Counted from the stretch's first letter, positions 1-64,000 are shown. The stretch is 64,000 nt of DNA from Clostridia bacterium (GCA_050950825.1 JBMNIH010000010.1:96001-160000); one strand, 5' to 3'. Notes: generated from the letters alone by a model not told the origin. Translations and numbers: made by a program.

Positions 1-38
1 CCAGTATATGCGAATGATAGGAAAATGTCAACAATCGG

Positions 39-1292
39 TTAGGGCAATTCCTGACAAACCCTATCCAAAACATAGCGGATCAAATCCTCTTTTTTGTTTT
101 TTACGCGACCTTCGATGACCTCGTCGACCAACCGGTCCAAGGTTTTTCCGATTCGAATCCCTTCCTCGATTCCTATTTCCTTCAAATCGTTTCCGTTTAC
201 CTTAAGCGAAGAAACGGACCAGCAGTAATCCCCGGAAAGAATACGATATGCCGTATTACGGCAGTCTTCTATAAGCTTTAATTGTTCACAGCCTGCATTT
301 AGTCCTTTTAGGCGAGCCTCTTTGACATCTAATATTTTCATATACATGGAAGGAGAAAGTCTCTTAAAATGCTTTAAAACGCTTTCTAAACCGTTTTCTA
401 ACCTCAAGGAAGCGTTTTCAACCAGAAAACAAGTTTTTTGAAGGGTATCTTTGTCATACTTTAAATCCTGCAGCGTTCTTTTTGCAAAAAGAGCGCTTTC
501 CGAGGGATTTTCTTTCGTATCGGAAAATAACAGGGCAAGCCTTACGACCAAATCCTTCGGCGCGCTTATCATACTTTTCGGTATGTCGTTTCTTTCGGAA
601 ATTTTGCATTCCGGAACAAGGAGATCAAAAATATCGGAAAACTCCGTCAAAACCTCGGCAACGAAATCTCCCAATAGCAGCTTGTTAAACTCATTTACGA
701 TTCTTTCCGCCGAAATTTTTAAAAGCAAGGACTTGTATTGATGAGCGGCTTTTTTCGTATTTTCTTCGATGAAATAGGATAGAACCGATGAAAACCGAAG
801 CGCTCGCAAAATCCGCAAAGCGTCTTCCGTAAACCGCTTGCTCGGATCTCCCACGCAGCGGATGGTCTTTTTCTCTAAATCCGCCAAGCCTCCGAAAAAA
901 TCCGCCAATCCTTTTGTAGGATGATAAGCCATGGCATTGATCGTAAAATCCCTTCGGCTTAAATCCTCTTTTAAGCTGTCGGTAAAAGAAACTCGATCCG
1001 GCCTTCGGTAATCCGAATATTCGGAATCCGTGCGGTAAGCGGTAATTTGAATGTCCATATCGGGAAATACCGCGGTAACGGTTCCGAATCGGATGCCTGT
1101 ATCCACCGTCGTAAAATCCGAAAAACAATCCTTGATTTCATCCGGCTTTGCATCGGTACAGACATCCCAATCGTAAGGCTCTTTTCCAAGGAGGGAGTCT
1201 CGTACGCAGCCTCCTACGATATAGGCTTCAAAGCCTTTTTGCTCCAATCGATTCAACACAAAGGAAACGGAATTCGGAAGCCGTATATCCAT
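39..1292 (-). CDS. cca: CCA tRNA nucleotidyltransferase
   Basis: Class II nucleotidyltransferase motifs VGGCVRD..DWD, RRDFTINAM, EDALRILRALRF; 417 aa. Confidence 0.92.
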   Translation of the reverse strand: MDIRLPNSVSFVLNRLEQKGFEAYIVGGCVRDSLLGKEPYDWDVCTDAKPDEIKDCFSDFTTVDTGIRFGTVTAVFPDMDIQITAYRTDSEYSDYRRPDRVSFTDSLKEDLSRRDFTINAMAYHPTKGLADFFGGLADLEKKTIRCVGDPSKRFTEDALRILRALRFSSVLSYFIEENTKKAAHQYKSLLLKISAERIVNEFNKLLLGDFVAEVLTEFSDIFDLLVPECKISERNDIPKSMISAPKDLVVRLALLFSDTKENPSESALFAKRTLQDLKYDKDTLQKTCFLVENASLRLENGLESVLKHFKRLSPSMYMKILDVKEARLKGLNAGCEQLKLIEDCRNTAYRILSGDYCWSVSSLKVNGNDLKEIGIEEGIRIGKTLDRLVDEVIEGRVKNKKEDLIRYVLDRVCQELP

Positions 1293-1306
1293 AAAACAAC
1301 ATTCCT

Positions 1307-2461
1307 TTACGAATGATAATCCTCCGGTCGTTCTTTTAAAATGTCGAATTCATATAATATTGCGTCAACAATGCGCTTTGATGCGTTTCCGTCTCCGTAA
1401 GGATTGCAAGCTCTGGCCATTCGGTCGTAAACCTTTTCGTCCTCCATCAGTTCGGCGATCATGCTTGCGATGACCTCGCGATCGGTTCCGGCAAGCTTTA
1501 CGGTACCGGCTTGCACCGCTTCTTGCCTTTCCGTTTCATTTCTTAAAACCAACACCGGTTTTCCCAAAGCGGGACCCTCCTCCTGCAGTCCTCCGGAGTC
1601 CGTTACGATCATATAGGATCGCGCCATTAAATTGTGCATGTCCCAAAGACCTAAAGGATCGATTAAATGAATGCGTTCGTGGCGCAGGGTCGGGTATACG
1701 ATTTCCCTTACGGCCGGGTTCATATGAACGGCATAAATTACTTCCGCATCGTCAAAACGCTCCACCGTATCCAATAGAGCATTGCAAATATTCACCAACG
1801 GCTGTCCTATATTTTCTCTTCGGTGAGCCGTAACGGAGATGACTCTTTTATTGGAAAAATCATAGTTTTGTAAAAACGAATCTTGGAATTGATAATCCGG
1901 CTTTACGGAATTTTTTACAACGTCGATGGATGTGTTCCCGGTAATATAGATATGCTCCGGACCGATTCCTTCTCGAAGCAAATTGTTCTTGTTTTCCCGT
2001 GTGGGTGCAAAATGCAAATCCGCTAATCGCCCGGTTAAAACGCGATTCATTTCTTCAGGGAAAGGAAGGTATTTGTCGAAAGATCGAAGCCCCGCTTCCA
2101 CGTGACCGCAAGGGACTTTTCCGTAGAAAGAAGCCAATGCACAAGAAAGGCATGTGTTGGTATCCCCGTGAACCAAGGTTAAATCCGGTTTTTCTGCAAG
2201 CAGCACTTCCTTGAAGCCCTTTAAAATGTCCGCCGTAACCGATTCAAGGGATTGTCGGGGCTTCATAACCTGCAAATCGTAATCCGGTTTGATGCCGAAC
2301 GCTTCAAGCACCTGGTCCAACATCTCCTTATGCTGACCGGTGCTGCAAACTACAAGGTCTATATACTCGCATTCTCTCAGTGCCCGGATCAGCGGCGCCA
2401 TTTTAATGGCATCCGGCCGCGTTCCGAAAACAGGTAGTACTTTAATTTTCCTCATCTTCAT
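1307..2461 (-). CDS. wecB: UDP-N-acetylglucosamine 2-epimerase (non-hydrolysing)
   Basis: FGTRPDAIKMAP, TGQH, VHGDT, HVEAGLRS, DSGGLQEE, NPYGDG motifs; start placed at ATG 2461 after AAAGGCGG rather than 2518. Confidence 0.93.
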   Translation of the reverse strand: MKMRKIKVLPVFGTRPDAIKMAPLIRALRECEYIDLVVCSTGQHKEMLDQVLEAFGIKPDYDLQVMKPRQSLESVTADILKGFKEVLLAEKPDLTLVHGDTNTCLSCALASFYGKVPCGHVEAGLRSFDKYLPFPEEMNRVLTGRLADLHFAPTRENKNNLLREGIGPEHIYITGNTSIDVVKNSVKPDYQFQDSFLQNYDFSNKRVISVTAHRRENIGQPLVNICNALLDTVERFDDAEVIYAVHMNPAVREIVYPTLRHERIHLIDPLGLWDMHNLMARSYMIVTDSGGLQEEGPALGKPVLVLRNETERQEAVQAGTVKLAGTDREVIASMIAELMEDEKVYDRMARACNPYGDGNASKRIVDAILYEFDILKERPEDYHS

Positions 2462-2468
2462 ACCGCCT

Positions 2469-3650
2469 TTACATGATTTGATTTTCGTCTTGGGAAGGAT
2501 TCTCCGGGTTTTGTTCAAGCTCTTCCGTACCGTTAAAGCTATTCGTCGTCGTTGCCCCGTCCTTTTGATTTTCTGCCGACAAGCGCATCTTTTCGGCGAA
2601 CTCTTTCATATATCGAATGCCGATAAAGATAACAACAAAGATAACAATCAACAAATACGCACCGTATTTAAGCCGATCGGCGGCTAAGGCCACGGCGCAG
2701 ATGCCGAAGGCGGCACTGGCCACATAAAGCGTCAGCACGCTCCATCTTTGGCTTAATCCCATGTCAATCAAACGGTGGTGCAAATGAGCTCGGTCTCTTT
2801 TGGCAATGGCCTTGCCGTTTTTTAATCTGCGGAAAAAAGCAAAGACGGCATCGAATAGCGGAATGGCCAATATGAGTACCGGCAAAACTATGGAAATGGC
2901 CGCATAGGATTTTAAGGTTCCTTGTATGGTGATGATGCCTAATGTAAAGCCCAGAAAGGCGGCACCGGTTTCGCCCATAAATATTTTGGCGGGATTCATG
3001 TTAAAAGGTAAAAATCCCAAACAGGAACCGGCAATGGCGATGGTAATAATCGTGGTATACAGCTTCACCCCGTCGGAAATATCCGTTCGGCTTAGGGTTA
3101 CAACAAACAAGCTCAAAGAACAAATGGCCGATACCCCGGCTGCCAAACCGTCCAAGCCGTCTATCAAGTTAATGGCGTTGGTGATGGCTACAATCCAGAG
3201 AATAGCGACCAAATAGGAGATAACCGGATTCAAGTGCAGCATTTTTCCGTCGTCACTTAAAAACATGGTGACGTTTTCGATTCTCGTATTGGATATGAAA
3301 ACGGTAAAAGCCGCTGCAACGGTTTGAAAAATCAACTTTTGCCAAGGCTTTATACCGTAAATGTCGTCGTAGATACCGTAACCGATAACAATGATGGATC
3401 CGCCTAACATCCCTAAAACCTTTACGTTATCGTATGGGAAGGAGTTTCCGCCTAGCCAGTTGTATAATATGGCTCCCCAAAATCCCAAAAAGATGGCAAG
3501 CCCTCCGATCAAAGGTATGGGTCTTTTATGCATCCTTGTTTCGTCTTTAGGGACATCAATGGCACCTACTTTCCATGCAATTTTAGCTGCAATAGGTGTC
3601 GAAAAAAATGCCAGAACAAATGCAATCATGAAAACAAGCAAATATTCCAC
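2469..3650 (-). CDS. tagO: MraY-family undecaprenyl-phosphate GlcNAc-1-phosphate transferase (TagO/WecA)
   Basis: Multi-TM; GIYDD, NAINLIDGLDGLA, NPAKIFMGETG, HLHHRL motifs. Confidence 0.88.
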   Translation of the reverse strand: MEYLLVFMIAFVLAFFSTPIAAKIAWKVGAIDVPKDETRMHKRPIPLIGGLAIFLGFWGAILYNWLGGNSFPYDNVKVLGMLGGSIIVIGYGIYDDIYGIKPWQKLIFQTVAAAFTVFISNTRIENVTMFLSDDGKMLHLNPVISYLVAILWIVAITNAINLIDGLDGLAAGVSAICSLSLFVVTLSRTDISDGVKLYTTIITIAIAGSCLGFLPFNMNPAKIFMGETGAAFLGFTLGIITIQGTLKSYAAISIVLPVLILAIPLFDAVFAFFRRLKNGKAIAKRDRAHLHHRLIDMGLSQRWSVLTLYVASAAFGICAVALAADRLKYGAYLLIVIFVVIFIGIRYMKEFAEKMRLSAENQKDGATTTNSFNGTEELEQNPENPSQDENQIM

Positions 3651-3655
3651 TTATG

Positions 3656-4117
3656 TCACCGATCTTCTTGATCCTTTCCCGTATATTTTTCGGTGGATAT
3701 GCCGGCTTCCTTCAAAAGCTCCATCGCCAAGGGATCCGGATACTCCCCTTTGTATACGATCCGCTTAATCCCGGCGTTGATAATCATTTTTGAACATAAG
3801 GAGCAAGGCTGTGTGGTTACATACAAGGTTCCGCCCTCTAGGCTGATACCGGAATAAGCCGCTTGCACGATTGCATTTTGCTCGGCATGGATGGCTCTAC
3901 ACAGCTCGTGATTTTTACCGGACGGAACATTCAATTTTTCTCTCATACAGCCTACATCGGCACAATGGGCGCATCCTACAGGAGCGCCGTTATATCCCGT
4001 CGTTAAAATGCGCTTGTCTTTAACAACCAGCGCTCCGACCTGCCTTCGAAGACATGTGGATCTTGTCTTAATAATTTCGACAATCTCCATAAAGTACTCA
4101 TCCCATGAAGGTCTCAT
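3656..4117 (-). CDS. dCMP deaminase family (ComEB-like)
   Basis: [30 protein letters not shown] zinc motifs. Confidence 0.9.
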
Positions 4118-4138
4118 ATGTTTAGTCCTTTTTTCTTG

Positions 4139-4768
4139 TTATTTTGTTCCGAATAATCGGTCCCCTGCATCCCCTAAACCGGGTACGATATAGGCATGAT
4201 CGTTTAATTCTTCGTCTACCGCTGCGCAATAAATATCTACATCCGGATGATCGCGGTTGATACGTTCCACACCGGTTCTCGCGGCAATCAAGCATACCAA
4301 TTTGATGTTGGTAATTCCTCTGTTCTTTAAAAACCTTATTGCGGCGGAAGCGGAACCTCCGGTAGCCAGCATGGGATCCAATACCACCATGTCTCGTTCG
4401 GCGGCATCGGAGGGCAGCTTGCAGTAGTATTCCACCGGTTCCAACGTTTCCGGATCTCGGTACAAACCGATATGCCCTACCTTGGCCATAGGCAAAAGCT
4501 TCAGCATTCCGTCCACCATTCCCAGACCCGCTCTTAAAATCGGGACCAAGCCCAGCTTCTTACCGGAAATCACTTTTGCATGGGCGATACCCACAGGGGT
4601 TTCAACGTCCACTTCCTTCAAAGGCAAATCTCTTGTTACTTCGTAAGCCATTAACATGGCAACTTCGCTTACAAGCTCTCTGAATTCTTTTGTTCCCGTA
4701 TTCTTGTCTCTGAGTAATGATATTTTGTGCTGTATTAAGGGGTGATCAAACTCGAACACTCTCTGCAT
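4139..4768 (-). CDS. upp: uracil phosphoribosyltransferase (has its own SD and ATG; in frame with upstream rpiB)
   Basis: [43 protein letters not shown]; AGGAGG upstream of ATG 4768; 209 aa. Confidence 0.95.
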
Positions 4769-5269
4769 GTATTGACATCCTCCTGTTTCTTTAGATTGAT
4801 TTATGCTAGAATATAATTTATCCAATCGATTGATTTTTTCTACTCTTCTTTGATGGCGAGAATTTTCACTGTCGTCAAATGGAGTGTCCAGCCATGCTTG
4901 AACGGTTTCCACCGCCGTGTTCGGATCAATGATTCTGCCACCTAAAGCAATGACGTTGGCATTGTTATGCTCTCCGCTTAATCGGCCCATTTCGGGATTT
5001 GTGCACAATGCCGCACGAATGCCGGGGAATTTATTTGCAGCAATGGATACGCCGATACCCGTTCCACATAATAAAATGCCTTTATCGGCATCTTTTCGAA
5101 TAATGGCGCTGCATACCTTTTCTACATAATCGGGATAGTCTACGGATTCTTGATCGTCAAAGGTACCAAAGTCCAATACTTCTATATTTCTTTCTTTCAA
5201 GCAATCAATAATCGGCTGCTTTAAAACAAAACCGCCGTGATCCGCTCCTATAGCTATTCTCACTTTCAA
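4769..5269 (-). CDS. rpiB: ribose-5-phosphate isomerase B (no stop codon before upp in this sequence)
   Basis: [41 protein letters not shown]; TTG start with AAGGAG. Confidence 0.92.
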
Positions 5270-5354
5270 ATGATCTCCTTCAACCTTTTTTGTTATTATA
5301 ACATATCCAATTCACGCTGAAAATACCCATGATCGAAACGAAACCTTCCGATTT

Positions 5355-6392
5355 CTACAAATTCATGACGTTTTCTCCTGCCGCTTTTTTCATTCGATTC
5401 ATGATGGAAGTATACAGACCCTTGCCTTCCAGATACGTGGCATATATAACGTTGATATCGGTTTTGTCAATTTTCCTTAGAACCGAGAACAAATTCCCTG
5501 CAATCCGGGAAGCGTCCGTCATAGGACCCAAATCAAACACTCTTTTTCCTTTAAAATAGTGTGTCCATTCTTCCACGGTCAAAACGCACGCCTTTTCCCC
5601 TTCCTTTTTCTCATAAATACCGTCCACGTATTCGGATACCTTCACCGGGTCCCCTCGTAAAAGCAGCATCTTGGCTCTCGGGGCATAGTGACGGTACTTC
5701 ATTCCCGGAGCTTTCGGGATTCCGTCTTTCATGCTCGTATCGGAAGCTTGTATCGTGTCGGGATTGATAAAAGACAAATCCTCCAACGTGATAAAGCCCG
5801 GCCGCAAAATCACGGCAGGCTTTCTCGTTATATCCAGCACCGTAGATTCCAATCCGTAAACGGAATTTCCCCCGCAAAGAATTACATCCACTTTTCCGTT
5901 TAAATCGTCAATGACGTGGGAAGCCTCGGTGGTGCTGGGCCGTCCCGATAAATTGGCGCTAGGCGCCGCAATGGGAACCCCTGCTTTTTGAATCAAAAGC
6001 CGAGCAACCGCATGAGAAGGACACCGTATTCCCACGGTAGAAAGCCCTGCCGTAACCGAATCCGGAATAATCGGCTTTTTCTTCATAACCAAAGTTAAAG
6101 GACCGGGCCAAAAATGATCCATATACACTTTTGCAAGAGGGTCTTCCAAATAGACGTATTCCTCGACACGGCTCGGGTCCGACAAATGAACAATCAAGGG
6201 ATTGTCCGAAGGCCGGCCTTTGGCTTCGTATATTTTACTAGCGGCATGAATATCCAAAGCGTTGCATCCCAATCCGTATACCGTTTCGGTAGGAAAAGCC
6301 ACAAGACCGCCGTTTTTGATTACTTCGGCGGCATACCGAATAGCGGACATGTCTTTTTGAGGGTCCGTAATCTCTAAAATTTTCGTTTTCAT
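5355..6392 (-). CDS. sua5: L-threonylcarbamoyladenylate synthase (Sua5/TsaC with SUA5 C-terminal domain)
   Basis: VAFPTETVYGLG, KGRPSDNPLIVH, APSANLSGRPS, PGMKYRHYAP. Confidence 0.93.
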   Translation of the reverse strand: MKTKILEITDPQKDMSAIRYAAEVIKNGGLVAFPTETVYGLGCNALDIHAASKIYEAKGRPSDNPLIVHLSDPSRVEEYVYLEDPLAKVYMDHFWPGPLTLVMKKKPIIPDSVTAGLSTVGIRCPSHAVARLLIQKAGVPIAAPSANLSGRPSTTEASHVIDDLNGKVDVILCGGNSVYGLESTVLDITRKPAVILRPGFITLEDLSFINPDTIQASDTSMKDGIPKAPGMKYRHYAPRAKMLLLRGDPVKVSEYVDGIYEKKEGEKACVLTVEEWTHYFKGKRVFDLGPMTDASRIAGNLFSVLRKIDKTDINVIYATYLEGKGLYTSIMNRMKKAAGENVMNL

Positions 6393-6397
6393 TCCGC

Positions 6398-7468
6398 TTA
6401 CAACCCGCTTTCAGCCAGCTTTTTCGCTTGATCATAAGCAATAAGAGGTTCGATTAAAGAATCCAAGTCGCCCTCCAAAATGTTCTCCAGTTGATAAACC
6501 GTAAGGCCGATGCGGTGGTCCGTCACCCGCCCTTGAGGGAAGTTGTACGTTCGAATTCTTTCGCTTCGATCTCCCGTTCCCACTTGGCTTCTTCGGTTTT
6601 CCGCCACTTCGTTGGCTTGCTCCGCTTTGGCCATGTCGTTTAGCCGGGATTTTAATATCCGAAGAGCTTTATCCTTGTTTTTATGCTGGGATCGCTGGTC
6701 TTGGCACGTGACCACCAATCCGGTAGGCAAATGGGTAATGCGAATAGCGGAGGAGGTTTTGTTAACGTGCTGTCCTCCCGCACCGGAAGAACGATAGGTA
6801 TCAATCTGCAAATCGTTGGGATTGATGTCCACCTCTACGTCCTCCACCTCCGGCATAACGGCCACGGTAACCGTGGACGTATGAATTCTTCCTCCGGACT
6901 CGGTAACCGGGATTCGCTGCACCCGATGAACTCCGCTTTCGTATTTCATCTTAGAGTAAACGCCCTTGCCCTCCAAAATGAATATGACTTCCTTAAAGCC
7001 TCCCAGTTCGTTTTCGTTGCAGTCGATCATTTCCGCCGCCCAGCCCTTGTTCTCCGCGTATCGCATATACATTCTGAAAAGGTCGGCGGCAAATAAAGCC
7101 GCTTCGTCTCCTCCGGCTCCGCCTCGTATTTCTATAATCACGTTCTTTTCGTCGTTGGGATCTTTCGGAAGCATCAAAATTTTAAGCTCGTTTTCAAGCT
7201 TTTCCTTTAATTCCTTGTTTTCATCCAACTCGGCTTGGGCAAGCTCCCGCAATTCGGGGTCCGGCTTATCCTCCAATAACTCTAAAGCTTCCCGAATATT
7301 GGTTACGACCTTCTTGTATTCATTGTATTTTTCTACGATCGGCTCTAAGTCCGATCGTTCTTTCATCAAGCGTGCATATTTATCTTGATTGGAGAGGATC
7401 GACGGATCGGTTAGCATCCGATCGATCTCTTCAAATCGATTTAAAACCGCATCAAATTTATCAAACAT
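6398..7468 (-). CDS. prfA: peptide chain release factor 1
   Basis: PVT anticodon-mimic motif (RIPVTES), GGQ motif, [14 protein letters not shown]. Confidence 0.97.
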
Positions 7469-7479
7469 TCAGCACCTCA

Positions 7480-8646
7480 TTAATGGTGGAACAATCTTTT
7501 TCCGGTGAACACCATCACCATTCCGTATTCGTTGCATGCTTCAATAACCAAGTCGTCTCGGATGGATCCGCCGGGCTGCACCACATATTTTACACCGGAT
7601 CGAGACGCCCTGTCTATATTATCCCGAAACGGGAAGAAAGCATCCGAACCCAATACAACATCCGTAAATTGGCTCAGCCACATCCGCTTTTCTTCGTAGG
7701 TTAACCGCTCCGGAACCTTTTCAAACATGGTTTCCCAATATTCGTTTTCCTGCTCCGTAATATGATCCCTTAAGAAGGTATCAATGGCGTTGTCCTTGTC
7801 CGCCTTTCCCAATCCTTCCTTGAATTGCAACGATAAAACCGCCGGGTGCTGCCTCAAAAGCCAAAAGTCCGCCTTGTCTCCGGCCAATCGGGTACAGTGA
7901 ATTCGGGCCTGCTGACCGGCTCCGTTTCCGATGACTTGTCCGTCGTAAACGTAGCAAACGGAATTGGACTGGGTATATTTCAAAGTAATCAAGGCCAAGA
8001 TCATATCTCTTTTCGCCGAATCCGGCAAATCCTTGTTCTTTGTAACAATATTGGTCAAATCCTTTACGGAAGGAATATCGTCGTTTCTTCTTTGTTCGAA
8101 GGTGATACCGAAAATCTGCTTCTTTTCCTGCGGAACCGGCTCATAAGAAGGATCGATTTGAATGATATTATAGCTTCCTTTCCTTTTGGACTTTAAAATC
8201 TCCAAGGCCTCGGGGGTATAGGAAGGAGCGATGATTCCGTCCGACACTTCGTTTTTCAACAGCAAAGCCGCCGATTCGTCCACCTCGTCGCTGAATGCGG
8301 CAAAGTCGCCGTAGGAAGCTACACGGTCGGCTCCTCTCGCCCGTGCATAAGCGCATGCAATCGGCGATAACTTCGCATTCGGATCAATATGATATGCCTT
8401 CTTCAAGGATTCGGTTAGCGGAAGACCCAATGCGGCACCGGCCGGGGATACGTGCTTAAAGGAGGCCGCCGCCGGAAGATTTATAGACTGTCTTAGCTCT
8501 TTGACCAATTGCCATGCATTCAGAGCGTCCATAAAGTTAATGTAGCCGGGATTTCCGTTTAATATCTTCAAGGGCATAGCTTGATTTTCGCAGTAAATGG
8601 TTGCAGGTTTTTGATGAGGATTGCATCCGTATTTTAATTCAAACAT
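7480..8646 (-). CDS. purH: AICAR formyltransferase (PurH transformylase domain only, no N-terminal IMP cyclohydrolase domain)
   Basis: LKYGCNPHQ, SFKHVSPAGAA, KYTQSNSV, SDAFFPFRD, QPGGSIRD, RLFHH. Confidence 0.88.
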   Translation of the reverse strand: MFELKYGCNPHQKPATIYCENQAMPLKILNGNPGYINFMDALNAWQLVKELRQSINLPAAASFKHVSPAGAALGLPLTESLKKAYHIDPNAKLSPIACAYARARGADRVASYGDFAAFSDEVDESAALLLKNEVSDGIIAPSYTPEALEILKSKRKGSYNIIQIDPSYEPVPQEKKQIFGITFEQRRNDDIPSVKDLTNIVTKNKDLPDSAKRDMILALITLKYTQSNSVCYVYDGQVIGNGAGQQARIHCTRLAGDKADFWLLRQHPAVLSLQFKEGLGKADKDNAIDTFLRDHITEQENEYWETMFEKVPERLTYEEKRMWLSQFTDVVLGSDAFFPFRDNIDRASRSGVKYVVQPGGSIRDDLVIEACNEYGMVMVFTGKRLFHH

Positions 8647-8744
8647 AAGTCGCTTCTGATTTTTTCTACCTAAAAAATCAGAATTACACCGCCTTTCATT
8701 TATTTTAATATGCTTTAAATCTTCGGATATCGTTTATTTTGTTC

Positions 8745-8773
8745 ATTATATACACAATTACGCCGCCTTGCAA
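8745..8773 (-). promoter_or_regulatory. sigmaA-type promoter of purH-prfA-sua5
   Basis: TTGCAA-17 bp-TATAAT on minus strand. Confidence 0.65.
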
Positions 8774-8784
8774 TGAAAATGGAA

Positions 8785-9354
8785 TCAAGGCTTTCGAGAC
8801 CACAGCCCCTCGTTGGAAGTGGATATGGCTAAAGCTCCGTTTTCTAAAGCCGATTCCACGTCCGAAAGCGTCGATATCATCCCGCCTGCAATGACCGGAA
8901 TTTTCACCCTGTTGCAAAAATCCCGGGTGACTTGATGCATAATACCGGGCAAAATCTCCACTACGGTGGGTTTGGTGGATTCGATTACGGAGATGGCCGT
9001 GTCGACGGACAAGCTGTCTACCAAAAAGAAGCGTTGAATGCCGCAGTACCCTTTGGAAACGGCATATTTAATGGGCTGGCTACGGGTACTGATCATCCCG
9101 TCCACTTCATGCTTATTAAACAAATAGTCCACGGCGCTGTTGTTAGAGCCCAAGCCGTCAATAAAGTCAAAATGGACGGCACAAGCCTTTCCCTTTCTTT
9201 TTATAAGCTCAATATTCTCTTCCATTTTAAAAAGAGACGTCTTTAAAAGAAATATAACGACGGCGTCGGAGTTCAATGCATTATGCAGTTGTCGGTCGTC
9301 TCTTACCGCGGCTATGACCGGATTCTTTTTTAAATAATAAAGTAACTTGTCCAT
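8785..9354 (-). CDS. glpP: glycerol-3-phosphate responsive antiterminator GlpP family
   Basis: NPVIAAVRD, HFDFIDGL, ISTR, IQRFFLVDS, EILPG, IAGGMI, ISTS. Confidence 0.88.
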   Translation of the reverse strand: MDKLLYYLKKNPVIAAVRDDRQLHNALNSDAVVIFLLKTSLFKMEENIELIKRKGKACAVHFDFIDGLGSNNSAVDYLFNKHEVDGMISTRSQPIKYAVSKGYCGIQRFFLVDSLSVDTAISVIESTKPTVVEILPGIMHQVTRDFCNRVKIPVIAGGMISTLSDVESALENGALAISTSNEGLWSRKP

Positions 9355-9467
9355 ACAATAATTATATCACAACCGCTTCGGTAAAGAAAAAAGCTTTACG
9401 GATATTTACACCCAATAGGAAGGGTGTTAAAATATGAGAATGATTTATAGAAAAGGATATTGGGTAA

Positions 9468-10367
9468 ATGAAGCACATTTTTATCGTAAACCCGGTTGCA
9501 GGGAAAGGAAAAACATTAAGTGTAATCCCATCCATAAAAAAATATTTTGAAGATAACCCGGGAGATACATTTGAGATATATTTAACCGAAAGAAGGGCAC
9601 ATGCTACCGAGCTTGCAAAAAAGGCCGTTTCCGAGGGAACCGGCAGGATCTATTCCGTTGGAGGAGACGGAACCTTAAACGAGGTCTTAAACGGAATGAT
9701 TCATTCGAACTTCACTTTAGGCGTCCTTCCTATGGGCTCCGGCAACGACTTTATTCGAACCTTGTGTCCCGGCATTAACCCTCATGATTTGACCGTAGAA
9801 CAAGTAGTAGAAGGCTCCGAAAAAATCGTCGACTGCGCAAAAGCCAACGATACGTACTTCATTAACGTAGCTTCCGTCGGGTTTGATGCGGAGGTAGCGG
9901 AAAACATGAAGCTGTTCAAAAAAATTCCTCTTGTAAAAGGCGCCCTATCCTATATCCTCAGCATATTTTACACCTTGGTCAACTTAAAACCCTATACCGT
10001 CCGCTACGCCATGAACGATAAAACCGGTTCTTCCGATTACTTGCTGATTGCCGTATGCAACGGAAAATATTACGGCGGAGGCTTTATGCCCGCACCGAAT
10101 GCGGATTTGAACGACGGCTTGTTCGATATATGCCACGTTAAATCCGTAAAAAGAAGAGTCGTATTTCGATGCTTTCCCAAACTGAAAGACGGGACGCATG
10201 AAACCATGCGAGATATTGTTTCCATGCATAAATCCAATTTCATTCATTTACAATCGGATCAAGAAATGTGTCTTAATCTTGACGGAGAAATCTTCAAAGC
10301 CAAAGATATCCGTTTTGAAATTCTTCCTTCATCATTGAAAATTTTAGTTCCGAAAATATCCTCTTAG
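9468..10367 (+). CDS. diacylglycerol/sphingosine kinase family lipid kinase (YegS/DgkB-like)
   Basis: IVNPVAG, GGDGTLNEVLNG, PMGSGNDF, GFDA, YYGGG, NLDGE. Confidence 0.88.
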   Translation: MKHIFIVNPVAGKGKTLSVIPSIKKYFEDNPGDTFEIYLTERRAHATELAKKAVSEGTGRIYSVGGDGTLNEVLNGMIHSNFTLGVLPMGSGNDFIRTLCPGINPHDLTVEQVVEGSEKIVDCAKANDTYFINVASVGFDAEVAENMKLFKKIPLVKGALSYILSIFYTLVNLKPYTVRYAMNDKTGSSDYLLIAVCNGKYYGGGFMPAPNADLNDGLFDICHVKSVKRRVVFRCFPKLKDGTHETMRDIVSMHKSNFIHLQSDQEMCLNLDGEIFKAKDIRFEILPSSLKILVPKISS

Positions 10368-12136
10368 CTGCGGCTCAATTCCTCTATGATATAGGCAATC
10401 ATTTTCTTTACTTCTTCAATGGGAATGTAACCTTCGTCAACGTTACCCAAATCCAACCAAAATGGAGTCGGTACTTTTCGGTTAAATAACCGGGAACAGC
10501 ATTTTTCCCAATCGGAAGTCACCATGGCATAAGGCAAATACTCGAAAAACCGAGTAACAATGTCGGAATCCGGCCGTATGATGTTGTTAAAAACATTCAG
10601 CAAATGATTCTTAAAAGCGATCAAATGTTCAAGTTTCTCATTTCCCCGGGCGGTTCTTCCTATCGTTAAAACGGAGAAAAGGAAGATGAGGATTCCCGAT
10701 AGGACCATGGCAAAATATTCACCCGGATTCAGAATATCGCTGTAATACACCAGAAGGAAAAAGAAGGATGTAAGGCACAAGCTAACGCTTGCATAGAGCC
10801 AAAATACGGGGCTCGGAAGTCCTTTTCGGCCTGTTTTTGCTTGTTGAACGATGATGCTAATGGTTTGGGGAAGCATAAGAAACAGCAACGAACTGATTAA
10901 TGACAAAAGCAAGGAAAGACCGCTTCGGCCGGTATATATATAAAAGGTTTTAAAGGTAAAATAGATAAAGGGAACGCTCGAACTGCATCGGATCATCTCC
11001 TTTAATAGAGAGACCTTTCTTGAAAACAACATATTTTCCGGATGACGGTAGTATCGATGAACCCAATCGCCGATTTCGTTTTTTTTGGCTTTTAAAATAT
11101 CGCTTAACTCGCTTAAGCTAAGTCCTTCATTGTCCGAGAAAATCAAATTAAATATTTCTTTTTCATACGGCTTTGCGGTATGGTCCAAATTCTCTTTTTT
11201 TACAATATGAACGGATCCCGGCTTTTTGATGTTTTCCGGCACCAAAAAACCCACATGACCTGCATTCGCCCAATATATAATATTTGCAACAATATCTCTT
11301 TCTTTCGTTTGGCCGTCTTGTATATATGCCGCTTCGATAGGAGGTTCCGCCATAAGGGGCAAAGGATCGTCGCTGTATCGCTTAATTCTCTTGTTTCGGA
11401 ATATAAAGCAAACAACCAAACTGAAAACAATTAAAAACAGAATCGTTGCGTTTGCAATCCACGTTAAGGAAGTAAACACATTGTTCTTCGGTACGGAAAC
11501 GGAAAAGTAACCCTCCGGCAAAACCAAATAAACATTCAGCTTCTTTCCCTCTAACTCTTCATCCGTCACACGAATCGTTATTTGCTTGTTACGTATTTCA
11601 ACGGGGATAAATACTTGATCTTCGGGCTCTCCCACATTTACCGACAAAGAGGTTATATCAAATTCCTTTGGAAATATGATTTCGATTTTTGCTTGAAGAA
11701 TTCTTCCGTAGGATTCGTCCGGAAGAACGTTAAGGAAGAAAAAGTCTTTGGAAGGATCGCTATCCTCTCCTGCGAACAACGTATATTGGTAACTGTAGCT
11801 TCGATCTCCGGCAACCGCTATATCGCTTTCGCCTAACAAAATTGCGACGCTGTTCGATGTTTTTTTCATTTCGTATGCGGTACTTAAGCCCTCAAAAGAT
11901 CGAAGCGATATCTTTTGCCGGTACATCGTTAACGGAATCACGCGTTGGTATCTTTCGGAGGGTCCGAAAAAGCGTACATTCACTTTTTCAAAAATCTCAT
12001 ATGTATTGTCTTCCCGAACACGAATCGTGGCTTGAAAATCGGTAATTTCAAAGGAGCTTTGGGCATGTACGCTATTCCCGAGCACGATAGAAAACAAAAT
12101 TATGGCTGCTAGAATAACTTTCTTCACTTTCCCCAC
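10364..12136 (-). CDS. membrane protein, DUF2207-like
   Basis: Signal peptide, beta-rich N-terminal domain, TM segments, C-terminal F..YLPYAM....W pattern. Confidence 0.6.
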   Translation of the reverse strand: MGKVKKVILAAIILFSIVLGNSVHAQSSFEITDFQATIRVREDNTYEIFEKVNVRFFGPSERYQRVIPLTMYRQKISLRSFEGLSTAYEMKKTSNSVAILLGESDIAVAGDRSYSYQYTLFAGEDSDPSKDFFFLNVLPDESYGRILQAKIEIIFPKEFDITSLSVNVGEPEDQVFIPVEIRNKQITIRVTDEELEGKKLNVYLVLPEGYFSVSVPKNNVFTSLTWIANATILFLIVFSLVVCFIFRNKRIKRYSDDPLPLMAEPPIEAAYIQDGQTKERDIVANIIYWANAGHVGFLVPENIKKPGSVHIVKKENLDHTAKPYEKEIFNLIFSDNEGLSLSELSDILKAKKNEIGDWVHRYYRHPENMLFSRKVSLLKEMIRCSSSVPFIYFTFKTFYIYTGRSGLSLLLSLISSLLFLMLPQTISIIVQQAKTGRKGLPSPVFWLYASVSLCLTSFFFLLVYYSDILNPGEYFAMVLSGILIFLFSVLTIGRTARGNEKLEHLIAFKNHLLNVFNNIIRPDSDIVTRFFEYLPYAMVTSDWEKCCSRLFNRKVPTPFWLDLGNVDEGYIPIEEVKKMIAYIIEELSRS

Positions 12137-12147
12137 CTGTTTTTCGG

Positions 12148-12624
12148 TTATTTGTGGTACGTCCTATTGCCTATAATGCTAAACGCTCTGTACAACTGCT
12201 CCAATAATATGATACGAGTCATATTATGGGTAAATGTCATGGAAGATAAGGACAACAGCAAATCCGCCCGATCTTTTACCTCTTGCGACAGCCCTAAAGA
12301 TCCGCCGATCACAATAGCCAATCGGGACCGTCCTGACACCATCAAGGACTTGACGGTATCGGCAAATGCCGTCGAATCCATGTCTTTTCCTTTGACGTCC
12401 AATACAATACAAAAGGAATCTTTATTTATCTTCGCAAGAAGGTTCTTTCCTTCCTTTTGAAGGACGTCTTCTTTTTCCTTTTCCGATGCATTGTGAGGGA
12501 TGGGCTCGTCGGGCACCTCCGTAATATCAATTTTGCACATGGAGAGCCTTTTTATATACTCTTTTTCCGCGGCTTTAAAATAGCTTTCCTTGAGTTTTCC
12601 CACACACAAAATATCAATTCGCAT
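12148..12624 (-). CDS. rlmH: 23S rRNA (pseudouridine1915-N3)-methyltransferase
   Basis: VGKLKE, IGGSLGL, LLEQLYRAF..YHK. Confidence 0.95.
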   Translation of the reverse strand: MRIDILCVGKLKESYFKAAEKEYIKRLSMCKIDITEVPDEPIPHNASEKEKEDVLQKEGKNLLAKINKDSFCIVLDVKGKDMDSTAFADTVKSLMVSGRSRLAIVIGGSLGLSQEVKDRADLLLSLSSMTFTHNMTRIILLEQLYRAFSIIGNRTYHK

Positions 12625-12627
12625 TTT

Positions 12628-13419
12628 TTACAAGTCGTAAACGCATCCTACCGTATACCGATCCGCCACTTCTACCGTGACATCGATACCCGGTACAATT
12701 CCTTCCTTCTTCATTTCATTCGCAGTCGTTATATAGGCTAACTCTTTAAAATTATTCTTCTCGCTCAAATGTCCCAGTACAACGCGGGTTACTCCCGTCT
12801 TTACCATATATGCAGCCGTTTTTGCCGCCACTTCGTTGCATAAATGACCTTTATCTCCTAAGATTCTCTGCTTCAAGTAAGGAGGATATGATCCTATCAT
12901 CAACATATCCACGTCGTGGTTCGATTCAAGAAATAAAAGATCGCTCTTTTCAAAAACCTTTAATAAGGATTTAGTCATCTTGCCCAAATCGGTAGCAACG
13001 ACGACCTTTTTGTTGTCGGCCATCATGCAAAAACCCACGGGGTCATTAGCGTCATGAGGAATACTGTAGGGCAGGATCGTTAAATCGTCAATCTCGAAGG
13101 TTTTGTTCGCTTCAATACACACCCTGTTTTTATCGGATACGGCGCCTACGGAAGACATGCATCCTTGCCATGTTCCCCAAGTCGCATAAACAGGGATATC
13201 CAGCGTTCGCGAAAGTATGCCCACTCCTTTTACATGGTCGGCATGTTCGTGGGTAAGTAAAATTCCTTTGATTTCTTCCGGTCGTTGGTCGATTCGATTT
13301 AACGCGTTAAAAATCGCTTTTCTGCTCAGACCGGCATCGATTAATATTTTGGTTTTTTCCGTTCCGAAAAGCAAGCAATTTCCGCTGCTGCCGCTAAATA
13401 AACTGCAAAATTTGACCAC
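12628..13419 (-). CDS. walJ: MBL-fold metallo-hydrolase WalJ/YycJ
   Basis: SGSSGN, THEHADH, HDA, TDLG, ESNHD, GHLS; typical walRK/rlmH context. Confidence 0.88.
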   Translation of the reverse strand: MVKFCSLFSGSSGNCLLFGTEKTKILIDAGLSRKAIFNALNRIDQRPEEIKGILLTHEHADHVKGVGILSRTLDIPVYATWGTWQGCMSSVGAVSDKNRVCIEANKTFEIDDLTILPYSIPHDANDPVGFCMMADNKKVVVATDLGKMTKSLLKVFEKSDLLFLESNHDVDMLMIGSYPPYLKQRILGDKGHLCNEVAAKTAAYMVKTGVTRVVLGHLSEKNNFKELAYITTANEMKKEGIVPGIDVTVEVADRYTVGCVYDL

Positions 13420-13437
13420 ACATACTCCTTTTGACCG

Positions 13438-14697
13438 TTACTTGGATTCCCGAACGATGTCCGCCCCAAGCTTGTTTAGCTTGACTTCAATCTCCTCGTA
13501 TCCTCTGTCAATATATTCCACGTTTTGTACTCTCGTCTGCCCGCTAGCAACAAGACCCGCAATAATCAAAGCCGCTCCCGCTCGAAGGTCCGTAGCCTTT
13601 ACCGTTGCACCGGACAATTTGCCTACTCCTTTGATGTAAGCCACGTTATTGTCCACGCGGATTTTCGCTTTCATTTTTTTCAGCTGGTCCGTATATTGCA
13701 ACCGGTTTTCAAAGATGGTTTCCGTGATTTTACCTTCCCCTTTGGCCAAACACATCAAGGTACCCATTTGGGGCTGCAAATCCGTAGGAAATCCGGGATA
13801 AGGCAGCGTTATGATATCCGTTGCCAAAAGCTCCTTGTTGCGAACTACACGAATCCAGTCGTCTTCCTGCTCGATATCCACGTTCATTTCGATGAGCTTT
13901 GCACACAAAGGGTCCATATGCTCGGGAATAATGTTCTTTACATAAACATCGCCGCCCGTAGCCGCAGCGGCAATCATAAAGGTTCCCGCTTCAATTTGGT
14001 CGGGTATGATGGAATAGGATTTTCCGCCGGTCAGCTCTTTGACTCCGGTTATACGAATCCTGTTGGTCCCCGCCCCTTTTATATTCGCACCCATCATATT
14101 TAAAAAGTTCGCAACGTCGACTATATGGGGTTCTCTCGCGGCATTTTCCAGAATCGTAACTCCGTCGGCTAAAACTGCAGCCATCATAAGATTGATGGTA
14201 GCGCCTACCGTCACAACGTCCATGTAGATTTGTGTTCCGGTTAATTTATCGGCCGTAAGGACCATTCGGTCCGACCCCATATGCACTTTGGCCCCTAAGG
14301 CTTCAAAACCCTTAATATGCTGGTCGATGGGTCTTGCACCGATATTGCATCCTCCGGGCAGCGGAATTTCTACCTTTTTGGTTTTACATATCAATGCGCC
14401 TAACAAATAATAGGAAGAACGAATATTGCCAAGCTCGCTGAACATGGCATATCCGCTGGTTACACTTGCACTGTTGATATTATAAGTTCTTTTATCTATT
14501 TGCTCTACAATGGCTCCGATTTTCTCAGCAACGTTTAAAATAACTTTAACATCTGCAATATCGGGCACATTTTCTATTCGGCAAGGGCCATTAACAAGCA
14601 AAACAGCCGATAAAATCCCCAATGCTGCATTTTTCGCTCCGCTAATTTCTACTTCTCCGGAAAGCCGATTCCCCCCGTTTATGATAAACTGACTCAA
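13438..14697 (-). CDS. murA: UDP-N-acetylglucosamine 1-carboxyvinyltransferase
   Basis: SGAKNA, LPGGCNIGARPIDQH, YPGFPTDLQ, DLRAGA, IDRGY; likely TTG start at 14697 after GAGGAG. Confidence 0.95.
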   Translation of the reverse strand: MSQFIINGGNRLSGEVEISGAKNAALGILSAVLLVNGPCRIENVPDIADVKVILNVAEKIGAIVEQIDKRTYNINSASVTSGYAMFSELGNIRSSYYLLGALICKTKKVEIPLPGGCNIGARPIDQHIKGFEALGAKVHMGSDRMVLTADKLTGTQIYMDVVTVGATINLMMAAVLADGVTILENAAREPHIVDVANFLNMMGANIKGAGTNRIRITGVKELTGGKSYSIIPDQIEAGTFMIAAAATGGDVYVKNIIPEHMDPLCAKLIEMNVDIEQEDDWIRVVRNKELLATDIITLPYPGFPTDLQPQMGTLMCLAKGEGKITETIFENRLQYTDQLKKMKAKIRVDNNVAYIKGVGKLSGATVKATDLRAGAALIIAGLVASGQTRVQNVEYIDRGYEEIEVKLNKLGADIVRESK

Positions 14698-14809
14698 CAC
14701 TATGCTCCTCAAATCGATGAAATGTCATGAAATTATTATATCATCTTGCAGGTAAAAAACAAGTACAAGCAATTGTTAATATATTGCCCCGGAAAGAAGG
14801 GAATATGCG

Positions 14810-15658
14810 TCATTTCACTTCTTGACCGTTCATCAAACTGACGTAAATTTCATGGCCTTTTTCCGTGACAATTTTCCAACACAGCCCTGCTTGCTCCTCC
14901 GACAAAGCCGGATCCCAGAACGTATTCTTTTTGATGCCTTCTTCAATAAGAATCACTTTCGAATCGATGGTTTCTTCGGTAAAAAATTTCATAAGCACCT
15001 GATGAGGCTTTAAAAGGCTGCTTTGGTCGCTGATTTCGATCCCGTTAATTTGACTAAAGGCGGTTTCGATGAGAATAAAGCCGGTTTCATTGATAATGGC
15101 TCTTACAAAATTATCGTACAGAACGGAGCCTACGTACTTTTGATAAATCAAAATGGTTGCCGTTTTTTCCTTCTCGTTTACTTTATAATCATACACAATA
15201 TGATCGCTCCACTCCACGCCGATGGATTCCAAGTAGTCCAGTACGTATTTTTTTACGGCAGACTTTTGATGAATATCCAAAACTTGCTCCGTTTTCTTGG
15301 AGGAGTCGGTAAAATAAAAGTGACTAAACCCGGGATTGATAAACACCACTTTTTTTTCATTGTTTTCGAATTGGGTTTGGGTAGGCTCAAAAGGTCCTTC
15401 CAAATCCAATAAAACGGATAAAACTCTTTCCTTATCAAACCCCGCTTGCCCAAAATGAACGATTTTGGTGGATCCGCTGATATCAGGCACTTCGCACGTA
15501 ATGGTTATACCCCTCTCCTCCAAAACCGTAAACACATACTCGTTGATTTTGGCATCGGTCTCCCTTTTTGCTCCGGACTCTTGCATGGAGATAAACAAAA
15601 AGCCGTTTAGCAGTACAAGAATGATAATCAAAATGTTTTTTACCTTATCCCAGTTCAT
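14810..15658 (-). CDS. yycI: WalRK regulatory protein YycI-like
   Basis: MNWDKVKNILI..LN N-terminal anchor typical of YycI; position after walK-yycH. Confidence 0.78.
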   Translation of the reverse strand: MNWDKVKNILIIILVLLNGFLFISMQESGAKRETDAKINEYVFTVLEERGITITCEVPDISGSTKIVHFGQAGFDKERVLSVLLDLEGPFEPTQTQFENNEKKVVFINPGFSHFYFTDSSKKTEQVLDIHQKSAVKKYVLDYLESIGVEWSDHIVYDYKVNEKEKTATILIYQKYVGSVLYDNFVRAIINETGFILIETAFSQINGIEISDQSSLLKPHQVLMKFFTEETIDSKVILIEEGIKKNTFWDPALSEEQAGLCWKIVTEKGHEIYVSLMNGQEVK

Positions 15659-17088
15659 GGCACCTCATTCCTTTTTGCAAAATTCAAAAAAGATAAAGGC
15701 AGAGGGATACCCTTCAATCCTTTTTCCATTTCGATCAGCATTCCCGCCATAAGCGTCGACGAACCGGACCATGCATTTAAAATATATCCGTTATAAATGT
15801 TTTTGATATAGTGGTCCTCCAAATGCAGTCCCATATCCGTAATCAATTGAACCGTATTGTTTTCATAGTAGCCATAGGTTTCTTTATCCGTGAATATGGC
15901 TCTTAGAATGCCATTCATCTTCAAAACACGGTCTTGACCGGCTTGGATAACAAAAGCGTGCTCCATGGTTTCGGAAGAAGGATTGTCGTAAATATAAACA
16001 AGCTTTCCCTCCACCAAGTAGTCAAAGCTGAAGATATAATAGCGAGGATTGGAATAGTCGATATCGGTTAAAACAAGGGTAGCGGAGGATTTTTCGTCCA
16101 TTAAACCCAAAACCCTTTCCAGCATGGTCAAGGCCTTGCCGTAGGCCATATCCACGCTGCCTTTTTCGGCAGAGCTTTGCTTTCCGAAATAGTCATAAGA
16201 AATCCTTCCGTCGTGAGACAGGGCGTATTGGTTTTCCGTATTGGAAAAGAAAACCGTATGGTTGGCACTGATGGATGCCATAAAACGGTCTTGCATAGCC
16301 CCCAGCAATCTGCTTTTTATTTCCCCTAACTCGTAGGTATCTTCCAAAGACATAATATCGCTGATAACGGTCGGTGTAACGCTGATGGCCAATTGGTATC
16401 GGAGGGGTAGCCCCGCAAACAATTTCACGTCATTCTCCCCGTTTATTTGATAAGCCGACTCCTCAAAACCCAACAGCTTATACGTATTCTCATCGAAAAG
16501 GTCCGTATATTGTATGAAATTAAATATCCCGTCATAATCGATACTGTTAATCAAAAAATCCTTTGACGCGTCGTATTTCAATTGGAAATAGCTGCTGCCG
16601 TCGAAGATATAAAAGTCGACGCCTGCGCTTGTAGGACGAACCAGTAATTGGCGAATTTTGTCAATCTCAATGCTTTCTTCGTAATTTACCGCACCGGGGC
16701 TGACAAAGGATAAGGGAATCGTACAAAAATATTGAAACATAATGTATTTATCCGTTAACAGCTTTTCCCACGTTTTGGGATGGATAAGAATCAATTCCGA
16801 TACGGGGATTTGTTTTAAAACCTCCGTGGCGATCAATTGGAGTTGGTAATACTCATCGGTCCTTCGGGGCATGTCCCAGAAATTATTCTTTCCGTCGGAA
16901 ATCCGAATACTTTCTAAGGAAATATAATCATAGGAAAAAGGTACTCTCGGAGCAAGGGGCTTGCTCTTACCTCCGAATAAATTTGAAAATCCCGTGAAAT
17001 TATCGCTGATAATAATGCTGAATTGCAAAAAAGCGAGCATAACCAAAAGAACGATACTGATGCTCTTTATAGCGCTTACGGTTTTCAT
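15655..17088 (-). CDS. yycH: WalRK regulatory protein YycH-like
   Basis: Single N-terminal TM (IKSISIVLLV), large extracytoplasmic region, located between walK and yycI. Confidence 0.65.
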   Translation of the reverse strand: MKTVSAIKSISIVLLVMLAFLQFSIIISDNFTGFSNLFGGKSKPLAPRVPFSYDYISLESIRISDGKNNFWDMPRRTDEYYQLQLIATEVLKQIPVSELILIHPKTWEKLLTDKYIMFQYFCTIPLSFVSPGAVNYEESIEIDKIRQLLVRPTSAGVDFYIFDGSSYFQLKYDASKDFLINSIDYDGIFNFIQYTDLFDENTYKLLGFEESAYQINGENDVKLFAGLPLRYQLAISVTPTVISDIMSLEDTYELGEIKSRLLGAMQDRFMASISANHTVFFSNTENQYALSHDGRISYDYFGKQSSAEKGSVDMAYGKALTMLERVLGLMDEKSSATLVLTDIDYSNPRYYIFSFDYLVEGKLVYIYDNPSSETMEHAFVIQAGQDRVLKMNGILRAIFTDKETYGYYENNTVQLITDMGLHLEDHYIKNIYNGYILNAWSGSSTLMAGMLIEMEKGLKGIPLPLSFLNFAKRNEVP

Positions 17089-18869
17089 TCTTTTTCACCC
17101 TCGCTTCTTTCAATTGGCAGTATAATCCTGACTTCCGTTCCCTTGTTTACAACGGAAGAAATATCGATCTTACCTCCGTGGGCATCGACGATTTCCTTCG
17201 CGATGGACAAGCCTAAGCCCGACCCTCCTAAGTCTCTTGACCTTGCTTTATCTACACGATGGAAACGGTCAAAAACCCTCGGCAAATCCTTTTTCGGAAT
17301 ACCGATTCCGTTGTCAATTACTTTAATCATGACGTCATTTTCCAAAGCACGAGTAATAACCTTCACATACCCGCCCGAAGGTGTATACTTGACCGCATTG
17401 CCGATAATGTTGACAAGTACCTGCTCCAAGCGGAAAGGATCTCCTTCGATAAAGGGCAGATCGGGAGAGGAATCCGCTTCAATGGTTAGTCCTTTTTTAA
17501 TCGCTTCCTGCCTGAGATGTTCGACACAGTCATTAATCAATTTAATTAAATTGACTTTTGCATAATCCAGCGTAAGCTTTTTATAATCAAACCGCGAGAG
17601 AAGCAGCAAATCCTTTACCATCCGTGTCATTCGGTCGGCTTCATTATCTATTACACGCAAATATTTCTCCGTCAAAGCGGGGTCATCTACCCCGGCCAAT
17701 AAGGTCTCCGTATACATTTTGACCGACGACAAGGGTGTTTTCAACTCATGGGACACATTCGCCACAAACTCTTTTCGCATTTCGTCCAGCATGGTTTGCT
17801 TCGTTAAGTCGACCAACACAACGATAATTCCTTCCGGGTTCTTGTATTCGTTCTTGAATACGACAAAGTTAAGACGGTAGGTTTTATCGTCGATATGGAC
17901 ATTTTTCTCGTAATTCGTTACGGTTTCGTTCAAAATATCTTCCGGCTTTATGGAAATTTCCAAAAAATCGATTAACGCCTTTAAATTGCAGCAATATTTC
18001 TCGTCGCAAATGATTTCCCTTGCGGCAGGATTGACGTGCATTATTTGGCCTTCCATATCAAAAGCCAAAACGCCTTCGGACATGAAGTTCAAAATGGTTT
18101 CCACCTTATTCTTTTCACGTGCAATGGTATCCAATTTTTCCTTCAAAGACGCCGACATGTCATTGAATACATGGGTTAACCGGCCGATTTCGTCGTTAGA
18201 TGCCACGGGAAGCTGCCTTCCGAAGTTTCCGTAGGCGATGCTCTCGGCTTTTCTCATGATGCTGTTGATGGGACGGGTGATGTATTTGGCCAGTAAAAAG
18301 CCCAATAACAAGGAAACCGCCAAAGAAACGACCAATGTCGATACCAAAATGCCGGTCAAATCGTTGATCATCAGCTTCCATTCGTCTTTGTAATATCGAA
18401 AATAATAGACGACACCTCTTCGGTTTATGGCATAATCATAAAATTCTCGATTATTGTCCGATCCGGTCAGCTTTTTATTTCCATTTTCACCGGCCATGGC
18501 GGCCATAAAGTTATCGGATAAAAACAGACTGTTTATAAATTCCGTTTCGTCTATCTGTAAAAAATGAGGGTCATTCGAGCGAACCCGGTTCGTTTTCACG
18601 TCGACAAGGGTAAAGCTTTTGTTCTCGTTATACAGCCGTAAAGCATGAATATAAGTATCGTTAAAGCGGTCGTAAAGCTCGTCCAATGTTATGGAGTCGC
18701 TTAGATTAACCAAATGCTCCGAAAAGCCTTCTTCGATGTCCTCCACAAATTGCGTATAGTAAAAGTCGTCGATTCTGTTGTTAAGAATGACGCCAATGGT
18801 CAAAATAATACAAATGGCGATAATGAAGATAAATACAACCAATCGCCATTGTATACTGTGAAATGCCAT
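17085..18869 (-). CDS. walK: cell-wall sensor histidine kinase WalK (TM-HAMP-PAS-HisKA-HATPase)
   Basis: RKEFVANVSHELKTPL, NAVKYT, DNGIGI, RVDKARSR..GGSGLGL; context. Confidence 0.88.
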   Translation of the reverse strand: MAFHSIQWRLVVFIFIIAICIILTIGVILNNRIDDFYYTQFVEDIEEGFSEHLVNLSDSITLDELYDRFNDTYIHALRLYNENKSFTLVDVKTNRVRSNDPHFLQIDETEFINSLFLSDNFMAAMAGENGNKKLTGSDNNREFYDYAINRRGVVYYFRYYKDEWKLMINDLTGILVSTLVVSLAVSLLLGFLLAKYITRPINSIMRKAESIAYGNFGRQLPVASNDEIGRLTHVFNDMSASLKEKLDTIAREKNKVETILNFMSEGVLAFDMEGQIMHVNPAAREIICDEKYCCNLKALIDFLEISIKPEDILNETVTNYEKNVHIDDKTYRLNFVVFKNEYKNPEGIIVVLVDLTKQTMLDEMRKEFVANVSHELKTPLSSVKMYTETLLAGVDDPALTEKYLRVIDNEADRMTRMVKDLLLLSRFDYKKLTLDYAKVNLIKLINDCVEHLRQEAIKKGLTIEADSSPDLPFIEGDPFRLEQVLVNIIGNAVKYTPSGGYVKVITRALENDVMIKVIDNGIGIPKKDLPRVFDRFHRVDKARSRDLGGSGLGLSIAKEIVDAHGGKIDISSVVNKGTEVRIILPIERSEGEKE

Positions 18870-18886
18870 ATAATTTCCCCTGCAGT

Positions 18887-19597
18887 TTAGTCGGTTATGT
18901 ATTTAATGTAATAGCCGATACCCCTCTTCGTGTGAATATATTTACCCTTGTCCACGGATTCGTCTTCGATTTTTTCTCGAATACGAGCCACCGTAACATC
19001 CACGGTTCTTTTATCCCCGGGAAATTCATATCCCCAGACTTCTTTCAATAATTGTTCTCTTGTAAAAATCTGTCCTTCTCGTTCCGCCAAAAATTTAACC
19101 AGCTCATACTCACGGATAGTAAGATGCAAATCCTCTCCGTTTCTACGAATTTCAAATCTTTGGGTATCGATTTCCAGCTTGCCGAGGTGTAAAATCGCGG
19201 AAGAACCGAGACTTTCGGTTTCTTTTTCTTGTATCTCCGTTCTACGCAGATTCGACTTGATTCTAGACAACAGCACACGAATAGACGGCGGCTTTGTTAT
19301 ATAATCATCCGCTCCCAATTCCAATCCTAAAACTTGATCGAACTCTTCTTCTCTTGCAGTAAGCATGATAATGGGAACGTTGGATTTTTCCCTGATCTTT
19401 CTGCAAACGCTGAATCCGTCCATTTTCGGAAGCATGACATCCAACAAAATCAAATCCGGTTCATATTGATCACACAAACGAACAGCTTCTTCTCCGTCAT
19501 AGGCTTCGATGGTTTCATAACCTTCTTTACGAAGGTTAAATTTTAAGATATCCACGATATTTTGCTCGTCGTCTACAATCAATATTTTTTTTGCCAT
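18887..19597 (-). CDS. walR: OmpR-family response regulator WalR
   Basis: KKILIVDDE..IVDILKFNL, LLDVMLP, VLGLELGADDY, VWGY..RTVDVTV, TKRGIGY. Confidence 0.9.
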   Translation of the reverse strand: MAKKILIVDDEQNIVDILKFNLRKEGYETIEAYDGEEAVRLCDQYEPDLILLDVMLPKMDGFSVCRKIREKSNVPIIMLTAREEEFDQVLGLELGADDYITKPPSIRVLLSRIKSNLRRTEIQEKETESLGSSAILHLGKLEIDTQRFEIRRNGEDLHLTIREYELVKFLAEREGQIFTREQLLKEVWGYEFPGDKRTVDVTVARIREKIEDESVDKGKYIHTKRGIGYYIKYITD

Positions 19598-19629
19598 TAA
19601 AATCTCCTCTTCTAATTCTTCTAAATTGT

Positions 19630-20706
19630 TTATCTGCCGATCAAATAATCAAAATCGGCTTTCGCTATCATATAGTTAATTTGATTGGACAATAAGCTAT
19701 AGCGAGCGGAATTGTAGTTAATGACGGTACTGATATAGCTATCCCAAGTGGTCAGCTGTGTCCTGTACATCTGATAGGTTTCGTTCATGGTCTTTTCTCT
19801 GAGCTCCAGGTTCTTTTCCGCAAGCTTAATCTTATTGTATTTGCTCTTTAAATTGTTATAAGCTACTCTTATATTGTACTCCAGATTAATTTTCGCCAAA
19901 TCGTCGTTGTACAATGCATTTTTGTAGTTGTATGTATTTTGCCAATATACGGCCATATCATCATCATAGAACTTTTCGGTAAGCTCCATGACTTTTTCTT
20001 GAATCTTTACATCCATGGCTCTGCTGTAGATAGTGCTGTCATTCTCCAAAGCCTCTTGTATTACCTTTTCCAAGTCAATGGTATCCGGAGAGTCGTATTT
20101 AAGCTCAACCTTTTCAATTACCAAATCTTCTTCCGACATGGGAATATTCAGAAGAAGTTTAAAGTCCATGTTCTTCTTTTCCAAATCGTATTTTAAGTCG
20201 GCAATGGTATCTTTTCTGTTTTCTACCGTTACTTGCTGCGATGTATAGGTATCCAAAGTGATTCTACCTGCAATATAATTCGAATAGGCTCTCTCCAGTT
20301 TTTGTTGATCAATTTTTAAAAGCTCCTCTTGGTTCGCCAAGTTTTCATAGGAAAGAATAAGCCCTAACGCCTGCTTGTATACGTTCAGCTTTAATTGCCT
20401 GTTTGCATCCTCCTTTTGCTTTTTCGCCAATTCATACACTTTCTCCGTTACTATAGGCGTTACGAAACGGTTGTAGCTTCCGCTGTATGTATTCATGGAG
20501 GTTGTGGGAACCTTTCTTACCGCTTCTTCGTAATTGATCCTGTATTCTTCGATTTGTATATCTCTTAACTCGTCTTGTTTCCAATTGTTTTCAATTGCCA
20601 TTTCAATAGCTTGATCTACGCTGATTTTACCGGACCCTGCTGCCGCTGCCGTCGATACCAAGCATACCATTAATATCGTAATCAAAACTCTCGCTGATTT
20701 TTTCAT
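19630..20706 (-). CDS. secreted TolC/OEP-like alpha-helical protein
   Basis: Signal peptide; two OEP-like repeats (ISVDQAIEMAIENN / DLEKVIQEALEND; ..YIAGRIT.. / ..YRTQLTT..NYMIAKADFDYLIG). Confidence 0.65.
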   Translation of the reverse strand: MKKSARVLITILMVCLVSTAAAAGSGKISVDQAIEMAIENNWKQDELRDIQIEEYRINYEEAVRKVPTTSMNTYSGSYNRFVTPIVTEKVYELAKKQKEDANRQLKLNVYKQALGLILSYENLANQEELLKIDQQKLERAYSNYIAGRITLDTYTSQQVTVENRKDTIADLKYDLEKKNMDFKLLLNIPMSEEDLVIEKVELKYDSPDTIDLEKVIQEALENDSTIYSRAMDVKIQEKVMELTEKFYDDDMAVYWQNTYNYKNALYNDDLAKINLEYNIRVAYNNLKSKYNKIKLAEKNLELREKTMNETYQMYRTQLTTWDSYISTVINYNSARYSLLSNQINYMIAKADFDYLIGR

Positions 20707-20723
20707 ATGAACGACTTCCTTTC

Positions 20724-21884
20724 TCAATTTTCCATATCCATCAAATAAGACATATAGGATGTATTAAAATCGTAAATTTGAAGCTTTAAGTTGTTTTGCG
20801 CCTTGATTATGTCGAGCTGTTTTTGCTCTACCGCCGTATAGGTGGCGTCGTTATCCAAATACTGTTGATACAATTGATCGTACGATTTTCGAAGCTCGGC
20901 TAAATTTTCTTTGGACTCCTCAATAGCTTCAAAAGCTTTTATAATGGATTTTGCTCTTTCGTTTAACTGTCTTCTTTGATAGAAATGCAATTGTTCCAAT
21001 TCTTTCTCCAAATCGGCGATTCGTTCCTCGATGTTTTCCACTTCTTCAAGGATATCCTTTTCAATATGAGAATAAATAAGAATTAATGATTCCAACGATT
21101 CTTTTCGATACTGTTCTTTTTCAATTTGATATTCTTTTTCCTTGATGATAGCTTCGAATTTACGATCCGCCAATTTTTGAATATGGTCGGTGTTTTTGAT
21201 CATCGGCTCCTCGTCCAAATCGAAATCCTTGTATTCGGTTAAAAGGTCCATTCCGATATAACGGTTGAAGCTCATTAAATTGTTTTCATAGGCAAGAGTT
21301 GCATCTTCCAAAGCGTCTTCTGCCGATAAATAGCTATATCTTGCACTTAAAACCTCGGTATAGGTTTGCGTACCGATTCGATAAAACGTCTCGGCAATAT
21401 CCAAGGCTTTTTTGGCAAAATACAGGTTCTTTTCGTTATAGAAAATGTTCAATTTGCTGGCGTATAGAGTTCGTAAAGAATTACGAATTGAAATTGCTTC
21501 CCTGTCGAGACCGGCTTTTACGGAATTTTTTAAATCTTCGATACTTTTCTTTTGTTCGGCAATGCCGTACTTCATGATCACCATATTATTGGCACGTGTC
21601 ATCGGTGAGGACGCACCGACAATAGGATCGGTCATTTTTTCATATTTTTCCAAAGTCTCTTCCAAGGCGGGCAAATTGAGATCCACATTCATTTCCATCA
21701 GTTTGATCTTTTCTTGCTTCCCATACTGTTCCAAAGCCCATTTATAATCGATTTTATCGGGTATGGATTCGGAGACTACGGAGTCTACAGATTCATCGGC
21801 CGTCAATAACGGATCTTGTTCTGCATATGTAGTGAACCCGAACGAAAATAAAAGGACTAGCAATAAAATGACTGCCTTCTTCAA
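20724..21884 (-). CDS. secreted TolC/OEP-like coiled-coil protein
   Basis: Signal peptide; AETFYRIGTQTYTEVLSARYSYLSAE..FNRYIG repeat pattern; TTG start after AGGAGG. Confidence 0.6.
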   Translation of the reverse strand: MKKAVILLLVLLFSFGFTTYAEQDPLLTADESVDSVVSESIPDKIDYKWALEQYGKQEKIKLMEMNVDLNLPALEETLEKYEKMTDPIVGASSPMTRANNMVIMKYGIAEQKKSIEDLKNSVKAGLDREAISIRNSLRTLYASKLNIFYNEKNLYFAKKALDIAETFYRIGTQTYTEVLSARYSYLSAEDALEDATLAYENNLMSFNRYIGMDLLTEYKDFDLDEEPMIKNTDHIQKLADRKFEAIIKEKEYQIEKEQYRKESLESLILIYSHIEKDILEEVENIEERIADLEKELEQLHFYQRRQLNERAKSIIKAFEAIEESKENLAELRKSYDQLYQQYLDNDATYTAVEQKQLDIIKAQNNLKLQIYDFNTSYMSYLMDMEN

Positions 21885-21916
21885 TACAGCACCTCCTACA
21901 CACATCACTTAGAGTT

Positions 21917-21945
21917 ATTATAGCATAAACCCGTTAGCTAGGCAA
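21917..21945 (-). promoter_or_regulatory. sigmaA-type promoter for the TolC-like/walRK cluster
   Basis: TTGCCT-17 bp-TATAAT with extended -10 TG. Confidence 0.6.
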
Positions 21946-21963
21946 TTGACAAGTTATTTTATA

Positions 21964-22005
21964 AATGTAAATAACCGCCTAAGTGATTAGGCGGTTATTC
22001 ACATT
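21964..22005 (-). terminator. intrinsic terminator after S-layer gene 2
   Basis: AATAACCGCCTAA-GTGA-TTAGGCGGTTATT inverted repeat immediately after the stop codon. Confidence 0.75.
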
Positions 22006-22012
22006 CGTTATT

Positions 22013-24781
22013 TTATTTTATCGTGATTTGGATCGACGCTTGTGTACCGAGAATCGATGTATAAGTCAAGGTTACGACACCGGTCTTCTTGTATTGCAAG
22101 TTACCCGCGTTGTCCACGGCCAGTACTTCCGGATTCGAGGAAGTAAAGAATCCCGTGGAAGCCGGACTGATAGGCAACGGAACGACGGTTGTCAGCATGT
22201 TGACTCCGTATTGGTCCAGAATCTTGAATTGCAGCTTCGTGAAGTTAACAACATTTCCATAGTATTCAATTTCACTTCTGGTCGTTTCGACAGCCGGTCC
22301 GAAGGAAACGCTCTTGATGGACCTTGCGTTGCTGGAATTCACGGTTATTTCACAGAGCTTCTTCGCCGTAGCGTCATAAGCCATGATTACGGTAGAATCC
22401 GTGGTGCTGCTGCTCTTGGAGAATATTCTCCAAACGCCGCTTCCGTCTTTTACAACAACGAAATTCGGGTTCGAAGAAGTCAAGTATGCAATCTTGTCTT
22501 GCTTCAGTGTAATGGTGGTTCCGTCGGCAGCTTTACCGTAGATCGTTACCGGTTTCGCATAGTCGCCGGCTTTGTTCAAATCGCTTCCAAAATCAACGTT
22601 GGAATACAGGGTACCGATTTCGTTAAATCCGAACAGAACGGCACTGGTTGCGGTATCCACGTCGTATACTCTCATACTAAAGGAGTTTTCCGAACCCGGC
22701 AGAATGTTGCCGTAGTTGTTAAGACCTATGGTGAAGTACATGGAGCCTTCCGTCAAAGCAATAAAGTCGAAGGTGTTTTTGGTAGTGTTTTTCGTCACGC
22801 TAACGATGTTGCCTTCCGGAACGATAATGAAATTATCTACCGTCATGCCGTGAGCAACGGGATCATAATCTCTTCCGTATTGGTCTACGAGTTTGATCGC
22901 GCTTATCGGAAGCTGGTACATAGCTCCTTTTTCAATACCCAAATTGGCATTGACAGCAGCGATAGCCGTAGGAATAGCGGGCTCGTAAACGTCCATCGTC
23001 AGAGTATCCATTAATTTGCCCTTCCAGAAGTAATGAATGATTACGGATCCGCCCTTGTTGCCGGTAGGTTTTATGTACATGACTCCGTTGGAATCTACGT
23101 AGATATCTCCCGGTTTTACGACTTCGGGGTTGGAAGAGTTAATCGTCAACCATTTGTTTACTTCCGTGTAGTTTTGGGTTTTCGACAGCGGCGTTCCGAA
23201 TTGGTCGGTAATATTGTACGACAGCTCGGTGGATTCGCCGGAGATTATGGTGTTGTACGGAGTGAAGATACGTATATCCGCAACGGCGATAGGATCAAAT
23301 ACCTGTATAGGCAGGCTTGTTACCGATGCAGACGCATTGCATAATACCGACAAGCTAACCGTTCCCGGGTTGCTTCCGATATCGACCGTCATAACACCCT
23401 GGGAGTTGAAGTAAATATTGGATGTACGGAGAATGTTCTCATTCGAAGATACGAATGTCAAACCTTCTTTGCTCTTTACAAGCATCTTGTTGCCGTATTG
23501 GTCGTATGCTTCGTATTTTACAACAAGCCCCTTTTCATTGGTTTCAATATAATTCTTATTATTGGCCGGAACGATTTCAATGAGTGTAAATACGGTGACA
23601 ACAGGCTGCTTAATCGCTTTAAGATCAAATTGACCTACCAAGGTAGAGGATATATGCATGATCGTAACCGTAACCGTTTCGTTTTCCTTTACACCGGTCG
23701 TATTAATCGCCCATGTGCTGGGATTTACCATTAACGGAGTACCTGTGGTTTTGTTGAAGGCAGTAACGATAAATGCACTTCTGCTTACAATCTTCATATC
23801 TTTACCGTATTGGTTATATACAATAGGAGTAATCGTAGCGTTATCCCCGATAAGAATCGTATTTTCCGTCAATTCCATAGTAGTGGGCTTCGCCGCTTCG
23901 ATCGTCACATCAATGGCAGGAAGATCGCCAATAGTAAGCTTATATACACCCGATGTGAAAGAGCCTATACGGGTAATCACTACTTGGGTCCTGTCGGCAC
24001 TCCACTGTTGAGTCGTAAACACTTGAGCATTTCCGCTCTTTAAGGATACACTTGTTCCTACAGGCATTGCCTTGTTGAACACAACGGTGATTTCATTATC
24101 GTTTGTTGCTCTCGCACTTACGATTCTTGCACTGGTAACAAGACCAACAGAGTCCGCTACGGCTGCATTGATAACGCCTTCGTTAATGAGGAACTCGGTT
24201 AACGTTGTGTTGGTGCCTTTCTTTTTAATAACCAAAGCATCAATAATGGAAATGGCTACATCGTTGTTGGTCAGCGGCTTGTTTCCATCATAAAAACTCT
24301 TCAAACCAAGATTCCTCGAAAAATTCATGACGCTTGACCATGTATAGTCCACATCCTGTGTGTAGCCTAAAACGGTTACTAGAACCTTATTAAATTCAGC
24401 AACAGTCATAATTTTGTTCGGTTGGAACGTACCGTCGGGATATCCTCCGAACCCTAGTTGCGGATTTGCCTTTAAATAAGCCAAACGGCTTGCGAACCAT
24501 TCATTTCCTACGATGTCCTTAAAATTGTCTTTTCCTTCATAAGCTTGGGCTTCGTCTTCTTTACCCATTAAACGGAGAAGAAGAGTCGCACCTTGAGCTC
24601 GAGTCGTAGCAGAAGCTAAATATTTGGCATCCACTCCGTTTCCTGATCCCAGAAGAACGCCTAAAGCTTCGCACTTTTCAGCAGGCGTAGAGAAAGGTGA
24701 AACCGCCAAAGCCGGTACTGAAAAAGTCAGAAGAATACTTAATGTAATAGCTACTGCTATAAGTTTTCTCATACTCTTCAT
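22013..24781 (-). CDS. S-layer protein paralogue 2 (SLH-like N-terminus plus Ig-like domains)
   Basis: Signal peptide; TRAQ, FKDI..WF, GYPDGTFQPN SLH-like motifs; repeated (D/N)QYG Ig-like modules; 922 aa. Confidence 0.82.
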   Translation of the reverse strand: MKSMRKLIAVAITLSILLTFSVPALAVSPFSTPAEKCEALGVLLGSGNGVDAKYLASATTRAQGATLLLRLMGKEDEAQAYEGKDNFKDIVGNEWFASRLAYLKANPQLGFGGYPDGTFQPNKIMTVAEFNKVLVTVLGYTQDVDYTWSSVMNFSRNLGLKSFYDGNKPLTNNDVAISIIDALVIKKKGTNTTLTEFLINEGVINAAVADSVGLVTSARIVSARATNDNEITVVFNKAMPVGTSVSLKSGNAQVFTTQQWSADRTQVVITRIGSFTSGVYKLTIGDLPAIDVTIEAAKPTTMELTENTILIGDNATITPIVYNQYGKDMKIVSRSAFIVTAFNKTTGTPLMVNPSTWAINTTGVKENETVTVTIMHISSTLVGQFDLKAIKQPVVTVFTLIEIVPANNKNYIETNEKGLVVKYEAYDQYGNKMLVKSKEGLTFVSSNENILRTSNIYFNSQGVMTVDIGSNPGTVSLSVLCNASASVTSLPIQVFDPIAVADIRIFTPYNTIISGESTELSYNITDQFGTPLSKTQNYTEVNKWLTINSSNPEVVKPGDIYVDSNGVMYIKPTGNKGGSVIIHYFWKGKLMDTLTMDVYEPAIPTAIAAVNANLGIEKGAMYQLPISAIKLVDQYGRDYDPVAHGMTVDNFIIVPEGNIVSVTKNTTKNTFDFIALTEGSMYFTIGLNNYGNILPGSENSFSMRVYDVDTATSAVLFGFNEIGTLYSNVDFGSDLNKAGDYAKPVTIYGKAADGTTITLKQDKIAYLTSSNPNFVVVKDGSGVWRIFSKSSSTTDSTVIMAYDATAKKLCEITVNSSNARSIKSVSFGPAVETTRSEIEYYGNVVNFTKLQFKILDQYGVNMLTTVVPLPISPASTGFFTSSNPEVLAVDNAGNLQYKKTGVVTLTYTSILGTQASIQITIK

Positions 24782-24872
24782 GCGTATGTATCCTCCTTGT
24801 TTTTATTAATAAATATTGCATACCTGTTAGACTGCATATTTGTTCCAAATGTTCCCCGTACTGTACTTACTT

Positions 24873-24901
24873 ATTATAACATCAACCGTAATTTCAATCA
24901 A
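24873..24901 (-). promoter_or_regulatory. sigmaA-type promoter of S-layer gene 2
   Basis: TTGATT-17 bp-TATAAT with extended TG. Confidence 0.6.
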
Positions 24902-24959
24902 TAATTTGCATAATACGTAACAAACAAGTAATAAACTGAGCATTCAAAAATTAGGCATG

Positions 24960-24990
24960 AAAAAAGCCGCTTGCTAAGCAAGCGGCCTTT
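24960..24990 (-). terminator. intrinsic terminator after S-layer gene 1
   Basis: GCCGCTTGC-3 nt-GCAAGCGGC stem followed by a T-run on the minus strand. Confidence 0.85.
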
Positions 24991-25010
24991 CTATCGTATT
25001 TATATCCGAT

Positions 25011-27810
25011 TTACACAGCAGGTGCAGTAAGGGTAATTACGATGCTGTCTCTCAGACCGTTGTTGGCTACGTAGGTCAATGTAATGACATCGCCTGCTTC
25101 ACCGGTAACGGTAAAGGTCTTGTTCGCGTAATCAATGGTTATTCCGGCGCTTGCAGAAGAATCTTTCGATACTTCGTATGCGAAGAATCCGTCCTTCTGT
25201 AAGTCGAATGCATCAGCCGCAATGATTGTAGCTGTGGTAGCAACCATGTTCACACCGTATTGGTCATTTACCTTGAAGCCGAGTTTTGCAACAAGGCCAT
25301 AGGTACCCGGAGCCATGGTCATATCAGATCCGAATACTACGCTGCTGATGGTTCTGCCCTTCGTAGCATTGACGTCAGCTTGGGCAAGTAACTTACCGGC
25401 TTCGTCGTATGCTCTGATCGTTGTCGTTTGAGCAGAATCAACTTTCGAGTAGATCTTCAATCCGTCTACGGCAATGTTGATGTTGGAGGAGAGCAGTCTG
25501 AAGATCTTGCCGTCCTTCAATGTAACAACCGTGCCGTCCTTCGTCTTTCCGGTCAAGGACATTGCTTTCGCATAGTCGGCAGCAGCCGTAGCGTCAGCAA
25601 ACTTACCGCTGTACAGTGTCGGAACGGAAGCGAATGCGTAGGTTACGCCGTTTTCAGCCTTGTTCACGTCAACTGCCTTCAAGGTGAAGGAGTATGCGGA
25701 AGCATCTTTGCCTTTCAGCTTGAGAGTAAATTCTACAGAACCTTCAGTGGTCGGATTAGCTGCGAATACAAATCCGCCGTTGGTTGTAGCTGTAACTTTT
25801 CCATCCGTTGCAGGATTGGAGGTCAATACGAAATCTTCTACAGCAAGAGCATCAGCATAGTCAGACTTGAGGTCTTTATAAACTCTTCCGTATTGGTCAA
25901 CTACTTTAATCTTATCCAGTGCAAGTGTCTGTGTAGCACCCAATTCAATACCGCCGTTGATGGTCACTCCTTCAATGTTGGTAGCAACTGCTTTTTCCCA
26001 AACGTTCAAGCTAAAGGATCCTTGCAATTGTCCCTTCCAGAGGTAGTATACGGTGACGTATCCCTTGGTTCCTGCTAAGGGTTTTACTGACAGCTTGCCA
26101 TCTTCAAGAGCGAAGATAACTTTGTTTGCATCAACACCGACAATGTTAAATGTCAGGCGTCGCGCCAAGAGTTACGTGTTTCTTTTCGATTTCATTGCCG
26201 AATTGGTCTAATGCGGTAAATTCGATTTCCGTGGTTTCGCCTTCAACAACTTCCTTCAAAGGTCCACCGATGACAACCTTGTCTACAGCGGCAGGATCGA
26301 ATACCGTAATCGGCAGGCTGGTTACTACTGCAGCAGAGTTAACCAGTACGGACAATGTAACTGTTCCGGCCTTTAAGGGCTTGAACGTCAATTTTCCGTC
26401 GCCGTCGAATTTCATATCCGAAACCTTCAAGATGTTTTCATCGGAAGAGATGAATGTCAATCCGGAACCTTCATTTACGTTGGTTAAGCTCTTCAAAGTG
26501 ATTTTCTTACCGTATTGGTCGTAAGCTTCGTAAGTGATTTGAACGCTGCTGTGTGTGGTATTAACGGTGTTAGAACCTTCAGGAATTACAACGCCGGTCA
26601 TGGCAAATTGCATTACCTTGGATTCAAGTACAGCGGTCAATTCAGCTTGGCCAACGATAGTGGATTGATGATGCATTGCTGTTACAACAATGATATCATT
26701 TTCAGCTGTTGCGCTGCCACCGGGAATCGTGATCTTAAATTTATTGTTTGCACTTCCGGGTGATACCATCAACACATTGCCTTTTGTTTTGTTGAATGCT
26801 GTAGCGGAGAAGTTTTGTCCTGCAACGTTCATCTTCTTGCCGTATTGGTTGTACAGAGCCAATTCAACTTCTGCATCGGTTCCAATTTGTACTGTAGTTG
26901 TAACGATAGCAAGAGATTGCGCAACTTCTTTTTCGAACTTAACGGTAGCTGTCAAATCACCAACGCTCAATTCGTATGTACCTTCTGCAAATGCAATGCT
27001 GTTCGGTCTGTTCAGAACAACTTGTGTCTTCGCATCGTTCCACTTCTTGTTAACGAATACGTTCATGAAGCCGCTCTTAACAGTAATTGCGGGATCACCT
27101 TCTACCGGTTTGCTGAAGGTTACGGTGATTTCATCAGCATTCGTGGGAACAGCGCTAATAATAGCCAGCTGGGTTACCAAACCTGCTGCGGCTGCGTCTG
27201 CTGCGCTGATGATTCCGTCTGCGATCAAGCTGTCAATGAAAGCAACACCGGATTTTGTTTCAGCTTGTAAAGCTTCGAGAATAGCTACAGCCATATCGTT
27301 GTTTGTGATAGGAGCGGACGGATCATCGATGGATGCCAATCCGAGTTCTGCAGCCTTCTGAGCTACTTGAGCCCAAGTATAGTCAACGTCTTGGATGTAT
27401 CCCAGTGCCGTTAACAATACTTTGTATAATTCTGCTCCGGTCATTACTTTTCTGGGTTGGAAAGATCCGTCGGGATATCCAACAAAGCCAATGGACGGAT
27501 TTGCTTTAACATATGCCGTAACGGATGCATACCATTCGTTTCCGACTACGTCGGTGAAGTTGTCTTGTCCGGCATATGCCAAGGCTTCATCTTCTTTGCC
27601 CAGTAAGCGTAACAGAAGAATGGTACCTTGGATTCTTGTAGTTGCTTTCGCGAGGTATTCGTCGGTAACACCGTCGCCTTCTCCTTGGAGAATTCCCAGC
27701 AATTCAACTTTTTCAGCAGCTGTCAGTTCAGCAGCCATGACAGGTACTGTCAATGTGAGAAGAATCGCCAGTGAGAGAGCAACTGCGAGCAGTTTCTTCA
27801 AATTCTTCAT
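25011..27810 (-). CDS. major S-layer protein paralogue 1, split by one frameshift near 26150-26168
   Basis: ORFs 26146..27810 and 25011..26168 together align along the whole of paralogue 2 (TRIQG, GYPDGSFQP, DQYG repeats, YYLWKGQL vs HYFWKGKL); codon usage typical of high expression; SD AAAGGAGG. Confidence 0.82.
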
Positions 27811-27927
27811 AGTTTGAAAATCCTCCTTTAATTATTTGGAATGATTCTTTTTTAAATTTATGTACCACAATGCATTCCAATACATCTATAGTACAGAACC
27901 AAGGGGAGACCCCTTAAGTCCATTGCA

Positions 27928-27956
27928 AGTATAGCATCCGTAGTTCATTAAATCAA
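27928..27956 (-). promoter_or_regulatory. sigmaA-type promoter of S-layer gene 1
   Basis: TTGATT-17 bp-TATACT with extended TG; AAGGGG/CCCCTT hairpin at 27901-27915 near the 5' end of the leader. Confidence 0.6.
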
Positions 27957-27971
27957 TGAAAGTGCGTCAAG

Positions 27972-28009
27972 TGTAAAAAAACTGTAATACAATGAAATAA
28001 CTATGTTAC
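27972..28009 (+). promoter_or_regulatory. WalR-like direct-repeat binding site
   Basis: TGTAAA-N5-TGTAAT (27972-27988) then TGAAAT-N5-TGTTAC; matches the TGTWAH-N5-TGTWAH WalR consensus. Confidence 0.5.
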
Positions 28010-28091
28010 AAATGAAAAAAGATTCCTACCATTGTTCATTTAACCAAGTCATTCCACAAATACCGACGCGGTAACAAACAAATAATATAAA

Positions 28092-28213
28092 TTATCCACC
28101 GATTTTTTAACATATCAACAACCGTTGAAATCCGCTTCTCATCTGCGTTTTAACGTTTTTTTCTTAAAGTTATCCACAATTATGTGGATAACATATTGTT
28201 TATTTTATCAACA
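28092..28213. promoter_or_regulatory. DnaA-box cluster outside oriC
   Basis: Perfect TTATCCACA (28170-28178) and TGTGGATAA (28183-28191) plus single-mismatch boxes at 28092 and 28205. Confidence 0.7.
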
Positions 28214-29044
28214 GAACAAAAGGCTGATATCTAAAGCTTTTACGGAGTGGGTAATGGCTCCGACGGATATAATATCCACACCGGTTTGTGCAATTTCCCT
28301 AACCGTTTTTAACGAAACATTACCCGACGCCTCCACAAGAGCTCGGCGGTTAATAAAATCGACACATCTTTTCATTTCCTTGCAATCCATGTTGTCCAGC
28401 ATAATGATATCGGCTTTTGCTTCTATGGCTTCCATTACCTGTTCGAAATTCTCGGTCTCCACTTCGATCTTAACGGTATGAGGAATTTTACTCCGAATAA
28501 TCGATATCGCATTTTTGATCCCGCCGGCTGCCGCTATATGATTGTCTTTAATGAGAACGGCATCCGACAAACCGTAGCGATGGTTATGCCCTCCTCCGGC
28601 GGTAACGGCATACTTATCCAGCATACGAAGTCCGGGAACCGTTTTTCTCGTATCCACAATACGAACGGAACAGCCTTTTACTTCTTCTACATATAAAGAA
28701 GTGGCCGTTGCGATTCCGGACATTCTTTGAAGCAAATTCAACGCCGTTCTTTCCGCTTTTAAAATCGATGCGGTTTTTCCGGATAAATACGCCAAAACGT
28801 CTCCCTTTTGGACTCTGTCTCCGTCTTTAACACAAGATTCAAATACAATCTCCGAATCCAACAATTCGAAAACTCTTTTTGCGACATCCATCCCCGCAAT
28901 AACACCGGATTCCTTGCCTATTAAACGGGCATTTGATTTTTGATTGCCGTCAATAAGATGGTCCGTGGTAATATCGCCGTAGGGCATGTCTTCTTTCAAT
29001 GCTCTATGTATGATTTCATCAATATACATGGGGTTCAGTATCAT
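28208..29044 (-). CDS. nadC: nicotinate-nucleotide diphosphorylase (carboxylating)
   Basis: ED..GDITT, ERTALN, DTRKT.PG, HRYGLSDAVLIKDNH, IEVE, IMLDN, EASGN. Confidence 0.95.
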   Translation of the reverse strand: MILNPMYIDEIIHRALKEDMPYGDITTDHLIDGNQKSNARLIGKESGVIAGMDVAKRVFELLDSEIVFESCVKDGDRVQKGDVLAYLSGKTASILKAERTALNLLQRMSGIATATSLYVEEVKGCSVRIVDTRKTVPGLRMLDKYAVTAGGGHNHRYGLSDAVLIKDNHIAAAGGIKNAISIIRSKIPHTVKIEVETENFEQVMEAIEAKADIIMLDNMDCKEMKRCVDFINRRALVEASGNVSLKTVREIAQTGVDIISVGAITHSVKALDISLLFC

Positions 29045-30641
29045 AACGAACTTCCTTTCCTATTTCCCGGATAATACTTTTCTTTTGCTTGTCGTCGGGA
29101 GATGTAAAATCCGAACGAAAATGTGCGCCTCTGCTTTCTTCGCGAAAAAGTGCATTTTCCGTTATCACTTCCGCCAGCTGCAGCATATTGTAAATTTCAA
29201 AATGTTCGGGTATCAACGGTTCCTTTTTCTCTATTAAAGATATGTATCCTCTTATCATTTTCAATGCCGTTTCAAGCCCCTCTTTGTTTCGAACAATTCC
29301 CACGTAAGAGGTCATGATTTCCCGTATATGCTCTTTTATTTCCAAATCCTTATCCTCAAAAGACAGGGCATACTCCGGCAAGCAAGCGTCCCTGATTGTA
29401 ATCTTTTCTTTTTTTCTACCCTGTCGGTTTAGAATTCTTGCAATATTTCCGCCGAAAACCAAGCCCTCCAGCAGGGAATTGCTGGCCAAGCGATTGGCAC
29501 CGTGTATTCCGGTGCATGCCGCTTCCCCGCAGGCATAAAAACCTTTAATATTTGTCCTTCCCCACACATCGGTTTTTATGCCGCCCATACAATAGTGTTC
29601 GGCAGGAGCTACCGGTATATAGTTTTTCGACATGTCGATGCCATATCCCAAACATGTTTTAAATATGTTGGGGAATCGATTCATCAAATATTCTCGGTCT
29701 TTAAAGGTAATATCCAAAAAAACGTTTTCCGCTTGATCCTTTTGCATTTCCGTAAAAATGGCTCTTGCCACCACATCGCGGGGAGCGAGCTCTTCAAGCT
29801 TGTGATAGCGGTGCATGAACCGTTCTTTCTTTTGGTTTCTCAAAACGGCTCCTTCTCCTCTGACGGCTTCGGATATGAGAAAGTGTTTATTTTCCGGGTG
29901 ATAAAGCACCGTAGGATGAAACTGCACAAACTCCATATCCGCCAAGAAAGCCCCGGCTCGGTATGCCATACAGACGCCGTCTCCCGTTGCCACATCCGGA
30001 TTTGTCGTCATCTTATACAATCGGCCAAATCCGCCGGCAGCGCAAACGATGGCGTCGGAAACAAATATCACAAATTCTTTTTTCTTCTCGTCATAGGCCA
30101 ATACACCTTTGGCTTCTTGACCCTCCGTGATCAAATCCACGGCAAACACCTTTTCTTTTATGGTGATATTCTTTCTGTTCTTTGCGGCAAGAATAAGCTT
30201 ATCGCACACTTCTTTTCCCGTCGTGTCTCCGGCATGGATAATTCTGTTTTTGCTATGGGCCGCTTCCCGTCCGAAAGCAAGCTCATCCTTGCTTTTACGG
30301 TCAAATTGCACGCCGAATTCCAATAATCGCTCGATTCGATCCGCCGCTTCGTTTACCAATACCCAAACGCTTTCTTCATTGCACAGTCCGGCTCCCGCCG
30401 TAAGAGTATCTTGAAAATGCAATGCAGGGGAATCGCCCTTGTCCAAAGAAACGGCGATTCCCCCTTGTGCCAAAACCGAATTGCTCATATCAATGGTATC
30501 TTTCGTAATGATTACCGTTTCCTTTTCCGAATTTAAGCATAATGCGGTATAAACTCCCGCAATTCCGCTTCCGATGATTACCGTATCGTAATACACCTTT
30601 TCAATTTCCGAAAAAGGTTTTTTTAATAAATACCTTCGCAT
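29019..30641 (-). CDS. nadB: L-aspartate oxidase
   Basis: GSGIAG, AQGGIA, REAAHS, QFHPT, EAVRGEG, HYCMGG, HGANRLASNSLLE, ESRGAH. Confidence 0.95.
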   Translation of the reverse strand: MRRYLLKKPFSEIEKVYYDTVIIGSGIAGVYTALCLNSEKETVIITKDTIDMSNSVLAQGGIAVSLDKGDSPALHFQDTLTAGAGLCNEESVWVLVNEAADRIERLLEFGVQFDRKSKDELAFGREAAHSKNRIIHAGDTTGKEVCDKLILAAKNRKNITIKEKVFAVDLITEGQEAKGVLAYDEKKKEFVIFVSDAIVCAAGGFGRLYKMTTNPDVATGDGVCMAYRAGAFLADMEFVQFHPTVLYHPENKHFLISEAVRGEGAVLRNQKKERFMHRYHKLEELAPRDVVARAIFTEMQKDQAENVFLDITFKDREYLMNRFPNIFKTCLGYGIDMSKNYIPVAPAEHYCMGGIKTDVWGRTNIKGFYACGEAACTGIHGANRLASNSLLEGLVFGGNIARILNRQGRKKEKITIRDACLPEYALSFEDKDLEIKEHIREIMTSYVGIVRNKEGLETALKMIRGYISLIEKKEPLIPEHFEIYNMLQLAEVITENALFREESRGAHFRSDFTSPDDKQKKSIIREIGKEVRYDTEPHVY

Positions 30642-30654
30642 ATTTTTCTACCTT

Positions 30655-31575
30655 TTATGAAAGCTCCAGCATTCGATCCAAGCATCTTCGAGCTTTCTTG
30701 ATAATTTCTTCGCTTAACAGGATTTCATGCTGCATATCGTTCAAAGCGTTGTATACGTCGATTAGGTCTGTTTTTTTCATATTCACGCACAGCAAACATG
30801 GTGAAGGAAAATAAAGATCCGCATCGGGTCTTGCCTTTTTGATCGGATGTGCGACACCTTTTTCCGTCGCGATGATAAATTCTTTTTTGCTTTTTTCCTT
30901 GATGACGTAATCGATGATGGCCTTTGTGCTTCCGATAAAATCCGCATGAACCAACACTCCTTGGTTACATTCCGGGTGAGCTAAAAGCAAAGCATCCGGC
31001 TTTAACTCCTTCCACTTTACTACGTCCTCTTCTTTTAATGCTTCATGCACAATGCAGTAGCCGTCCCATAACAATATGTTCTTTTCGGGAATTTGTTGTG
31101 CAATATACATACCTAAATTTCTATCCGGTACGAAAATGATATCTTTTTCTTCCATCGAAGATATGACTTTTACCGCATTGGACGAGGTGACACAAACATC
31201 GCTTTCCGCTTTGACCTCCGCCGTAGAGTTGATATAACAGGCGACGGCGGCACCCGGATACTTTTCTTTCATCATTCTAACGTCTTCTCCGGTGACCATG
31301 TTCGCCATCGGACATCCGGCATTTAATGCCGGCAGCAATACCGTTTTGCTCGGAGAAAGTATCTTCGCACTTTCGGCCATAAAATGAACACCGCAAAAAA
31401 CGATAACGTCTTCTTTCGCTTGGCTGACAAATCGGCTGAGTGCATAAGAATCACCGGTTTTATCCGCTATCTCCTGAACTTCGGCTCGTTGGTATGTATG
31501 AGCGACGATAACCGCGTTTCTTTCTTTTTTTAATTCGCGTATCTGCTCAACAATTTGTTCCGGATCCATGATCAT
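30655..31575 (-). CDS. nadA: quinolinate synthase
   Basis: AHTYQ, GDS, FCGVHFMAE, AGCPMA, YINS, CIVH, HPEC, C..MK. Confidence 0.95.
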   Translation of the reverse strand: MIMDPEQIVEQIRELKKERNAVIVAHTYQRAEVQEIADKTGDSYALSRFVSQAKEDVIVFCGVHFMAESAKILSPSKTVLLPALNAGCPMANMVTGEDVRMMKEKYPGAAVACYINSTAEVKAESDVCVTSSNAVKVISSMEEKDIIFVPDRNLGMYIAQQIPEKNILLWDGYCIVHEALKEEDVVKWKELKPDALLLAHPECNQGVLVHADFIGSTKAIIDYVIKEKSKKEFIIATEKGVAHPIKKARPDADLYFPSPCLLCVNMKKTDLIDVYNALNDMQHEILLSEEIIKKARRCLDRMLELS

Positions 31576-31662
31576 GACAGTTTTCCTTTCCTATCCATTA
31601 ACAAATAACGATTACGGTTATTCTAATATGTATTCACTTTTTTGTAAAGTTAGCGGAAAATT

Positions 31663-31698
31663 AAAAAAGAAACCCGCATCTTGTTCGGATGCGGGATT
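31663..31698 (-). terminator. rRNA operon terminator
   Basis: CCCGCATC/GATGCGGG stem followed by a T-rich run on the minus strand, just after 5S. Confidence 0.8.
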
Positions 31699-31705
31699 CG
31701 TATAA

Positions 31706-31821
31706 TTCCGGCAGCGACCTATCTTCCCGAGGCGCCACGCCCCGGTATTTTCAGCACCGAGAAGCTTAACTGCCGTGTTCGGGATGGGAACGGGTGGGTC
31801 CTTCTCGTTATTGCCACCGAA
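31706..31821 (-). rRNA. rrf: 5S rRNA (ends approximate)
   Basis: CACCCGTTCCCATCCCGAACACGG..GTTAAGC..GGGAAGATAGG. Confidence 0.95.
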
Positions 31822-31898
31822 AATCTTTATTCTCTTCGCGCGCTTTTTATCGCACCCTCAAAACTGCATAATACGTCTTTTTTTCTTCAGCGACGACC

Positions 31899-34821
<2,923 letters not shown>

Positions 34822-35079
34822 TTTCCTTTGGTCCATCATTTCATATAGGTTGATTGTCCCAAGCTCGTCGCTTTTCCTGATTATTTTTTTAGCATTGTTT
34901 CAGCATTGTTTTTTTGTCGTTTTCGATAAAATTGCAGACTCAGTGAGTCACTCGTTACCGTTTTTTATTTCGGCTTCTCGTTTTAACTCTCTTTGTCTTC
35001 CTTTTTGTCGCGGTTCCATTCTTCATGGAACCTTTTGACGCATTATGCAGTTTTCAAGGTGCGATCGCTTGCGCGCTTT

Positions 35080-35155
35080 TGGTGGAGATAAAGAGATTCG
35101 AACTCTTGACCCCCTGCTTGCAAGGCAGGTGCTCTCCCAACTGAGCTATACCCCC
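35080..35155 (-). tRNA. tRNA-Ala (TGC) in the 16S-23S spacer
   Basis: GGGGGTATAGCTCAGTTGGGAGAGCACCTGCCTTGCAAGCAGGGGGTCAAGAGTTCGAATCTCTTTATCTCCACCA. Confidence 0.97.
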
Positions 35156-35242
35156 GTAAAAAGAACCTCGATGAATTTACAGTGTATTGAACCGTCAATC
35201 GACCTTATACGATTACGGCGAAATTTCTTCCGTCGTCAATCT

Positions 35243-36789
<1,547 letters not shown>

Positions 36790-36938
36790 AATCTTCAAAC
36801 CCTTTTTCGGGTCTCTTGTTTGTCCTGTCTTTTTTTAGACTTTTTGTCCCGTGCGATTTATTTCGCACTTTGGATTTACTTTTAAATGTTAAACTCTCGC
36901 TTTTTCAAGCTTAAGTTTGACGGGTTCAATACACTGTT

Positions 36939-37008
36939 CATTTTTCAAGGTTCTGTGCCGTCTCGCGACGGCTTGCTTATGATAACACAGCGATTCATTT
37001 CCTGTCAA
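36939..37008 (-). promoter_or_regulatory. rrn promoter and boxA antiterminator
   Basis: TTGACA-18 bp-TATCAT with extended TG; boxA-like ACCTTGAAAA at about 36942-36951, repeated in the spacer at about 35051-35060. Confidence 0.65.
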
Positions 37009-37097
37009 GGGTGATAAAAATGATTTTTTTAGCCGTTTTTGCCGATTATATGAATTTATACGAAGATAATTTATGAATTTAACTGTCTAGCTGTTGA

Positions 37098-37134
37098 ATA
37101 AAAGAAATACCGGCGGTGCCGGTATTCATTTTAT
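37098..37134 (-). terminator. terminator after gyrA
   Basis: AATACCGGC-3 nt-GCCGGTATT with T-rich tail. Confidence 0.75.
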
Positions 37135-37157
37135 CTGTTTTTTCTTTTTAATTTTCA

Positions 37158-39767
37158 TCAAATATCGTATTCGTCTTCTTCGTCGCTTTCATCCCAAGGA
37201 TCGCGATAGTCATCGTCCTCGTCTTCCGATTCGAAATCGTCCTCCCTGTACTTCGAGCGACAAATTCCGCTTTTCGCTCTTTTGTCCGCTTCGTTCAATT
37301 CGTCTTCTTCCTCCGCCTCGGGAATGATTCTTGCCAGGCTTACCACTTGGTTATCCTCCGTCGTCTTCATTAAGGTTACGCCCATGGTAATTCTGCCTAA
37401 CAAACTGATTTCCTTGACCGGAACACGAATCACGGTACCGTCTTTCGTGATCATGATGGCGTCGTCTTCTTCGTCCACCATCTTCATTCCCACGACTTTT
37501 CCGGTTTTTTCGGTAATCTTATACGTTCTTACCCCTTTTCCTCCCCGCTTAATGGTTGTATATTCTTTCGGGTCGGTTCTTTTACCGAATCCGTTTTCCG
37601 TAACAAGAAGCAGCGTACTGTTTTCCCAAACCACACCCATTCCGATTACTTCGTCGTCATCGTCCAGCGTGATTCCCTTTACGCCTTGGGCGGTTCTGCC
37701 CGTCGGCCGGACATCGTTTTCGCTAAAGCGTATGGCCATGCCGTTTTTGGTAACCAGTATAATATCGTCGTTACCGTCGGTAAGACGTACACTGATAAGC
37801 TCATCGTCTTCTCTTAGGGTGATGGCTGCAAGACCGCTTGTACGAATGCTGTCGTACTCGGAAAAGGCCGTTTTCTTAACAAGACCCTTTTTGGTGACAA
37901 ACATCAAGTACTTTCCGTCGCTATAGTCCCGAACGGGTATCGTGGTCTCTATCCGTTCGTCACTGTTCAATTCCAGCAAATTGACGATTGCGGTTCCTTT
38001 TGCTTGTCTTCCGGCCTCCGGTATAACGTATGCCTTTAAGCGGAACATGCGGCCTTTATTGGTAAAGAAGAGAATATAATCGTGGGTTGAGGTGGTAAAC
38101 AAATTAACCACATAATCCTCTTCTCGGGTGGACAGGCCGACAACCCCTTTTCCGCCCCTTCTTTGGCTCTTATACGTATCGCAAGGCAATCGTTTAATAT
38201 ACCCGAAATTCGTAATGGTGATTACGTTTTCTTCTTCTTCGATCAAGTCTTCGATATTAATGTCGTTATCTTCGGCTATTTCGATGCGAGTTCTTCTTTC
38301 ATCGCCGTACTTTTTCTTCATTTCAAGCAATTCTTCTTTAATGATTCCGTGAACCATATGAATATCGGCTAAAACCCTTCTGTAATAATCGATTTTTTCC
38401 TCCAATTCCGCATACTCTTTTTGCAGCTTTTCTCTTTCCAAACCGGTCAGTTGTCCTAACCTCATATCCACGATATGCTGGGCTTGGATTTCGGTAAACC
38501 CGAAATTTTCGATCAAACGGGTTTTCGCCACGGCCGTCGTAGACGAAGAACGAATGGTAGCAATGATCTCATCGATAATATCCAACGCGCGAAGCAAGCC
38601 TTCTAAAATGTGGGCTCTCGCTTCCGCCTTTTCCAAATCAAAACGCGTTCTTCTTTGAACGACATCCACCTGGTGATCCACGTAATGAGAAATGGCTTCC
38701 TTTAAGTTGAAAATAATAGGTACAAACCTGCCTTTTTCGTCCTGAGCCAATGCAAGCATGTTTACACTGAATACATCTTGCATTTGTGTGTATTTGTACA
38801 ATTGGTTCAAAACGATATTCGGGCTGGCATCTTTTTTTAACGTAATGGAAATGCGGATTTCTTCCTTGCGATCCGATTCGTCGGTGATATCGGCAATACC
38901 GTCAATTCTTTTTTCCTTGACCAGCTCGGCGATTTTAACGATTAATCTTGCTTTATTTACCAGATACGGTAAGTCCTTTACAATAATTTTATGTCTGTTG
39001 CCGACCTCCACGATCTCCGTATTTGCTCGGACGATGATTCGGCCTTTTCCTGTTCTGTACGCTTCTCTGATTCCTCGAAGGCCTACAATGGTTCCGTAAG
39101 TAGGAAAGTCCGGCCCTTTGATATATTGCATCAATTCGTCTACGGTAATATCGGGATTATCGATAAAAGCACAAATACCGTCAATAACTTCCCCTATATT
39201 ATGAGGGGGAATGTTCGTAGCCATACCTACCGCAATGCCCGAGGATCCGTTGATCAACAAATTCGGAACGCGAGAAGGCAGAACCACGGGTTCAAAATCG
39301 TGTTCATCAAAGTTCGGTTGAAAATCAACCGTATCTTTATTAATATCCGCCAGCATTTCCATGGCGATTTTATGCATTTTGGCTTCGGTGTAACGCATAG
39401 CGGCGGGAGGATCCCCGTCTCTGGAACCGAAGTTACCGTGTCCGTCTACCAAAGGATACCTTAAAGAAAAATCTTGGGCCATTCGAACCAAGCTGTCGTA
39501 TGCAGCCGCATCTCCATGAGGGTGAAAGCTTCCTAAAACGTCCCCTACCGTGGTGGCACATTTTCTGTAAGGCTTGTCCGGAGTAAGACCGGATCGATAC
39601 ATAGAGTACAGGATTCTTCGATGAACCGGTTTTAATCCGTCGCGAATATCAGGCAAAGCCCTGTCGACAATAACGCTCATGGCGTAATCGATGAAGGACT
39701 TCTTCATTTCTTCTTCTATATCTACCGGTATGATATGCTGATTTTTATTGATATCTTCGGTTGTCAT
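37158..39767 (-). CDS. gyrA: DNA gyrase subunit A
   Basis: [28 protein letters not shown], GyrA-box QRRGGKG, beta-pinwheel repeats, acidic tail. Confidence 0.97.
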
Positions 39768-39907
39768 TTAAAAAAACTCCGTTCAATTTGTTTTGCCTTA
39801 TAATCTGTATCGTCTTATTATACTACATTTTGTTTAATAATTGTATACAAAATCGACGGTTTGCTCTTAAAAACGCCTTTGGAGGAGGAAAACCGGTTTT
39901 TTACGAA

Positions 39908-40753
39908 TCACGTTTTCGGTATTTTTACGATAAATTCGTAATATTCATCGTTATCCGTTTGTATGGTTTCCGCATCGATTCCGGACTTCACCATCATATC
40001 AATGGCTTGTTTTACCGTATTGACAAAAATACGAATATCCATCACCGCGCTTTTTTCTTTTTTTCTCAAGTTCGCTTTTTTGTGTCCCGCCACAAAATTT
40101 CGTGTCATGTCCTTTACCAGCATTTCGGTTTCTTGGACGTTCAAGTTGTTTTCACGAACCTTCCTCAATATTTTCAATTGATCCTCTTCATTATCGATCT
40201 GCAGCAAGCAACGGGCGTGGCGTTCCGACAAATGATGGTTCATAATAACGGTTTTCACCATGGGAGATAGGCGAAGAAGCCGAATTTTGTTAGCAATGGC
40301 CGCTTGGCTTTTCCCGATCTCCATGCCCAATTCTTCTTGGGTCATTTTGTACCGTTTCATGATCTGTTCGTATGCTTCCGCCTCTTCGATGCAGTTCAAA
40401 TCCTCTCTTTGCAAATTCTCTATCAATGCGATTAACGCCGAGTCAAGCTCGTCCACGTCAATAACCACGCAGGGTATTCGATCCAAGCCCGCCATAATGG
40501 CGGCTCGCAATCGCCTTTCCCCGGTAATCAGCTCATACTTTCCTTCCTTATTTTTTCTTACGTTCACAGGCTGTATGACGCCGTGGTTACGTATGGATTC
40601 GGATAACTCGGTCAGTGCTTTCGTATCAAATACTTTTCTAGGCTGATTCGGATTTTTTAAAATCTCATCCGGATGAAGATAGACGATATAACCGTCTTTC
40701 TTTTTCTTCAAGACTCTACCGATGCCCATGAAGGATAATTTTTTTTCAAGCAT
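39908..40753 (-). CDS. noc: nucleoid occlusion protein Noc, paralogue 2
   Basis: QPRK, GERRLRA, ENLQREDL, GKSQAAIANKIRLL, ERHAR, Noc-type C-terminus IFVNTVKQAIDMM..FIVKIPK; likely ATG 40753. Confidence 0.82.
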   Translation of the reverse strand: MLEKKLSFMGIGRVLKKKKDGYIVYLHPDEILKNPNQPRKVFDTKALTELSESIRNHGVIQPVNVRKNKEGKYELITGERRLRAAIMAGLDRIPCVVIDVDELDSALIALIENLQREDLNCIEEAEAYEQIMKRYKMTQEELGMEIGKSQAAIANKIRLLRLSPMVKTVIMNHHLSERHARCLLQIDNEEDQLKILRKVRENNLNVQETEMLVKDMTRNFVAGHKKANLRKKEKSAVMDIRIFVNTVKQAIDMMVKSGIDAETIQTDNDEYYEFIVKIPKT

Positions 40754-40811
40754 TGTTTGCACCGCCTATTTAAAATAAATGGGATCTGTTTTCGGTTCTC
40801 TTTCTCGCTTT

Positions 40812-41648
40812 TTATTGCTTGGGAATTCGAATGATGAATTCAATATAGGTTCCGCGGTCGAATTGTGCTGCTTTGGCTTTCACTCCGGCCTGCAGCATAA
40901 CATTGACGGCCTGTTTCACGCTTTTGACAAAAACGCGAATATCCTGAATCACCTTTTTGCGTTTATCCTCTTTGCTTTTGGCTGCCTGAGGCTCCGAGGA
41001 TCCGGAAAGAACTTTTTCTACCAAATTCTCCGACCTTTTTACGTTTAAGTTCTCCTCGCAAATCTTTTTCAGCACCTGAAGCCGGGACTCATCATCCGGT
41101 AGTCTTAATAGACAACGGGCATGGCGTTCCGTCAAATTGTTGTCAAGCAAAATCTTCGTTACCATAGGCGAAAGCTTCAGAAGCCTAAGTTTGTTTGCAA
41201 TGGTGGACTGGCTTTTTCCCAATTTAGCCGCTAAGCTTTCTTGGGTCATGTTATGTTCTTTTAAAATGCGGTAATATCCTTGGGCTTCCTCTATGTAATT
41301 CAGGTTTTCCCTCTGCAGGTTTTCAATCAACGCCATTAACGCCGAATCGTTGTCTCCAACATTTACCACCATGCAGGGTATTTTTGTCACCCCGGCCAAT
41401 CCGGCGGCACGAAGTCTTCTCTCCCCTGCGATAAGCTCGTACTTGTCGTTGCCTATCTTGCGGACGCTCAAAGGCTGTATAATGCCGTAGGTCTTTATGG
41501 AGTTGCTTAATTCCCGCAAAGATTCGTTGTCGAAAAATTTTCTCGGCTGGTAGGGATTCGGAATAATTTTATCCGAGTGAAGATAGATAATGTCGTTGTC
41601 ATCCTTTTTTCTTTTTTCCGCTTGTACCGTCAATCTGTTTTCCAACAT
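40812..41648 (-). CDS. noc: nucleoid occlusion protein Noc, paralogue 1
   Basis: PNPYQPRK, GERRLRA, GKSQSTIANKLRLLKL, TERHAR, AAQFDRGTYIEFIIRIPK. Confidence 0.88.
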   Translation of the reverse strand: MLENRLTVQAEKRKKDDNDIIYLHSDKIIPNPYQPRKFFDNESLRELSNSIKTYGIIQPLSVRKIGNDKYELIAGERRLRAAGLAGVTKIPCMVVNVGDNDSALMALIENLQRENLNYIEEAQGYYRILKEHNMTQESLAAKLGKSQSTIANKLRLLKLSPMVTKILLDNNLTERHARCLLRLPDDESRLQVLKKICEENLNVKRSENLVEKVLSGSSEPQAAKSKEDKRKKVIQDIRVFVKSVKQAVNVMLQAGVKAKAAQFDRGTYIEFIIRIPKQ

Positions 41649-41684
41649 AAAATCACCTCTTGCTTAAGATTTACAATATCTGTA

Positions 41685-41713
41685 ATTTCTACAAGCAAGA
41701 GGTAATTCCTTCT
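41685..41713 (-). promoter_or_regulatory. sigmaH-type promoter upstream of noc1
   Basis: GAAGGAATT-N12-TAGAAAT, resembling the sigmaH consensus AGGAWWW..GAAT. Confidence 0.5.
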
Positions 41714-41739
41714 TTCAAAAAGAAAAATTTTTAAATTTT

Positions 41740-42459
41740 TTATAAAGGTTTTTTGGAAGGGAGTCCCGCTTTTCTCGGATATTTTTCCGGAACGGTTCCC
41801 GTTAATTGAAAAACAACAATGCTGCGAGCAATATCCGTGTTCGGAAGGAAAAACCGATCACAGCGAACAAAGGTTGACCGAAGCTCGGAAAGAGCGTTTT
41901 TGCAAGAATCCAGCTCCTCATCCACATTCGAGCTTTTCATCGCTACAAAAATACCGCCTTTTTTTAAAAGAGGAATGCAATACTCCGCCAAAACCGGCAA
42001 AGAAGCTACCGCCCTGGCTACGGCGCAATCGAACTTTCCTCTGTATTCCGGAAGATGTCCGATATCCTCTGCACGGCCGTGGACATATCGGGCAGGTTCT
42101 ACGGATAACGCGCTTCCGCATTCACGAATGAATTCCACCTTTTTCGCCGTCGAATCCAAAAAGGTTACTTCTTTATCGGGATAAAGAAGTTTCAACGGCA
42201 TTCCGGGAAAACCGGCGCCGGTGCCCACGTCGATGATTGTCCGGCAATCCTTTACGTATTCCGCCGCCGTCAAGGAATCCAAGATATGTTTTACGACAAA
42301 CTCATAAGGGTCCTCGATGGACGTCAAATTCATAACGCGGTTTTTTTCCAAGACCATGTTCATATGCCTGTACAATTTATCGATCTGCTCCTCGGTTATA
42401 TCCTGTACAGGTCCCGATTTGATTATTTTGGCAAATTCGGTTATGTTCATTTTACTCAA
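41740..42459 (-). CDS. rsmG: 16S rRNA (guanine527-N7)-methyltransferase
   Basis: [38 protein letters not shown]. Confidence 0.95.
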
Positions 42460-44375
42460 TCATCCTGTTCCGACTTTTCTTCTTTAGGACGTCTTCTTGT
42501 TTGCTCCAGATAAATTTGCAAAACGGCGATATCCGCAGGATTCACCCCGGATATACGGGAGGCTTGCCCCAATGATACCGGCCTTACCTTGGATAAAATG
42601 TCCCTTGCTTCGATTCGGATTCCTTCCACCTTGCCGTAATCTATGTTTTCCGGTATCTTTCGGTTTTCCAGCTTTTTAAATTGCTCCGCCTGCATCAATT
42701 GTTTGACTATATATCCTTCGTATTTAATGGCTATGGAGACCTGCTCCTGCACAGCATAAGGCAGCTGCTGTCTTCCGGGATCAATGGGCTCCAATTTGAA
42801 ATAGTCCAGCTCGGGCCTTTTGATCAAATCCTCCAATTTGAATCCGGAGGATATGGGCGTGCTGTTATAGCTTATCAACAGATCGTTTACCTCTTTCGAA
42901 GGAGGCACCGTGGTTTTTTTCACCCTTGCGATCTCTTGTGCAATCATTTCTTTTTTGCGGCAAAAAGCTTGGTACCGCTCGTCGCCGACCAAACCCACCT
43001 TCCAACCGATTTCCGTTAATCGCATATCCGCATTGTCCTGTCTTAACAAAAGCCGATACTCCGCCCTGGAGGTCATCATCCGGTAAGGCTCGGAAACACC
43101 TTTGGTTACCAAATCGTCGATCAAAACACCGATATATCCTTGGGATCGGTCAATAACCAAAGGTTCTCTTCCTTGTAATTTCAAAGCGCTGTTGATTCCG
43201 GCAATCAAACCCTGTGCCGCCGCTTCTTCATAACCGGAGGTTCCGTTGCTTTGTCCCGCGGAAAAAAGTCCTTTGACATTTTTGAACTCCAAAGAGGGTT
43301 TTAACTGAAGAGGATCAAAGCAATCGTACTCGATGGCATAACCGCATCGGGTGAACTTTACGTTCTCCAAGCCTTTCACCGTTCGCGCCATTCTTACTTG
43401 TACGTCTTCGGGGAGCGAAGAGGACATACCGGCCAAATACATCTCGTACGTATTTCTTCCCATGGGTTCTATAAAAATGTGGTGACGGTCCTTATCCGGA
43501 AATTTTACGATCTTATCCTCGATGGAAGGACAATACCTGGGGCCTTTTCCTTCGATTACGCCGCTGTACAAGGGAGACCGGTGCAAATTTTCCCGGATGA
43601 TTTGGTGCGTTTTCTCGTTGGTATGGGTCAGCCAACAAGATATTTGGTCAATTTCCAACTCCTCGTTCTCAAAAGAAAATGGAACCACTCGGTCGTCTCC
43701 CGGCTGCTCCGTCAATTCGGAAAAATCGATGGTTCTTTTGTTCACTCTTGCCGGAGTTCCGGTTTTAAACCGCAGCAGCTTAAGACCGTTTTTCACCAAG
43801 CATGCGGATAATCGAGCGGCGGGAAATTCTCCGTCCGGACCTCCGTCGTAAACCGTATCTCCGATAATGATTCGAGATCTTAAATAGGTACCGGTACAAA
43901 CCACAATGCATTTTCCGTAATACACGGTTCCCAAATTGGTTACCACGCCTTTTACGCATTTTTCTTGGTTTTCGTCGGTATCAAACAAAATTTCCACAAT
44001 CTCATGCTGCCGAATATCCAAGTTTTCTTGTTTTTCCAACACAAGCTTCATTTCCTGTCTGTATTTGTCTCGATCGATTTGCGACCGTAAGGAATACACG
44101 GCAGGACCTTTCGAGGTATTCAACATTTTGCATTGAATCATGGCTTTATCCGCGGTTTTGGCCATTTGTCCGCCTAGAGCGTCAATTTCACGCACCAAAT
44201 GGCCTTTTCCGGTACCGCCGATGCTGGGATTGCAGGGCAAATTGGCGATACGGTCCATGTTCATAACAAATACCACCGTGCTGCATCCCATTCTTGCGGC
44301 GGCCAATGCGGCTTCGCATCCCGCATGTCCCGCACCGATTACGATTACATCATATTCACCTGCTATATACGTCAT
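42456..44375 (-). CDS. mnmG: tRNA uridine-5-carboxymethylaminomethyl synthesis enzyme MnmG/GidA
   Basis: [56 protein letters not shown]; start probably 44375. Confidence 0.97.
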
Positions 44376-44415
44376 CTTTTCACCTTTTTTCATACCGGAT
44401 TCGAAATAAAATAAA

Positions 44416-45813
44416 TTATTTGCCTACACAAAAGTTTGCAAAAATTCTATCTATAATGTCGTCGGATGCCGTTTCTCCCGTAAGCAGCCCCAACCGATAC
44501 ACGGCTCCGTTCAAGTCGATGGTAACAAGGTCCACCGGGGTATTTTCTTTTAATCCCCGTATGGAATCTTTTACGTATTGATAAGCCGTTTCCAAAATGT
44601 TTTTATGTCGAACATTGGTTACGACGGTTTGGTTTTTCGTATCCAATTTCCCCGGAAGGAGCAATTCTTCCAATTTTTCGTACAACAAATTGATCCCTTG
44701 GCCGCTTTTTAACGATACGGCCACCGGTTTTCGACCGGTTTCTTTTTCTATGACAGCCGATCCTTCTTTTACTTTTTCCTCGGAAGCCAAATCGATTTTA
44801 TTTAATATCACTAAAATCTTTTTATCGTTAAATTTTTCGAAAAACTCTTTATCGTCTTCGTTCCATTCGCTGCGTACATCCGCCATATAAAGAATCAGGT
44901 CGGCTTTCTCCGCAGCTCCGTAGCTTTTTTCGATACCGATTTTTTCGATGATATCTTGGGTATCGCGAATACCGGCGCTGTCGGATAGATTGACAAACAC
45001 CCCTTTGATATTGGCATAGTCCTGAATAATGTCCCTCGTGGTACCGGGAATGTCGGTGACAATCGCTCGGTCGCTGCCTAAAAGCTCGTTAAGCAACGAT
45101 GATTTTCCCGTATTAGGCCTTCCTGCGATCAGCACGTTTACTCCTTCCCTGTGCACTTTACCGGTATCGTAGGTATCCATAATCCTTTTTATGGAGCTCT
45201 CGCATTCCTCTAAAGTTAAAATCAACCTGTCTATGACGGATTGCTCCATATCGTCGTCGTTAAACTCGATATGATATTCGATTTCCGCGCTGACGTTTGC
45301 TATACGGTCTTTAACTTCTTTCACCGCACGAGACAGTCTTCCTTCGATGTGGCTTATGGCAATTCTTCTTGCCGCATCCGTCTGGGCGGAAATCAAATCC
45401 ATAACCGCCTCCGCTTGCGATAAATCGATACGTCCGTTCAAAAAAGCTCTTTTGGTAAACTCCCCCGGCTCCGCTACCCGAGCGCCGGCTTTCACCGTTT
45501 CATGAAATACTTTATTGGTGACTACAACGCCGCCGTGGCAGTTAATCTCCACCGTATCCTCTCGAGTATAGGTTTTCGGTCCGTCCATTTTTATAAGCAG
45601 CACTTCGTCGATAACTTCCTCTTCGGCGGAAACGATTTTACCGTAAGCAACGGTATGGGATTTCATGTCCTTGACTTTAGTTTTGCCGCGAAAGATTTTG
45701 TCCGCGATGGAAAAAGCGTCGTCTCCGGAAATACGTATAATTGAAATACCGCTATTTACGACGGCAGTGGAAATAGCGGCAATGGTGTCACGGTCAAATA
45801 TTTGCATGTTCAT
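44416..45813 (-). CDS. mnmE: tRNA modification GTPase MnmE/TrmE
   Basis: [51 protein letters not shown]. Confidence 0.97.
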
Positions 45814-45910
45814 ACCTCAAACATGAAGTTTCTAATAACGGCATGCAATCCTCGTTTTCACTCGAGAAGAATGAAAACGAGGATTGAGACAGCCAAAAGC
45901 GATTTTTCTT

Positions 45911-46534
45911 TTAATGTTCCTTTACCTTGATAACTACTCTTCGGTTGGGTTCTTCCCCTATGCTGTAGGTTTCTACGTAGGGATTTTTCTGCAAAGAATA
46001 GTGAATGATTCTTCTTTCGTAAGGATTCATCGGTTCAAAGGTATGGCTTTTCCCCGTTCTGTAAACCTTCTTCGCCAAACGGTTGGCCAAATTGGACAAC
46101 GTTTGTTTTCTTTTTTCTCTGTAATTTTCCGTATCTACGATAACCTTTTTATATATTTCGCTGTTTTTGTTTACTACCAATCCCGTAAGGAATTGAATGG
46201 CATCCAAGGTTTCTCCTCTTCTGCCGATAATGACGCCGCCGTCTTTGCTGATAATATTGTATATGATGGTGTCCTCGTTTTCTCGAACCTCTACTTGTGC
46301 TTCCAAATCCATTTTCTTAAGAAGCGCTTGTAAAAATTCCTTTCCTTCGTGACTGATTCTCTTTTTTACGGTTACTTTGACTTTCGCCATGCGAGTGTTG
46401 AATAATCCGAAAATTCCTTTATTTCCTTCATCCAATACTTCTATAATGGCGTCATCTTCTTTGACGTTAAGTTCCGATAAAGCAAGATCAGTTGCTTCTT
46501 TTACCGTTTTTCCAGTTTTCTCTACCGAATTCAT
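45911..46534 (-). CDS. jag: RNA-binding protein Jag/EloR/KhpB
   Basis: Jag N-terminal domain, KH (IGRRGETLDAIQ), R3H (ERRIIH). Confidence 0.93.
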   Translation of the reverse strand: MNSVEKTGKTVKEATDLALSELNVKEDDAIIEVLDEGNKGIFGLFNTRMAKVKVTVKKRISHEGKEFLQALLKKMDLEAQVEVRENEDTIIYNIISKDGGVIIGRRGETLDAIQFLTGLVVNKNSEIYKKVIVDTENYREKRKQTLSNLANRLAKKVYRTGKSHTFEPMNPYERRIIHYSLQKNPYVETYSIGEEPNRRVVIKVKEH

Positions 46535-47558
46535 TTTTTCTGATCTTCCTCCTTCTGTTCGATTTCTATCCCTTTCCCCTCGATAATATTCTCTTTCTTT
46601 TGACTCATTTTTTTCTCAATTACTTTACCCTTTGCTTCCGCTTGCTTTTGTTCCATTTTATAATTCACAAACAGCTGTTGAACGATTTGGAGTACGTAAG
46701 TGGATATCCAGTATAAACCCATGCCTGCAGGCAATATGAACGAAAAGTACAATGTCATTATCGGGCCCATCCATTTTAAGGAATTCTGCATATTGTCCGC
46801 ACCGTCTTTCGAACCGGCGGTATCGGCTTTTTTCTGCGTAGCTCCCAATTGTATGCGTTGGGAATAAAAAGTCAAAACCGTAGCAACGATCGGGATGATC
46901 AGCAGCGGCAAATACGTGCCCATTTCGGGACCGAATAACATGGATGTGTTTAAGACGGGTTTTTTACCTAAGTTCAATCCCAAGAAATTCATATTCAAAA
47001 CTTCGTTCGGACTGAGAAGATCGCTGACTTTACTTAAATCTCCCGGATTTTTTGAGAAAAACTCAATAATACCGATTTCATTGGAATAATCCGTAGTCGA
47101 AATATTCGCAAAATTCGCCAATTTTCCGATGGTCTCGGTCGCTTTGGTGACCGCCTCTTTTCCCGGTATTCCTGCGGCAATGTATTCGGGTATTTTGTAC
47201 ATATACGTGAGGGGCTTAATCAAAACCCGATAAAGTGCAATCAAAATCGGAAATTGAATCAATAAAGGCAAACATCCTGAAGCCGGATTATAATTATGCT
47301 TTTGATAAAGCTTCATCATTTCTTCGTTTAACTTTTCTTTGTTGTTAGCATACATTTTCTGCAGCTTCTGCAATTCGGGCTGCAGTTCTTGCATTTTCGA
47401 TGTGGATTTCATCTGCTTCATCGTCAAAGGCAGCAACAAAAGCTTGGTCAAAATCGTAAAAATGATGATGGCCAATCCGTAATTCTCAAAAGCCAAATAC
47501 TCGTATATAAATCTTAAAAGTGCTCCTAACCGGTTAATATTCCATTCCAAATTCCCAT
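46531..47558 (-). CDS. yidC: membrane protein insertase YidC/SpoIIIJ (true start ATG 47558 with a probable 1-nt deletion near 47528)
   Basis: YGLAIIIFT, QPE, GCLPLLIQFPIL, LYW; SD AAAGGA precedes ATG GGA ATT TGG.., which joins the main frame if GGTTAGGA is really GGTTTAGGA. Confidence 0.9.
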
Positions 47559-47569
47559 ACTGTTCCTTT

Positions 47570-47779
47570 CTACTTGACAGGATCATACCCTCCGGGATGA
47601 AAGGGGTGACATTTCAATATTCTTTTGATAGATAGGAAAACACCTTTAAAAACACCGTATTTCGATATGGCCTCAAGGGCATATTGTGAACAAGTAGGGA
47701 TAAATCTGCAAGACGGCTTTTTTAAAGGCGATATATACTGCTGATAGAACTTTATACTTGCGATGAAAAATTCTTTCAA
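47570..47779 (-). CDS. yidD: membrane protein insertion efficiency factor
   Basis: [31 protein letters not shown]. Confidence 0.95.
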
Positions 47780-48126
47780 TCAACTTTCTCCATGTCAAAT
47801 AAATTACCTTTTTTTAATAAATACCTCATTTCCCTTTTTATATCCCAAAACCCGGGAAGGTCGTCGCTCTTTCTAACCATAAACACCAAGTCGTATCCAA
47901 TCGGAATTTTGTCTTCCATCAAACGATAGTTTTCCTTCACAATTCGCTTCATTCTGTTGCGAACAACGCTCTTGCCAATCTTCTTCCCGGTAGAGATACC
48001 CAATCTGTTAAAATCAAAAGTGTTTTTTAAATAATATAATACAAGATATTTGCCGGTACAAAATTGTCCTTTGCTATATACTCTCTGAAACTCATAATTT
48101 TTTTGCAGAGAACGAGTATTTTTCAT
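47776..48126 (-). CDS. rnpA: ribonuclease P protein component
   Basis: [25 protein letters not shown]. Confidence 0.95.
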
Positions 48127-48156
48127 TTCAAATTGATTCCTCTTATGATCTCGTTC

Positions 48157-48291
48157 TTATGCCGAAAGCTCTTTTCTTCCCTTTTGTCTTCTTCTTCTCA
48201 ACACCTTTCTTCCGCTGGCGGTCTTCATTCTCTTTCTAAATCCGTGTTCTTTTTTTCTCTGCCTTTTTTTAGGTTGAAATGTTCTCTTCAA
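48157..48291 (-). CDS. rpmH: 50S ribosomal protein L34 (below the ORF-track length cutoff)
   Basis: Manual translation [44 protein letters not shown]; TTG start after AAGGAGG. Confidence 0.97.
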
Positions 48292-48402
48292 GGTAGCACC
48301 TCCTTAATAAATAAATATTTAATATAACAAAAGGCCCTCTTATTGCCCTTTTTTCAAACTTTTGATCGACAAAATTCCGCCGGTATCCCGACAGCATTAC
48401 AT

Positions 48403-48431
48403 ATTATAACGAATACCCTGCATAGTGTCAA
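48403..48431 (-). promoter_or_regulatory. sigmaA promoter of the rpmH operon
   Basis: Perfect TTGACA-17 bp-TATAAT. Confidence 0.8.
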
Positions 48432-48579
48432 ACAAATTCGTTTACGAAAAAGATAAATCAATTCTACCGGCAGAAATATTTTATTTCAATCCTTTCCCGA
48501 CGTAAAAACAAGGAAATGAAAAATATACCACAAATATGATCCCATTAACATTATGCCTTATTTTCTCAAAAAATATAAT

Positions 48580-48900
48580 GAAGGTTATCAACAATTTTAT
48601 GTGAACATGTGGATGGTTTTTCCGGGGATAAAATTCGACCGGTATCAAAAAGATATCCGATTGTGCAAAATGTGAATAACCGAAACAAATACTTCACATA
48701 ATCATACAGAGTTAAAATATGCATTACCAAAGGCTTGCAATAAGTTATCCACATTATCGACACCCTTATGATGATGCTAATTACTATTTATATTCTAATA
48801 AAAGAAAAAAAATGCCCGTCCTTTAGATACTTTACACAAAGAATTACGTATCCGAAAGTCTGCCGATAAAAATGAAACCGAAAGTTATCTACATATAGCA
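48580..48900. other. replication origin oriC (DnaA boxes, DnaA-trios, AT-rich DUE)
   Basis: Boxes at 48585, 48671, 48745 (perfect) and 48754, plus one at about 48885; tandem boxes followed by CC-CTT ATG ATG ATG CTA ATT triplets and an AT-rich tract; coding-strand switch. Confidence 0.82.
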
Positions 48901-49040
48901 ATGCCCGAATTTTTTAAATACCATATGTAGACTTCTGCCTACCCTAATAAAATTATGCAATTTTGCGAATTGAATAGAGATCGGATATTTGTTATCATAC
49001 GATATACGACTTGAACAATAGTTATGCTAGGGAGGGGCAA

Positions 49041-50400
49041 ATGTATTACGATAAGGGAAATATTGAAGAATTTAGAAATGTGTGGCAAACAAAAACGTTG
49101 CCGGCTATCAAAGAAAGCATCATTTCTGAGCTCAGCTTCAATACATATATAAAGACAGCCAACCCGGTGTATATGAACAATAATGAAATAGTTTTTGAAG
49201 TCTCGAATGAGTTTATAAAGGGATCATTTACAAAAATTTTATGACTTAATTAAAAATGCCGTTGATTTGTCCGATTACAAAAATTACAAGCTGACATTTT
49301 GCTTAAAAGACGAGCTGACCAATCATATGGCGGAATCTCGGCAAGAAGATTCGGATGATTGGGGAGCCTCAGTCTATGCTCAATCCGAAATATACCTTCG
49401 ATAAGTTCGTCGTAGGACGAGCAACGACTTGGCATATGCCGCTTCCGTAGCCGTTTCTCAGCAGCCCGGAAAAGCGTACAATCCTTTTTTTATGTACGGA
49501 GGTTCCGGTTTAGGTAAAACGCATCTGATGCAAGCCATCGGACATGAAATACTCAGTAGAGATGCAAAAGCGAAAGTTCTGTACATCAATTCCGAAACTT
49601 TTGCTAACGAATATATCAACTCGTTGCCGGACAGAACCATCGACAAGTTTATACGGAAATACCGCAGCATCGATGTATTGATGATTGACGATATCCAATT
49701 TTTAGCCGGAAAGGAGCGTACACAGGAAGCTTTTTTCCATACATTTAATCATTTGTATAATTTAAACAAGCAAATCGTCATCTCCAGCGACAAACCCCCG
49801 AAAGATTTGAATCCTTTAGAAGAACGCTTAAGGACAAGGTTCGAACAGGGTCTGATCGCGGACATACAAAAACCGGATTTGGAGATTCGAATCGCTATTC
49901 TTCGACAAAAATCGGAACAGGAGAATTTGAATTTAGACGACGAAATTATTTATTTGCTTGCAAATAACATCCAATCCAACATAAGGGATTTGGAAGGCGC
50001 GCTGACGAAGCTGGTTGCGTTGTCAACGCTGACCAATTCCGTGATTACAAAGGAGTTTACGTTGGAAGCCTTAAAAGAGTTTATCACCAATGCAAAAAAG
50101 GTGGATATCAACGAAACTACCATTCTGGATGCCATATCCCGTTATTTTGACGTGGACAAAAAGAGTCTCTTGTCGAAAAAAAGAACGAGAGACGTTGCTT
50201 ATCCGCGGCAATTGGCCATGTATCTATGCAAGCAGTATACGGATGCTTCGCTGGCTGCCATCGGTAATTTCTTTGGCGGAAGAGACCATACTACGGTTAT
50301 GCATGCCGTAGAGAAAATTCGGAGCGATCTGGAAACCAATTTGGAAACGAAAAAAGCGGTCCGTGATATTCTGGAGGACTTTAATATCAAGCCCGAATAA
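49041..50400 (+). CDS. dnaA: chromosomal replication initiator DnaA (5' part broken by several 1-nt indels, likely sequencing errors)
   Basis: N-domain SFNTYIK; LNPKYTFDKFVVG recoverable in an alternate frame; YNPFFMYGGSGLGKTHL, IDDIQF, RQLAMY, GGRDHTTVMHA. Confidence 0.93.
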
Positions 50401-50410
50401 AAGTGGAAGG

Positions 50411-50439
50411 TTGAAAAGAAGTCCTTTTCACGGTACAAT
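50411..50439 (+). promoter_or_regulatory. sigmaA-type promoter of dnaN
   Basis: TTGAAA-17 bp-TACAAT in the 58-bp dnaA-dnaN gap. Confidence 0.6.
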
Positions 50440-50458
50440 GATTACGGAAGGTGATGGA

Positions 50459-51556
50459 ATGAAATTCAAATGCGAATGTACCGTTTTGCAAAAAGCGATT
50501 CAAGTTGTACAAAGAGCGGCGGCAGTCAAAACGACACTGTCGGTTTTGGAATGCGTAAAAATAGAAGCAAAAGAAGATTGTGTTATCCTGGAAGCCAACA
50601 ACCTGGAAATGGCCATCGAATATCGCTTGCCGGCGGAAATTGAAGAAACCGGTCTCGTTTTGGTCAACGTGAGGATTTTCAGTGAAATCATAAGAAAACT
50701 GTCCATGGGTACCGTGAGTATAAGAAGCAAAAACAACACCGTGGAGATTTCATGCCAAAACAGCCTTTTTAACATTAAAGGCTTGCTGTCGGACGCTTTT
50801 CCGGAAATACCGAAAGTCGAAGAGTCCGAATGCTTTGAAATTGAACAGGACAAGCTGGGAAAATTGATTAAAAGCACGATTTTTTCCGTCAGCCAAGAAA
50901 CGACGCGAACGATTTTAACCGGGCTGTATATGGAGGTCAAGAACGGTTATGTTACGACGGTAGGAATCGACAGTTACCGAATGGCGGTAAGAAAAGAAGT
51001 AGTGGACGAAAAATACAAAGAATTCAGTGCCGTGGTTCCCGGAAAGACCATGACGGAATTGAGTCGTATATTGGAAAACGCAGACGAGAAGGTAAAAATC
51101 TATATCGGCCGAAAACAAGTTCAATTCTTATTTAAAAATTTTAAATTGGTTTCACGATTACTGGAAGGAGAATTTTTGGATTATAGAGGGATTATCCCGA
51201 GAGAATTCGGTACGACGATAAAACTGAATAAAACGAACTTTCAAGATTCCATCGAAAGAACGTTAATCGTTATACCCAGCGAAGATAAGAAGTATCCCAT
51301 CGATATATCCACCGAAGACAGCACGCTGAACATTGCAATCAGCACGCACCTCGGAGATGTCCATGAAACGCTGCCGGTCGATGTTATAGGAGAGAATATT
51401 GACGTTGCTTTTAACCCGGTATTTTTTGCCGATTGCCTAAGAGTGATGGAAGACGAAGAAATTTTGTTTAAGTGCAACACGGAAGTCGGTCCGTGTATCC
51501 TGTCGCCGGTTGAAGGAGATGACTATATATATCTGATCGGAGCCGTAAGGAAATAA
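50459..51556 (+). CDS. dnaN: DNA polymerase III beta clamp
   Basis: LEANNLE, DSYRMA, VPGKT, SRLLEGEFLDY, IAFNP-like; ATG 50459. Confidence 0.95.
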   Translation: MKFKCECTVLQKAIQVVQRAAAVKTTLSVLECVKIEAKEDCVILEANNLEMAIEYRLPAEIEETGLVLVNVRIFSEIIRKLSMGTVSIRSKNNTVEISCQNSLFNIKGLLSDAFPEIPKVEESECFEIEQDKLGKLIKSTIFSVSQETTRTILTGLYMEVKNGYVTTVGIDSYRMAVRKEVVDEKYKEFSAVVPGKTMTELSRILENADEKVKIYIGRKQVQFLFKNFKLVSRLLEGEFLDYRGIIPREFGTTIKLNKTNFQDSIERTLIVIPSEDKKYPIDISTEDSTLNIAISTHLGDVHETLPVDVIGENIDVAFNPVFFADCLRVMEDEEILFKCNTEVGPCILSPVEGDDYIYLIGAVRK

Positions 51557-51583
51557 CCCTTTATATGCAAAACGGTGAAATAG

Positions 51584-52687
51584 TTGATAGTTAAATCTCT
51601 GACATTAACGAACTTTAGAAATTACGTTCAACAGACCGTCGAGTTCGACAACGGAATAAACATCATACATGGAAAAAACGGACAAGGGAAAACAAATATT
51701 CTCGAGTCCATTTTCATGTGCTCGGCGGCGAAGTCTCCGAGAACGTCTAACTTTAAGGAAATGGTTAACATGGATACCAATGACGATTTTTTTGTTATTT
51801 CCATGGACTATTCCTTCCGCGACATGGACAGCAACATAAAAATTAAATATGACAACAGAGGAAAGACCTTTATCTACAACGACATCGTTTTGGATAAGGT
51901 AGGCGAATTGATGACAAGGTTCCTTTCGATTCTATTTACGCCGGAGGATCTTTATATCATCAAAGGCGGGCCGGAGTGCAGACGTAGATTTTTGGATATG
52001 TTCATCTGTCAAGTCGACAAAGGATATTTCTATTTGTTGCAAAAGTACAATCGATTGTTGAAGCAAAAAAGTTCTTGTTTAAAAGCGGATGCGGATTCTT
52101 CGGAAAAAGAGACCTATATCCATGTACTGAACGACTATATGGCGGATATCGGAAGCAAAGTGATTGACAAGCGATTGTCCGTATTACGGGAAATGAAAGA
52201 AAAAACGTACGCTATTCATAAAAATATTTCCAACGGCCTGGAGGAAATCGATTTAAATTACGTTTTCTCGGGTAAAAAGATTGATGATCATAATGTAAAG
52301 GAAACGATGAAGCAAAAGCTGGACGAATCGTTGGAAAAAGAATTATTGCGAAAAGTATGTTTGGTAGGTCCGCACCGAGACGATATTGAAATACGGATCA
52401 ATGAAAAAGATGCAAGAACATTCGGTTCCCAAGGCCAAATCCGAACAGCCGCCTTATCATTAAAATTGTGCCAAGCCGATATTATGGAGAAAAAATGCGG
52501 TGAAAAACCGGTGGTTTTATTAGATGACGTTTTATCCGAATTGGATATCGGCAGACAAAGAGCCATTGTCGAAAAGTTTCAAAAAAACCAAATCATCATT
52601 ACTTGTACCGACAAAGAAAAAATTTTGGAAAACAATAACGGCAGCATCCGCTATATATTTGTGCAAAAGGGTAAAATTATAGTATAA
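51584..52687 (+). CDS. recF: DNA replication/repair protein RecF
   Basis: NFRNY, GKNGQGKTNILE, GGPECRRRFLD, GPHRDD, GSQGQ, LLDDVLSELD. Confidence 0.95.
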   Translation: MIVKSLTLTNFRNYVQQTVEFDNGINIIHGKNGQGKTNILESIFMCSAAKSPRTSNFKEMVNMDTNDDFFVISMDYSFRDMDSNIKIKYDNRGKTFIYNDIVLDKVGELMTRFLSILFTPEDLYIIKGGPECRRRFLDMFICQVDKGYFYLLQKYNRLLKQKSSCLKADADSSEKETYIHVLNDYMADIGSKVIDKRLSVLREMKEKTYAIHKNISNGLEEIDLNYVFSGKKIDDHNVKETMKQKLDESLEKELLRKVCLVGPHRDDIEIRINEKDARTFGSQGQIRTAALSLKLCQADIMEKKCGEKPVVLLDDVLSELDIGRQRAIVEKFQKNQIIITCTDKEKILENNNGSIRYIFVQKGKIIV

Positions 52688-52753
52688 TATATCTGTTGTA
52701 GATATAGAAGATAAAAAGGAAAATTTTTTATCCATTGGAAAGAGGGAAATACG

Positions 52754-54969
<2,216 letters not shown>

Positions 54970-54970
54970 C

Positions 54971-54995
54971 AAAGAGGCTCGAAAGAGCCTTTTTT
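54971..54995 (+). terminator. terminator after gyrB
   Basis: AGGCTC-GAAA-GAGCCT followed by a T-run. Confidence 0.85.
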
Positions 54996-55010
54996 GTTGC
55001 TTATAAAAAA

Positions 55011-55026
55011 TGTTTCACGTGAAACA
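55011..55026. promoter_or_regulatory. parS site 1
   Basis: Perfect palindrome TGTTTCACGTGAAACA. Confidence 0.93.
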
Positions 55027-55046
55027 TTACACATTGAAAACAGCTT

Positions 55047-55108
55047 TGCATATTTCCATATCTCTTATTCATTTGAAACGAGTTACAAAACTATGATATA
55101 ATCAATAC
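55047..55108 (+). repeat. 62-bp direct repeat, left copy (duplicated soj promoter)
   Basis: Identical to 57276-57337; contains TTGAAA..TGATATAAT. Confidence 0.92.
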
Positions 55109-57136
55109 CTTAACTTTAACAGTTACGGAATATAAAAAACCTTTGTAATCCTTGAGAAATGCGGCTTACGAAGGTTCTTTTGATTTCAGAAGATTGTTGT
55201 ACATTTTTCTTAGTTATCTTTTAGTGTCGGCAATAAGTTGACGTATTGCTCCGGGTTTAAGAAAACGTCGATTAAGTACAAGATTCAAGGCATTACCGAT
55301 ATCCTTTAGAAGGGGATCATAATAAGCTACTCGGTATACGTTATCCTTAACTAAACAAGCCTGATATTTTCTCAAAGACTTAATTATCTGTTCGGGAGCG
55401 TACTCCTTAATCAAACGCTTTGCCAAGAGTCTTAAAATCAGCAATGCAATGAAGCACGTAAGAAAATGTCCTTCTATCCTTTGTTTCAATGTAACATAAA
55501 CGGGACGGGTTTCAAGATCGCTTTTGGTAATTCGAAAACTATGTTCAATTTCCCAAAGCTCATGATATCTCTTGGCGACTTCGTGATCCGGCATATTGAT
55601 TTCGCTTGTAATAATTACATAATAACCGTCGTACTTTTCGTCTTCCATGATTTTTTCCGTATCCAAATAAGGAATACGTTTCGTATTGATGCATTCGCCG
55701 GTTTCGGAATCGTATTCGATATTTTTAATATAACGCAATGCGCTTTGAGCATCTTGTTTTGTATAGCGTTTGGGATTCGCTATGATTTTTTGGGCCTTTT
55801 CAATCAGTTCGGCCCGCTTATGCTTCCGGTGTCCGGCATATAGTTCGTTGTAACATACAATCTGTTTAACATCTATTGGAATCGGGCGTTTCTTGCCGTC
55901 CGCATGGGTAACCCGAAATTCCTGCGGATACGGTCTGGATTTTAAGCGGAAAACGGGTTCTCGTTTTTCCGTTTTTTCATCCCACAGATCCGCCGACTTT
56001 ACCACTCCTTTTTTCTCCACATAACCCGAAGGGTCAAATACAAAAGACTGTAGTTCCTTATTGGCTCCTCGTATTTTTTGCGAGAAGATGAAACCGTCTT
56101 TTTCAGCCGTTAAAAATGCCACGTTATCACCGCAATTTAACGCTTTATCCGCAACAACGATAATTCTTCCCAATCCGTATTCTTCCCGTACCTTCTCAAT
56201 AATTGGCATCATTGTTTGACTGTCATGGGTATTTCCTTCGAAGAGACGATATGTAATGGGAATCGCATCCGAATCCAGCAATAAACCCATTTGTACCAAA
56301 GGGTTACCGGTATTATCTTTGCAATAACCTTTCTTACGAAACTTGTCTTCTTCGTCAATCTCAAAATAGTAATTGGTAACGTCATAAAAAGTTATGTCGG
56401 TCTTGCGATTGTAATGGATTCTTACCTGCTCATGGAGATGAAGAAGAAGGTCTTCTCGAAAATCGGAAAAGTAATCCAATGCCCGATATACGTCATACCA
56501 ATCGCAATTGAAAGGTCTTGCTATTCTTTCTTTCTCTTGAAAACTCGCTATTTTTGATCCCGGTGCGAGTATGCGTGTGTAGACCAAAAGTTGCATGACA
56601 TCGTTTAGGGAATAGTCCATAGATTTAGTGCGCTGACGGTTAATCAAGAATTGATCAATTTTGAGTTCATGATAAATTCGGCTTAAAGGCAGAAATCCCA
56701 AATGGTACATGGCATCTTCGTTCTCATCCATTACTTCATTTGTACTTACATACCCTAAATAGACATCTTCTTCGGCTTCTTGCTTTTTCTTCTCCAAAGT
56801 ACGTAAACGTGCTACTTCTTTAAAGTGAGCAATCGGATCTTCAAAACGATCCAAATATTCGTCAACGTAACCTAAATTTTCGATTACATTATGCTTTACA
56901 TTCTTTGTTTTCGGATCTCTATAACCTTCGACAAAACTCAAATTCATACGACCGATTTTTTGCGGAGTAACTTTCAGGTACATGACCGTCCTCCAAAACT
57001 CTATATCATTAACAAATTGGATCATAATACGCAGCAATAGTCAGCAATTTTGATTTGACATAAAAAAAGCGATCTAACAGCGTCATATCAATGGTTTTCA
57101 TAATCTTTTTAGGACTAGTTAACTGTTAAACTCGCG
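55109..57136 (-). mobile_element. IS1634-family insertion sequence
   Basis: Imperfect terminal IRs CTTAACTTTAACAGTT / CGCGAGTTTAACAGTT; single transposase; long flanking direct repeat. Confidence 0.85.
55214..56983 (-). CDS. IS1634-family DDE transposase
   Basis: FYDVTNYYFE, VQMGLLLD..IPI.Y..FEGN, VVADK, DGYY, YHELWEIEHSFR..KS.L..RP, HFLTCFIAL; ATG 56983 after GGAGG. Confidence 0.92.
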   Translation of the reverse strand: MYLKVTPQKIGRMNLSFVEGYRDPKTKNVKHNVIENLGYVDEYLDRFEDPIAHFKEVARLRTLEKKKQEAEEDVYLGYVSTNEVMDENEDAMYHLGFLPLSRIYHELKIDQFLINRQRTKSMDYSLNDVMQLLVYTRILAPGSKIASFQEKERIARPFNCDWYDVYRALDYFSDFREDLLLHLHEQVRIHYNRKTDITFYDVTNYYFEIDEEDKFRKKGYCKDNTGNPLVQMGLLLDSDAIPITYRLFEGNTHDSQTMMPIIEKVREEYGLGRIIVVADKALNCGDNVAFLTAEKDGFIFSQKIRGANKELQSFVFDPSGYVEKKGVVKSADLWDEKTEKREPVFRLKSRPYPQEFRVTHADGKKRPIPIDVKQIVCYNELYAGHRKHKRAELIEKAQKIIANPKRYTKQDAQSALRYIKNIEYDSETGECINTKRIPYLDTEKIMEDEKYDGYYVIITSEINMPDHEVAKRYHELWEIEHSFRITKSDLETRPVYVTLKQRIEGHFLTCFIALLILRLLAKRLIKEYAPEQIIKSLRKYQACLVKDNVYRVAYYDPLLKDIGNALNLVLNRRFLKPGAIRQLIADTKR

Positions 57137-57138
57137 CA

Positions 57139-57154
57139 TGTTTCACGTGAAACA
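57139..57154. promoter_or_regulatory. parS site 2
   Basis: Perfect palindrome TGTTTCACGTGAAACA. Confidence 0.93.
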
Positions 57155-57256
57155 TATCAAGCAATCCAAAAAGAATTTTTTGGTAAATATAATTTCTCTT
57201 TTGATTCTATGTTTCAAAAATGCCCTTCAACGTTTATCAATAAAGAAGAATAAAAA

Positions 57257-57272
57257 TGTTTCACGTGAAACA
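57257..57272. promoter_or_regulatory. parS site 3
   Basis: Perfect palindrome TGTTTCACGTGAAACA. Confidence 0.93.
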
Positions 57273-57275
57273 TAA

Positions 57276-57337
57276 TGCATATTTCCATATCTCTTATTCA
57301 TTTGAAACGAGTTACAAAACTATGATATAATCAATAC
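57276..57337 (+). repeat. 62-bp direct repeat, right copy; native soj-spo0J promoter
   Basis: Identical to 55047-55108; TTGAAA-18 bp-TATAAT with extended TG. Confidence 0.9.
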
Positions 57338-57406
57338 AAGTATTAAGTGAGTTCAGTTAAGTGTGGTTATTCTAACCCGGTTTCTAAAGTACGTACGGAG
57401 GGCAAA

Positions 57407-58177
57407 ATGTCGAAAATTATTGCTATCGCAAATCAAAAAGGTGGGGTAGGTAAAACAACTACCGCTGTAAATCTTAGTGCATGCTTGGCAATGCACAAAA
57501 AGAAAGTGTTGTTGCTGGACAATGACCCTCAAGGAAATTCCACATCGGGTTTCGGTATCAACAAAGATCAATTAAAGCATTCCGTTTACGATGTTTTAAT
57601 AAATGAAGTACCTATCGACGATTGCATTGTTGATTCCATGATTGAAACCTTAAAAGTATGTCCTTCCAATATTCAACTGGCCGGTGCAGAAGTAGAGTTG
57701 GTATCTCTCATATCCCGTGAAACAAGATTGAAAATGGCTTTGGATGAAATGAATTCCGAATTCGATTATGTCATTATCGATTGTCCGCCTTCTTTGGGGA
57801 TGCTGACGTTAAATGCACTGACGGCAGCCGATACGGTTCTTGTGCCGATCCAATGCGAATATTACGCTTTGGAAGGCTTAAGCCAATTGGTCGAAACCAT
57901 TCGAATCGTACGGAAACACTTGAATAAGAACCTGGAGGTTGAAGGTGTTGTTTTGACCATGTTCGATGCAAGAACGAACCTATCCATTCAAGTAGTGGAA
58001 GACGTGAAGAAATATTTTAAGAACAAGGTGTATCGTACAATCATACCGAGAAACGTGAAGTTAAGCGAAGCACCGAGCCACGGTTTGCCTATTATACTTT
58101 ACGAACCGAATTCAAAGGGTGCGGAAAGCTATATGGAGTTAGCGGAAGAAGTGATAGAAGCGGAGGAAGATAAATGA
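57407..58177 (+). CDS. soj: ParA-family ATPase Soj
   Basis: IANQKGGVGKTTT, DPQGN, IDCPPSLG, PIQCEYYALEG, IPRNVKLSEAPSHG. Confidence 0.96.
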   Translation: MSKIIAIANQKGGVGKTTTAVNLSACLAMHKKKVLLLDNDPQGNSTSGFGINKDQLKHSVYDVLINEVPIDDCIVDSMIETLKVCPSNIQLAGAEVELVSLISRETRLKMALDEMNSEFDYVIIDCPPSLGMLTLNALTAADTVLVPIQCEYYALEGLSQLVETIRIVRKHLNKNLEVEGVVLTMFDARTNLSIQVVEDVKKYFKNKVYRTIIPRNVKLSEAPSHGLPIILYEPNSKGAESYMELAEEVIEAEEDK

Positions 58178-59022
58178 GTAAAAAAGCTTTAGGAAAAGGA
58201 TTAAATGCATTGTTCAGCGAGGATCCTGTTGATCAAGAAAACGATATAAAGGAAGTGGATATCTATCACATTCAGCCGGATAAAAATCAACCTCGAAAGA
58301 ACTTTGATACGGAGACATTAAACGAGCTTGCCCAATCCATCAAAAGAAGCGGTGTTCTTCAGCCCATTTTAGTGCGAGAAGAAAAACCCAATACATATAC
58401 CATTATTGCAGGGGAGAGAAGATGGCGAGCAGCCAAGTTAGCCGGATTAAAAACCATTCCCGTTATCGTTAAAAATCTAACGGATATAGAAATGATCGAA
58501 GTGTCTCTGATAGAAAATTTGCAAAGGGAAGATCTGAATCCCATAGAAGAGGCGAAAGCTTATGAACGGCTGCAAAAAGAATTTAACAAAACACAAGAAG
58601 AAATAAGCGAAATTGTCGGTAAAAGCCGTACGGCCGTTACAAATTCATTGAGGCTGCTGCAGTTGGACAATGAAATTATAAATTTAATTGAAGACAGCCG
58701 CATTAGTCCGGGACATGCCAGAGCCATTTTATCTTTGGAGGATGCTTCAAAGAGAAAAGAATTGGCGAAGATCATTATAGACCAAAATTTGAACGTAAGA
58801 CAAGCGGAAGAACTGGCAAAGAAAATGAACCAAGTTACCGTGACGACCAAATCCGGATCCAAAACGAGATTGCCGGAGGTCATTGAAATTGAAAATAAAT
58901 TGCAAAGACAAATAGGAACAAAGGTAAAACTGAACTACAATAAAGGGAAGGGCAAAATCATTATTGATTTTTACAGCAACGAGGATTTGGACAGAATTTT
59001 AGAGCTGCTGCAGGTGGAATAG
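58174..59022 (+). CDS. spo0J: ParB-family partitioning protein Spo0J
   Basis: ALGKGLNAL, QPRK, GERRWRA, ENLQREDL, GKSRTAVTN, GHAR. Confidence 0.95.
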   Translation: MSKKALGKGLNALFSEDPVDQENDIKEVDIYHIQPDKNQPRKNFDTETLNELAQSIKRSGVLQPILVREEKPNTYTIIAGERRWRAAKLAGLKTIPVIVKNLTDIEMIEVSLIENLQREDLNPIEEAKAYERLQKEFNKTQEEISEIVGKSRTAVTNSLRLLQLDNEIINLIEDSRISPGHARAILSLEDASKRKELAKIIIDQNLNVRQAEELAKKMNQVTVTTKSGSKTRLPEVIEIENKLQRQIGTKVKLNYNKGKGKIIIDFYSNEDLDRILELLQVE

Positions 59023-59043
59023 ATAGCTTTAGTAAAAAATAAG

Positions 59044-59085
59044 AAGGAGATAGATTCTTTACGGATCCATCTCCTTTATTTTTAT
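59044..59085. terminator. bidirectional terminator between spo0J and the GT4 gene
   Basis: AAGGAGAT..ATCTCCTT stem with A/T-rich flanks between convergent genes. Confidence 0.7.
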
Positions 59086-59110
59086 CTTCAATTATTCATT
59101 TATTTATTGT

Positions 59111-60286
59111 TTAAGAGCCGTAAGAGTAAGTTCGGCTAAAGCGGTTAATTAGATAGCGATACCGTTCCTTCGCCATATTCGCCGAGTCTTCCCAGCTGCG
59201 GTATAAAGTCTTCGTTGCATTTTCGCCGACGGTTCTTGCCAATTCGGGGTTCTCAATGATTTTTATAATCACTTCGCACATGGATTCCGGTGTATTTTCT
59301 ACCAAAAATCCGTTCTGCATGTCCTTTACACCTAAAGATGTGGTGGACCCTTTTACCAATACGGCGGGGCATCCCATAGCTGCGGCTTCTTTAACTACGA
59401 GGGAAGACATGTCATACAAGCTGGGGAACAGCAAAGCGGTACCTCGGGCGTAAATGTTACCGATTAAATCGCGGTCCTGAATGATTCCGGCAAAGGTAAC
59501 CTTATCCGTTAATTGGTATTCCTCCGTAATTTGCTCCGCTTCCTGCCTTTTATCGCCGTCTCCGACGAATAACATTCTAAAATCGTAATTCTTTTCATGA
59601 ACAAGTTTTAAACCGTCCAAAATAAGCTTAATATTTTTTTGCCATATATGTTGTCCTACGTAAACAAAAACGGGTACGTCTTCGGGAAAACCGAACCGTT
59701 TATTTATCTCATCCAGTATTTCTTTTGTTTTCGGCTTGGGTACGATATCGCAAGCATTATTAACAACAAATACGCTTTTCTTGTAGCCGTATTCTCTTAA
59801 AATCTCAACGGCGGATTCGCTGACGGTCCATACGTCATCCGCTTGGTTAAAAAAGTACAATACTCTTTTGATTAATAAATCGGTAATAATATCGGACTTT
59901 AAATACTGTTTAAAATCATCTTTAAACTTCGAATGAAGGGTAGCTACAAAAGGAATTCCTTGATCATATGCAATCTTCCTTCCTAATTCCCCCGCAGGGA
60001 AGGGAGAATGGGAATGGATGATATCAAACTTCACTTTTTTCAATTCGTTGTAAAACTGCCGGTCAAATTGCGGTATTCCGGTTCGGTAATTCTTTTTGAA
60101 GGGTATACTGAAAGAATGGTAGGTTAACACGGGAAAAGGATATTCGTAAGAATAGCCCGGAACACCGGGAGTTATAACGTAACAAGTGTCACCGTCCTTG
60201 TGCTGCCATAACGCATAATTTTGTACTACTCGTGCTACGCCATCCGCAATAGGCGGAAAGCTGTCGGTAAACTGACCTATTATCAT
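59111..60286 (-). CDS. GT4-family glycosyltransferase (lipid glucosyltransferase-like)
   Basis: FTDSFPP..DGV, DIIHSHSPF, YVGQ..KN, FPS.YD..LVVKEAAAMG.P. Confidence 0.82.
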   Translation of the reverse strand: MIIGQFTDSFPPIADGVARVVQNYALWQHKDGDTCYVITPGVPGYSYEYPFPVLTYHSFSIPFKKNYRTGIPQFDRQFYNELKKVKFDIIHSHSPFPAGELGRKIAYDQGIPFVATLHSKFKDDFKQYLKSDIITDLLIKRVLYFFNQADDVWTVSESAVEILREYGYKKSVFVVNNACDIVPKPKTKEILDEINKRFGFPEDVPVFVYVGQHIWQKNIKLILDGLKLVHEKNYDFRMLFVGDGDKRQEAEQITEEYQLTDKVTFAGIIQDRDLIGNIYARGTALLFPSLYDMSSLVVKEAAAMGCPAVLVKGSTTSLGVKDMQNGFLVENTPESMCEVIIKIIENPELARTVGENATKTLYRSWEDSANMAKERYRYLINRFSRTYSYGS

Positions 60287-60358
60287 AAAATCATATCCTT
60301 TCTTCGTTTTAATGCTGGAATACGTTTACTGCTGCCAAAAATTAACGATGTCGTTATA

Positions 60359-61531
60359 CTATTTCCCGTACCATACTTTTTTATACACACTTAAAACGAA
60401 ATCCAATTGCTCTTTTGTATGTGTAGCCGAATAGCTGGTGCGCAGCAAACATTGTCCCTGAGGCACGGCAGGCGATACTACCGGGTTCACATACACACCT
60501 TCTTCAAGTAAGACTTTAGTCATTACAAAAGTACGTTCATCTTCGTAGGTCATGACCGGGATGATAGCCGTTGTGGAATTGCCGATAGGTATGTTCAATT
60601 CACGGAAACCGGCTCTCATATAGTCGGCGATATCTTTTAATTTCTGTACTCTTTCAGGTTCTTCCTTTAATATTTCCAAAGCTTCGTAGGCTACCGCGGC
60701 ACTGGCGGGAGTAACGGAAGCGCTGAATATGAAAGGGCGAGACTTGTGCTTAACGTATTCGACGACCTTTTTATCGGCAGCCATATGTCCGCCCAAGCAA
60801 GCCAAGGATTTGCTGAATGTTCCCATGATGATATCCACCTCGGCCTCCAGCCCGAAATATTCGGCGGTACCTCTGCCTTTTGCGCCTATCATTCCCAGTC
60901 CGTGGGCATCATCCACCATAACTCTTGCGTTATATTTTCTTGCCAAATCGATAATATCAGGTAATTTACAGATATCACCACCCATACTGAATACGCCGTC
61001 GGTTACGATGAGTTTTCCTGCGTCCAAAGGAATGTTTTTTAAAATTCGTTCCAGATCCGCCATATCGCTGTGCTTGTATTTGATAGTTTTAGCAAAACTC
61101 AGCCTGCATGCATCCACGATACTGGCATGGTTTTCGCTATCGGATAATATGTAGTCGTGGCGATCCGTCAACGCGGTAATGATTCCTAGGTTCGCTTGAA
61201 AGCCCGTACCGAATGTAACGGCGGCTTCTTTGTTTAAAAATTCGGCAATATTTTTTTCCAATTTAATATGCAAATCCAAAGTTCCGTTCAAAAAACGAGA
61301 TCCGGTACAACCCGTTCCGTATTGCTCAATGGCTTTTTTTGCAGCTTCTATTAAACGCGGATGAGAAGTTAAACCTAAGTAATTATTGGAGCCTGTCATA
61401 ATGGTTCTTTTTCCATTAATAATAACCTCGGTGTCCTGTTTGGATTCCAAAGCATGAAAATACGGATAAATCCCTTTTTCCTTTGCTTCATCGGCTGCGG
61501 TGAATTCCATGCATTTTTTAAATATATCCAT
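60359..61531 (-). CDS. spt: PLP-dependent alpha-oxoamine synthase, serine palmitoyltransferase-like
   Basis: GIYPYF..ES.QDTEV, GSNNYLGL, GTGCTGSRFLNGTL, NHAS, DGVFSM, DDAHG, GTFSKS (PLP Lys), FSAS, VNPVV.PA. Confidence 0.75.
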   Translation of the reverse strand: MDIFKKCMEFTAADEAKEKGIYPYFHALESKQDTEVIINGKRTIMTGSNNYLGLTSHPRLIEAAKKAIEQYGTGCTGSRFLNGTLDLHIKLEKNIAEFLNKEAAVTFGTGFQANLGIITALTDRHDYILSDSENHASIVDACRLSFAKTIKYKHSDMADLERILKNIPLDAGKLIVTDGVFSMGGDICKLPDIIDLARKYNARVMVDDAHGLGMIGAKGRGTAEYFGLEAEVDIIMGTFSKSLACLGGHMAADKKVVEYVKHKSRPFIFSASVTPASAAVAYEALEILKEEPERVQKLKDIADYMRAGFRELNIPIGNSTTAIIPVMTYEDERTFVMTKVLLEEGVYVNPVVSPAVPQGQCLLRTSYSATHTKEQLDFVLSVYKKVWYGK

Positions 61532-61541
61532 GTTGCACTCC

Positions 61542-62384
61542 TTAATCCTTTAAATTTTTAGCGACTTTACCGGTATATTTTTTCATTAAAACTTTTAATT
61601 TCAAACCGGTAGGTAAAATTCTGTTTAATATGTATATGAGCTTGTATTCGATACCTACGTTGGTTCGCATAGGCGGTTTTTTCTTTCGTATGATTTTCTC
61701 AACGACGAAAGCGACTTCTTCCGGAGGATATCCGTTTTGCTCGTCTTCTTCCATTACGGATACGGCATGGGTGCTTGCAGGTTCATAAAGAGCTTCAATT
61801 TCTTCTTTTCCGGCCTTTAAACGAGATTTTGTGAAGTTCGTTCGTGTGTCACCGGGCTCAACCAAGCATACATGAATATTGAAGGGGGCAAGCTCCATTC
61901 GTAAAGCTTCGGATAAAGATTCCAATGCGTATTTGGAGGCACTGTACATAGACTGAAAGGGTATGGAAATATAGCCTGCCACGGACCCGATATTGATAAT
62001 GGTACCTCTGCCTTGAGCCCTCATAAAGGGAAGTACTTTTTGGATGACTCTGACAACACCGAAAAAGTTGACTTCGAATTGTTTTTGAGCGATATCGACG
62101 GGAACCGATTCTACGGAGCCGGAGATGCCGAATCCGGCACAGTTGACAAGTACATGAATTTGCTTTTCTTTTTCGATAAGTTTTTCTACTGCAGATGCCA
62201 CCGATTGTTCATCTGTAACATCCATTTGCAGCATATGTACTCGGCTATCCGAAAAATAGTCCGCAGCTTTTCTGGAAGTTCCGTAAACAATATTCCTCGG
62301 ATCCTTTGCCAGGGTCTTCGCTATAGCTTGTCCTATTCCGGATGAAGCACCGGTAACCAATATTACGATATTTTCCGTTTCCAT
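61542..62384 (-). CDS. SDR-family oxidoreductase (3-ketosphinganine reductase-like)
   Basis: TGASSGIG, VYGTSRK, NCAG, catalytic YSASK, VCLVEPGD. Confidence 0.8.
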   Translation of the reverse strand: METENIVILVTGASSGIGQAIAKTLAKDPRNIVYGTSRKAADYFSDSRVHMLQMDVTDEQSVASAVEKLIEKEKQIHVLVNCAGFGISGSVESVPVDIAQKQFEVNFFGVVRVIQKVLPFMRAQGRGTIINIGSVAGYISIPFQSMYSASKYALESLSEALRMELAPFNIHVCLVEPGDTRTNFTKSRLKAGKEEIEALYEPASTHAVSVMEEDEQNGYPPEEVAFVVEKIIRKKKPPMRTNVGIEYKLIYILNRILPTGLKLKVLMKKYTGKVAKNLKD

Positions 62385-62430
62385 AGTCGACAGCTCTCTC
62401 TTTATTATTTATATATAATGTATTAACCGT

Positions 62431-62459
62431 ATTATACTCCCGAAAAAATGTTAATTCAA
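62431..62459 (-). promoter_or_regulatory. sigmaA promoter of the SDR-spt-GT4 operon
   Basis: TTGAAT-17 bp-TATAAT. Confidence 0.7.
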
Positions 62460-62614
62460 CTTGTTCGAGTTTTTTATTACTAGCTGATAATACTATATTA
62501 TAATATTTTCGAAGAAGATACAATGGGTTTGTTTTATTTTATGTAAATAATTAGTGTAGTTATAAATATCATTGAAAAATAACCCGGGAAATCTCATATC
62601 GGGCGGAACACTTT

Positions 62615-63772
62615 TTGCTCGGATTTGAACCGCACCAGAAGGTAACGCTAGGCGCAGCTGCGAGAGCCTTGGAAGAAAGTATAGACAGCAGTTACCGCAA
62701 AGGCGGAGAGAATGCAAGCATAAAAGCGGAAGAAGGCATTAGCAAACAAGCCGTGATGGATCTGGTACATGAGATTGAGGCGGACATGCCGATGCCGGAA
62801 CCGGAAGGAAAGAAGAAGATAAAAAGGCTTCATGTCATAGCCGATGAAGATCATGTGGCGGCACAGTTTTGGAATGAAAAGGGCGATTTGAAGCGAGATG
62901 CGAGGGGCCATAAGATTAATACCCTGATGCCTAAGCTTGTTTGTGTATTCGAGGATATTATCAATGAATCGGGGGAAGCATCCAAGAATCCCAGATATAA
63001 GCTGATCGGAAAAAAATACTTTTGCGGTATTTACGAGGGTGGCAAAGGCAACGAAAAGCTTTGGATGGAGGTTGCCGAATACATAGAAAAAACATACGAT
63101 ACGGACTATCTTGAGAGAATATACGTAGTCGGAGACGGAGCTTCGTGGATAAAAAAAGGATGCGAATATTTGGAGAACAGCAAATATGTCCTTGATAAAT
63201 ACCATATGATGAAATATATAAACAGGTCAGTGGCGCATCTTTACGATAGCGCGGACGAGGTGAAAGACTGGATTTGGGGAGCCTTGAATCGTTTGGACAA
63301 AAAGGAATTGAAGAATATCTATGAGCAGATCCTGAAGGTTACGGAAAGTGAAAACAAGAAGCAAGAAGTGGAAGATGCGTTAAGATATTTTCTAAATCAT
63401 TGGCAAGGGATAAAAACCCGAGTGGAAGAAACAAGCGGCTGGACATATTGCATAGAAGGGCAAATAAGCCATGTATTGTCGGCAAGAATGAGCAGCAGAC
63501 CAATGGGATGGAGCGAATTGGGTTGCGACCGCATGGCAAGGCTCAGAGCGTACAAAAGAAACGGCGGTAAGATTCTTGACTTGCTAAAATATCAAAAACA
63601 ACGAAAAAAGCAAAAGGAAAGGCGTGAAGCACAAGAAGAATTGATAAGAGATCTGAGAAGAAGACATTCAAAATGGACGTATGCGGAAGATACCAGACGT
63701 CACATACATGGTTTGGAAAGGAGCAGTATGAAGTGGCTAAAGAATATGACCACACTGGCTTGGGACGCATAA
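62615..63772 (+). pseudogene. ISLre2-family (UPF0236, Mutator-like) transposase, 5'-truncated
   Basis: IADEDHV, GDGASWIK, LDKYH, YFLNHW, EGQISHV..RM..RPMGWS; begins abruptly at LLGFEPHQ with no SD and an in-frame stop just upstream. Confidence 0.8.
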
Positions 63773-63780
63773 GCAGCTTG

Positions 63781-63973
63781 AACCGCTATGACTTTGTAAC
63801 CGTGTGACGGTAGGCTTTATGCCGCGAAAGTCGCTTTACGATGAGTAGACGGCATGTTAGGCTTGTCTGCCTGGCATCAAACACACAAAGCCGTATCCGG
63901 CTTCACCCTGTAGGAAGATGCCGCAGAGGCCACTAAACATGCCGGCAGAGGCTCGTCGTAAAGCGAACCGTGG
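63781..63973 (+). ncRNA. putative structured RNA or cis-element downstream of the ISLre2 transposase
   Basis: Nested complementary stems of 15, 9, 5 and 6 bp, plus apical and 5' hairpins; G-U pairs favour the plus strand. Confidence 0.5.
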
Positions 63974-64000
63974 AATAAATGAGTACTTTACTTGTGCATT

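Follow-up and report, generated by a model that had tools for sequence, protein, structure and literature searches.

The stretch of DNA analysed here, referred to below as the window, comprises 64,000 nt of a Clostridia bacterium (GCA_050950825.1 JBMNIH010000010.1:96001-160000) originating from anaerobic digesters, and carries on its minus strand, at 62384..59111, a unit of three genes. The ORF listing gives their order as an SDR (61542..62384, 280 aa), an alpha-oxoamine synthase (AOS; 60359..61531, 390 aa) and a GT4 glycosyltransferase (59111..60286, 391 aa), all co-oriented on the minus strand, the first two separated by 10 bp (61541-61532) and the last two by 72 bp (60358-60287) with no terminator in between. 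The host is a spore-forming, LPS-free monoderm, its genome lacking LpxC and possessing Spo0A. An earlier interpretation made from the DNA alone (the sequence-only reading) had proposed an operon of this layout, closed by a terminator, for the synthesis of sphingolipids or glycosphingolipids in a monoderm clostridium; both the type of host and the layout agree with the gene content, the ORFs, the gaps and the folding described below.

Boundaries and transcription of the unit

The closing terminator is an intrinsic one (59036..59075, minus strand) formed by an 11-bp stem, a loop and a T-run, the stem lying at about 59075..59045 and being followed by CUUAUUUUUU. A terminator scan of the genome region did not report this hairpin; it was revealed by folding 59028-59095, where its fold of -19.2 kcal/mol (z = -3.76) was equalled by none of 200 shuffles, and it is common to the convergent parB gene (58174..59022). 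The single promoter proposed at the other end of the unit fared less well. The promoter-like site TTGAAT-17-TATAAT is present at 62431..62459 (minus strand) with 10/12 matches, but the region has no excess of such sites (10, where shuffles give 15.6 +/- 3.4), and the RNA contigs extend back to 62459-62475, some 35-50 nt upstream of where it would start transcription. Since these contigs begin upstream of the predicted start, the site is unlikely to give the sole start; its use is doubtful and it may not be the true promoter. A second TATAAT, read by eye and unscored, lies at 62502..62497.

Six biogas metatranscriptome runs contain 89-97% of the operon's words, and in the four runs whose contigs were mapped, the contigs cover exactly the SDR, AOS and GT4 genes. 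One 3398-nt contig of run X15 corresponds to 59077-62474 on the minus strand, the extent of the likely transcription unit, and one 3385-nt contig of run X16 to 59081-62459; contigs of X17 tile 59175-62460 and those of X19 tile 59086-62475. Contigs of these four runs end on both sides of the terminator, at 59077-59175 and at 58855-59026, and none of them crosses 59027-59076 or 62476-62615. Contigs from RNA libraries, which may contain DNA, are not proof of one transcript; the three genes are present in such libraries and are likely one transcription unit.

The AOS and its SDR partner

Every AOS and SDR motif quoted in the sequence-only reading was found in the translations, namely GIYPYFHALESKQDTEV, GSNNYLGL, GTGCTGSRFLNGTL, GTFSKS and FSAS in the AOS, and VYGTSRK, VCLVEPGD, EEDEQNG and PPMRTNVG in the SDR. 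The AOS is a candidate serine palmitoyltransferase (SPT) of the Bacteroidota (CFB) type. Its best AOS model is that of CFB-type SPT, NF047600 (565 bits), 139 bits ahead of the next, the remaining NCBIfam models giving 426.4 (TIGR01825), 420 (Kbl), 399 (one more) and 395 bits (BioF). The score is nevertheless under the curated equivalog cut-off of 640 bits, which the control SPTs of P. distasonis (683.8 bits) and B. finegoldii (700.5 bits) exceed, and the AOS is likewise under the cut-offs for Kbl (460 bits) and BioF (426 bits). Among PDB sequences, the SPT of Sphingobacterium multivorum (SmSPT; PDB 3A2B, 8GUH) matches with 448.4 bits, against 296.7 for Thermus BioF/Kbl and 238.3 and 214 for cysteate acyltransferases. 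AOS residues 5-386 align with SmSPT without gaps (HMMER), and, as in other CFB-type enzymes, the protein is predicted to be soluble and stand-alone, of about 390 aa, with its PLP lysine within GTFSKS.

Residues around PLP-serine in SmSPT are described in passages of PMC10196870 and PMC13692747, and 16 active-site positions were compared (in SmSPT numbering N52, G80, S81, F83, L84, N117, H138, S185, D210, A212, H213, T241, S243, K244, M271 and F272), a set that includes the PLP-lysine, the His/Asp/His residues and the serine pocket. The AOS is the same as the SPTs of the Bacteroidales P. distasonis and B. finegoldii at all 16 and as SmSPT at 15, the exception being M271, a backbone contact, which is Ile; Kbl deviates at 4-5 of these positions and BioF at 4. 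Its identity is 50-53% to Bacteroidales SPT, 38-42% to Kbl and 30% to BioF. Model scores, the SmSPT match, the pocket residues and the maximum-likelihood (ML) tree thus agree with the earlier view of an SPT-like protein that is neither BioF nor Kbl. In that tree, which was built without Alpha- or Betaproteobacterial SPT references, all 24 AOS sequences from Bacillota and Mycoplasmatota form one clade (SH-aLRT 99), which joins Bacteroidales SPT (SH-aLRT 89), the sister link itself being a polytomy; the enclosing clade also holds Rubrobacter and Aureispira AOS genes that adjoin GNAT and NAD(P)-oxidoreductase genes, and the Kbl references stand apart in a clade of their own (SH-aLRT 94). Grouping with SPT-like sequences apart from Kbl is therefore what the tree gives, but joining the Bacillota and Kbl clades costs a log-likelihood difference of 86 with an AU p-value of 0.0555, a borderline value and no formal rejection, for a group named post hoc with the tree already seen.

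The SDR is a classical one (Pfam adh_short, 163.5 bits) and a candidate NADPH-dependent 3-ketosphinganine (3-ketodihydrosphingosine) reductase. It has the Gly-rich TGASSGIG, the catalytic YSASK (Tyr-x-x-x-Lys) and a basic TSRK after strand 2; Gly-rich NADP(H) and YxxxK motifs are named for KdsR of the BT_0972 type (Lee et al. 2022, PMC9278070). The proposed resemblance to BT_0972 was judged through the corresponding model, NF049977 (KdsR), to which SDR residues 5-260 match over positions 3-257 of 267. This model scores best among 216 (279.8 bits), and of 13 KdsR-like matches in the host genome the operon SDR is the top one, the next reaching 160.7 bits; the resemblance is weakened by a curated cut-off of 400 bits and by a margin of 31 bits over the generic runner-up, PRK06179 (249.1 bits). 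Against a plasmid collection, the top matches were generic proteobacterial oxidoreductases of about 40% identity, and Bacteroides records were absent among the 25 matches listed.

Of 80 Bacillota loci compared for synteny, 53 have an SDR homologue no more than 500 bp from the AOS gene (same-strand and downstream in 35, same-strand and upstream in eight, divergent in ten); at 22 of the 80 loci, all with full flanks, no adjacent SDR was found. The AOS-SDR pair is a conserved and widespread module in Bacillota. Among relatives of the same class, all six genomes with an SPT-like AOS and two of the 35 without one have a close SDR homologue (E <= 1e-45); these relatives are kin and not independent samples, and such co-occurrence counts, including those given below, therefore overstate the case. 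Compared with CFB-type SPT, the AOS differs in its lower score, in belonging to a Bacillota/Mycoplasmatota clade of its own and in its LpxC-less host, and whereas SPT in the Bacteroides and Parabacteroides records examined stands beside a lipid-kinase gene with no SDR, the SPT-like AOS here is operonic with a reductase.

Candidate genes for N-acylation and glycosylation

The sequence-only reading, having seen no acyltransferase gene in the operon, held that N-acylation might be encoded elsewhere, and two full-length GNATs of the YghO/CC_1154 (bCerS) family, both unlinked to the AOS, were indeed located outside it, on contig C4 (683436-684551) and contig C7 (130753-131811). E. coli K-12 YghO matches the genome only twice, at C7 130810-131787 (1e-34) and C4 683439-684545 (2e-27), and both GNATs have the C-terminal GNAT domain PF00583. 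According to the legend of Fig. 9 in PMC9386255, E. coli YghO corresponds to CC_1154, the acyltransferase of Caulobacter ceramide synthesis. Rubrobacter, Aureispira, Streptomyces and two Pseudomonas records have homologues of the two GNATs no more than 5 kb from an AOS gene. Such homologues are present in all six relatives with an SPT-like AOS and in three of 35 without one, and in four of five further SPT-like Bacillota genomes, Peloplasma included. As exceptions, G007 and G031 have a GNAT homologue and no SPT-like AOS, and in a Selenomonadaceae MAG with an SPT-like AOS the homologue was not found. The NAD(P)-oxidoreductases beside the AOS of Rubrobacter and Aureispira took the place of CerR in a tblastn search of the genome, where their matches were weak and partial (E 1e-4 to 4e-6). 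With the ceramide pathway of Caulobacter and E. coli B (Spt-AcpR-AasR-CerR-bCerS; CC_1162-1165 and CC_1154/YghO) the clostridium has two family GNATs in common; it differs in having an SDR of the Bacteroides type as reductase, no ACP or acyl-ACP synthetase gene beside the AOS and GNATs that are not linked to that gene, and in the weak, partial matches of the CerR stand-ins.

The GT4 is a retaining, GT-B enzyme of the membrane-glycolipid-synthase kind, with Glyco_transf_4 (89.8 bits, residues 15-180) and Glycos_transf_1 (95.3 bits, residues 193-359) as its Pfam domains. Its top NCBIfam model is the alpha-monoglucosyl-DAG synthase Mgs (103.3 bits over the full length; cut-off 400), with IagA/BgsA second (70 bits; cut-off 460). 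It shares the GT4 family, the GT-B fold and the retaining mechanism with Acholeplasma Mgs, with the GT4 that comes first in the Listeria GT4-GT4-YbhN cluster and, by family membership, with the B. fragilis alpha-GalCer synthase BF9343_3149. Its identity to that Listeria GT4, whose cluster we take to be lafABC, is 27.8% across 91% of the operon protein. All its scores are far under the equivalog cut-offs of glycolipid synthases, and the sequence does not discriminate among ceramide, base and DAG as acceptors.

Proposed pathway and competing explanations

The gene order, the family resemblances, the AOS-SDR pairing, the co-occurrence and the contigs in RNA libraries are observed; the substrates and products that follow are inferred from them. 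The AOS, a PLP enzyme, would join L-serine to a long-chain acyl group carried as a thioester of CoA or ACP, yielding 3-ketosphinganine, and NADPH-dependent reduction of the 3-keto group by the SDR would then yield sphinganine; that the two enzymes make this base by this route appears highly likely. One or both of the GNATs would then N-acylate the base to dihydroceramide, and it is moderately likely that the two GNATs perform N-acylation. After N-acylation the GT4, as a retaining enzyme of the Mgs/LafA kind, could add an alpha-linked hexose and leave a glycosyl-(dihydro)ceramide in the cytoplasmic membrane of a monoderm; a sphingolipid acceptor for this candidate is a tentative suggestion that falls somewhat short of an even chance. 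The full reading, from long-chain base through dihydroceramide to a glycosylated product, is fairly likely.

The strongest competitor concerns the last step. The AOS and SDR might make sphingoid bases while the GT4 is an ordinary glycosyl-DAG synthase, producing a membrane glycolipid or lipoteichoic-acid anchor and merely co-transcribed with them; we regard this as a real possibility, though one on the lower side of even. The Mgs and LTA-anchor models and the Listeria identity point in this direction, the closest relatives of characterised type being DAG glycosyltransferases, and the genome has no other full-length Mgs-like gene that could serve as the GT4 synthase of a DAG glycolipid. A GT4 homologue was found within 6 kb of the AOS at none of 80 other AOS loci, the SPT-like genomes G005 and G023 yielded no GT4 orthologue, and the orthologues of G018, G029 and Butyrivibrio are solitary, with no pathway gene alongside. 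Synteny argues against mere co-transcription: the order SDR-AOS-GT4-parB-parA is kept in same-genus G001 (identities 74, 86 and 79%) and in same-family G002 (63, 82 and 74%), so that the GT4 has stayed with the AOS-SDR pair across two genera at 74-79% identity. The terminator-free 72-bp gap and the single RNA contigs that span the three genes weigh on the same side, as does the fact that four of five relatives with a GT4 orthologue have an SPT-like AOS, the fifth being G029, which is 72% complete. Moreover, the GT4 family covers not only DAG but also ceramide glycosyltransferases, the known bacterial ones included, according to passages of PMC9692976. The enzyme to which the sequence-only reading gave the glycosylation of a sphingoid lipid is co-operonic and Mgs/LafA-like, but the pairing is limited to one family (G000, G001 and G002), and sphingolipid glycosylation is therefore a tentative assignment.

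Other explanations concern the AOS itself. It might use alanine or glycine (yielding 1-deoxy bases), threonine or cysteate (yielding a sulfonolipid or capnine) with the SDR reducing the product, a sphingolipid-like but non-canonical outcome that we consider improbable. It would fit with both AOS and SDR scoring under their equivalog cut-offs, and several reports describe a low-efficiency use of alanine and glycine by SPTs (PMC10196870), a similar gene logic for cysteate acyltransferase and 3-ketocapnine reductase (PMC11211663, PMC13692747) and 1-deoxysphingolipids in anaerobic bacteria (PMC11334938). It is opposed by the PLP-serine positions, 16 of 16 as in Bacteroidales SPT and including Asn117, whose local feature the cysteate enzyme is reported to lack in a passage of PMC13692747. 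Nor is the AOS closer to cysteate fatty acyltransferases (CFAT/SulA/CapB) than to SPT: the former give 238 and 214 bits and the latter 448, and its pocket keeps the SPT-type Asn117. That the AOS is Kbl (glycine C-acetyltransferase) or BioF, in a housekeeping role and with unrelated neighbours, is a far more remote prospect. Homologues do carry the label '8-amino-7-oxononanoate synthase' in public sources, the Kbl and BioF models still give 420 and 395 bits, and the AU test was borderline for the Kbl grouping; against this, these scores lie under the models' own cut-offs and 145-170 bits under the SPT model, the pocket positions and identities differ as described, and the SDR pairing is conserved. 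No tdh or bio gene stands beside the AOS, whereas kbl adjoins tdh in E. coli and B. velezensis; Kbl is thus disfavoured both by the 420 bits against a cut-off of 460 and by the neighbours of the AOS, an SDR and a GT4 and no tdh.

The preferred reading is that of an SPT-like AOS and a KdsR-like SDR at the head of a sphingolipid pathway. To our knowledge, Bacillota are not usually counted as sphingolipid producers. As judged from its genes, this monoderm probably has a pathway to long-chain bases and dihydroceramide, and the SPT-/KdsR-like pair is widespread in Bacillota, outside the groups usually counted as sphingolipid-producing.

Operon structure and transcription

The operon lies on the minus strand and comprises an SDR (62384..61542, an ORF of 280 aa), an alpha-oxoamine synthase (AOS; 61531..60359, 390 aa) and a GT4 glycosyltransferase (60286..59111, 391 aa). 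The sequence-only reading, which took it for a putative sphingolipid or glycosphingolipid operon of a monoderm clostridium, had described three co-oriented genes with gaps of 10 and 72 bp and a series of protein motifs, all of which were confirmed in the window. The terminator that it placed at the end of the operon is equally well founded: an 11-bp stem followed by a T-run (about 59075..59036) folds at -19.2 kcal/mol (z -3.76), a value equalled by 0 of 200 shuffles. This hairpin, seen by folding and absent from the output of the terminator scan, is common to the operon and the convergent parB-parA genes. The proposed promoter stood only in part. The sequence TTGAAT-17-TATAAT is present at 62459..62431, but the region holds no excess of such sites (10, where shuffles give 15.6 +/- 3.4), and RNA contigs begin farther upstream. 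Because their ends precede by 35-50 nt the start that this promoter would give, the true transcription start is probably farther upstream and is expected around 62475-62490; another TATAAT, found by eye and unscored, is at 62502..62497.

Between 89 and 97% of the operon's sampled words are present in six biogas-fermenter metatranscriptomic runs, and for four of these RNA contigs were placed on the window. A single contig of 3398 nt spans 59077-62474 in one run (X15), another of 3385 nt spans 59081-62459 in a second (X16), and the contigs of X17 and X19 tile the same operon interval. Contigs on the parB side end at 58855-59026. No RNA contig of the four runs crosses the terminator hairpin (59027-59076) or the spacer at 62476-62615, though the DNA is continuous. 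With the caveat that RNA contigs are not proof of one transcript and that DNA may contaminate RNA libraries, their extent gives a moderate hint of a three-gene transcription unit.

Mobile-element genes are found on both sides of the operon. A UPF0236-family ORF begins at 62615 (within 62476-63772 of the window), lacks the first 86 profile positions and starts at profile position 87; this copy beside the operon looks 5'-truncated. In each of the four RNA runs the contigs of the element start at 62616, preceded by other sequence and with the loose ends to be expected of a repeated element; UPF0236 is therefore a repeated mobile element, ending 140 bp from the operon. A DDE transposase of 607 aa (PF01609; 55214..57037) lies between an ORF at 53035-54969 and parA. 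Since the homologue of that ORF directly adjoins parA, without transposase, in a genome of the same family (G002), the insertion is specific to the host genome (G000).

The description of the host as a monoderm clostridium is reasonable: LpxC was not found in its genome (97% complete) in a search whose control matched in four diderms, and two Spo0A genes are present. Elsewhere in the window, a complete rRNA operon (16S, one tRNA, 23S and 5S) occupies the minus strand at 31706-36789.

The oxoamine synthase and its reductase partner

In Pfam the AOS matches the aminotransferase class I/II fold only. Its best NCBIfam model is the Bacteroidota-type serine palmitoyltransferase (SPT), at 565 bits, below the curated cut-off of 640, and this score exceeds those of TIGR01825, Kbl and BioF by 139, 145 and 170 bits, respectively; the same model gives the SPT references of P. 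distasonis and B. finegoldii 684 and 700 bits, over the cut-off. The best match among solved structures is the S. multivorum SPT (448 bits, ungapped over residues 5-386), followed by Thermus BioF/Kbl (297 bits), Sphingomonas SPT (288-290 bits), E. coli Kbl (263 bits) and cysteate fatty acyltransferases (238 and 214 bits). The active site was compared at 16 positions, 15 of them named in passages of the SmSPT structure paper (PMC10196870) and the last, Asn117, in an excerpt of the CFAT paper (PMC13692747). By alignment, the window AOS and four other Bacillota/Mycoplasmatota members equal the P. distasonis and B. finegoldii SPTs at all 16 pocket positions, while differences are found at 4-5 positions in E. 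coli and B. velezensis Kbl (G80, S81, L84, M271 and others), at 4 in E. coli BioF and at 6 in the host genome's second AOS. The window AOS is 50-53% identical to Bacteroidales SPT, against 38-42% to Kbl and 30% to BioF. The SPT-CFB model was also the best for all 10 metagenome homologues scanned, each scoring below its cut-off; metagenome homologues were used as tree rows only.

In a maximum-likelihood tree computed from 81 rows (quick search in IQ-TREE under LG+C20+F+G4, with SH-aLRT as sole support measure and without proteobacterial SPT references), all 24 Bacillota/Mycoplasmatota AOS fall into one clade (SH-aLRT 99), which shares a polytomy (89) with that of the Bacteroidales SPTs (99). 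Both are nested in a larger clade with AOS genes of Rubrobacter and Aureispira. Genes for a GNAT and an NAD(P)-oxidoreductase adjoin these, which is the Spt-bCerS-CerR layout that serves as a marker in the available text of Ding et al. (PMC11334938). Kbl references form a separate clade (94). In this tree the Bacillota AOS groups with SPT and apart from Kbl, but the opposite grouping is not formally rejected: with the Bacillota and Kbl clades forced together, a group chosen after the tree had been seen, the AU test gave a borderline p of 0.0555 at a log-likelihood loss of 86.

The SDR belongs to the classical type (adh_short, 163.5 bits). It scores highest on the model of the BT_0972-type 3-ketosphinganine reductase (KdsR), at 279.8 bits against a cut-off of 400 and only 31 bits over a generic subfamily, and it is the best KdsR-like gene of 13 matches in the host genome; the best of the plasmid-collection matches listed are generic proteobacterial oxidoreductases of about 40% identity. 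As sequence alone would make a weak case for KdsR, the assignment is carried by gene context, namely adjacency to the AOS. AOS-matching stretches number at least 600 overall, one genome per species, and the neighbourhood was compared at 80 loci, on one-genome-per-species contigs with 58-70% identical AOS (79 titles name a Bacillota or Mycoplasmatota taxon). An SDR homologue adjoins the AOS, at 500 bp or less, in 53 of the 80: downstream on the same strand in 35, upstream on the same strand in 8 and divergently in 10. No SDR adjoins in 22 loci with complete flanks and in 4 with a truncated flank, and one locus has no whole AOS ORF. These loci share no further conserved neighbour, the next commonest cluster occurring in 9. 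Within the class, 6 of 41 surveyed genomes (39 families, the host included) carry an SPT-like AOS, defined by at least 61% identity; a close SDR homologue is present in all six, against 2 of the 35 without such an AOS.

Further AOS genes were observed in other settings. On a Priestia megaterium plasmid (L111, CP109762.1, 5001-6215), an SPT-like AOS scores 522 bits on the SPT-CFB model and has 16 of 16 pocket residues; nearby genes are annotated as an acyltransferase-family protein and a methyltransferase, and no SDR adjoins. The host genome carries a second AOS-plus-SDR cluster on one strand of contig C1 (about 64.8-68.8 kb; L002, L101), comprising a HAD-IIA hydrolase, a 422-aa AOS, a 354-aa two-domain glyoxalase/VOC protein and an SDR. 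Its AOS is claimed by no model (BioF 312, Kbl 309, SPT 295 bits), and its SDR scores 229 bits on PRK06179 and 161 on KdsR.

Candidate glycosylation and N-acylation genes

The GT4 protein has the two-domain GT4 architecture in Pfam. It scores best on the models of the alpha-monoglucosyl-DAG synthase Mgs (103 bits over the full length, against a cut-off of 400) and of the LTA-anchor family IagA/BgsA, and it is the sole full-length Mgs-like gene of the host genome. With the first gene of a Listeria GT4-GT4-YbhN cluster, which we take to be lafABC, it shares 27.8% identity. That it is an ordinary DAG glycolipid synthase is accordingly a reading to be entertained, with some reserve, beside action on a sphingolipid, which is possible to a similar degree. 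In the accessible sections of one paper (PMC9692976), no retaining family but GT4 is reported to include characterised synthases of ceramide or DAG glycolipids, and the alpha-GalCer synthase of B. fragilis groups with Mgs of Acholeplasma; because the family holds both kinds of synthase, it fits a lipid acceptor without saying which. The order SDR-AOS-GT4-parB-parA is conserved in a genome of the same genus (G001) and in one of the same family (G002), and RNA contigs span the AOS-GT4 junction. At none of the 80 other loci does a GT4 homologue lie less than 6 kb from the AOS; no orthologue was found in two class relatives (G005, G023), and those of G018, G029 and Butyrivibrio have no pathway genes beside them. 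The linkage of GT4 to the sphingoid module is real but narrow. Three close relatives in one tight lineage, Acetivibrionales/Hungateiclostridiaceae-type MAGs, carry a 436-aa DUF6938 protein beside a divergent SDR-AOS pair (L036: 3359-4669; also L005 and L017). It bears a faint likeness to GT28/MGDG-synthase-type glycosyltransferases and, as a lead only, might be a second, unrelated glycosyltransferase link to SDR-AOS.

The operon has no bCerS gene, as had been claimed, and two GNATs of the bCerS family are encoded elsewhere in the host genome. When the genome was searched with the AOS-adjacent GNAT protein of Rubrobacter and Aureispira, two homologues matched over the full length, GNAT1 (contig C4, 683436-684551) and GNAT2 (contig C7, 130753-131811); they are 372-373 aa long, with the GNAT domain at the C-terminus. 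E. coli K-12 YghO matches exactly these two sites. YghO is grouped with Caulobacter CC_1154 as an acyl-CoA N-acyltransferase of dihydroceramide synthesis in the part available of one study (PMC9386255). In the plasmid collection the family is found in the sphingolipid producers Bacteroides, Prevotella, Phocaeicola and Sphingomonas, and a GNAT homologue lies less than 5 kb from an AOS gene in Rubrobacter, Aureispira, a Streptomyces sp. and two Pseudomonas records. GNAT homologues are present in 6 of 6 relatives with an SPT-like AOS vs 3 of 35 without (G007, G031 and G029, the last a genome 72% complete), and in 4 of 5 further SPT-like genomes (Peloplasma and a Christensenellales, a Bacilli and a Bacillota MAG); none was found in a Selenomonadaceae MAG with an SPT-like AOS. 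GNAT2-type orthologues (36-48% identity) occur in Peloplasma, the Christensenellales and Bacilli MAGs, G018 and G023, and those of GNAT1 type in G005, G029, G031 and G044. These counts indicate a link and are no proof, the relatives not being independent.

The two GNAT genes differ in their surroundings. GNAT1 lies 11 bp behind the gene of a DUF819 membrane protein, beside ftsW/rodA-type and murG-type genes (C4 682.1-684.6 kb; L120: 5134-6426, 6437-7555). The DUF819-GNAT1 pair is also present in G001 and G002; the G001 copy of GNAT1 shows several stop codons on translation. GNAT2 (C7 129.4-134.3 kb; L121: 5366-6634, 6673-7794, 8964-10247) lies between two proteins of about 425 aa, each matching the neutral/alkaline ceramidase model over that model's N-terminal part. 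Strong support at first sight, these neighbours carry little weight: the genome has about 10 such paralogues, 6 of them above the Pfam threshold, and at 6 other GNAT2 loci the arrangement is not retained. The sole GNAT-AOS neighbours seen in the class are on a 2616-bp contig of G029 (C135, L125), where a GNAT1-type gene (1235-2338) converges on an AOS gene of which the contig end leaves only the C-terminal part (2456-2608).

As regards CerR, tblastn with the Rubrobacter and Aureispira NAD(P)-oxidoreductases gave weak partial matches (E 1e-4 to 4e-6), and no CerR-type gene was identified in the genome with these queries. PF13444 (OlsB-type acyltransferase) had no match in the host genome; as the Caulobacter control had none either, PF13444 is not the bCerS family and its blank is uninformative. 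The same holds for PF03798 (eukaryotic ceramide synthase), without match in the genome or in any control. No ACP or acyl-ACP synthetase gene adjoins the AOS in the window. A YegS/DAGK-family lipid kinase at 9468-10367, 29% identical to the lipid-kinase gene beside Parabacteroides/Bacteroides SPT, may be an ordinary diacylglycerol kinase.

Possible sphingolipid synthesis in Bacillota

On the whole, what had been observed in the sequence is confirmed and its interpretation is supported in part: a long-chain-base module of SPT-like and KDSR-like enzymes is likely, a full dihydroceramide pathway is plausible, and a glycosphingolipid product can be put forward only tentatively. The operon enzymes are of known kinds, and what is combined is, on one side, SPT and KdsR of Bacteroidota type and, on the other, an acyltransferase of YghO/bCerS type; in the hybrid pathway proposed, the former pair would be joined to the latter as ceramide synthase. 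It is rather unlikely that by such a pathway many monoderm Bacillota and wall-less Acholeplasmatales/Izemoplasmatales, including gut Oscillospiraceae, Lachnospiraceae and Christensenellales, truly have membrane sphingolipids, probably alpha-glycosyl-dihydroceramides. If this were true, Bacteroidota would not be the sole sphingolipid source in anaerobic gut and digester communities, and bacterial sphingolipids would not depend on the presence of an outer membrane. Acholeplasma axanthum was reportedly found around 1970 to contain sphingolipids, which would fit the Acholeplasmataceae members of the AOS clade.

Our literature search found no paper that describes genes for SPT or for sphingolipid synthesis from Clostridia or Bacillota. 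Gut sphingolipid production is treated as a Bacteroidota trait in the available text of one article (PMC10865984), and the accessible part of a preprint on a Clostridia-rich community has SPT detected only in E. coli and B. thetaiotaomicron (10.1101/2025.09.11.675017). Ding et al. (2024; PMC11334938) claim Spt-like proteins in 38 phyla; the available main text is without the words Firmicutes, Bacillota, Clostridi- or Gram-positive, and the supplements may list them. Clostridial AOS homologues are named BioF or generic aminotransferase in public sources and score just under curated cut-offs, so that gene-based surveys would miss them.

With a cultured carrier of AOS, SDR and GNAT2, Peloplasma aerotolerans M4Ah (L063, L152), and a compact three-gene operon, the question is directly testable. 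If the pair makes sphinganine, hundreds of Bacillota genomes, given at least 600 matching stretches, would become candidates for the production of sphingolipids, whose action on hosts is known, and these lipids would have a role in a single-membrane, spore-forming cell.
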